Assembly: GCF_900083515.1 (NCBI RefSeq)
Contig: NZ_LT671858.1
Location: 1,140,001 to 1,172,000, forward strand
Reading direction: 5' to 3'
Source of the DNA: Cuniculiplasma divulgatum
Lineage (GTDB): Archaea; Thermoplasmatota; Thermoplasmata; Thermoplasmatales; Thermoplasmataceae
DNA: 32,000 nt
Shown: positions 1 through 32,000 of the stretch, one piece after another
Numbering within the stretch: the stretch's first letter is position 1
Layout: each line of letters opens with the position of its first letter
Made by a program: the position numbers and the translations under genes
The notes under the pieces: model-generated
Told to the model about the DNA's origin: nothing
The model's database searches: none
Seen by the model: only the letters and a program-made list of their open reading frames with translations

Positions 1-443
1 CTTATTTTTACTGTTTCACCGGTAACAACAAGATCTAATTTCCTTTCAATCTCCCTTGCCAAAAGTGTGCTGTATGAAAAGCTGTGAAAACCATTAAATC
101 TCTCCATCATTAAAAGTCCCCTTTCAAATGAAGATCCTGAAAATTTCATTACTCTCTTCTTAAAATCTGGAATCGCATCCAGTGAAAGAATTCTTTCACC
201 GTAGGTATAAATCTTGAAATCTACTGTTTCTACCATCCCTCCAGTACTCGGACCATAATTGAATGGAAATACATTTTCTCCTGTTACTCTGTGATGGTAT
301 ATTCCTCTTAGGGGATCGTAAATTCTTAAATTCTGAATTTCCTTTAAGTGGGATTCTTCTACCATCTCAGAATCATCTCTAATAAGGTAATATATTCCTT
401 CCCTTTCAAAAAAACCAGTTACATTTTCTGTGTCCGGAATCAT
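1..443 (-). CDS. NuoD/HycE-like large subunit of a group-4-hydrogenase-related (Ehr-type) membrane complex. Only the N-terminal ~147 aa are present; the gene runs off the left edge.
   Basis: Not in the ORF track because it is partial. Manual reverse translation from ATG 443..441 gives MIPDTENVTGFFEREGIYYLIRDD...YGPSTGGMVETVDFKIYTYGERILSLDAIPDF...MMERFNGFHSFSYSTLLAREIE. The layout resembles the N-terminal third of NuoD/HycE-type subunits. The start forms an ATGA overlap with the stop of the upstream 451-aa gene. Confidence 0.6.
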   Translation of the reverse strand, partial: MIPDTENVTGFFEREGIYYLIRDDSEMVEESHLKEIQNLRIYDPLRGIYHHRVTGENVFPFNYGPSTGGMVETVDFKIYTYGERILSLDAIPDFKKRVMKFSGSSFERGLLMMERFNGFHSFSYSTLLAREIERKLDLVVTGETVKI

Positions 444-1795
444 AAGAAACCTCCCAAATATACAAAAATTATGGAAAAAGCAAAGAGTACAGACAATCCT
501 GCAACGTACTTTTGAGTTCTTTCCAACTGGATTACTTCCTGCCCATCTGCATTGCCATCAAAAATCATTACTGAAACTTTCTGTATAAGTGATATAGAAA
601 TGATAAACAGACATATCACAATAATGATTACAGCAGCAATGGTTCCATTGTTGATCAACTGGTAAATGATCAAAAATTCTCCTAAAAAAGTAGTAAATGG
701 TGGTGCACCAGTAACTATGAGCGAGGATGCCAGCAAGGACATTGAAGTTGATGGCATCCTGTTCCTCAATCCTCTAATTTCATCAATCTTTTTTGTACCA
801 AAACCATTCAGAATATTCCCAGAGGAAAAGAATGCACCAGATTTACCAAATGCATGGGTGAGAATGATGAAGAGAGCTCCCACAAGGGCAAGACCACCTG
901 TGATCAGGCCAAGGGTTATGAGGGCCATATTCTCCATTGTTGAATAGGCAAACATTCTCTTTATATTTCTCTGTGAGGGCATTATAAGGGCAACGAAAAC
1001 AAGAGTTGCGAGGATGAATATAAGAAAGATTTCTTCAAGGCGTGGCGTGTATGTGGCAAGAAAGAATCTGTATAATGCATATGCTGCAACAGGCAGGAGA
1101 ATTCCTGAAAACATAGCACTGATCTCAGATGGGGCTTCTCCATGTGCATCAGGAAGCCATGTGTGCATTGGGAATATTCCAATCTTTGTTCCAAATCCAA
1201 CCAGAGCAGTAGCACCTGCAATTGTGAGAATAAAGGAAGGAGAGTGTCCGGTTTCTATAATGGCAACAGAGTTCAGCGTGTGATAATTTAGATATATGAG
1301 TATCACTGAAATTAATGCGAGTGTAAGGCCAGTAGATACAATCAAAACATATCTCCATGCTGCCTCTATCTCAGTTTTCTGCCTTTCTATTATTAGCAGT
1401 AAGGCGCTTGATGCCGTTGTCGCCTCTATTCCAATCCACATCAATCCAAAATCGTTTATGACCAGAGTGAAAAGCATTGTGAAAACAAACAAATGCATCA
1501 ATGAATAGTGCAGCTTCAGATTTCTTGACTCTTTTATTTTACTGTGATAGGTCGACGCAAAGAATATAGATAGGGTATATACAAGCGATACTGAAATAAC
1601 AAGAATCCTGTTCACAGAATTTATGTTAAAATGTGAATATACCCCCATTGGAATTGATAGCACTACAAATGAAACAATGACTTCTATGACACTTCCTATC
1701 TTTCCAATCAACTGGGAAAGATTACTAAAGTATGAAAAGGATAGAACTACCGGTATAATCAGCAAAATATAGATGAGTAAAGTATCCAAGTTCAT
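440..1795 (-). CDS. Antiporter-like proton-conducting membrane subunit (HyfF/HyfB/NuoN family)
   Basis: 451-aa polytopic ORF carrying the family motif WLPDAHGEAPSEISAMFSGILL. ATGA overlaps on both sides place it in an operon. Confidence 0.8.
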   Translation of the reverse strand: MNLDTLLIYILLIIPVVLSFSYFSNLSQLIGKIGSVIEVIVSFVVLSIPMGVYSHFNINSVNRILVISVSLVYTLSIFFASTYHSKIKESRNLKLHYSLMHLFVFTMLFTLVINDFGLMWIGIEATTASSALLLIIERQKTEIEAAWRYVLIVSTGLTLALISVILIYLNYHTLNSVAIIETGHSPSFILTIAGATALVGFGTKIGIFPMHTWLPDAHGEAPSEISAMFSGILLPVAAYALYRFFLATYTPRLEEIFLIFILATLVFVALIMPSQRNIKRMFAYSTMENMALITLGLITGGLALVGALFIILTHAFGKSGAFFSSGNILNGFGTKKIDEIRGLRNRMPSTSMSLLASSLIVTGAPPFTTFLGEFLIIYQLINNGTIAAVIIIVICLFIISISLIQKVSVMIFDGNADGQEVIQLERTQKYVAGLSVLFAFSIIFVYLGGFL

Positions 1796-2415
1796 CCTAT
1801 CAACTCCTCCATCTTTTCAGAAGTGTGATCCCCTGTCAGTAATACGGCTGCAACAATAACCAGAGCTAAAACATCCAGAAGTACACTTATCTCAACAATA
1901 AGTGGCAAGGGGAATATGCCAAGACTCAACAGAATCATTGCATTCTCCTCTTCAATATATCCGGTGAACTGTGTTATCTTGTTCTTTCTTGTTCCTATAA
2001 GCAGAAGTCCCTGTATAGCTATTACAAAACCAATTGCTGTAATGGGACTTGGGGCAAACTGAAATATTGTGAGTCTATAAATTATCAGGGTTGCAATTAG
2101 AACAATGATGCTTACTATGATTATTGAGGGAACTGTTGTGGACTTTTCTCTTATTAATTCCCTCCTTACAGGGAACTTTTTTATTAATATATATGCTGTA
2201 AGAATTCCCCTTATGAAAATTATGAGGAATGCTAGAAGTATCAAATCATAATTTACTGTGTATAGACCACTGATAAAGGCATATATGGCAAGAAGTGTAG
2301 TCTGTATAACTATTACCTGAATCTTTGTTATCACATAGCTACCTATTTGTGCCCAAATTGCCACGAAAAGCATCAATGTCGCTATAAAATCATAGACCTC
2401 ATCCAGAGGGATCAT
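1792..2415 (-). CDS. HyfE-like small membrane subunit of a hydrogenase-4 / Ehr-type complex
   Basis: 207-aa ORF that is entirely hydrophobic, with about 6 TM helices. It sits between the HycD-like and HyfF-like genes, as in hyf-type operons, and overlaps both neighbours by 4 nt. Confidence 0.55.
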   Translation of the reverse strand: MIPLDEVYDFIATLMLFVAIWAQIGSYVITKIQVIVIQTTLLAIYAFISGLYTVNYDLILLAFLIIFIRGILTAYILIKKFPVRRELIREKSTTVPSIIIVSIIVLIATLIIYRLTIFQFAPSPITAIGFVIAIQGLLLIGTRKNKITQFTGYIEEENAMILLSLGIFPLPLIVEISVLLDVLALVIVAAVLLTGDHTSEKMEELIG

Positions 2416-3362
2416 ATTATTGCACCTCCAAGTTTGAATAATACCAGTGCCAGAATTGCGAGAGTGAATGAAATGGCGAGGAAATCAGCTATCTTGAATA
2501 ATCTAACTTTGGCTAGAATTTGTTCAATAAATATGATGATGAGAATCAAAACAATCCATTTTCCTAGCATTATAATTATATCGATTAAAGAACCCGTTAT
2601 CCCGGTAAACATGAACCATGGAAAGATGAATATATTCAGTAAAACTGACCCAAGTAAGAATTGCTTTATCCAGGCTGCATATTTAAGAAAGAAGAGATTC
2701 CTTCCACCGTATTCATAGGTTCTTCCCTCATCAATCATTCCCATTTCTGAAAGTCCTGAACTTTCCACTGGCAGCTTGCCTGTTTCAAATATGAATATCA
2801 TGAAAAATGCTATACTTGAAAGTATATGTGTAAGGGATAAGTACAGTGAAGCGTTTGATGAAACTAATGAGGCTGTTGTGTATGGATTATTTGTTCCACT
2901 TTCTATTGCCACTGAGAATAGTACCAGTATAAGGGTTGGTTCTGCAAGAGCTGAAAATGATGCTGATCTTGAGGCACCCATTGCTGAAAGGTTACTCCTT
3001 GAATCAATGGCACCAAGGATGAGGAATACAGATGCCAGTGAAAATAACATGGCCCCTCCAAGGAAATCTACCATTGGAGCAAATAATGTTGGTATTGGTA
3101 TTATAACAGGAATTACAAATGAAATTGAGAACAAAACACCAAATACCAGCATTGGTACCCAGCGGTAAAGAAGATTTGTATCATATGTTGAAGTTTTCTC
3201 TTTTTTAAGATACTTTGCCAGATCATAGTATGGCTGAAAAATACTCGGCCCACGTCTGAATTCGGTTTTTGCCTTGAGGTTTTCGTAAATACCTGCCACA
3301 AGCGGAGCTAAAAGTAAAACTCCAAATATCTGAATTATGGTTTCTCCAAGCTGAACGTCCAT
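2412..3362 (-). CDS. HycD/NuoH-like membrane subunit (formate hydrogenlyase subunit 4 family)
   Basis: 316-aa polytopic ORF. The motif RRGPSIFQPYYDLAKYLKKE matches the NuoH/HycD signature (GP..Q...D..K...KE). First gene of the operon. Confidence 0.8.
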   Translation of the reverse strand: MDVQLGETIIQIFGVLLLAPLVAGIYENLKAKTEFRRGPSIFQPYYDLAKYLKKEKTSTYDTNLLYRWVPMLVFGVLFSISFVIPVIIPIPTLFAPMVDFLGGAMLFSLASVFLILGAIDSRSNLSAMGASRSASFSALAEPTLILVLFSVAIESGTNNPYTTASLVSSNASLYLSLTHILSSIAFFMIFIFETGKLPVESSGLSEMGMIDEGRTYEYGGRNLFFLKYAAWIKQFLLGSVLLNIFIFPWFMFTGITGSLIDIIIMLGKWIVLILIIIFIEQILAKVRLFKIADFLAISFTLAILALVLFKLGGAII

Positions 3363-3441
3363 TTGAACTCTACCTATTTAAAGATCAGACGTTATCAGCC
3401 CGGAGGGCGCTTAAAGGCTAACGTCATAGCCTTTCTTGAAA

Positions 3442-3675
3442 TTACTCTACAACTTCTCCTGTGAATTCGGCTTCCTTTTCTGCTCTGTGTCTTTTCTTTA
3501 TTACGTATCTGGTGGCATAACCTGTTATTTCGTTAAAATCCTTCTTTGATGCCCCTGTAATTACTGTTTTAAGCAGTTCCCTGTTCTTGTGAAAATTCTC
3601 AGTAAATAACTCTGGTTTTGAATTTGCAAGTTCTATTGCAATCTTTTTTACATATTGTGGTCTGATGCTTCCCAT
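3442..3675 (-). CDS. rps17e: 30S ribosomal protein S17e
   Basis: 77-aa ORF beginning MGSIRPQYVKKIAIEL...NFHKNRELL...ITGYATRYVIKK, which has the typical S17e N-terminus and length. Confidence 0.85.
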   Translation of the reverse strand: MGSIRPQYVKKIAIELANSKPELFTENFHKNRELLKTVITGASKKDFNEITGYATRYVIKKRHRAEKEAEFTGEVVE

Positions 3676-3790
3676 ATTGTTCCGGATATGCCAACTTGCT
3701 TAAAAATATTTTTAATTAAGCTTCAATTTTAGGAAGTTTTATACAAATTCACAATATTTTTATCAAAAAACTTAACTGAATCTTGAATAT

Positions 3791-4861
3791 GTGGTACTGA
3801 TGATCAATAGGGAACTGGCAGCAGAGGTAAAAAGCCTTATGCCTTCCAGGGAAAGAGAAACAGATAGGAACAGTCCTGTTTCGATGTGGAACGAAATGGA
3901 CAGGTTGAGAGGTAAACCGGAGCCAACAACAGTAGTGATATTCAGGACAAGAGGCTGTTCATGGTACGATTTCAGCTCATGCTCAATGTGTGGTTATTTC
4001 AACGACGTAAACACAAATGTAGGGATGGAAAACCTAAAGGCCCAGATTGATAAGGCCTATGACTTTATGGAAAATACAAAGATATTAAAAATATTCACCT
4101 CAGGTAGTTTTCTTGATAGGAGAGAAGTGCCAAAGGAGTCCTTTGATTACTTTATGAAAAGGATGTCAGATAAGGTGGAGAAACTTTTGGTAGAATCAAG
4201 AACAGAATATGTTACAGAAACTACCATTAAGGACATGAAGTCCTATGGCATTGATACACGGATAGCCATAGGAGTTGAAAGTTCTAATGATTATGTGGTA
4301 AAGAACAAGGTAAACAAGGGGACAAACTTCTCTAAATTTATTAATGCAGCAAAAACATTACAGAAAGAAAAGGTAGAGTTAAGATCTTATCTTCTACTAA
4401 AGCCACCTTTCATGTCAGAAGAAGAGGCAGTTATAGACGCTATTAAGTCTGTAAGGGACTGTGCACCCTATTCAACAGATATATCCGTTAATCCAATGAA
4501 TATACAGAAAAATACCCTTGTGGAGAAATTGTGGAAAAGAGGAGAATACAGACCTCCATGGTTGTGGAGCGTTGCCAGAGTACTTTTAGAAACAGGGGAT
4601 GTTGAGGCAGATGTGCTATCCTACCCAACCGGCGGAGATCGTGAAAGGGGTGCACACAATGATGACAGGGATCAGGAGCTCGTTAAGCTTATTTTCAATT
4701 CATCACTTAATCAGGACTTTAGAGAGTTGCAGGAATACTATGAAAGGGGTGAAAAGACAAAATATTTCTCACATATAAGGAATGAGAATAGATTGCCTGT
4801 TCAGTACGATATAGATTCATTTATCAGAAAAATAACATCTGGATCGGTGAAAATTCAATGA
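3791..4861 (+). CDS. TIGR01210-type radical SAM protein, likely archaeosine synthase beta subunit RaSEA
   Basis: 356-aa ORF with the cluster motif FRTRGCSWYDFSSCSMCGY, as in the GCxW...CxMCGY family. Start is GTG 3791 or ATG 3800. Confidence 0.6.
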   Translation: MVLMINRELAAEVKSLMPSRERETDRNSPVSMWNEMDRLRGKPEPTTVVIFRTRGCSWYDFSSCSMCGYFNDVNTNVGMENLKAQIDKAYDFMENTKILKIFTSGSFLDRREVPKESFDYFMKRMSDKVEKLLVESRTEYVTETTIKDMKSYGIDTRIAIGVESSNDYVVKNKVNKGTNFSKFINAAKTLQKEKVELRSYLLLKPPFMSEEEAVIDAIKSVRDCAPYSTDISVNPMNIQKNTLVEKLWKRGEYRPPWLWSVARVLLETGDVEADVLSYPTGGDRERGAHNDDRDQELVKLIFNSSLNQDFRELQEYYERGEKTKYFSHIRNENRLPVQYDIDSFIRKITSGSVKIQ

Positions 4862-5832
4862 AACTTAACAAAATTGGAGAACGGGCCATAATAGATAGAA
4901 TATTTTCAACTGGAGATATATCACAGGAACCAGATGACTGTTCTCTGATGGACTGCGGAGAAAAATATATCCTGTTTACAACGGATTCCATAAGTGAGAA
5001 AATTCATATTCCTGAACTGGCAACCCCTTATGAAGCAGGAAGGTTTTTTGGAAGCATAAATTTGAGTGATGTGGCTGCAATGGCCGGTATTCCAGAAAGC
5101 TTCATGGCAAGTTACAATCTGAGGAATGACATGGAAATAGACTATCTTGAAGAGTTCTCTAGAGGCCTTTCAAACCTCCTTCAGGAATATAAGGTTGAAT
5201 TTGCTGGCGGTGATACAAAGGAAGCTGACGAAAATATTTTTGTAGGGTTCTGTATAGGTAGACAGGAAAAGGATCTTGTAAGGAAGAGGTCATATATAGG
5301 TCCTGATCAGATTCTGTGCTTGACAGGTAATATAGGCAAAGTCGGCGCTGCTTACATATCCTATAAAAATGGGATTGATGTTAGAGAATCATCCAGAAGA
5401 ATGCTAGATATTAAGCCAAGACTTGATGTTGCGGAAATTATTAGCAGGTCTGGAGCTAGATTTATGATGGATCTATCTGATGGTTTATTTGGTTGCCTCT
5501 CCCAGATGAAACATGATTATGGCTATGGTTTTAGAATAGTTGAACATGAGATTAAAATGCATGGTTCTGTTGATGAGATTTCCAAAATAACAGGTGTATC
5601 AAAAAGAGATATGGCAATGAATATTGGAGGTGACTATGAACTTCTGTTTACCATAGAGAATGATCACTTTGGCGAGTTTTCAAGAGAAATGGAAAAAAAC
5701 AACATAGATGTAAGTTACATAGGGAACACGTGGGAAGGAAACAACATCATTTTTAATGGGGAGAGATGGGAAAATATTGAGGAAAAGGGATGGGAACATT
5801 TTTCAGTGGAACCTGATTCCTCAGAAGAATGA
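4858..5832 (+). CDS. thiL: AIR-synthase-related protein, probably thiamine-monophosphate kinase ThiL
   Basis: 324-aa ORF. The N-terminus KIGERAIIDRI...DDCSLMD...ILFTTDSISEKIHIP fits the ThiL/PurM-fold pattern. ATGA overlap with the RaSEA gene. Confidence 0.65.
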   Translation: MKLNKIGERAIIDRIFSTGDISQEPDDCSLMDCGEKYILFTTDSISEKIHIPELATPYEAGRFFGSINLSDVAAMAGIPESFMASYNLRNDMEIDYLEEFSRGLSNLLQEYKVEFAGGDTKEADENIFVGFCIGRQEKDLVRKRSYIGPDQILCLTGNIGKVGAAYISYKNGIDVRESSRRMLDIKPRLDVAEIISRSGARFMMDLSDGLFGCLSQMKHDYGYGFRIVEHEIKMHGSVDEISKITGVSKRDMAMNIGGDYELLFTIENDHFGEFSREMEKNNIDVSYIGNTWEGNNIIFNGERWENIEEKGWEHFSVEPDSSEE

Positions 5833-8800
5833 TCACATTTTCCTTATGGCCAGTTTTAATTCCCTACCATCTATATCCCAGTTCTTCGTAAACGATTCTC
5901 TGTCATCTCCAGAGAATTTTGAGTTTTCTATACTATCGCTCAGGGTTTCTGACTTTATGTTTCCAACAGATACCTTCATGGCTTCTCTTATGAGATCATC
6001 TCCGTCATACTTAACTGATATATGCTGATCGTATGGCAGATCCATTTCCTTCCTCATCACCTGTATTCTCCTTACAATTTCCCTGACCATTCCCTGAACC
6101 TCCAGATCATGGTCTATTTCCTTGTTAATATACAGATTAAAGGTATCCTCACAGACCATTGTATAGCTTGGTGAGACCTCCTCAAGTATCTCAACTGATC
6201 CTTCTGGAAGCTCCTGACCCTCAAATGAAATACCGGTTCCTCTTGAGAATGATTTTGCCTCTCCTGAATCGTTTATTTCTTCCAGAAACTTGTTAAAATC
6301 TTTCATCTTTTCTTTCAATATGGGTGCAACCTTACTCAGCACAGGTCTGAGATATGTTTTTACAGGTTTCTGATTTTCATTTATGAATCTTATCTTTCCA
6401 CTGTTTATCTCTTCTCTAACTGGAATTAGTGTCTTCTCTGTGACACTGTTTCCTTCAATCAAGATTTCCTTGATAGGCTGCCTTCCCTTTATTGCAGCAG
6501 CCTGTCGCCCCCTTCTTACAGCTTCAAGCACCTTCCTGGACATTGCCATCTGATTTTCCAGTTCCTGATCTATGAGATTCACCAATACTTCCGGGAACAT
6601 TTCAGCATGAATGCTTAATGACTCTGGGTGCAGCTTTCTGTATATGTACTCAGTCGTGAATGGAGCTATTGGCGCCAGCATCTTGCAGATACTTTCTATG
6701 GCAAAGTGAAGTGAACTATATGCATCATTCTTCTGCATTTCTCCGGAATTTTCCCAGAATCTTCTTCGTGAAAGCCGAAGATAAAAGTTGGATGTATCGT
6801 CTATGAGTTCTGCAATCTGCCCCTGTGCCTGGCTGAAGTCGTAAACATCCATTGCATTTATGACGTTTGAAACTGTGGAGTTTACCCTGGAAACAAGCCA
6901 CCTATCAAGATCATTGTCAGAGCTGGAAAGTCCTTTATAAACATAATTATCTAGATTAGCATTTGAAGCAAAGAATGTGTATATATTTATTAGTGTCCCA
7001 AGTATTTTTGTCTCTGTTTCCCTCACAGTCTTATCCACAAGGGGTTTAGGCTTCCAGGGAACGGTGGTATAGAAGAATAGCCTTGATGGGTCCGGACCAT
7101 ATTTTTCTATCATTTCCTTAGCAAGGACCCCATTACCCTTACTCTTGCTCATTTTTCTTCCCTGAGAGTCCAGGATAAATTCAGCACAGAATACATTTTC
7201 ATAGGCATTTTTACCGAAAAGAAGTGTTCCGATGACATGAAGGGTGTAGAACCACCCTCTTGTTTGATCTATTCCCTCTGTTATAAATGAGACTGGGATG
7301 TCTGGCTCCTTTGCACCGTTAAATGGATAGTGGGTTGCAGCGTAGGTTGCTGAACCTGAATCGAACCATGTGTCTATTACGTACGGTTCTCTCTCCATCA
7401 TTTCTCCGCATTTTTCGCACTTTAGCTTTATTTCATCAACAAACGGTCTGTGGAGATCCTCTGGTGCCTTTTTAGCTCCATTTTTTATAAGTTCATCAAT
7501 CGAACCTATTGCCTTCATGTGCTTGTTACTACATGACCATACTGGAAGAGGCGTTCCCCAGTACCTGTTTCTTGAAAGATTCCAGTCTTTCGCTTCCTCA
7601 ATGAAATTACCAAAACGTCCTTCCTTTATGTGTGCTGGAACCCAGTTTATTTTCTCGTTGTTACTAACAAGTTCCTTCCTGAAAGATGAAACTCCAAGGA
7701 ACCATGCATCAATTGGATAATACAGAAGAGGCGTCCCGCATCTGTAGCAAAATGGATATGAGTGCTCATATTTCTCACTTCTCAGGGCAAGGTTTCTTTC
7801 CTTCAGGTATTTCACAATCTCAATATCTGCATCCTTGACAAACAGACCGTTCCACGGTAAGGATTCGTATTCAAATTTACCCTGAAGATTCACAGGGTTT
7901 ACAAGCTTAACATTCTGCTGCTTTCCTATCTCAAAATCTTCTGACCCGAAAGCTGGAGCGGTATGTACTACACCTGTACCTTCCTCAAGAGTCACATGAT
8001 CTCCATGAACTATCACACAGGTATTATCAGGTAGTTTGATAAAATCTATAGGTCTCTCATACTTGAGATTTATTAGTTCTTTACCTTTAAACGTTCTTAA
8101 TATTTTGTAGTTGTCGTGAAAAATGTTTTTTACCAGATTCACTGCTACAACATATGTTTCATCGTTAAATTGAACATCACAGTAATCTATATTCTCATTC
8201 ACGGCCAGAAACATATTTGAAGGGAGTGTCCACGGCGTTGTTGTCCACGCCAGTACATATCTGCCATCATTTAATTTAAACTTTGCATAAACAGAAAGAT
8301 CTTTTGTATCCTTATATCCCTGGGCAAGTTCGTGTGAACTGAGTGTTGTACCACATCTTGGACAGTACGGAGAAATCCTGTAATCTTTGTAGAGTATTCC
8401 CCTTTCGAATAGTGTTTTGAGGGCCCACCACTCACTTTCGATGTAATCATTCCTCAATGTCACATAGGCGTTGTCATGATCTATCCAAAACCCAAGTTTA
8501 TCATCAACTTCCAGCCACTCCTCCACATACCTAAATACACTCTTTCTGCAGTAATCGTTAAACTTATCGACTCCAAAATTCTCTATTTCCAGCTTGGTTG
8601 TAAATCCGAATTTCTTTTCTGCCTCCAGCTCTACTGGAAGACCGTGACAGTCCCAGCCGGCATCCCTTCTCTTTATGTTATAGCCCATCATTGTCTTGTA
8701 TCTCAAAACCGTATCTTTTATGGTTCTGGTTAAAGCGTGGCCTACATGTGGTATTCCATTTGCTGTTGGTGGTCCCTCCAGAAAAGTGTAATCCTTTCCG

Positions 8801-8913
8801 TTCTTTCTCATTTCAATTATGGCTCTGAATACATTTTTCTGATTCCAGTAATCTAGAATTTCTCTACCTATGTCCTTTTGATTCTTGCCAGATTCTATTG
8901 GTGAAAATACCAT
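5833..8913 (-). CDS. ileS: Isoleucyl-tRNA synthetase
   Basis: 1026-aa ORF with the class I HIGH motif (PPTANGIPHVGHAL), the KMSKS motif (RKMSKSKGN) and an editing-domain-sized insertion. Confidence 0.97.
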   Translation of the reverse strand: MVFSPIESGKNQKDIGREILDYWNQKNVFRAIIEMRKNGKDYTFLEGPPTANGIPHVGHALTRTIKDTVLRYKTMMGYNIKRRDAGWDCHGLPVELEAEKKFGFTTKLEIENFGVDKFNDYCRKSVFRYVEEWLEVDDKLGFWIDHDNAYVTLRNDYIESEWWALKTLFERGILYKDYRISPYCPRCGTTLSSHELAQGYKDTKDLSVYAKFKLNDGRYVLAWTTTPWTLPSNMFLAVNENIDYCDVQFNDETYVVAVNLVKNIFHDNYKILRTFKGKELINLKYERPIDFIKLPDNTCVIVHGDHVTLEEGTGVVHTAPAFGSEDFEIGKQQNVKLVNPVNLQGKFEYESLPWNGLFVKDADIEIVKYLKERNLALRSEKYEHSYPFCYRCGTPLLYYPIDAWFLGVSSFRKELVSNNEKINWVPAHIKEGRFGNFIEEAKDWNLSRNRYWGTPLPVWSCSNKHMKAIGSIDELIKNGAKKAPEDLHRPFVDEIKLKCEKCGEMMEREPYVIDTWFDSGSATYAATHYPFNGAKEPDIPVSFITEGIDQTRGWFYTLHVIGTLLFGKNAYENVFCAEFILDSQGRKMSKSKGNGVLAKEMIEKYGPDPSRLFFYTTVPWKPKPLVDKTVRETETKILGTLINIYTFFASNANLDNYVYKGLSSSDNDLDRWLVSRVNSTVSNVINAMDVYDFSQAQGQIAELIDDTSNFYLRLSRRRFWENSGEMQKNDAYSSLHFAIESICKMLAPIAPFTTEYIYRKLHPESLSIHAEMFPEVLVNLIDQELENQMAMSRKVLEAVRRGRQAAAIKGRQPIKEILIEGNSVTEKTLIPVREEINSGKIRFINENQKPVKTYLRPVLSKVAPILKEKMKDFNKFLEEINDSGEAKSFSRGTGISFEGQELPEGSVEILEEVSPSYTMVCEDTFNLYINKEIDHDLEVQGMVREIVRRIQVMRKEMDLPYDQHISVKYDGDDLIREAMKVSVGNIKSETLSDSIENSKFSGDDRESFTKNWDIDGRELKLAIRKM

Positions 8914-9008
8914 AATATAACACTCTACCCTATACTGAATTAGTTAAAAATTTAACCATCAATCATTCCTTATAGGATCACATTTGATGTTCAACTTAAT
9001 AAAGTCAT

Positions 9009-9641
9009 ATGGAATACTGTATCATGGATGTTGATGATTATGAGAAAATGCTTTCAAAAGCTTCAGATGTTCTTGCTAAGGCAACTGTAAGCCAGGAAAG
9101 ATTGAAAATACCAAAGGCAATAATAATGGAAGAGGGAAAGGTTACTGTTGTCAGGAATTTCATGGATATTGTAGAGATGATAAATAGAGATCCGAAAGAA
9201 GTCGCAAAGTTTCTCACGAAGGAGTTTGGTATTGGAATGACAATAGATGGGAGAAGGCTCATCATTAATAGGAAAATATCTGAAGAGGACTTCAACAACA
9301 AGATGGAACAGTATATGAATGTGTACGTGAGATGCTATGAATGTAACTCCCCGGATACAGAAATTATCAAGGAGGCAAGGGTAAGCCTGATTTCATGTAA
9401 GGCATGTGGTGCGCAGCATCCCATTAATATGTCAAGGGAAATCATGATTGACAGGGATGAAATAAGAGAAAACAAAAAATATACAGTAACCATAGATTCC
9501 ATTGGTAAATCAGGTGAAGGAAGGACAAAACTGTATGGAACCAGCATAATCGTTCCCGGGGTTAAGAAAGGGCAAACTGTGAAGATTCTGGTTAAAAAAA
9601 TAAGGGATAATACAGCAATTGCGGAGGTAGTAAAGGATTAA
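9009..9641 (+). CDS. eif2b: Translation initiation factor aIF2 beta subunit with a C-terminal TRAM-like extension
   Basis: 210-aa ORF. It has an aIF2beta core (DYEKML..., VRNF..., CYECNSPDTEI...CKACGA zinc ribbon) followed by a ~55-aa tail, YTVTIDSIGKSGEGRTKLYGTSIIVPGVKKGQTVKILVKKIRDNTAIAEVV, that resembles a TRAM domain. The true start may be ATG 9024. Confidence 0.85.
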   Translation: MEYCIMDVDDYEKMLSKASDVLAKATVSQERLKIPKAIIMEEGKVTVVRNFMDIVEMINRDPKEVAKFLTKEFGIGMTIDGRRLIINRKISEEDFNNKMEQYMNVYVRCYECNSPDTEIIKEARVSLISCKACGAQHPINMSREIMIDRDEIRENKKYTVTIDSIGKSGEGRTKLYGTSIIVPGVKKGQTVKILVKKIRDNTAIAEVVKD

Positions 9642-9990
9642 AATTCTAATAGATACAAATATAATAATATATTCAGTAAAACAGAAGATAAATCTTCTTA
9701 TGGAACTGAAATTTTTCGACGGAAATGCTGAGCCATTTCTCAATAGATGTGTTGTTGAAGAGCTTTATGGACTTTCAAAGAAAAATAAAAGTGCAAAAAT
9801 CGGACTTGAGATGTTTGGTAAGATAGAAGTGGTTGATGGCGAAGGGAGGGGCGATGATTGCATCCTTGACTCATGCTTGAAATACAACCTGTGTTTATTA
9901 TCCAGTGACAGAAATCTGCTCAGAAGAGCAACTGATTTGAACTTGAAAACATTAACTCTTCAGGATGGTAGGAGGATAGGATGGTTCTGA
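9637..9990 (+). CDS. PIN-domain protein (Fcf1/Utp24-like, COG1412-type), extended 5' of the ORF-track call
   Basis: The ORF track begins at ATG 9700. The same frame stays open back to 9634 and encodes (I)KILIDTNIIIYSVKQKINLL, a canonical PIN N-terminus with the catalytic Asp. The C-terminal part carries GDDCILDSC...LLSSDRNLLRR. There is no ATG/GTG/TTG upstream, so the proposed start is ATT 9637, which overlaps the aIF2beta TAA stop. Confidence 0.65.
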   Translation: MKILIDTNIIIYSVKQKINLLMELKFFDGNAEPFLNRCVVEELYGLSKKNKSAKIGLEMFGKIEVVDGEGRGDDCILDSCLKYNLCLLSSDRNLLRRATDLNLKTLTLQDGRRIGWF

Positions 9991-10670
9991 TAAAAAAAGA
10001 GGATAGTCTTTCATTTGATGAATATGGTGCATTAAAAACGCTTGCCAGAATAAAGAAAAAACATGGTAGCATAAGACTCAGTTCATCTGAGCTAGGCGAA
10101 ATGCTCCTTGCGAGTCAGCAAACTGCATCTCGTTTGCTTATCAAAATGGAAGAAAGAGGATTTATTAAACGAGTACTCACTGGCAAGAAACAGAATATTA
10201 CCCTTGAGGAAAAGGGAATCAATGCACTTTATGAGGAAATGGCTGAACTATCTGATTTACTTGGAATTATGGAGAATTTTTCAATTTCAGGGACGGTGAG
10301 TTCAGGACTGGGTGAAGGTAGATACTATGTGTCGAAAAAACCATACGTTGTGCAGTTTTCTGAAAAGCTAGGAATTATACCCTATCCAGGAACTCTAAAT
10401 GTAAAAATATTGTCAGAAGATGAATCTAAGCTCAGAATGCTGAGAGCGAATGAAGGAATCCTTATTGAGGGTTTTGAATCAGACGATAGAACTTACGGTG
10501 ACGTAAAGGCTTTCGGCTGCAGAATTAAAAATGTGGAATGTGCTGCTATCTTCCCTTACAGATCAGTCTATAAAGATATAATTGAGATTATAAGTTCAGA
10601 ATATCTAAGAGAAAAGCTGAGTCTTAACGACGGTGATCTTGTTAAGATTGATTTTACCATTAGAAACTAA
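9981..10670 (+). CDS. ribK: wHTH-fused CTP-dependent riboflavin kinase (RbkR-like bifunctional regulator/kinase)
   Basis: 229-aa ORF. The N-terminal ~90 aa form a winged-HTH (SSSELGEMLLASQQTASRLLIKMEERGFIKR). The C-terminal part carries the archaeal RibK signature GLGEGRYYV...YPGTLNV. Confidence 0.8.
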   Translation: MVLIKKEDSLSFDEYGALKTLARIKKKHGSIRLSSSELGEMLLASQQTASRLLIKMEERGFIKRVLTGKKQNITLEEKGINALYEEMAELSDLLGIMENFSISGTVSSGLGEGRYYVSKKPYVVQFSEKLGIIPYPGTLNVKILSEDESKLRMLRANEGILIEGFESDDRTYGDVKAFGCRIKNVECAAIFPYRSVYKDIIEIISSEYLREKLSLNDGDLVKIDFTIRN

Positions 10671-10923
10671 CATCAAGCTTTCCGCTTTCAATTTCATCGC
10701 ATACCTTCTTGAATCTTGCCTTAAATTTTTCCTCGTCCAGCCCACATTCAAGAAGTTCTGAATATACTTCAAATGATTCGCCATCAACATTCCTTCCATT
10801 ATAAACTGTTATGGCTCCACAGCTTCTGGCTGCATCGAAATTGTATCGGTATGTGCCTGTCACGGTAACATTTCTGCCTTCTATATAATCTGAAACTTTT
10901 TCAAAATCTTTCATATGCTTCAT
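10660..10923 (-). CDS. Hypothetical 87-aa protein translationally coupled to purL
   Basis: The ORF-track frame spans 10660..10953. The internal ATG at 10923..10921 forms an exact ATGA overlap with the purL stop (10922..10920), giving MKHMKDFEKVSDYIEGRNVTVTGTYRY... I recognise no family. Confidence 0.5.
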   Translation of the reverse strand: MKHMKDFEKVSDYIEGRNVTVTGTYRYNFDAARSCGAITVYNGRNVDGESFEVYSELLECGLDEEKFKARFKKVCDEIESGKLDVSF

Positions 10924-13232
10924 CCAACTATTGTTTCTAATCCCGTCTCCCATATGGTTCTTAGGGATTCAATACTTTTGTGTAATATGATCTGTTCATC
11001 ATTTACCACAATTGCCTCTTTTCCCTCAACGATCCCAATTTTCCTTGTCATTACACCCTTGAATGCCTCTTCGAACTCTGCCTCCTTTCCTCTGGCAACC
11101 TCAAAAATAAACCTGTTTCCTGATTCTGAGAATAACTTGTTCAGAACCCTCACAGGGGATATACTTGATATATCAACCTTAAAACCCTTTTCTGATCCAA
11201 AGCTCATTTCTAACAGTGAAATTATGAGCCCACCTGTTGAAATATCGTGAATAGAGTTTATCATAGCTGAAGATTTGTGCTTTATGATCAGACGTCTGAA
11301 ACTTGCCAGTTCTTCCAAATCCATTGGTTCAAGGGATCCAGTCTGTTCGTCTCTCATAATGGAATATTGACTTCCCGCAAGGCTATATCCAGAGGATCCA
11401 AGAAGATATAATGTGGAACCTTCCTCCTTAAAATCTGGTGAGAATATTTCTGAATAATTGTCAGTAATACCAATCATAAGTATATTGGGTGTTGGTGGAA
11501 TGTTATTTTTCCCTATGTGATTGTAAAGGCTTACGTTCCCAGCAACAACCGGAAGGGAGAAGAATTTGCAGAAGTCTCTAATGGCCTCCAGTGAATTCTT
11601 GAATTGCATCATAACAGTCATGTCGTTAGGGTTTCCAAAATTCAGGGAATCTATTACGGAATGTGGATCTGTACCTGAACAGAGGAGATTTCTAAATCTC
11701 TTTGCAAGAGTCCATATGGTTCCATTATATGGATCTATCTGAGTTGCGTTTACCGATGAACCTGATGATAGACTTAATCCATAAGAAGAATGATCATCCA
11801 TCCTCAGAACTGATGAGTCAGAGTGCGTTTCTTTATTTGGAAGTCCAACAAATGGTTTCTGAACAGTGTTTCCTCTTACTGTATGGTCATACTGACGAAT
11901 AACAGGAAACTTTCCACTGTTGTTGAAGTCTTTTATCACTTCAATAATTTCATCCTCCAGGTTGTTTGGATCTTTCAAATAAACGGTAGAGCGTGTCTCA
12001 TGTTTACTGTTAAAATAGGGTTTAGAATATAATGGACCGGATGTCAGGAAGTTTAAAGAAAGGTCCATAACAAGGTTTTCCTGATAAAACAATTTCATTC
12101 TTTTTCCAGGAACAGACCTTCCTATAATACTAAATGGAAGATCCCATCTTTCAAATATTCCTGATATCTCATCGATGCTTTCCTGTTGAACTGCAAGGAG
12201 CATCCTCTCCTGACTTTCACTTATCCAGATTTCCCATGGAAGCATTCCCTGCTCTTTTGTGAGTACTTTATCAAGGTGAATTTCGCCACCAGCACCTCCT
12301 GCAAGACACATTTCTCCTGCTGCGCTTGAAAGCCCACCTCCTCCGAGGTCCTTCATTCCACTTATAAGTCCTTTATCATTGGCCTCTAGTATTGCCTTTA
12401 TGAGTGGTTCCTTGACAATAGGGTTACCGAGCTGTACCGCTTTCCTGCTTTCTCGATCATCCTTTTCCAGGTTACGGGATGCAAAGTTTACTCCATGTAT
12501 TCCATCTCTTCCAGTTTTGCCCCCAACAAGAATTAGTATATCGTGGGTTGAACTGACCCTGCTTCTGCTTATGTTTTTCTCTTTTATTACCCCAACGCAT
12601 CCAACATTTACCAGTGGTATTCCCTCAAATTGCTTTCCAAAATATAGTGATCCTGCAACAGTTGGTATGCCTACCCTATTACCATAATCCCTTATTCCTG
12701 ATATTATATGGTTAACTGTAAAATGTGTATTTAGATAACCTTCAGGTATCACACCCTTACCATTACCAAGGTACAGTGAATCTATGACTCCAATTGGTTG
12801 TGAACCCATACATAGTATATCTCTGAGAATGCCTCCAACTCCTGTTGCAGCGCCACCATAGGGTTCTACTGCACTTGGATGATTGTGACTTTCCATTTTA
12901 ACTACGTAATCCAGGTCGTCCTTAACATTTACAACTCCTGCATCATCTTCCATTGCAAGTACAGTATATGGAGTACGAAGATTGGAAAGATATTTCTTCA
13001 GATAGATTTTAGATGATTTGTAGCAGCAGTGTTCACTCCACGCCTGACCCATTGCCTGTAACTCTGTCTCAGTTGGGTCTCTGCCCATATATAAAAAATA
13101 ATTCTTAAGACGGATCATCTCCTCAATATCAAGCCCCAGCCCCATTTTTGAGCTTAGTTCCATGAGAGAGTCATTATCAAAATTCCCTATTGGGATGGCC
13201 CCATATAGAGGCGTTTCTGGTCCAGAATTCAA
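10920..13232 (-). CDS. purL: Phosphoribosylformylglycinamidine synthase subunit PurL (FGAM synthase II)
   Basis: 770-aa ORF with PurL motifs: ELQAMGQAWSEHCCYKSSK, ESHNHPSAVEPYGGAATGVGG, RDGIHG. The TTG start lies 2 nt after the purS stop. Confidence 0.95.
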   Translation of the reverse strand: MNSGPETPLYGAIPIGNFDNDSLMELSSKMGLGLDIEEMIRLKNYFLYMGRDPTETELQAMGQAWSEHCCYKSSKIYLKKYLSNLRTPYTVLAMEDDAGVVNVKDDLDYVVKMESHNHPSAVEPYGGAATGVGGILRDILCMGSQPIGVIDSLYLGNGKGVIPEGYLNTHFTVNHIISGIRDYGNRVGIPTVAGSLYFGKQFEGIPLVNVGCVGVIKEKNISRSRVSSTHDILILVGGKTGRDGIHGVNFASRNLEKDDRESRKAVQLGNPIVKEPLIKAILEANDKGLISGMKDLGGGGLSSAAGEMCLAGGAGGEIHLDKVLTKEQGMLPWEIWISESQERMLLAVQQESIDEISGIFERWDLPFSIIGRSVPGKRMKLFYQENLVMDLSLNFLTSGPLYSKPYFNSKHETRSTVYLKDPNNLEDEIIEVIKDFNNSGKFPVIRQYDHTVRGNTVQKPFVGLPNKETHSDSSVLRMDDHSSYGLSLSSGSSVNATQIDPYNGTIWTLAKRFRNLLCSGTDPHSVIDSLNFGNPNDMTVMMQFKNSLEAIRDFCKFFSLPVVAGNVSLYNHIGKNNIPPTPNILMIGITDNYSEIFSPDFKEEGSTLYLLGSSGYSLAGSQYSIMRDEQTGSLEPMDLEELASFRRLIIKHKSSAMINSIHDISTGGLIISLLEMSFGSEKGFKVDISSISPVRVLNKLFSESGNRFIFEVARGKEAEFEEAFKGVMTRKIGIVEGKEAIVVNDEQIILHKSIESLRTIWETGLETIVG

Positions 13233-13234
13233 AA

Positions 13235-13480
13235 CTACTCACCCAGGACGATTAACTTATAGTTATTTATAACGGGATTGATCAAAATGCTCTCTGCTAT
13301 GGTTTTTGCCATATTTTTTGCCGTTTCTTCATCCTCAGAGAACTCCATTTCATAAACTTTTAACATTGAAACCTTATCAATGCTATAATAACCCAGAATT
13401 CCTAAATTGTGGTGAAGTGTAGTTGCCTCAGGATCCTCAACTCCGGGAAGATAACTTATTTCTAATCTGATCTTGACCAT
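13235..13480 (-). CDS. purS: Phosphoribosylformylglycinamidine synthase subunit PurS
   Basis: 81-aa ORF (MVKIRLEISYLPGVEDPEATTL...) of typical PurS size, with the GV.DPE motif, sitting directly upstream of purL. Confidence 0.85.
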   Translation of the reverse strand: MVKIRLEISYLPGVEDPEATTLHHNLGILGYYSIDKVSMLKVYEMEFSEDEETAKNMAKTIAESILINPVINNYKLIVLGE

Positions 13481-13625
13481 CTAAGTACCATATGTCATTA
13501 TGATTAAATTATTTTACATTTTCTATAGTTCCTTTTAATGGTTTCATCTGCCATATAAAACTTCAACTCAAAAAATTTCATATTAGTAAAGGGTTAAATT
13601 TAGAGCTTTTTAATCTTTTAAATGA

Positions 13626-14360
13626 TCATCTTATGGAATCTATTATTGGCTTTAGGGAAGAATAAACATCAACGGCCTGTTCGGCTAAGGTCCCTGTAAC
13701 AATTATATCAGCACCCGCGTTACATATTTCTTTAGCAGATAATGGTGTCCTGATTCCACCTCCGACAATCACAGGGATAGAGGAGTATTTTTTAACTTCC
13801 TTTATCACGTTTGCGCTTATATGTGATGGTGCCCCGCTTCCCGCCTCCATATATACAAGCTTCATACCCAGCAGTTCTGCTGCAAGGGCGTAGTTAACGG
13901 CAAGAGATTTATCTTCTCTACCTATGAGCATTGCTTTACCAACCCTTCCTACGGTCATTCCCGGTTCGAAAATAATATATCCCATGGGGATAGATTCAAT
14001 TCCACTTGTTTTAACAAGCTTTGCCGCTTTCACCTGATGATCCATTAAGAATTCCCTATCCTTAGAATTGAGAAGTGACATGAAAAATATTGCGTCCGCG
14101 TTTTTCGTGAACATGTCGGATGAACCTGGAAAGATGATTACTGGAAGTTCTGTTTTTGATTTAATTCTTAGGGCAGCCTCGTCCATCTCTTTTATGGTAA
14201 GATGAGTGCTACCACCCAGCAGTATGAAGTCAGTACCGGCCCTTCCCGCCTCATGGGCTATATTTGCGCTACCTTCAAATCCTGAGGTTGCTGGATCTAT
14301 AAGGGTCATGTGAACCTTTCCCTTCTCCGATTTCTTAATAATTTGATCATATACATTCAT
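13626..14360 (-). CDS. Geranylgeranylglyceryl phosphate synthase (PcrB/GGGPS family)
   Basis: 244-aa TIM-barrel-sized ORF with GKVHMTLIDP, DFILLGGS, YMEAGSGA and VGGGIR motifs typical of GGGPS. Confidence 0.85.
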   Translation of the reverse strand: MNVYDQIIKKSEKGKVHMTLIDPATSGFEGSANIAHEAGRAGTDFILLGGSTHLTIKEMDEAALRIKSKTELPVIIFPGSSDMFTKNADAIFFMSLLNSKDREFLMDHQVKAAKLVKTSGIESIPMGYIIFEPGMTVGRVGKAMLIGREDKSLAVNYALAAELLGMKLVYMEAGSGAPSHISANVIKEVKKYSSIPVIVGGGIRTPLSAKEICNAGADIIVTGTLAEQAVDVYSSLKPIIDSIR

Positions 14361-15175
14361 GTTAATCCACCTATAGTAAATGATAAGAGACCGAGAATCA
14401 TGGATAGTTTAGAGAACTGCTGACCCTTTTTAGCGCTCCTGTACTGGGTTATCATCGTAATCACAAAGAATATATCACACAACATGACTGCTAAAAGGTA
14501 ATAAACTCCAAAAATTTTTTCTGTATAAGGAAGAATGGAAAAAGCCAGAGTTATGATAATAAATATTGTGGATAAGTTTAAGGCATTTCCCTTTCCGTGC
14601 ACCCTGGGAAATGTCTTTCTGTCTACATCGCCATCAAAATCCTGAACGTCCTTAATTAGTTCCCTTGATGCATTTGAAAACATTGCCAGGAAAAATAGAA
14701 GGATAGTTTTTTGGGGATCATTGAAAATTACACCTCCATAAAGAAAGATAAGTCCTATAAGTGCACTCACTGTAAGATTGCCGGGAAGACCTGAATATTT
14801 TCCCTTAGTTTCATAATAAATGAGAAGTATAATTGCGGCCAGTGCAATAAATGTCCCATATAATGGTAAGAATACTATGGCTAGAACCACGGCGACTATG
14901 TAGGAACCTGAGAAGATATATGTTGCACTTTTTCTGGAAATTACCCCCGTAGGTATTGGTCTTTCTGGATGATTTACTTTGTCTGTCTCAGAATCCAGAA
15001 CGTCATTCATTATGTTTCCTCCTGTCAAAACAAGAAATACAACCAGTGAAGCTATGGCAACAGTAAAAAGATTGTACTGAATTGAATATCCTATAGCCAC
15101 CAGTGACGAGATTACAGTGCCTATAACTGCCATAACGGCATTAACTGGACGAAACAGCCTGACTATTGGATTCAC
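14357..15175 (-). CDS. UbiA-family prenyltransferase, likely digeranylgeranylglyceryl phosphate synthase
   Basis: 272-aa polytopic ORF with the UbiA Asp-rich motif NDVLDSETDKVNHPERPIP and a second DxxxD-type motif (DVQDFDGD). GTG start. ATGA overlap with the GGGPS start. Confidence 0.8.
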   Translation of the reverse strand: MNPIVRLFRPVNAVMAVIGTVISSLVAIGYSIQYNLFTVAIASLVVFLVLTGGNIMNDVLDSETDKVNHPERPIPTGVISRKSATYIFSGSYIVAVVLAIVFLPLYGTFIALAAIILLIYYETKGKYSGLPGNLTVSALIGLIFLYGGVIFNDPQKTILLFFLAMFSNASRELIKDVQDFDGDVDRKTFPRVHGKGNALNLSTIFIIITLAFSILPYTEKIFGVYYLLAVMLCDIFFVITMITQYRSAKKGQQFSKLSMILGLLSFTIGGLT

Positions 15176-15302
15176 TATGGGTTAAGTGTTAATCTTTATA
15201 AATTATTTCCCATATTATTCCGGACGGGTCTCTATTACGACTCAATTCCCAGTGATAGTATTTGCGTATAGATGATAGAACATTAAGATCTTTCCCTTAA
15301 AA

Positions 15303-16367
15303 TTATCCTTTTTTCTGTTGTATAAGGGTATTTATGAGTTCTAAAGGTTTATCTGACTTAAAGCCCGTTGGGGAGAAATGTGTCCTTGCTACCTTAATTC
15401 CATTTTCTTCAGAAATCTTAACTACGGAATCAGTTGACGGCAGGTTGATCTTTCTCCTTGACATACTTTCGCTTAAGTCTGTAAAAAAAAGTTCCATGTC
15501 TTCATTCTTTAGTTTTCTTATAAAATCTGAAGTTTTTTCATACACTGTTGATGGAAAAACCATTTCTTTTTCGATGAATATAGTGTTCATCTTTCCAGAC
15601 CAAATTGGTCCAATATATCGATCGGGATATACCGTATCTTTAATCTCATGCAAATTGATGTGCTTTAAGTTGAGAAGAGAGCTTTCTGCATCCTTTACGC
15701 TCTTGTTTATCCTTACTATAACCCTATAATAATGACCATGCCACATTGAGATCATTGGTTCCATTCCACAATCAAGAGTAGCGGCCCTTCTTGCTATAAA
15801 TCCAAGTAAATTCCTGATTCCCATTTCATGTCGCAAACTATTATTTAGAACTTCGGTACCATATCTTCGTAGATTCTTATCCTTCAATGATCCTGAGAGA
15901 ACGCTTAAATCTGTGGCTGTGAAACCAATATAACCATGATTGCTTACGTAATTTATGGCGATGTCCACAAAAGGTACGACTGAACCATATGGGTCCACAT
16001 CGATAAAATCAAAGTGAAATTTTGATACAATTGATTCAAATGGCTCATTATATATCTCAATTTGGGATTCGTTACTTTTAGCATTTTCAATTATTTTTTG
16101 AAAAGATACGAAACTTCTCTCACTAACAACGGAACGAACGCCTGTCTCCTTTTCTGCTCTTAAAGCCCTTATTCCTGTTGCCCCAAATCCGTCCAGATAC
16201 AATCTTGGTTTTACTGTGTTGATAAAAGATATGGTAAGATCTCTGTTTAACTTTTGAGAAAAGTTGAGGAAACCACTGGAAATCTTTCCTGGTCCCTTCT
16301 CTGGTCTGGATGACCCATCAGGAACGTTGAAATCAACCTCTACTTTTCCTTCTCTGTATATACTTAT
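15303..16367 (-). CDS. trm1: tRNA (guanine26-N2)-dimethyltransferase Trm1, extended 5' of the ORF-track call
   Basis: The ORF-track start is TTG 16202. The frame stays open up to a TAG at 16421..16419 and encodes SIYREGKVEVDFNVPDG...GFLNFSQKLNRDLTISFINTVKPR, which is the conserved Trm1 N-terminus (EGKA.I...FYNP...NRD). That stretch contains no ATG/GTG/TTG. ATA 16367..16365 forms an ATAA overlap with the upstream stop. Confidence 0.75.
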   Translation of the reverse strand: MSIYREGKVEVDFNVPDGSSRPEKGPGKISSGFLNFSQKLNRDLTISFINTVKPRLYLDGFGATGIRALRAEKETGVRSVVSERSFVSFQKIIENAKSNESQIEIYNEPFESIVSKFHFDFIDVDPYGSVVPFVDIAINYVSNHGYIGFTATDLSVLSGSLKDKNLRRYGTEVLNNSLRHEMGIRNLLGFIARRAATLDCGMEPMISMWHGHYYRVIVRINKSVKDAESSLLNLKHINLHEIKDTVYPDRYIGPIWSGKMNTIFIEKEMVFPSTVYEKTSDFIRKLKNEDMELFFTDLSESMSRRKINLPSTDSVVKISEENGIKVARTHFSPTGFKSDKPLELINTLIQQKKG

Positions 16368-16906
16368 GACACTTCCTCTCCATTGAGTACTTTCATAACC
16401 CGGTATGGAAGTAGGCTTCTATTTATTGGTGTTATATCAAATACCCTCACACCTTCAAGAGCACGAATTTCCTGAAGCACCGGGTTTCTTGATTTCTTGT
16501 GAACTGTTACTATCATTGGTTTTGTGTAATTCAGGGTATCGTTAATTTCTTTCTGAACATTCTTGGTTGTTAACTCAAGTTTTCCGATTTCATCAATCAC
16601 TATTACATCTGCAGTCTCTCTTGCTCTCTGAAGACTTGGGATGAGGATTTCTTCAAGAAGCTTAGTATCGACCCCAATCTTATCTATCTTCACTCTTGAT
16701 ACTAATCCAATTTCAGCAAATACTACTTTCTTCTTAGAGTATATATCAAAAATAGTGTATCCTGTGAGTCTATTCTGTTCGAAGACTTCCCCAACCAGAA
16801 CTCCCTGTACTTCTTTCCCCTGATTTCTAATCATTTCCATTATTTTCGCAAGCGCATCTGCCTTTATGGACCCAACTGGCCCGGTTATACCTATCTTAAC
16901 CGCCAT
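16364..16906 (-). CDS. THEP1/NTPase_1-like protein (MJ1559 family) with an atypical P-loop
   Basis: 180-aa ORF with the family architecture: N-terminal loop KIGITGPVGSIKADAL, GYTIFDI, a Walker B-like VIVIDEIGKLEL, and a C-terminal NRSLL. Confidence 0.65.
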   Translation of the reverse strand: MAVKIGITGPVGSIKADALAKIMEMIRNQGKEVQGVLVGEVFEQNRLTGYTIFDIYSKKKVVFAEIGLVSRVKIDKIGVDTKLLEEILIPSLQRARETADVIVIDEIGKLELTTKNVQKEINDTLNYTKPMIVTVHKKSRNPVLQEIRALEGVRVFDITPINRSLLPYRVMKVLNGEEVS

Positions 16907-16908
16907 TT

Positions 16909-17271
16909 TTATTCCTCCAGTGACATTAGTGGATAATCAAGTTCCTTTATGTATCTCATTCTAGCCCTTACTTCTTCCTGATTATATTTTATTGTGAGGT
17001 AAACATCAAGCATTTCTCCCTTAAGAGTGACATATTTATAATGACCTGTTGATCTTTTAACCATAGCTCTATTTATTTTAACTTCCGCCTTTTCTACAAA
17101 GGGCTGTACCATTACACTTTGTTTAATTGCAGTTTCTATTGCCTCTATGTTGGACAAATTCATTGGAACCCCAACATACTGATGATAAATGGAACCAAGC
17201 TTAATTCCAGCCTCAAATATTGCTCTTTCGCGATCAGTACAGTGAAAATAGGAGGCTGCTTCATCTACCAT
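16909..17271 (-). CDS. mptD: Archaeal dihydroneopterin aldolase MptD-like protein (former DUF381/COG2098)
   Basis: 120-aa ORF with CTDRERAIFEAGIKLGSIYHQYVGVP, which is the signature I associate with the MptD family. Confidence 0.55.
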   Translation of the reverse strand: MVDEAASYFHCTDRERAIFEAGIKLGSIYHQYVGVPMNLSNIEAIETAIKQSVMVQPFVEKAEVKINRAMVKRSTGHYKYVTLKGEMLDVYLTIKYNQEEVRARMRYIKELDYPLMSLEE

Positions 17272-17424
17272 TTATCGGATATTTAAAAACTTGTAATAAA
17301 AGTTTTGAATTTTCTTGACAGTTTAATAATATGTATACTGTATGAATCTTTTTCATCTAAATTGATTGGGAATGCTTTTCGTAGAAAAATTTTATAACAC
17401 AATTTGGAATATACTTCAGTAAAA

Positions 17425-17658
17425 ATGGAGAAGAAGAACTATTTAGAGGGAAAGAAAGGCGTATCTTCCTATATTAATTACAGTAATGCCTTACTTGCCA
17501 TAAGTTTCATATTTTTGATAATCGGTGTACTATTCTATCTCTCGTGGTCAATTCTATATAATACATGGTCAGACCCGGGACTCTATTCTTTTTGTCTGCC
17601 TATGGCAATATTCGGTATACTTGGAATAGCTTTCGTAAAATCTGGATCTTTTAACTAA
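17425..17658 (+). CDS. Small two-TM membrane protein, hypothetical
   Basis: The ORF track gives 17404..17658 with a TTG start. ATG 17425 lies about 30 nt downstream of an AT-rich TATA-like element (aaaattttataa). There are two clear hydrophobic helices. The 3' end overlaps the convergent ATPase gene by 8 nt. Confidence 0.45.
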   Translation: MEKKNYLEGKKGVSSYINYSNALLAISFIFLIIGVLFYLSWSILYNTWSDPGLYSFCLPMAIFGILGIAFVKSGSFN

Positions 17659-19546
17659 AATTTTCAATCTCCCAGTCTGAGGCTATAATTTTTATCTTAG
17701 TCATTTCATCCTGAGAGAATAGAATTGTTTCTGAGAATGGACTATTTTTTCCACCTGAAAGGGACATATGTAGATTTTTTAAACCATAATCTGATAGATT
17801 AATACCAAATTTCTGAAGATTTGAAATTAGTTTATTCCTAAATATGAATATATTGAGTGAATTATTTAGAATCTTTTTTCCATTTTCTGTGGTGAAATCT
17901 GACGAATCCTGAGATACAATGAGAACAGAGGTAAGAAAGTGCCTTGAAACTTTTATCATCTCTACTATTTGTCTTTCACATTCCCTGTTTCTGAAAAATC
18001 TGTGACCCTCTTCAATAAGAATAATTGTTGGAACATTTCCAGAACGCTTCATGAATAATTCTGCATACAAGAGATGGTCAAGCAGATCATCATCACTGCA
18101 TTTTCTTATTTCCATTTCGATATTTTCGCTTCTAGCTGATTCACCAGTGATATTCTCTCTCCAGAGTCTTTCATCGTATTCACCCAGAACATCAAGAACC
18201 AGAATTCTGGAAACATAACCAAGCACAATCATTCTTGTAAGTAGAATCTTCGAAAAGAAACTTTTTCCAGATCCTGTTTCGCCCATAACCAGAATATTGT
18301 GACTGCTCATAGGATATGGATCAAAAAATACAGGATTACCTGTAAGGTCTTCATTTCCAATAATTATCCCACTTCCTCTCGATTCAAACAGAATTGGAAA
18401 AAAAGAAACCAATTTAGATCTGGGTTGAGGGTATTCTATAAGTATTCGGTTCAGGTTGAACCAGTTAAAAGCAATGTTTCTTTGTTTTGGTATTACCAGC
18501 TCTATTCCCCATAATCTGGCATGATTTTGAAGTTGGTCTATAATTCTGGCAAGTTGGTAGAATTTATCAGATGAAACAGTTAATAGTAATTCCACATTGT
18601 AACAGTATTTATCGACATCCTTTCTGAACTCGGTTGCTGCGTCCACCTTATTTTTCAGAGTGTTTCCTATATGCCTTCCCTTTTCTGACAGTAATCTTTT
18701 GCGGGTTAGTATTGATGTAACTCTTCTTTTGAAGTGTGGATTTTCCTTTGAAATTTTTCGAAATCTAACAAAGGTATCAACTGCCAGATTTGAAGCACTA
18801 ATAAATCGCGATATTTGAAATAATGAACCATTGCTTATTTGCGTTACCAAAAGTGTTATGGATTTCTGATTTCCCATAGAATGCATTCTATATCCATTTC
18901 TGTATCCCTTGATCTGAGACAACCTTTGCAATATCCTCTTTCTTTCTTCCCCATCAACAATGGTTGCCATTATTCCATGTTGTTCAAGATTTTCTATTAG
19001 GTTTAAGTGTGAATCATTTTCCTGAGAAACCAGTTCCATAGCTATATAAGACGTATTTAAAAAAGACTTCGCTCCAGCACCAATAACATTGTCAAGAGAT
19101 TTTGTAATAGGTCCTCGATTATCCAGATTTCCATGATTCTCTTCAGATATGGATAACATTATGAATTTCTGATCAAGATACTCACTGATGCCGTTTATTA
19201 GGGATATTTGACTTTTAACCTTTTCCGAATTTCCATTCCATGAAAAATTTGCATCAAGTTTCAATATTAGGAATCTTTCCGTTGAAAACGGCTTCGTCGA
19301 ACTGGAGTATCTAATTTTTATGAGGTAGTATGAAATTGAGAAGATTGCAGCTACTGAAATCAATACAATCATTATGAGTGGGTTTTGGTAACCATGAATA
19401 ATGTATAGCAGGGCTAAAATAGAAAGAATTAAGACTACCACAGAGATTAATTTTTGATTATCAGCACTCCTGTAATCAAAGATATTAGATAATGGTTTAA
19501 TGGGGTTTGCGATTTCACTATCCATCATAACCCTCATCTTTATCAT
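17651..19546 (-). CDS. Membrane-anchored FtsK/HerA/VirB4-class P-loop ATPase (VirB3-VirB4-like / CedB-like)
   Basis: 631-aa ORF. It has two N-terminal TM helices (aa ~33-76), Walker A GETGSGKS (aa 422-429, nt 18283..18260), Walker B PTIILIEEGH (aa ~505-514), and a downstream SRHFLTSVLIVSQDSSDF motif (the R/K...[ST]Q..D pattern of VirB4/HerA). Confidence 0.75.
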   Translation of the reverse strand: MIKMRVMMDSEIANPIKPLSNIFDYRSADNQKLISVVVLILSILALLYIIHGYQNPLIMIVLISVAAIFSISYYLIKIRYSSSTKPFSTERFLILKLDANFSWNGNSEKVKSQISLINGISEYLDQKFIMLSISEENHGNLDNRGPITKSLDNVIGAGAKSFLNTSYIAMELVSQENDSHLNLIENLEQHGIMATIVDGEERKRILQRLSQIKGYRNGYRMHSMGNQKSITLLVTQISNGSLFQISRFISASNLAVDTFVRFRKISKENPHFKRRVTSILTRKRLLSEKGRHIGNTLKNKVDAATEFRKDVDKYCYNVELLLTVSSDKFYQLARIIDQLQNHARLWGIELVIPKQRNIAFNWFNLNRILIEYPQPRSKLVSFFPILFESRGSGIIIGNEDLTGNPVFFDPYPMSSHNILVMGETGSGKSFFSKILLTRMIVLGYVSRILVLDVLGEYDERLWRENITGESARSENIEMEIRKCSDDDLLDHLLYAELFMKRSGNVPTIILIEEGHRFFRNRECERQIVEMIKVSRHFLTSVLIVSQDSSDFTTENGKKILNNSLNIFIFRNKLISNLQKFGINLSDYGLKNLHMSLSGGKNSPFSETILFSQDEMTKIKIIASDWEIENFS

Positions 19547-20483
19547 TGATTCTGAAAAACTGGGGCTGATTTAATTCAGGATTTTGGGATTTCAAATTTC
19601 TTACCCTCTCTTCGTGCTTTTGCTTTTCCAATCTTATCCCTTTATCAAACGCAGTACTCAATAAACCATATCCAGATAGTAGAAAGAAGTTTGAGAATAA
19701 TCCTGAATTGGATTGGTTTAACCTGTAAGATGTATATATAAAAGAATATGGCAAAATGGAAAGGAGAGAAAGGAAACCCAGCTGGATGAAGAAATATCCT
19801 GAAAAATTGAAGTAGAAGTATATTAACAGTAAAATTATAAGTGGTGATACAAGCAACTGCACATACAGGAGCCATAGTTTGACCACGAACTTTCTAAATG
19901 CATCTATTCCGGTTAATAGGGAAAGAAATGGGAGAAATATGTACAGAGTTATAAGAATGGCAACCCTGAGCATGAGAAAGCTCAGCATTGACATTGCGGC
20001 AGTAAGATAAATACCATCGAATACTATCTCAAGGATAGAGCTTTTGGATGAAAAGAAAGAAGATACATTTCCAAGCATGTATGAAATGGAAAAGTAATAA
20101 GACCATTTTGTTGATTGAGATAAAATGAGTTTTGACACGTCCATGGTTCCAATTGAAAAGCTATTAATGAGTATCATTGAAATAACAAAGAAAATGGCAC
20201 TTTCCGAGAATTTAAGTAGAATTTCTTGAGATTTCCCATTTTTAGAAGATATCAGATAAAATGAAGAATAGATGGCAGAAAATAACAGTAAATAAGGAAT
20301 CATAACAAATAGGTCAGAACGAAAAGTCTGTATGTTAAGATTGAACGCCTTCCAGAATTCAAAATCATAAGTGCTCTCTAATCCGTCATGAATTGCAATC
20401 TTCCATAGTGATGAAGAAATTAGTAATTCTAAGGATAAAATAAGTGTCCCTAAGGGAGACAGGATGGAAGAGATGCTTAGCAA
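19518..20483 (-). CDS. Polytopic membrane protein (about 7-9 TM) with a hydrophilic charged C-tail; VirB6/CedA-like by architecture
   Basis: 321-aa ORF. The TTG start is 2 nt after the upstream stop, and the 3' end overlaps the ATPase start. It is hydrophobic throughout, ending in ...LEKQKHEERVRNLKSQNPELNQPQFFRINDKDEGYDG. I see no recognisable enzymatic motif. Confidence 0.6.
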   Translation of the reverse strand: MLSISSILSPLGTLILSLELLISSSLWKIAIHDGLESTYDFEFWKAFNLNIQTFRSDLFVMIPYLLLFSAIYSSFYLISSKNGKSQEILLKFSESAIFFVISMILINSFSIGTMDVSKLILSQSTKWSYYFSISYMLGNVSSFFSSKSSILEIVFDGIYLTAAMSMLSFLMLRVAILITLYIFLPFLSLLTGIDAFRKFVVKLWLLYVQLLVSPLIILLLIYFYFNFSGYFFIQLGFLSLLSILPYSFIYTSYRLNQSNSGLFSNFFLLSGYGLLSTAFDKGIRLEKQKHEERVRNLKSQNPELNQPQFFRINDKDEGYDG

Positions 20484-20485
20484 TT

Positions 20486-20764
20486 TTACCCAACTGCTAT
20501 ATACTTGAAAATTGCAAATAGGGTTCCACTTATCGCCAGAACATATATGAGGGTGCCAATTGCAGCATTTTTTGCTCTACCATATGACTGATACTTTCTT
20601 TGTTCATCTGCACTGAAGAAGGAAAACGCGATAGGAATCCAGAGTATAGCTATTATAAAAGCAGATATTCCAACAATAATGTCAGTTGAACGGGATATTA
20701 ATCCTGTAAGGCTCGATGAAGATGTATAGTTTCTCATAGTTTCTAAAAAGTTGCTTAAATACAC
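20486..20764 (-). CDS. Small helical-hairpin membrane protein (VirB2/CedA1-like candidate pilin)
   Basis: 92-aa ORF with a GTG start (alternative ATG at 20737). It has a hydrophilic Ser-rich leader, TM1 IIVGISAFIIAILWIPIAFSFF, a basic loop SADEQRKYQSYGRAKN, and TM2 AAIGTLIYVLAISGTLFAIFKYIAVG. Confidence 0.5.
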   Translation of the reverse strand: MYLSNFLETMRNYTSSSSLTGLISRSTDIIVGISAFIIAILWIPIAFSFFSADEQRKYQSYGRAKNAAIGTLIYVLAISGTLFAIFKYIAVG

Positions 20765-20810
20765 AACTGGATAAAAAAGTAATATTAAAAATTGTTTTCA
20801 TGAATGCTTA

Positions 20811-21320
20811 TTAATGCATATCATCGAAAATCTGAGCTTCTTTTTTCACAGATTTTAACAGTTCAAGCCTCCTTAAGCTCCTTTCTTCACCGGACTTGAA
20901 TCTATCCTTTGAATCGTCGTCATCAAGTATCAATCCTGGAACTGGAGATGGTCTCCCATCTACATCAACAGCCACATAAGTGAGGTAAGCTTTTGTGGTA
21001 AACCTTTCCTTCCCTGAAAGTGCATCCTGTGCAGAAACATCTACTTCTATTTCCATTGTCGTCTTGGTTGTGTAATTAACCCTTCCCTTCATATTGACAA
21101 TGAACCCAAGGTGTATGGGCGCAAGAAAGAATAAACTATCAATACTTCCAGTGACTGTTCCCTGTCTGCAATGCTTAAATGCAACTATTGATGCCACGTT
21201 ATCTATCCATTCCATTAATCTACCACCATAAAGAGCATTGAATACATTGGTATCTGCTGGAAGAACCAGTCTCTCTATCTGTGTATAACTTTCTTTCCAA
21301 GATTTTGATTTTATTTCCAT
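20811..21320 (-). CDS. Acyl-CoA thioesterase (hotdog fold, COG1607-like)
   Basis: 169-aa ORF with LVLPADTNVFNALYGGRLMEWIDNVASIVAFKH, typical of YciA/BFIT-type acyl-CoA hydrolases. Confidence 0.8.
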   Translation of the reverse strand: MEIKSKSWKESYTQIERLVLPADTNVFNALYGGRLMEWIDNVASIVAFKHCRQGTVTGSIDSLFFLAPIHLGFIVNMKGRVNYTTKTTMEIEVDVSAQDALSGKERFTTKAYLTYVAVDVDGRPSPVPGLILDDDDSKDRFKSGEERSLRRLELLKSVKKEAQIFDDMH

Positions 21321-21365
21321 GTGTACGTATCGATTGATTTAATTTAAAGAAATCATATTGGATCT

Positions 21366-22034
21366 ATGGATGAAAGTAGATTAAAGGAAAAAGCCGCTGT
21401 AAAAGCAATCCCATATGTTCCAAAAGAAGGTTTTGTTGGTATCGGTACCGGATCAACAGTAAAATTCCTTATCAAACTTTTAGTTGAGGAATCCAGGAAA
21501 TATTCTGATGTTACATTTGTTCCAACCTCCCTGGAAACTATGTATTTGTTGAATTCTGGTGGATTAAGGACATCTACTGAATTTCACGGGAGTATTGCAA
21601 TAGACATAGACGGAGCTGATGAGATTGATCCAAATGGAAATTTAATTAAGGGAGGGGGTGCAGCTCTAACCAGAGAAAAGATTGTAGCGGCAAACAGTCA
21701 AAAGTTAATTATAATAGCCGATCAGAGCAAACTAGTAAATAAGCTTGGAAAATTCAAGGTTCCTGTTGAGATACTACCATTTTTGGCAGAACAGACAATT
21801 CAAAATATTGAAAATAAGGGTTGCAAAGTAACCCTGAGACCAGAAAATAAAAACAGAAGCGACAACGGTAATATTGTTATTGATTCGGATTTTGGATTGA
21901 TCGATAATGTTCAGGATATTCAAACAAAGTTGAAAATGATACCTGGGGTTGTGGAAGTGGGCATATTTCATGGGATGACATGGAAAACCATAGTTGGTAA
22001 GAATAGTGGTGTAGAGGAAATTAATTATAAATGA
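21366..22034 (+). CDS. rpiA: Ribose-5-phosphate isomerase A
   Basis: 222-aa ORF with the RpiA motifs VGIGTGSTV, DGADEID and LIKGGGAALTREKIV. Confidence 0.9.
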   Translation: MDESRLKEKAAVKAIPYVPKEGFVGIGTGSTVKFLIKLLVEESRKYSDVTFVPTSLETMYLLNSGGLRTSTEFHGSIAIDIDGADEIDPNGNLIKGGGAALTREKIVAANSQKLIIIADQSKLVNKLGKFKVPVEILPFLAEQTIQNIENKGCKVTLRPENKNRSDNGNIVIDSDFGLIDNVQDIQTKLKMIPGVVEVGIFHGMTWKTIVGKNSGVEEINYK

Positions 22035-22121
22035 GTCAAAATATATAATAAAATCTTAGAATACTGGAAAATTTAAAATGTAGTTAGAAATAAGGTATTG
22101 AATTTTCGGAGTGTCCTTTTG

Positions 22122-22436
22122 ATGCAAAACAGTGGTCTTGATGTTGATCTAGATCGAGTATTCGATCGAAAAATAGTAACGGCTTTGGTGGGTATGAGGG
22201 TAGAAATTAATAGAGTGGAAAATATTGCTGCCGAAATAGTGTCAGAACCACACGTTGAGGATGTATTTGTTGTAACCGGCGATTTTGACATTATAGTAAA
22301 GGTGAGATTTCCAGATTATAACGAGTTTCAAAAATACATTCTGAACAGGCTCAGTAAAATATCTGGAGTTAGAGATTCAAAGACCATGATGGTTGTAAGC
22401 ATCAAGAAGGAAAATAAGAGAGTGTTTGTGGAGTGA
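22122..22436 (+). CDS. Stand-alone RAM (Lrp/AsnC ligand-binding) domain protein without an HTH
   Basis: The ORF-track frame spans 22098..22436. ATG 22122 gives 104 aa. The stretch VTALVGMRVE...VEDVFVVTGDFDIIVKVRFPDYNEFQKYILNRLSKISGVRDSKTMMV matches the AsnC_trans_reg fold pattern. There is no N-terminal DNA-binding domain. Confidence 0.65.
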   Translation: MQNSGLDVDLDRVFDRKIVTALVGMRVEINRVENIAAEIVSEPHVEDVFVVTGDFDIIVKVRFPDYNEFQKYILNRLSKISGVRDSKTMMVVSIKKENKRVFVE

Positions 22437-22699
22437 TTTATATGGATTCGAATTTGTTTAACGAAGTAATGTATTTGCTTGAAGAAATGTCGCTAGATAC
22501 GTCAGTGCCAAAAAATGTAAGGAAGAATGCTTCTGATGCCAAAACAAAGCTTGAGAATCAGAAAACAAGCTTAGATATAAGGTGTGCAACCGCAATTTCC
22601 ATGCTGGATGAAATTTCGAACGATCCAAATGTTCCTTCACATGGAAGGGCATCCCTGTACACTATCATAAGTAAACTAGAGGCACTTGCAAAGAGTTAG
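22433..22699 (+). CDS. UPF0147 family protein (conserved archaeal protein of unknown function)
   Basis: 88-aa ORF with the motif string DTSVPKNVRKNA...IRCATAISMLDEISNDPNVPSHGR...ISKLE, which corresponds to the UPF0147 signature (D.sVPRNIRr...aI.iLdeiSnDPNmP.h.R). GTG 22433 overlaps the upstream TGA (GTGA). ATG 22442 is an alternative start. Confidence 0.75.
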   Translation: MIYMDSNLFNEVMYLLEEMSLDTSVPKNVRKNASDAKTKLENQKTSLDIRCATAISMLDEISNDPNVPSHGRASLYTIISKLEALAKS

Positions 22700-22773
22700 A
22701 GGAAAGAATAAATAATATTCAACATATTTTGAGAAGAATATATATATTATAATTATATTATTATGTGATAACA

Positions 22774-23133
22774 ATGACGTTAACAGAAGAAGCAAATAAA
22801 TTAGCCAAAATTCTGATTGTTTCTAACATTCCCAGAAGCGTTGCATACACACTCGTTTACACAAGAGGGAAGGAAGAAGTAACCAGTATTGAGATTGAAC
22901 GCGAGGCTGGTCTCAGGCAGCCTGAAGTGTCTATTGCCATGCAATGGCTTAGAAGAAGAGGATGGATAAATAAACGTAACATGAAGAAAGAAGGCAAAGG
23001 AAGACCAGTTCATGGGTACAGATTATCAAAGGATTTTGATGAAATACTTGAAGAGATTATTCAGGATCTCACCACTCAGATCGATGATATAAAGAAAAAT
23101 ATTCAGGATCTTGCAAAATTTAAAACTGCTTAA
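22774..23133 (+). CDS. Winged-helix transcriptional regulator (ArsR/TrmB-like) with a C-terminal coiled-coil tail
   Basis: The ORF-track frame spans 22765..23133 with a GTG start. ATG 22774 directly follows an AT-rich TATA region. The sequence TSIEIEREAGLRQPEVSIAMQWLRRRGWI...GRPVHGYRL shows an HTH plus a wing. Confidence 0.65.
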   Translation: MTLTEEANKLAKILIVSNIPRSVAYTLVYTRGKEEVTSIEIEREAGLRQPEVSIAMQWLRRRGWINKRNMKKEGKGRPVHGYRLSKDFDEILEEIIQDLTTQIDDIKKNIQDLAKFKTA

Positions 23134-23156
23134 AATTACATTTAAAAATTTACTTC

Positions 23157-24977
23157 TTAATTTTTACCATTTAATTTTTCGTTTGCTTTGCATATGGCCC
23201 TGATCACTCCAAGATGGGTGATTGCCTGTGGAAAGTTACCAAGTTGTTCCCCTGTTTCCATATCAATTTCTTCAGAAAATAGATGGAGGTGGTTTCCCTT
23301 ACTTATTAGTGTTTCCAAAACATGTTTTGCTTTTTCAACATTACCCTGTTCAGAAAGGATCTCTGCATACCAGAATGAAGTCAGTAGGAATGCATTGTCC
23401 TTGCAGTTGAATCCATCATCGTTATTATATCTCCTCATAAGGTAATCTTTCCCCATTAATTCTTTTTCAATCCTGTTCACAGTTGACTTAATTCTAGTAT
23501 CATTGGAGTCGAGAAATCCTGTAAGTGATATTCTTAAGAGAGAACTATCAACATCTTTGGAGCCATAGTACTGTACAAATGACTGTGTTTCTTTATCCAC
23601 CCCATTCTGTAATATATCTGATTTGATTTCGTTCATCTCCTTTTCCCAGGTTATATAATCACCCTTGAAATTCAGCAATTTGCCAATTTTTATTGCCCTG
23701 TCATAACCCATCCAGCACATAACTTTAGAATAAGTATAATGTCTTGGAGGTGTCCTAAATTCCCAGATACTAGAATCGGGTGTTCTCCACACATGACGTA
23801 TTTTGTCGATTATTTTTATTACAAGGTCCCACATGTATGCGTTTACAGTACCTCCGATCATTGCAAGATGGTAGATTGCATTAATCATTGAACCGTATAT
23901 ATCAAGTTGAAATTGCTTGGATGCTAGATTTCCCATTCTCACTGGAGAAGAATTCATGTACCCTTCATAGTCGATTTCATACTCTTCCAGATCATCTTTG
24001 GAATCTATGCTGTACAGTACTTTCATATCGTCTTTCTTTTCTATAATATCCATCATGTCATACAGATAATTTGTTGCAACAAACTTCAGGCCCATCATGG
24101 AAAGTGCCTCAATAACATATGATGTGTCCCTTATCCATGAATATCTGTAATCCCAGTTCCTCTCGCCACCGATACACTCTGGAAGGCTGGAAGTTGGGGC
24201 AGCTACCATCATACCGGTTGGATCATAAAATAGTGCCCTTAAGGTTAGAGCTGATCTCAGTGCTATATCCTTCATTAAGCCATTATATGTGCTCTGCGAG
24301 ACAAAATCCTCCCAGTAACTTTTTGTTTCATCATATCTCACTTGTGACTTATAATTTCGTAAATCATCATCGGCCATATTATAGGATATCACAATCCACT
24401 CCTTTTGTCCAGGTTTTAGACTTATATTGCCTCTGATTTTTCTGTCTCCATCCCTAAATTTGGTATTTGCATATATACCAATTTTTCTTGAATTCTTGTG
24501 ATAAACTGCCCCATTTTCCAGTAGCAAAATTTTTACAGGGGATAAGCGGTAATCAAGTGTTGCCTTGAGTTCAATTTTAACATCAATAGCCTCATCAAAA
24601 GCCTGTATCATTCTGTGCATTTCTGGAAAATTTATGCTTGCATAGGGAGTTGCAGGGAGGAAATCTGTAAGCATAAGCACAGGTTTACCATTCTTTAGAA
24701 ATGTGGTTTGCAGAATCAATGTTTTTGGAACATATTTCTGGGTGACTGTCATGCCCTCGGTATCTACTGGTCTTGTTGTGAGATATCCCCCCTTATTTTT
24801 ATCGAGAATCGAATCGAACACTGGATTTGAAGAAAAATCTGGGAGACACAGCCAGTCAACTGTTCCATTCATGGAGATTAATGCTGCTGTTCTATTATTA
24901 GCAATCATCCCGTGGTTTGCAATTTTGGTGTATCCATTAACTTCAACACTGTTTATATTTAGTCCCATTGTCTCCAT
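23157..24977 (-). CDS. Glycoside hydrolase family 15 enzyme (glucoamylase/trehalase type)
   Basis: 606-aa ORF with the GH15 signature GGERNWDYRYSWIRDTSYVIEAL and an (alpha/alpha)6-barrel-sized C-terminal domain. Confidence 0.9.
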   Translation of the reverse strand: METMGLNINSVEVNGYTKIANHGMIANNRTAALISMNGTVDWLCLPDFSSNPVFDSILDKNKGGYLTTRPVDTEGMTVTQKYVPKTLILQTTFLKNGKPVLMLTDFLPATPYASINFPEMHRMIQAFDEAIDVKIELKATLDYRLSPVKILLLENGAVYHKNSRKIGIYANTKFRDGDRKIRGNISLKPGQKEWIVISYNMADDDLRNYKSQVRYDETKSYWEDFVSQSTYNGLMKDIALRSALTLRALFYDPTGMMVAAPTSSLPECIGGERNWDYRYSWIRDTSYVIEALSMMGLKFVATNYLYDMMDIIEKKDDMKVLYSIDSKDDLEEYEIDYEGYMNSSPVRMGNLASKQFQLDIYGSMINAIYHLAMIGGTVNAYMWDLVIKIIDKIRHVWRTPDSSIWEFRTPPRHYTYSKVMCWMGYDRAIKIGKLLNFKGDYITWEKEMNEIKSDILQNGVDKETQSFVQYYGSKDVDSSLLRISLTGFLDSNDTRIKSTVNRIEKELMGKDYLMRRYNNDDGFNCKDNAFLLTSFWYAEILSEQGNVEKAKHVLETLISKGNHLHLFSEEIDMETGEQLGNFPQAITHLGVIRAICKANEKLNGKN

Positions 24978-25138
24978 TTTTTAGAATTATGCCATATATA
25001 TTAAAATTTAAGAAATTGTGGTTATACTCGTATAAATATTTATTAGAGAATGTGCCCTTTTAGCATTATAAATTTAATTTTATTCTTAATAGTTATAACT
25101 TTCTCCTAAATTTTACTCAGATTATGTTGCATTAAGGG

Positions 25139-25150
25139 AAAATATTTTTA
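25139..25150 (+). promoter_or_regulatory. Putative BRE/TATA element for tRNA-Tyr
   Basis: The sequence gggaaAATATTTTTAtg is centred about 31 nt upstream of tRNA position 1. Purine-rich bases just 5' of it are consistent with a BRE. Confidence 0.4.
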
Positions 25151-25175
25151 TGAACGGTTATCTATGGGTATTAAT

Positions 25176-25279
25176 CCCGACTTAGCTCAGCTGGTAGAGC
25201 GGCGGACTGTAGAGGGAAAGTACGGCACGTAAATACCGCCGTAATCCGCAGGTCTCTGGTTCAAATCCGGAAGTCGGGA
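25176..25279 (+). tRNA. tRNA-Tyr (anticodon GTA) with a 31-nt intron after position 37; CCA is not encoded
   Basis: Hand-folded cloverleaf. Acceptor stem: CCCGACT/AGTCGGG. D arm: GCTC-AGCTGGTA-GAGC. Anticodon stem: GCGGA/TCCGC, with loop CTGTAG[intron 25213..25243]A. T arm: TCTGG-TTCAAAT-CCGGA. The C1-G72 pair and A73 match the archaeal tRNA-Tyr identity set. Confidence 0.9.
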
Positions 25280-25806
25280 TTTAGAATTTGATGTGTGTCT
25301 CGAACTATGTTCCAACAAAATGGAATGATGATAATTTTCGATGCCGGGCTCTTATCCACATCATTACACCTTTGAATCTAGAAAGACCCCGATGGTTTTT
25401 TAATGTTGTATTATTGATAAATTCTGAACTGACGTTCTCTCGCATAGGTGTGCCAATAGAACTTTCATTGTGTGGGTGTACATTATACATCCATAATAAA
25501 AGAGTCACCAGCAAACTTACATACTCTTAATCTCCTGTAATACGATCTTACTTAATGATACCATCTTAAATTTCCATACTAGAGTATTTCTTTGGTGCTT
25601 AGATTGACTAGATCCGGCATACTTGGTATCCAAATCTGCCTTTAAAGTAGAATAATCTTTGAACGTAGGAACTTATTTCTTAATAGACACCAAACTATTT
25701 CTGATAAATTTCCCGCTCTGATTTAAACAATTGAAGGAGAGTTGATAAAAATAGGTTCTGAATGCTAATAGGTAAACTTAACCAAAAAATCCTAGGGTTG
25801 TGAGGC

Positions 25807-26343
25807 TTAATTCTTAACATTTAGCTTATCACCAAATGCTTCTTTTAATATATTTTCGTAACTAAGAAATATGTCCTCATTAAGCTTTCCCCTTCCCTTG
25901 AAATTATTGTGAACAAGATGAAACTTAATTTTTTTTCCATCTGAATCTAGTAAAAGGTGGGGGAGAGATAATGGAGTTCCGTTTGTAAGTTCAACTTTAT
26001 CAACACTTGAATACGGTATCACCGTGAACTTTGGAGGTACTTCTTTTATTTTTGAATCCAGATTCTCCTCTATTTCTTTTCCTCTCCTTAAATTTTCATC
26101 TATTAACCAAGATACCTCTTCCTGTGTTACTTTATAATTGGAAACCGTACCCCCTAACGGGATCATTCTATAAGGATTACTTATCTGAGTTCGAATCAAA
26201 TCTGATCGCTGCTCTTTTCCTTCCATTGTGAGAAATTGGTATATTTCCTCATTTGTAAATATAAGATGATAGGTTGTATTCCATACGGTTGCATTATCAA
26301 TTGCTCCAATAACCTTGATCATATATTGATAATTTACATCCAT
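25807..26343 (-). CDS. Hypothetical protein (178 aa), orphan within the tRNA-adjacent island
   Basis: This is the only long ORF in the region. I recognise no motifs. The beta-rich pattern (HLIFTNEEIYQF ... VDKVELTNG ... KKIKFHLV) is vaguely like a bacterial PH-domain fold. Confidence 0.45.
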   Translation of the reverse strand: MDVNYQYMIKVIGAIDNATVWNTTYHLIFTNEEIYQFLTMEGKEQRSDLIRTQISNPYRMIPLGGTVSNYKVTQEEVSWLIDENLRRGKEIEENLDSKIKEVPPKFTVIPYSSVDKVELTNGTPLSLPHLLLDSDGKKIKFHLVHNNFKGRGKLNEDIFLSYENILKEAFGDKLNVKN

Positions 26344-26773
26344 TATAATACTTTTTGATTTTCATTAGCAATGTATGACATTTTCAAGTTCTATGTTTCA
26401 GGCTTAACTCTATTTATTGAAGTCTGAATTTTAACAAATAATTCACACCCACAAATCTTCATATCGTTTAGCGCGCGGTCATATTCATTACTCTCCTCCT
26501 TTTTAAGATCTTTGTTTATGCTATTATAGACGGTATACTAATGGATTCACAGCTCCAGCTATAACAAATGCTAGCTTTCCATCTGTTCCTGTTGATATCT
26601 ATGCATTTATATGGAAACTTGAAGATTGTGTGCCCCTAAGCACGGATGATTGACTAGCAAATGTTAGATATGTGTTGTAAACAGAAGGGTATTCCTTTTC
26701 CTAGCTTGATGACATTATTCAAGTGCAGGCAAATCTTTAATCTCATGGAGCTTAAATTTCTCTTCAGCTGGCA

Positions 26774-27277
26774 TTAACACCTAACTTTCTGTTTGCTTTT
26801 CCCGTATTTCAGGAGCTCATTCCCCAGTTCTGTAATCTTGCTGTCTTGATCCAAGAGATTGAATTCCATAAGCTTTTCTTTCATGTCAGGAAAATCAGAT
26901 ATCGCTTCCATATGGCATAATGATCCAATAACCTCTGGTCCTATAAGTCTGAAATAATTTTCCGGTGTTACCTCTTTCAGGAGAATGTCACCATTCCTGG
27001 TGATCTGATAATAAGTATGATGTTTATGCACCTCTGCACTTTTCTTTAGTTTTGCTGAGGTACGTTTAATTGAAGTATTTTCATATATATCCAGAAGTTT
27101 CATCGAATGGAGTCGTTTCATATAATCTGTAACTCTCATCAGAGGGATTTCGGTGTACCTTGAAGTGTTCTTGGCATAATCCACCTTCGCCAAATGCATA
27201 TGGCGAAGCACCCTCAGCATCTCTGGAGACTTTAGTACCTCTAACAGCACTTCATCCGTAAAATATTCGTTTGCCAT
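26774..27277 (-). CDS. Winged-helix DNA-binding protein (167 aa), hypothetical
   Basis: The pattern LRVLRHMH...IPLMRVTDYMKRLHSMKLLD...HTYYQITRNGDILL shows an HTH plus a wing (YY.iT..G). A TATA-like element (ttattatag) sits about 30 nt upstream of the ATG. Confidence 0.55.
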   Translation of the reverse strand: MANEYFTDEVLLEVLKSPEMLRVLRHMHLAKVDYAKNTSRYTEIPLMRVTDYMKRLHSMKLLDIYENTSIKRTSAKLKKSAEVHKHHTYYQITRNGDILLKEVTPENYFRLIGPEVIGSLCHMEAISDFPDMKEKLMEFNLLDQDSKITELGNELLKYGKSKQKVRC

Positions 27278-27504
27278 ATTTTCACTGTTCTTTCACTATA
27301 TGCTTACTATAATAACTTCATTAGAGAAATACTTCCCTGGTTTCATGAAAACATTGTTTTCTGGAATTGTAATTTATGATTCATATTTTTTTCCATATTT
27401 CCACAGAGTAAGACTCAAGCGGACTGATTTAAATCTGCGCCCTCTTTAAGGTTAAATAAATATACCTGTTCTATATAAACTATAACAATGAGAGATGAAC
27501 TAAA

Positions 27505-27675
27505 ATGTCAAAAATGATAAAATGTCCAAAATGCGAAAAAATTTTCAAGAAGCCAGTATTTGGAAGGAAAAGGGTCGGTGTGGGCATAGGTTTTACTGCA
27601 TTAGGGGATTACATTAAGTGCAAAGAATGTAATTATGAAGGTATCCCAAGTGAATTTGAAAACAAGCAGCAATGA
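27505..27675 (+). CDS. Small zinc-ribbon protein (56 aa), below the ORF-track size cut-off
   Basis: Manual translation gives MSKMIKCPKCEKIFKKPVFGRKRVGVGIGFTALGDYIKCKECNYEGIPSEFENKQQ*. It carries a CPKC...CKEC pair. A TATA-like element (ctatataaac) lies about 27 nt upstream. Confidence 0.45.
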   Translation: MSKMIKCPKCEKIFKKPVFGRKRVGVGIGFTALGDYIKCKECNYEGIPSEFENKQQ

Positions 27676-27988
27676 AAGTGTATATGACTGGTACTAATTC
27701 ATCATAACAACCATTCCATAATATCTCATTTATAGCAGCTTCTGTAATTGGCTTATTTGGGTCAATTTCCCGAGATCTATTATCTTCTAAAGTTTGTTAA
27801 CACTTTTGTTTACTATGCTTTTCTGTGTTCCTATAATTATGGAAAGAAATTTATTAATGATGAAACAAGGTGTAATTATGATAATTAATGTTTTTTAAAT
27901 GGACAAACATTTAGACATTTTAAGGTTCTCTAACCAGGAAATCACACCTTCTCTAAAAGTTCAAGAAATATATCCATAATTTAAACTT

Positions 27989-28261
27989 TTAAATTTGCAC
28001 TACTTCACTTCCATCTACCATTAGTCTTACTGGTGAGAGTAGTCTGATAAATATTTCCACCTTATGCTTTTCGGCATTTCCAATTTCAAGATCAAACTTT
28101 CTAGAAGGCACCAAATTGGGTACATCAATAACTCTTTCACCATCAACCTCTATTCTAATATATTTAAGAAAGGGGTTTGCGTTTACACTTATAACATGTT
28201 TTTCATGATCTCCTATTTCGAATCTTGCTTTTGACATTTTTGCTCTAAATTTATTACCCAT
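27989..28261 (-). CDS. Small protein (90 aa from ATG 28261) built from two tandem ~35-aa repeats, hypothetical
   Basis: The ORF-track frame spans 27989..28390. The first 43 codons look like AT-rich read-through, and a TATA-like element (ccataaatac) precedes ATG 28261. The repeats are FEIGDHEKHVISV...IRIEVDGERV and LEIGNAEKHKVEI...VRLMVDGSEV. Confidence 0.45.
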   Translation of the reverse strand: MGNKFRAKMSKARFEIGDHEKHVISVNANPFLKYIRIEVDGERVIDVPNLVPSRKFDLEIGNAEKHKVEIFIRLLSPVRLMVDGSEVVQI

Positions 28262-28470
28262 TGGAAAATTATAAACTTTCTTAAAAAACATATTCATTAG
28301 CCACATAAGATAAGTATTTATGGAGTTGAGAAAGATGATCGAAATATATCTCTTCTTTTCCACATTGATTATAAATTTAGTATTCACCATAAATATAATA
28401 AATAACCGGAAAATGAAAGAATTATCCCAACAATTTATGTCGTAGATGTCTAGATATTTTGTATAAATGA

Positions 28471-28482
28471 TTTAAGTATAAA
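28471..28482 (+). promoter_or_regulatory. Putative TATA box of the MFS transporter gene
   Basis: tttaagtataaa is centred about 36 nt upstream of ATG 28513. A second TATA-like element (gtataaatga) lies just 5' of it. Confidence 0.4.
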
Positions 28483-28485
28483 GAT

Positions 28486-28511
28486 GTAATGTAAGGATAT
28501 CCTTACATTAC
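28486..28511. promoter_or_regulatory. Perfect 26-bp palindrome (13-bp arms) between the TATA box and the MFS start codon; candidate operator or 5' hairpin
   Basis: GTAATGTAAGGAT|ATCCTTACATTAC was checked base by base. Pairing breaks at 28485/28512. The palindrome ends 1 nt before ATG 28513. Confidence 0.6.
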
Positions 28512-28512
28512 C

Positions 28513-29802
28513 ATGGGAGATGAAATAATGAGTGAAGAACTTAATTATCAGGCTGCGAATGGAATTAATAACCGGGATTCTAGAACCCAAATGATAATTT
28601 TAGGTTCGGGTATATTTATTGCAACCTTCGATCTGGCTGCAATTTCCATTGCCATGCTCGTTCTAAAGGGTATATGGCATCTGTCACCAATAACCGTTAC
28701 CTTAATCGGGGCTGCAGCATTAATAGGAGCAATTTTTGGTGGTTTTCTTGGCGGATTACTGGCGGATAAGTTTGGAAGAAAAGGTATTCTGTTTTTAGAT
28801 TTTGTAGGGTATTTTTTCGCATCTTCTCTAAGCGCCATTTCCCCAAATGCCTACTGGCTGATTTTCTTTCGGCTTATTGTCGGCTTTGTAATAGGAGCAG
28901 ATTTTGCTGTTTCCTTTCCTCTTATGGCTGAAATTAGACCAAGAAAAACCAGAGGAAGGGATATGGCCATGGTAATGATGACTGCTAATTTTGGCATGGT
29001 ACTTGCATATGGAATAGGTGGATTCTTCCTTGGAATAAACAACAATGGATGGAGATATGTGCTCGTATCTGGTGCTGTCCTTTCTATTCCAATTCTAATA
29101 ATACGATCTAGAATCAAGGAATCCGAAAGCTGGAAAGAGAAGAGACACCATACAATAGGCAACATATTCAGGTATCTTAGACAGAATCATACAGGAGATG
29201 TAATTTTTTCATCTGTGGCATGGTTTTCATATCAGGTTGGAGATCAGGGACTCTCAATCTTCCTGCCCATACTCCTTTCATCTCTTTTATTTATAGGGCC
29301 TTCAGACGCATCATATTCAAGTTTGATTATTAAGTCTGTAACAATACCTGCTGCTATTATAACTGTACTACTTATAGAACGTATAGGAAGGAGATCACTA
29401 CAGTTATGGGGATTCCTTGGTAGAACTTTATCCCTATTCTTTCTCGCTTTTATGCTTATTATGCTTCCAGATACATTCCTTTATGCAAAAGTACTCTTTC
29501 TCTTCACAGCTTTCTTCTTCGGTGCCATGGGACCAGACAAAACAATTGTCATAGCACCGTCAGAAAAGTTTGATTCATCGGTTAGGGGAACCGGAGAAGG
29601 AATTTCTGAGGCGTCAGGAAGGTTTGGTGGGTTGATAGGTATATTGGGATATGGTCTTTTGACTCCATTTCTGGGGGATGGAGGGGGAATAATGTTCTTT
29701 GCCATTTTTGCCATGATCGGATTGATAGCTACCCTGGTTTTTATGACAAAGGATAGAAATGAATATAGAAATTCAAAAAAATCCGATAGAAGAACACTCT
29801 AA
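28513..29802 (+). CDS. Major facilitator superfamily transporter
   Basis: 429-aa ORF with about 12 TM helices. It has the MFS loop 2-3 motif GLLADKFGRKG and the R..VG...G motif (FRLIVGFVIGADF). Confidence 0.85.
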   Translation: MGDEIMSEELNYQAANGINNRDSRTQMIILGSGIFIATFDLAAISIAMLVLKGIWHLSPITVTLIGAAALIGAIFGGFLGGLLADKFGRKGILFLDFVGYFFASSLSAISPNAYWLIFFRLIVGFVIGADFAVSFPLMAEIRPRKTRGRDMAMVMMTANFGMVLAYGIGGFFLGINNNGWRYVLVSGAVLSIPILIIRSRIKESESWKEKRHHTIGNIFRYLRQNHTGDVIFSSVAWFSYQVGDQGLSIFLPILLSSLLFIGPSDASYSSLIIKSVTIPAAIITVLLIERIGRRSLQLWGFLGRTLSLFFLAFMLIMLPDTFLYAKVLFLFTAFFFGAMGPDKTIVIAPSEKFDSSVRGTGEGISEASGRFGGLIGILGYGLLTPFLGDGGGIMFFAIFAMIGLIATLVFMTKDRNEYRNSKKSDRRTL

Positions 29803-29864
29803 TTCAGCAGAAAGATAAATTTAAAGAGGCATATGATTAATTAATATCTTTACATTGTTGATAC

Positions 29865-30233
29865 ATGGACAAGAAAAGTGTTGTAGTTGAAGAACTTGGA
29901 AGAGCCGGACCTTATTCCCACAGTGTTATTGCAAACTCAATGATATTTTTATCAGGACAGCTAGGAGTAAAGGAGAATTCTGATAATTCCTTTGAGCAAC
30001 AGTTCAGGAGGGCTGCGTCGAATGTTGAAAAAATTCTTGATCAGAGCAACTCCTCAATGAAAAATATAGTTAGAGTAGTTGTTTATATGAAAAATCAGGG
30101 AGACTTTGAACTTATGAACAAACTGTTCAAGGAAGTTTTTTCAATTGCTACACCTGCAAGAACAACCGTTGTTTGCAACTTTCCTAATGATAAAGCCTTA
30201 ATAGAACTTGAGGTTACGGCTGTCACACAATGA
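29865..30233 (+). CDS. ridA: RidA/YjgF/L-PSP family enamine/imine deaminase
   Basis: 122-aa ORF showing GPYSHSVIANSMIFLSGQLG...VVVYMKN...PARTTV...LIELEVTA, the typical RidA pattern. Confidence 0.85.
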   Translation: MDKKSVVVEELGRAGPYSHSVIANSMIFLSGQLGVKENSDNSFEQQFRRAASNVEKILDQSNSSMKNIVRVVVYMKNQGDFELMNKLFKEVFSIATPARTTVVCNFPNDKALIELEVTAVTQ

Positions 30234-30370
30234 TTTTTATATATATTTATACATTTACATAATTTATTTTCAATGCTAGAATATAACACACTTTATTTTA
30301 GAGGGGTTTATAAAATGCTATAACCTTTAAAAGCTCTTTGTAATACAGTATGTACCGAGAAGGTGAATAC

Positions 30371-31621
30371 ATGGCAGAAGATTTAGATTCTTTTGATATT
30401 GCTGTACAGCAATTAGAAAAGGCGGCGAAAGTTATGAACCTCGACAAAGAGGCTCTGGAAATTTTGAGGGCACCCCAGCAGATTTTGGAGGTTAGTTTAC
30501 CAGTAAGAATGGATAATGGAAAAGTAAAAACTTTCAGAGGATTCAGAGTTCATTATAATAATGCAAGAGGTCCCGTTAAGGGAGGTATAAGATTCCATCC
30601 AGAAGAAACACTTTCCACTGTAAAGGCACTCTCAGCATGGATGACATGGAAGACGGCGGTAGTTGATATACCAATGGGAGGAGCAAAGGGGGGAATAATA
30701 TGCAACCCAAAGGAAATGAGTCCTTCTGAGCTGGAGAGACTTAGCAGAGCTTATGTTAGGGCCATTGCAGATTTCATTGGACCTGAAATTGATGTTCCTG
30801 CACCGGACGTTTACACAACACCCCAGATAATGGCCTGGATGATGGATGAATATGAAACTATAGTTAGAAGATCTGCTCCTGGTGTAATAACGGGAAAGCC
30901 ACTGACACTAGGTGGCTCACAGGGAAGAGGAGATGCAACAGCCAAAGGAGGAATGTATGTTCTTAAGGTTGGAGCTAAAAAGAAAGGTATAGATCTCTCA
31001 AAGGCAACGGTTGCTGTTCAGGGATTCGGTAATGCCGGTCAATTTGCAATGACCCTTGTAAAAGAACACTTCGGATCAAAGGTAGTTGCAATATCTGACA
31101 CTAAGGGAGGTATCTATTCAGAAAAAGGACTCGACTTTGATGCAGTTTTAAAGCACAAGCAGAAAACTGGCACAGTACAGGGTCTTGAGGGAACAAAAAA
31201 TATAACCAACGAAGAACTTCTAGAACTTGGCGTAGACGTACTTATTCCAGCCGCAATTGAGAATCAGATAACCTCAAAGAATGCAGATAAAATTAAGGCC
31301 AAGATCATTCTCGAACTTGCGAATGGTCCAACAACACCTGAGGCTGATGAGATACTCTTTAAGAGAGGCGTTCTTGATCTGCCAGACTTCCTTGCCAACG
31401 CAGGAGGAGTTACAACATCGTACTTCGAATGGGTACAGAACATCGGAGGATATTACTGGACAAGAGAAGAGGTATACGAAAAGTTGGACAAGAAAATGAC
31501 CACTGCTGCTGAAGATGTGCTTGCAACTGCTGACAAGTACAAGGTTAATCCAAGAACCGGAGCCTATATAATATCAGTGAAGAGAGTTGCAGACGCCATG
31601 AAGGCTAGAGGATGGTACTGA
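30371..31621 (+). CDS. gdhA: Glutamate dehydrogenase
   Basis: Carries the GDH motifs [18 protein letters not shown] and GFGNAGQ. The ORF-track start is ATG 30350. ATG 30371 is preceded by aaGGTGAatac, a good Shine-Dalgarno match, and gives 416 aa. Confidence 0.95.
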
Positions 31622-31630
31622 ACCACCCCC

Positions 31631-31639
31631 TTTTATTTT
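31631..31639 (+). terminator. Oligo-T tract downstream of gdhA; candidate archaeal intrinsic terminator
   Basis: cccccTTTTATTTTc begins 5 nt after the gdhA stop. Archaeal RNAP terminates at T-runs. Confidence 0.35.
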
Positions 31640-31805
31640 CATAGTTCATTTTAAAAATTAAAAACCAAAATATTTCTTTTGTAAAATGATTACAAATTTC
31701 TTTTTTTAAAATATTAAAATAGCGTTATTCAGTTTTTACTTTCGTTCCCTTAAACTTTAGTAGAATCTGAGTTAATATGTTTCATTGAGGGAAGCAATAC
31801 TACGT

Positions 31806-32000
31806 TTATGGAACAAGAACTTCTCTTCCCTTTACTTTGCCCTGTTTCAGATTGTTTAGCACTTCATTTGCAGAACTTAATTTGGACTTATGAACCATTG
31901 AAATTAAACCTTCAGATGAGGCTATGTCGAGGATCGCCCTTGTCTCCTTTCTTAGTCCGCTGGCCACACTTGTTATATTTTTCTCCCACATGAAACTGCT
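31806..32000 (-). CDS. Zinc-type alcohol dehydrogenase, C-terminal ~64 aa; the gene start lies beyond the right edge
   Basis: The frame is open to the window end. The sequence ...SSFMWEKNITSVASGLRKETRAILDIASSEGLISMVHKSKLSSANEVLNNLKQGKVKGREVLVP* matches the MDR/ADH C-terminal pattern (G...R.D..E.L......I.......L...N.A...L..G...GR.VL). Confidence 0.55.
   Translation of the reverse strand, partial: SSFMWEKNITSVASGLRKETRAILDIASSEGLISMVHKSKLSSANEVLNNLKQGKVKGREVLVP

Follow-up and report, generated by a model that had tools for sequence, protein, structure and literature searches.

A three-gene apparatus of type IV secretion ancestry, very probably domesticated, in the chromosome of Cuniculiplasma divulgatum

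We have analysed a window of 32,000 nt from the acidophilic archaeon Cuniculiplasma divulgatum (the whole stretch of DNA under study, positions 1,140,001 to 1,172,000 of contig NZ_LT671858.1). Three closely packed genes are found on its minus strand. The first one codes for a VirB2-type pilin candidate of 92 aa (20486–20764, GTG start), the second for a polytopic protein of 321 aa in the VirB6 position (19518–20483, TTG start) and the third for a VirB4-class ATPase (17651–19546), whose longest ORF has 631 aa and an ATG start. The pilin and polytopic genes are 2 nt apart (20484–20485); the polytopic and ATPase genes share 29 nt, a figure which drops to 8 nt with Met8 as the ATPase start. In the annotation of the window the trio lies between the genes of a 4HBT thioesterase and RpiA and those of DHNA/MptD, NTPase_1 and Trm1. 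The three genes, their tight spacing and their flanks had been described in a first-pass annotation made from the sequence: the gene spacing agrees exactly with the ORF list, the same core-metabolism neighbours are found, and the two-helix protein with its basic loop and the polytopic protein with its charged tail are borne out by the ORF list and by hydropathy. Its observation is thus confirmed; its interpretation is supported in part, as will be seen below. Because the trio is conserved across many contigs and MAGs, with dN/dS values of 0.04–0.11 against a relative 77–89% identical, we take the three ORFs to be real genes and not chance ORFs.

The cluster has already appeared in print. Golyshina et al. 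(2016) gave a four-gene cluster of C. divulgatum the name 'type IV secretion components' in one sentence (PMC5155288). It corresponds to CSP5_1185-1189 / CPM_1190-93, with arCOG05340, arCOG04034, arCOG05369 and a membrane protein found only in Thermoplasmatales (PMC5155288). The module in the window is almost certainly this cluster: the four-gene composition agrees. The window ATPase shares a cluster of at least 90% identity with C. divulgatum SIM66527.1, for which GenBank has the name 'type IV secretory pathway, VirB4 component', and with G-plasma EQB68949.1; in RefSeq its name is 'helicase HerA domain-containing protein' / DUF87. The published description gives arCOG labels only, with no identification of a pilin or of a VirB6-like protein, no study of synteny, selection or domestication and no link to the archaeal Ced and Ted systems (PMC5155288). 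A literature search found no paper which ties the Cuniculiplasma module to Ced/Ted or to domestication. The novelty claimed for the locus must be moderated accordingly.

The 92-aa protein has two transmembrane (TM) helices, at about residues 30–48 and 69–87, joined by the loop FFSADEQRKYQSYGRAKNAA, which is conserved and rich in K/R (FFS-D-x3-K/R...AK). The Cuniculiplasma protein has no signal peptide. Against Pfam PF18895 (T4SS_pilin), a family which has been used for finding VirB2-like pilins in Patescibacteria (PMC12102498), the window's own copy reaches 21.4 bits (E 2.7e-4), which falls below the curated cut-off of 26.6 bits. All 11 of 11 Thermoplasmata orthologues (the window copy and 10 others) match this family, with a best E of 3.7e-6. 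There is also a weak NCBIfam match to the Mbov_0395 pilin-like conjugal transfer protein, and the profile matches a T4SS pilin-like protein of Pontibacillus; at the sequence level it has no match among solved conjugative pilins. The dN/dS of this gene is 0.039. These matches support, for the orthologue set, membership of the T4SS_pilin family and the role of a VirB2-type pilin candidate, as first proposed; the window copy alone stays under the cut-off.

The 321-aa protein has six predicted TM segments (seven in its orthologues), a charged C-terminal tail and an invariant family motif R173...P185...W204...P214. The gene has a dN/dS of 0.064. By sequence it has no match in Pfam, NCBIfam or PDB, and a set of 1.84 billion proteins yields just 57 representatives of its family. 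The AF2 model has a pLDDT of 44, too low for use. A profile built from Thermoplasmata sequences only gives an hhalign probability of 95% with the polytopic proteins P0106 and P0110 of T4SS clusters, the gene of P0106 lying within a PrgI/TraC-like/VirB4 cluster. Against a four-sequence bacterial profile it reaches 97.9% (E 4.9e-13), while negative controls give at most 0.6%. No direct match was found between the Thermoplasmata profile and TrwI/VirB6 or one Firmicutes TrbL_2 protein, nor between the 7TM profile and solved VirB6 by sequence. The profile comparisons support homology with the VirB6-position proteins of T4SS clusters in Patescibacteria and monoderms, and make this protein a channel candidate. 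The proposed VirB6 likeness stands in this sense; the tie with the classical VirB6 proteins (TrwI, Pfam TrbL) appears to be only indirect.

Two starts are available for the ATPase, that of the 631-aa longest ORF or Met8 at 19525. The latter is the likely one, because homologues and database versions have 624 aa. Translation verifies the features noted in the first pass: two N-terminal TM helices (residues 31–77; 19316–19456, minus strand, also apparent in hydropathy), Walker A GETGSGKS (18260–18283, minus strand), which is invariant in family alignments, and the Walker B region IILIEEGH (18002–18025, minus strand), with E513 and H515 invariant. R535, Q546 and D550 are also invariant in the family alignments. 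The protein scores above the cut-off in Pfam AAA_10 (41.2 bits, cut-off 27.5) and in DUF87 (41.5 bits, cut-off 23.2). The profile search matches only proteins of VirB4, TraC and Bacteroidetes-TraG type. When the AF2 model is compared with PDB by Foldseek, the best 17 matches are all VirB4: TrwK (E 1e-21 to 1e-15, 640–747 aligned columns) and Thermoanaerobacter VirB4. HerA appears first at rank 21, with E 7.6e-8. A place for the ATPase outside the VirB4 clade was the objection foreseen in the first pass; profile and structure searches both found VirB4. By its modelled fold the ATPase belongs to the VirB4 class and not to HerA, and Pfam, profile search and Foldseek agree on it. In some relatives the TM segment and the first ~170 soluble residues form a separate gene of 241–269 aa; the copy in locus L018 matches positions 37–275 of a mycoplasma ICE VirB4 model (E 8.9e-9). 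No direct match to PrgI or VirB3 was found for the N-terminal TM part, which we call VirB3-like from its position. The dN/dS of the ATPase is 0.113.

A fourth conserved gene, absent from the first-pass annotation, converges on the ATPase gene. It codes for a small two-TM protein (17425–17658, plus strand) of 77 aa from an ATG, or 84 aa from a TTG at 17404, with FYLSWSILYNTWSDPGLYS as its motif. The gene is present at each syntenic Thermoplasmatales locus, where its overlap with the ATPase stop is 4–8 nt (8 nt in the window). Its dN/dS is 0.031. The protein resembles neither the pilin nor any known family; it is possibly a lineage-specific accessory subunit, and its membership of the module is uncertain. 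At the other end, a TATA-like box TTTTTAATATT can be read at 20781–20791 (minus strand), ~22 nt 5' of the pilin GTG, inside the 46 nt which separate the thioesterase and pilin genes. The box may act as promoter of the module; A/T runs are common in this genome, which has 37% GC.

In every Thermoplasmatales relative detected, the synteny check suggested in the first pass puts the module at one and the same position, between the 4HBT thioesterase and mptD. The flanks are identical at all these loci: 4HBT on one side; DHNA, NTPase_1, TRM, UbiA, PcrB, PurS and PurL on the other. This holds even where ATPase identity drops to about 30%, and across family-level divergence. A homologous core is present in deeper Thermoplasmata, where it also adjoins housekeeping genes. 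All four ORFs are intact in each lineage sampled, with dN/dS values of 0.03–0.11 when the fourth is included, and the dS of the module genes (1.08–1.21) is inside the range of the flanking genes. The module genes are AT-rich (GC 0.34–0.36, compared with 0.40–0.42 for ileS, purL and PcrB), a smaller contrast than that of the earlier hand counts (28–40% vs 42–57%). Their GC3 is normal (0.325 vs 0.336±0.039 for other genes), so the difference is only due to amino acid composition, as had been suspected from the hydrophobic nature of the proteins. No integrase, relaxase, T4CP or replication gene is found at or beside the module in the window and in the syntenic Thermoplasmatales loci. It is not flanked by att-like repeats, the nearest tRNA is 4.4 kb away, past conserved genes, and no relatives were found in viral contigs. 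The nearest outgroup ATPases come from ordinary conjugative elements, which are equipped with relaxase, T4CP and integrase, or with SSB and primase. These observations support a chromosomal, syntenic and vertically inherited module under purifying selection.

The presence of T4SS-type parts at a fixed site, free of mobility genes, leads us to consider the module as a domesticated, minimal membrane machine derived from a T4SS, a conclusion in which we have high confidence. The first reading as a domesticated chromosomal apparatus rather than an integrated element agrees with the shared site, the normal GC3 and the lack of integrase, relaxase and T4CP. The cells have no wall and a single membrane; there a VirB4 hexamer would be anchored to the VirB6-like channel by its TM segment. 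It would spend ATP in pulling pilin from the membrane and polymerising it into a conjugative-type pilus with associated lipid, or into a short mating conduit, and would energise the passage of substrate through the channel. If the domesticated Ced (Sulfolobales) and Ted (Thermoproteales) systems are taken as models, the most likely substrate would be chromosomal DNA, exchanged between cells of the same species; a VirD4-like ATPase, which has been reported at another place in the genome (PMC5155288), could participate. C. divulgatum has no S-layer and has visible pili (PMC5155288), and in deeper Thermoplasmata the gene of a giant PKD-repeat surface protein lies directly upstream of the pilin gene, which fits a function in cell contact. 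DNA as cargo is a tentative proposal, to which we give slightly less than an even chance; the complete explanation, with a fixed minimal T4SS-type apparatus, this mechanism and DNA as the most likely substrate, we judge about evenly balanced. A stripped-down conjugation machine, with pilin, channel and VirB4 motor, would thus lie among housekeeping genes with no plasmid genes around it. If the analogy holds, it may be a third archaeal system for DNA exchange between cells, tamed independently of the others.

A serious rival, possible rather than probable, keeps the same apparatus and changes its task: carrying no DNA, it would build a contact pilus or a conduit, with a role in adhesion, in the cohesion of biofilms or in the exchange of proteins or metabolites with neighbouring cells. 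The partners could include the Micrarchaeota/ARMAN epibionts which live on Cuniculiplasma; Golyshina et al. are said to have reported in 2017 that it hosts an epibiont of ARMAN type. The locus has no T4CP, relaxase or DNA-processing gene, and the polytopic protein has its closest detectable relatives among the T4SS components of Patescibacteria. Their systems would provide the nearest analogy: most of them are without relaxase, they are considered to act in epibiotic growth instead of conjugation, and their VirB6 and PrgI are essential for this growth (PMC12102498). The PKD-repeat protein encoded next to the pilin in deeper Thermoplasmata is adhesin-like. Cryo-EM of AMD plasmas has shown pili linking cells to cells (PMC3750248). 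However the pili observed so far were attributed to type IV pilus genes (PMC5155288, PMC3750248), the only domesticated archaeal T4SS-like systems characterised by experiment move DNA (PMC9905601), and a VirD4-family ATPase has been reported in the same genome (PMC5155288).

A T4SS dedicated to the secretion of effectors or toxins against competitors or hosts appears improbable. Bacterial T4SS without relaxase, and at times without T4CP, do translocate proteins (general knowledge; PMC12857230), and the missing DNA-processing genes would agree with it. However there is no conserved effector, immunity or chaperone gene beside the module, only housekeeping neighbours; the apparatus has just three core parts, and such a system has no precedent in archaea. 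The remains of a conjugative plasmid or ICE, once integrated, now decaying and functionless after the loss of relaxase, T4CP and integrase, are a highly improbable reading, essentially refuted. The nearest outgroup ATPases do belong to conjugative elements, as said above, and the ATPase changes more quickly than the proteins around it (77% identity vs 81–98% in locus L006, 55% vs 74–94% in L007). Against decay stand the intact ORFs under selection, with dS equal to that of the flanking genes, the identical position across family-level divergence, the normal GC3 and lack of att-like repeats, and the core shared with deeper Thermoplasmata. The least probable reading, a HerA-type repair or defence ATPase beside unrelated membrane proteins, recalls the DUF87 match (the HerA central domain), the RefSeq name, an NCBIfam anti-phage HerA match (E 1.6e-8) and the best PDB sequence match, a defence-type NTPase (E 3.5e-6), but it is essentially refuted: these matches span the P-loop region only, near-full-length VirB4 folds match 13 orders of magnitude better than HerA, the profile search finds nothing but VirB4, TraC and TraG types, ~420 residues including two TM helices precede Walker A with no recognisable HAS-barrel, and the conserved partners are of T4SS type, with no NurA, Sir2 or other HerA partner.

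Coming back to the domesticated apparatus, its closest parallels in archaea are Ced and Ted, VirB2/VirB6/VirB4 trios which have been domesticated and import DNA (PMC9905601). Ced (CedA, CedA1, CedA2 and CedB, in Sulfolobales, Desulfurococcales and relatives) has the same trio: a two-helix pilin, a VirB6-like protein with ~7 TM segments and a VirB4-like ATPase. Like our module it is chromosomal, without relaxase, T4CP or integrase; its pilin CedA1 is also reported to lack a cleavable signal peptide (PMC9905601), and the additional small membrane protein is comparable in kind to CedA2. A machine of Ced/Ted type was suggested at first; the module is however not a member of the Ced family. The ATPase gives only 29 bits with the NCBIfam CedB model, in the P-loop region, against a cut-off of 700 bits; sequence and profile searches found no similarity of the membrane partners to CedA or CedA1, and the channel N-terminus does not resemble the pilin, as the CedA N-terminus resembles CedA1. 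The Cuniculiplasma genes are all contiguous, the ATPase carries a fused TM segment, and the wall-less host belongs to Thermoplasmatota, Ced being found in Thermoproteota. Ted (TedA, TedB and TedC, in Thermoproteales), compared by description only, is likewise a domesticated chromosomal trio. Pilins of deeper Thermoplasmata have N-terminal signal peptides, like TedC (PMC9905601), and the Cuniculiplasma pilin differs in having none. Ted loci often adjoin HerA, ParA and Rad50 genes (PMC9905601); at none of the loci examined does the module contain or adjoin a gene for HerA/NurA, ParA/MinD or Rad50. The module is analogous to Ced and Ted, and not orthologous to Ced.

The closest detectable homologues belong to the T4SS of monoderm bacteria and Patescibacteria. 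The module differs from them by the absence of relaxase, T4CP, cell-wall hydrolase, sortase, VirB8-like and PrgI-family genes. It is archaeal, restricted to its lineage, outside any mobile element and highly divergent: the ATPase has 14–19% identity to any bacterial protein. The ATPase profile nevertheless reaches 219 bits with a VirB4 of Saccharibacteria, 201 bits with that of Pontibacillus and 194 bits with that of a metagenome contig (L027). The clusters of Pontibacillus, Saccharibacteria and Firmicutes have the same gene order, namely pilin, polytopic protein, (VirB3-like/VirB4 N-terminal domain) and VirB4, and in both groups the N-terminal part of VirB4 may be split off. As far as profiles can detect, the affinities of the module thus appear to be with the monoderm (MPF-FATA-like) and Patescibacteria-type T4SS, not with Ced.

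The module consists of three genes on the minus strand, which code for a small membrane protein of 92 aa (20486–20764), a polytopic protein of 321 aa (19518–20483) and an ATPase of 631 aa (17651–19546). It is very probably a domesticated membrane machine derived from a type IV secretion system (T4SS), and its sequences indicate that it is real, functional and restricted to this lineage. Our ORF listing agrees exactly with the genes proposed in the first-pass annotation, including the gap of 2 nt between the pilin and polytopic genes and the overlap of the polytopic and ATPase genes. This overlap is 29 nt; it drops to 8 nt if the ATPase begins at Met8, which is the start of its 624-aa homologues and of the database versions. 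The ATPase, when translated, has the Walker A sequence GETGSGKS and the Walker B sequence IILIEEGH. The residues of the proposed [R]...SQ..D motif, R535, Q546 and D550, do not vary within the family. The neighbours had also been correctly named: a 4HBT thioesterase and RpiA are found on one side, DHNA/MptD (the archaeal dihydroneopterin aldolase), NTPase_1 and Trm1 on the other.

The base composition of this region deserves a comment. Earlier hand counts exaggerated the GC contrast, which is 0.34–0.36 in the module genes vs 0.40–0.42 in ileS, purL and PcrB; the suspected cause, amino acid composition, was right. The GC3 of the module is normal (0.325 vs 0.336±0.039 for other genes), so that its AT-richness resides in the amino acids. 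A recent horizontal acquisition, which the AT-richness might suggest, is ruled out by the same value.

A fourth gene was missed in the first pass. It is a small convergent ORF on the plus strand (17404/17425–17658) which codes for 77–84 aa with two transmembrane (TM) helices and shares 8 nt with the ATPase gene at its stop codon. All syntenic Thermoplasmatales loci have kept it; its motif is FY-x-SWSILY-x-TW-x-D-x-GLY and its dN/dS 0.031. The deeper Thermoplasmata loci have none, and no match was found with the pilin or with Pfam. It could act as an accessory subunit, or simply be a neighbour whose position has become fixed.

The ATPase is a member of the VirB4 class, as had been claimed: the reach of its family profile and the ranking of structures by Foldseek both bear this out. 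Single-sequence comparisons are ambiguous. Pfam AAA_10 and DUF87 both exceed their cut-offs, NCBIfam gives weak matches to TraC, CD1110-VirB4, anti-phage HerA and CedB, and the best PDB sequence matches are a defence NTPase and the Thermoanaerobacter VirB4; these matches are mainly confined to the P-loop region. The family is narrow, with 8 proteins found by single-sequence search. A profile of 12 Thermoplasmata sequences reaches only T4SS ATPases outside its own family (VirB4, TraC and TraG(Bacteroidetes)). They bear P-loop_TraG, DUF3875, CagE_TrbE_VirB or TraC_F_IV domains; some are named VirB4 or conjugative TraG in their source, and a HerA name or annotation is found on none of them. The profile scores 219 bits with a Saccharibacteria VirB4, 201 with the VirB4 of a Pontibacillus plasmid cluster and 194 with that of the metagenome contig L027, whose gene organisation is the same as in the Saccharibacteria and Pontibacillus clusters. 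With a pNOB8 protein it scores 122 bits.

The AF2 model of the ATPase, obtained from an alignment of 31 sequences, has a mean pLDDT of 67, which rises to 85–94 in the C-terminal domain. Its first 13 Foldseek matches in the PDB are all TrwK, the VirB4 of plasmid R388 (E 1.3e-21 to 5.8e-15), in alignments of 640–747 columns, so that both the N- and the C-terminal domains of VirB4 are covered. Ranks 14–17 are VirB4 chains too (a shorter R388 chain and the Thermoanaerobacter VirB4), EccC is at rank 18 and HerA appears for the first time at rank 21. A repair or defence ATPase of the HerA type, to whose sequence models the protein has matches in the P-loop region only, is ruled out: HerA structures rank under all VirB4 (7.6e-8 vs 1e-21). 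Nuclease neighbours (NurA, Sir2 or other) are absent from the window and from the syntenic loci. The RefSeq label 'HerA domain-containing' is misleading.

A quick neighbour-joining tree of the ATPases separates a clade of syntenic Thermoplasmatales and a clade of deeper Thermoplasmata. The distances are saturated (0.8–0.93), so neither the bacterial relation nor the origin of these clades is resolved in this tree. The ATPase diverges markedly faster than its housekeeping neighbours, with 77% identity vs 81–98% in one syntenic relative (L006) and 55% vs 74–94% in another (L007). The polytopic protein evolves about as fast as the ATPase; change is slower in the pilin and in the small ORF.

The two N-terminal hydrophobic helices attributed to the ATPase are present by translation and hydropathy, ahead of the VirB4 domains. 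A separate gene (230–269 aa, with two TM helices and a soluble part) encodes the first ~240 residues in the Thermoplasmataceae-like MAGs and the deeper Thermoplasmata; the ATPase proper has 427–472 aa in these MAGs and is longer in the deeper lineages. Split loci are found in the MAGs at L008:9185–11284, L010:2224–4380 and L011:3138–5309, with N-terminal genes of 241–246 aa. A fusion or a fission has taken place: a single VirB4-like polypeptide of 624–631 aa in the Cuniculiplasma lineage vs split genes elsewhere. The same split, with a 'TraC-like' ORF of 210–274 aa and VirB4, is found in the Pontibacillus and Saccharibacteria clusters and in L027. The N-terminal gene of L018, a deeper locus, matches positions 37–275 of the mycoplasma ICE VirB4 model (E 8.9e-9), which correspond to its TM-bearing N-terminus. 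We have detected no similarity of the ATPase N-terminus to PrgI, VirB3 or TraL. A profile of this domain, whose alignment is poor (12–19% identity), finds nothing among the PrgI, TraL-like and TraC-like proteins of the bacterial clusters. A VirB3-like nature of the helices is suggested by their position and topology.

The VirB2-like character assigned to the 92-aa protein holds for its family of orthologues and is borderline for the copy in the window, which scores 21.4 bits with Pfam PF18895 (T4SS_pilin), under the cut-off of 26.6 bits. This model is matched by 11/11 Thermoplasmata orthologues, with a best E of 3.7e-6. The pilin profile also finds a Pontibacillus T4SS protein, annotated as 'Mbov_0395 family pilin-like conjugal transfer protein'. 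The alignment has two hydrophobic helices and a conserved loop, WFS-D-x3-K/R-x3-AK-x-R/K-x-x-A. No solved pilin in the PDB is matched by sequence with the family profile. On these sequence features we consider the protein a candidate pilin of the conjugative type.

The protein of 321 aa has 6–7 TM helices (its family is called 7TM below). It had been called VirB6-like: its homology to the proteins which occupy the VirB6 position in T4SS clusters stands (hhalign 97.9%), but a direct match to curated VirB6/TrbL models was not obtained. It has no direct sequence match in Pfam, NCBIfam or the PDB, its family profile has no relevant match in the PDB, and its AF2 model from six sequences has a pLDDT of 43.7, too low for use. 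An exhaustive HMMER search among 1.84 billion representatives gives only 57 relatives. They include two long proteins of bacterial type, P0106 (E 1.2e-4) and P0110 (E 6.5e-4). Pfam and NCBIfam scans of 49 family members give one weak match only, CD3337/EF1877, for P0110. P0106 is found in a cluster with the order 836 aa, P0106, 368 aa, PrgI, TraC-like, VirB4; it is 30% identical (E 2e-50) to a 637-aa 7-TM protein of a Saccharibacteria T4SS cluster, and both adjoin PrgI and VirB4.

The profile of the Thermoplasmata proteins alone (A3) gives hhalign probabilities of 95.3% with P0106 (E 2e-8), 95.6% with P0110 (E 1e-8) and 82.8% with the Saccharibacteria protein. With a bacterial profile of four sequences (A10) it reaches 97.9% (E 4.9e-13, 173 columns), vs ≤0.6% for controls with unrelated polytopic, shuffled and reversed sequences. 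The aligned core contains the family-invariant residues R173...P185...W204...P214. With TrwI, the VirB6 of R388, A3 gives 0.1% and with a Firmicutes TrbL_2 protein 0.6%; the 7TM profile finds nothing in a 553-aa protein of L031. The bridging proteins have sub-threshold matches to nearly the whole Pfam TrbL/VirB6 model (Saccharibacteria E 1e-3, Pontibacillus E 2e-4). A joint profile of both is weakly related to TrwI, with E 1.2 by hmmsearch along almost the whole of TrwI and 20.6% by hhalign over ~73 columns. VirB6 homologues of Patescibacteria are retrievable with VirB6 HMMs (PMC12102498). By profile comparison the 321-aa protein is shown to be a VirB6-position homologue; it may belong to the curated VirB6/TrbL family, to which the bridging proteins link it indirectly and weakly.

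Relatives of these membrane proteins are found in other arrangements. The contig L028 (k141_263695) has a pilin-like ORF (L028:1982–2440) and P0095 (L028:8001–10037), which belongs to the 7TM family and has 678 aa, including a long Gly-rich tail. Alongside them are large proteins with no annotation, a Pilin_N protein and a PKD protein of 2026 aa. The Thermoplasmata profile recognises no ATPase in this cluster, so the same membrane parts are arranged differently here. In a Nitrososphaerales MAG (L020, 7287–14390) two ATPase genes of the VirB4/DUF87 type lie beside small ORFs with two or three TM helices and a 573-aa protein with 8 TM helices. The latter is weakly related by hhalign to the 7TM family (14% with A3, 40% with A9, a wider profile with two bacterial sequences). 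This region is probably an integrated conjugative element of the type described in Thaumarchaeota.

The module has the core features of a T4SS, strongly for VirB4, at the family level for the pilin and by profile-profile comparison for the VirB6 position. It does not have those of a conjugative element. The absence of relaxase, coupling protein and integrase, already noted in the first pass, extends from the window to all syntenic loci. Every Thermoplasmatales locus recovered has the module between the 4HBT thioesterase and DHNA, NTPase_1, TRM, UbiA, PcrB, PurS and PurL, and this position is unchanged even at ~30% identity of the ATPase. In comparison with the relative with 77% identity, dS is 1.08–1.21 in the module genes and 0.66–1.38 in the flanking genes. 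The dN/dS values are 0.039 for the pilin, 0.064 for the 7TM protein and 0.113 for the ATPase: all module genes, the ATPase included, are under purifying selection. Flanking or att repeats are absent around the module, and a scan of viral contigs gave no relatives of it. A tblastn search of plasmids gave only weak matches in the P-loop region (DUF87 proteins of Sulfolobus and haloarchaeal plasmids and one CD1110 VirB4), and P0106 and P0110 have no plasmid match.

The outgroups are different. The nearest outgroup ATPases (P0015, P0018 and P0021) are found in conjugative elements of the monoderm type, which carry relaxase, T4CP, integrases, SSB, primase, topoisomerase, sortase and cell-wall hydrolases; relaxase and coupling protein adjoin P0015, and a coupling protein adjoins P0021. 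These elements also have T4SS_pilin or Maff2, TrbL_2 and PrgI, in the order pilin, polytopic protein, PrgI, VirB4. The module has the T4SS core and, unlike the outgroups, no mobile-element genes; it appears as a subset of a conjugation machine which has been stripped of its mobile functions. An integrated or decaying conjugative element is ruled out by the shared flanks, the absence of repeats, the normal GC3, the dS similar to that of the neighbours and the low dN/dS. The initial suggestion of a domesticated chromosomal apparatus rather than an integrated element is sustained by the fixed flanks, dS, GC3 and the lack of integrase and repeats.

In five deeper Thermoplasmata loci (L018, L019, L021, L023 and L024) the same core is found beside other housekeeping genes, among them HMG-CoA reductase and PmbA/TldD. 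Four of the five have a giant surface protein upstream of the pilin; in L023 the contig breaks off directly before the pilin gene. This protein has 817–1563 aa (L019:19–4437, L021:88–4191, L024:55–4746, L018:39–2492), with PKD and SprB repeats confirmed in L019 and L024. It ends in a TM helix and a short cytoplasmic tail which resembles a winged-helix domain ('...GEDRASLL.LAEEHGI...'). It could be coupled to the module as an adhesin or a sensor.

Two other features of the window should be mentioned. Its sole tRNA (25176–25279, plus strand, 104 nt with an intron, 56.6 bits with Rfam, not reported by ARAGORN) lies 4.4 kb from the module, past six conserved genes. Directly 3' of it there are ~2.7 kb of low-GC DNA (25281–28032, GC 0.29–0.33) with ORFs at 25807–26343 and 26774–27277, both on the minus strand. 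The relatives L006 and L013, which are 86% identical, lack this stretch, which makes it a strain-specific islet next to the tRNA; no att-like repeat or integrase is seen in it. A fluoride riboswitch (RF01734, 42.6 bits vs a gathering score of 34) is found at 3379–3440 on the minus strand, directly upstream of a hyf/mrp-like operon of polytopic membrane proteins (440–3362, minus strand). Its position suggests that the expression of this operon is regulated by fluoride.

The ATPase has been seen before, also in metagenome contigs. Its cluster at ≥90% identity contains C. divulgatum SIM66527.1 ('type IV secretory pathway, VirB4 component'), RefSeq WP_171970451.1 ('helicase HerA domain-containing protein / DUF87') and EQB68949.1 of 'G-plasma'. 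Golyshina et al. 2016 devote one sentence to a C. divulgatum cluster of 'T4SS components' (PMC5155288), which is almost certainly the same locus. They also describe cells with no S-layer and with occasional pili (PMC5155288). Our literature search found no paper which ties the cluster to Ced or Ted, names a pilin or VirB6-like protein in it or treats its domestication; as far as we have found, its recognition as a domesticated pilin/channel/VirB4 apparatus comparable to Ced and Ted is new.

As to its operation, established T4SS biology would have hexamers of VirB4 bind to the membrane platform of VirB3/VirB6, pull pilin out of the membrane for pilus growth and energise the channel. The cargo, by analogy with Ced and Ted, would be chromosomal DNA exchanged between conspecific cells. 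That the module serves DNA exchange is a conjecture to which we give nearly an even chance. Ced and Ted count in its favour as the only characterised precedents, and so does a VirD4-like ATPase whose gene is reported elsewhere in the same genome, outside the window (PMC5155288). The lack of DNA-processing neighbours counts against it, and also the fact that the polytopic protein has its closest detectable relatives in the T4SS of Patescibacteria, which are mostly devoid of relaxases and appear to serve epibiotic contact (PMC12102498). A role in contact, adhesion or the transport of another cargo is a serious, if somewhat less likely, alternative.

We tentatively propose, as a plausible though uncertain view, that the module is a third independent archaeal domestication of conjugation machinery, the first outside Thermoproteota, ancient, and in the service of the exchange of their own chromosomal DNA by wall-less acidophiles. 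If so, it would be old enough to have become fixed at one site across Thermoplasmatales and to be present in deeper Thermoplasmata. Extensive homologous recombination was reportedly found by Eppley et al. in 2007 in Thermoplasmatales populations of acid mine drainage; the module would be the missing mechanism. Its genes would be a testable candidate cause of gene flow in these archaea, or of the physical ties between them and ARMAN-type epibionts. For structural studies it would also be the simplest T4SS imaginable, a minimal system of three or four proteins: its three genes supply pilin, channel and VirB3/4 motor, and the cells have a single membrane and no wall. Because C. divulgatum can be cultivated, its pili are open to purification and imaging, and the proposal of cell-to-cell exchange in wall-less acidophilic archaea is a concrete one.

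Finally we compare the module with Ced and Ted, which are the only known conjugation-derived machines co-opted for the cells' own DNA exchange, both in hyperthermophilic Thermoproteota; the authors who describe them consider such a domestication unreported elsewhere (PMC9905601). A separate module in the core genome of Thermoplasmata, unrelated in sequence and equivalent in architecture, would show a repeated take-over in a different phylum. Membership of the Ced family is not borne out: the CedB model (NCBIfam NF041017) gives 29.3 bits vs a cut-off of 700, and the scans gave no CedA or CedA1 similarity. The CedB match (E 3.4e-7) is limited to residues 388–466 of the ATPase, and the TraC and CD1110-VirB4 models score higher. 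An NCBIfam scan of both membrane proteins, compared through these models rather than with CedA/CedA1 sequences, gave no match with a Ced name. The N-terminus of CedA resembles CedA1, whereas hhalign gives ≤1% probability between the pilin and the 7TM protein of the module. The pilins share features with both systems: a signal peptide is found in those of deeper Thermoplasmata, as in TedC and bacterial VirB2, and is absent from the Cuniculiplasma type, as in CedA1. HerA, ParA/MinD and Rad50 neighbours, common in Ted, are absent from the module loci. The architecture of the module is analogous to that of Ted, with which it is compared by architecture and neighbours rather than by sequence. The module is no member of Ced, but it would work like Ced and Ted.
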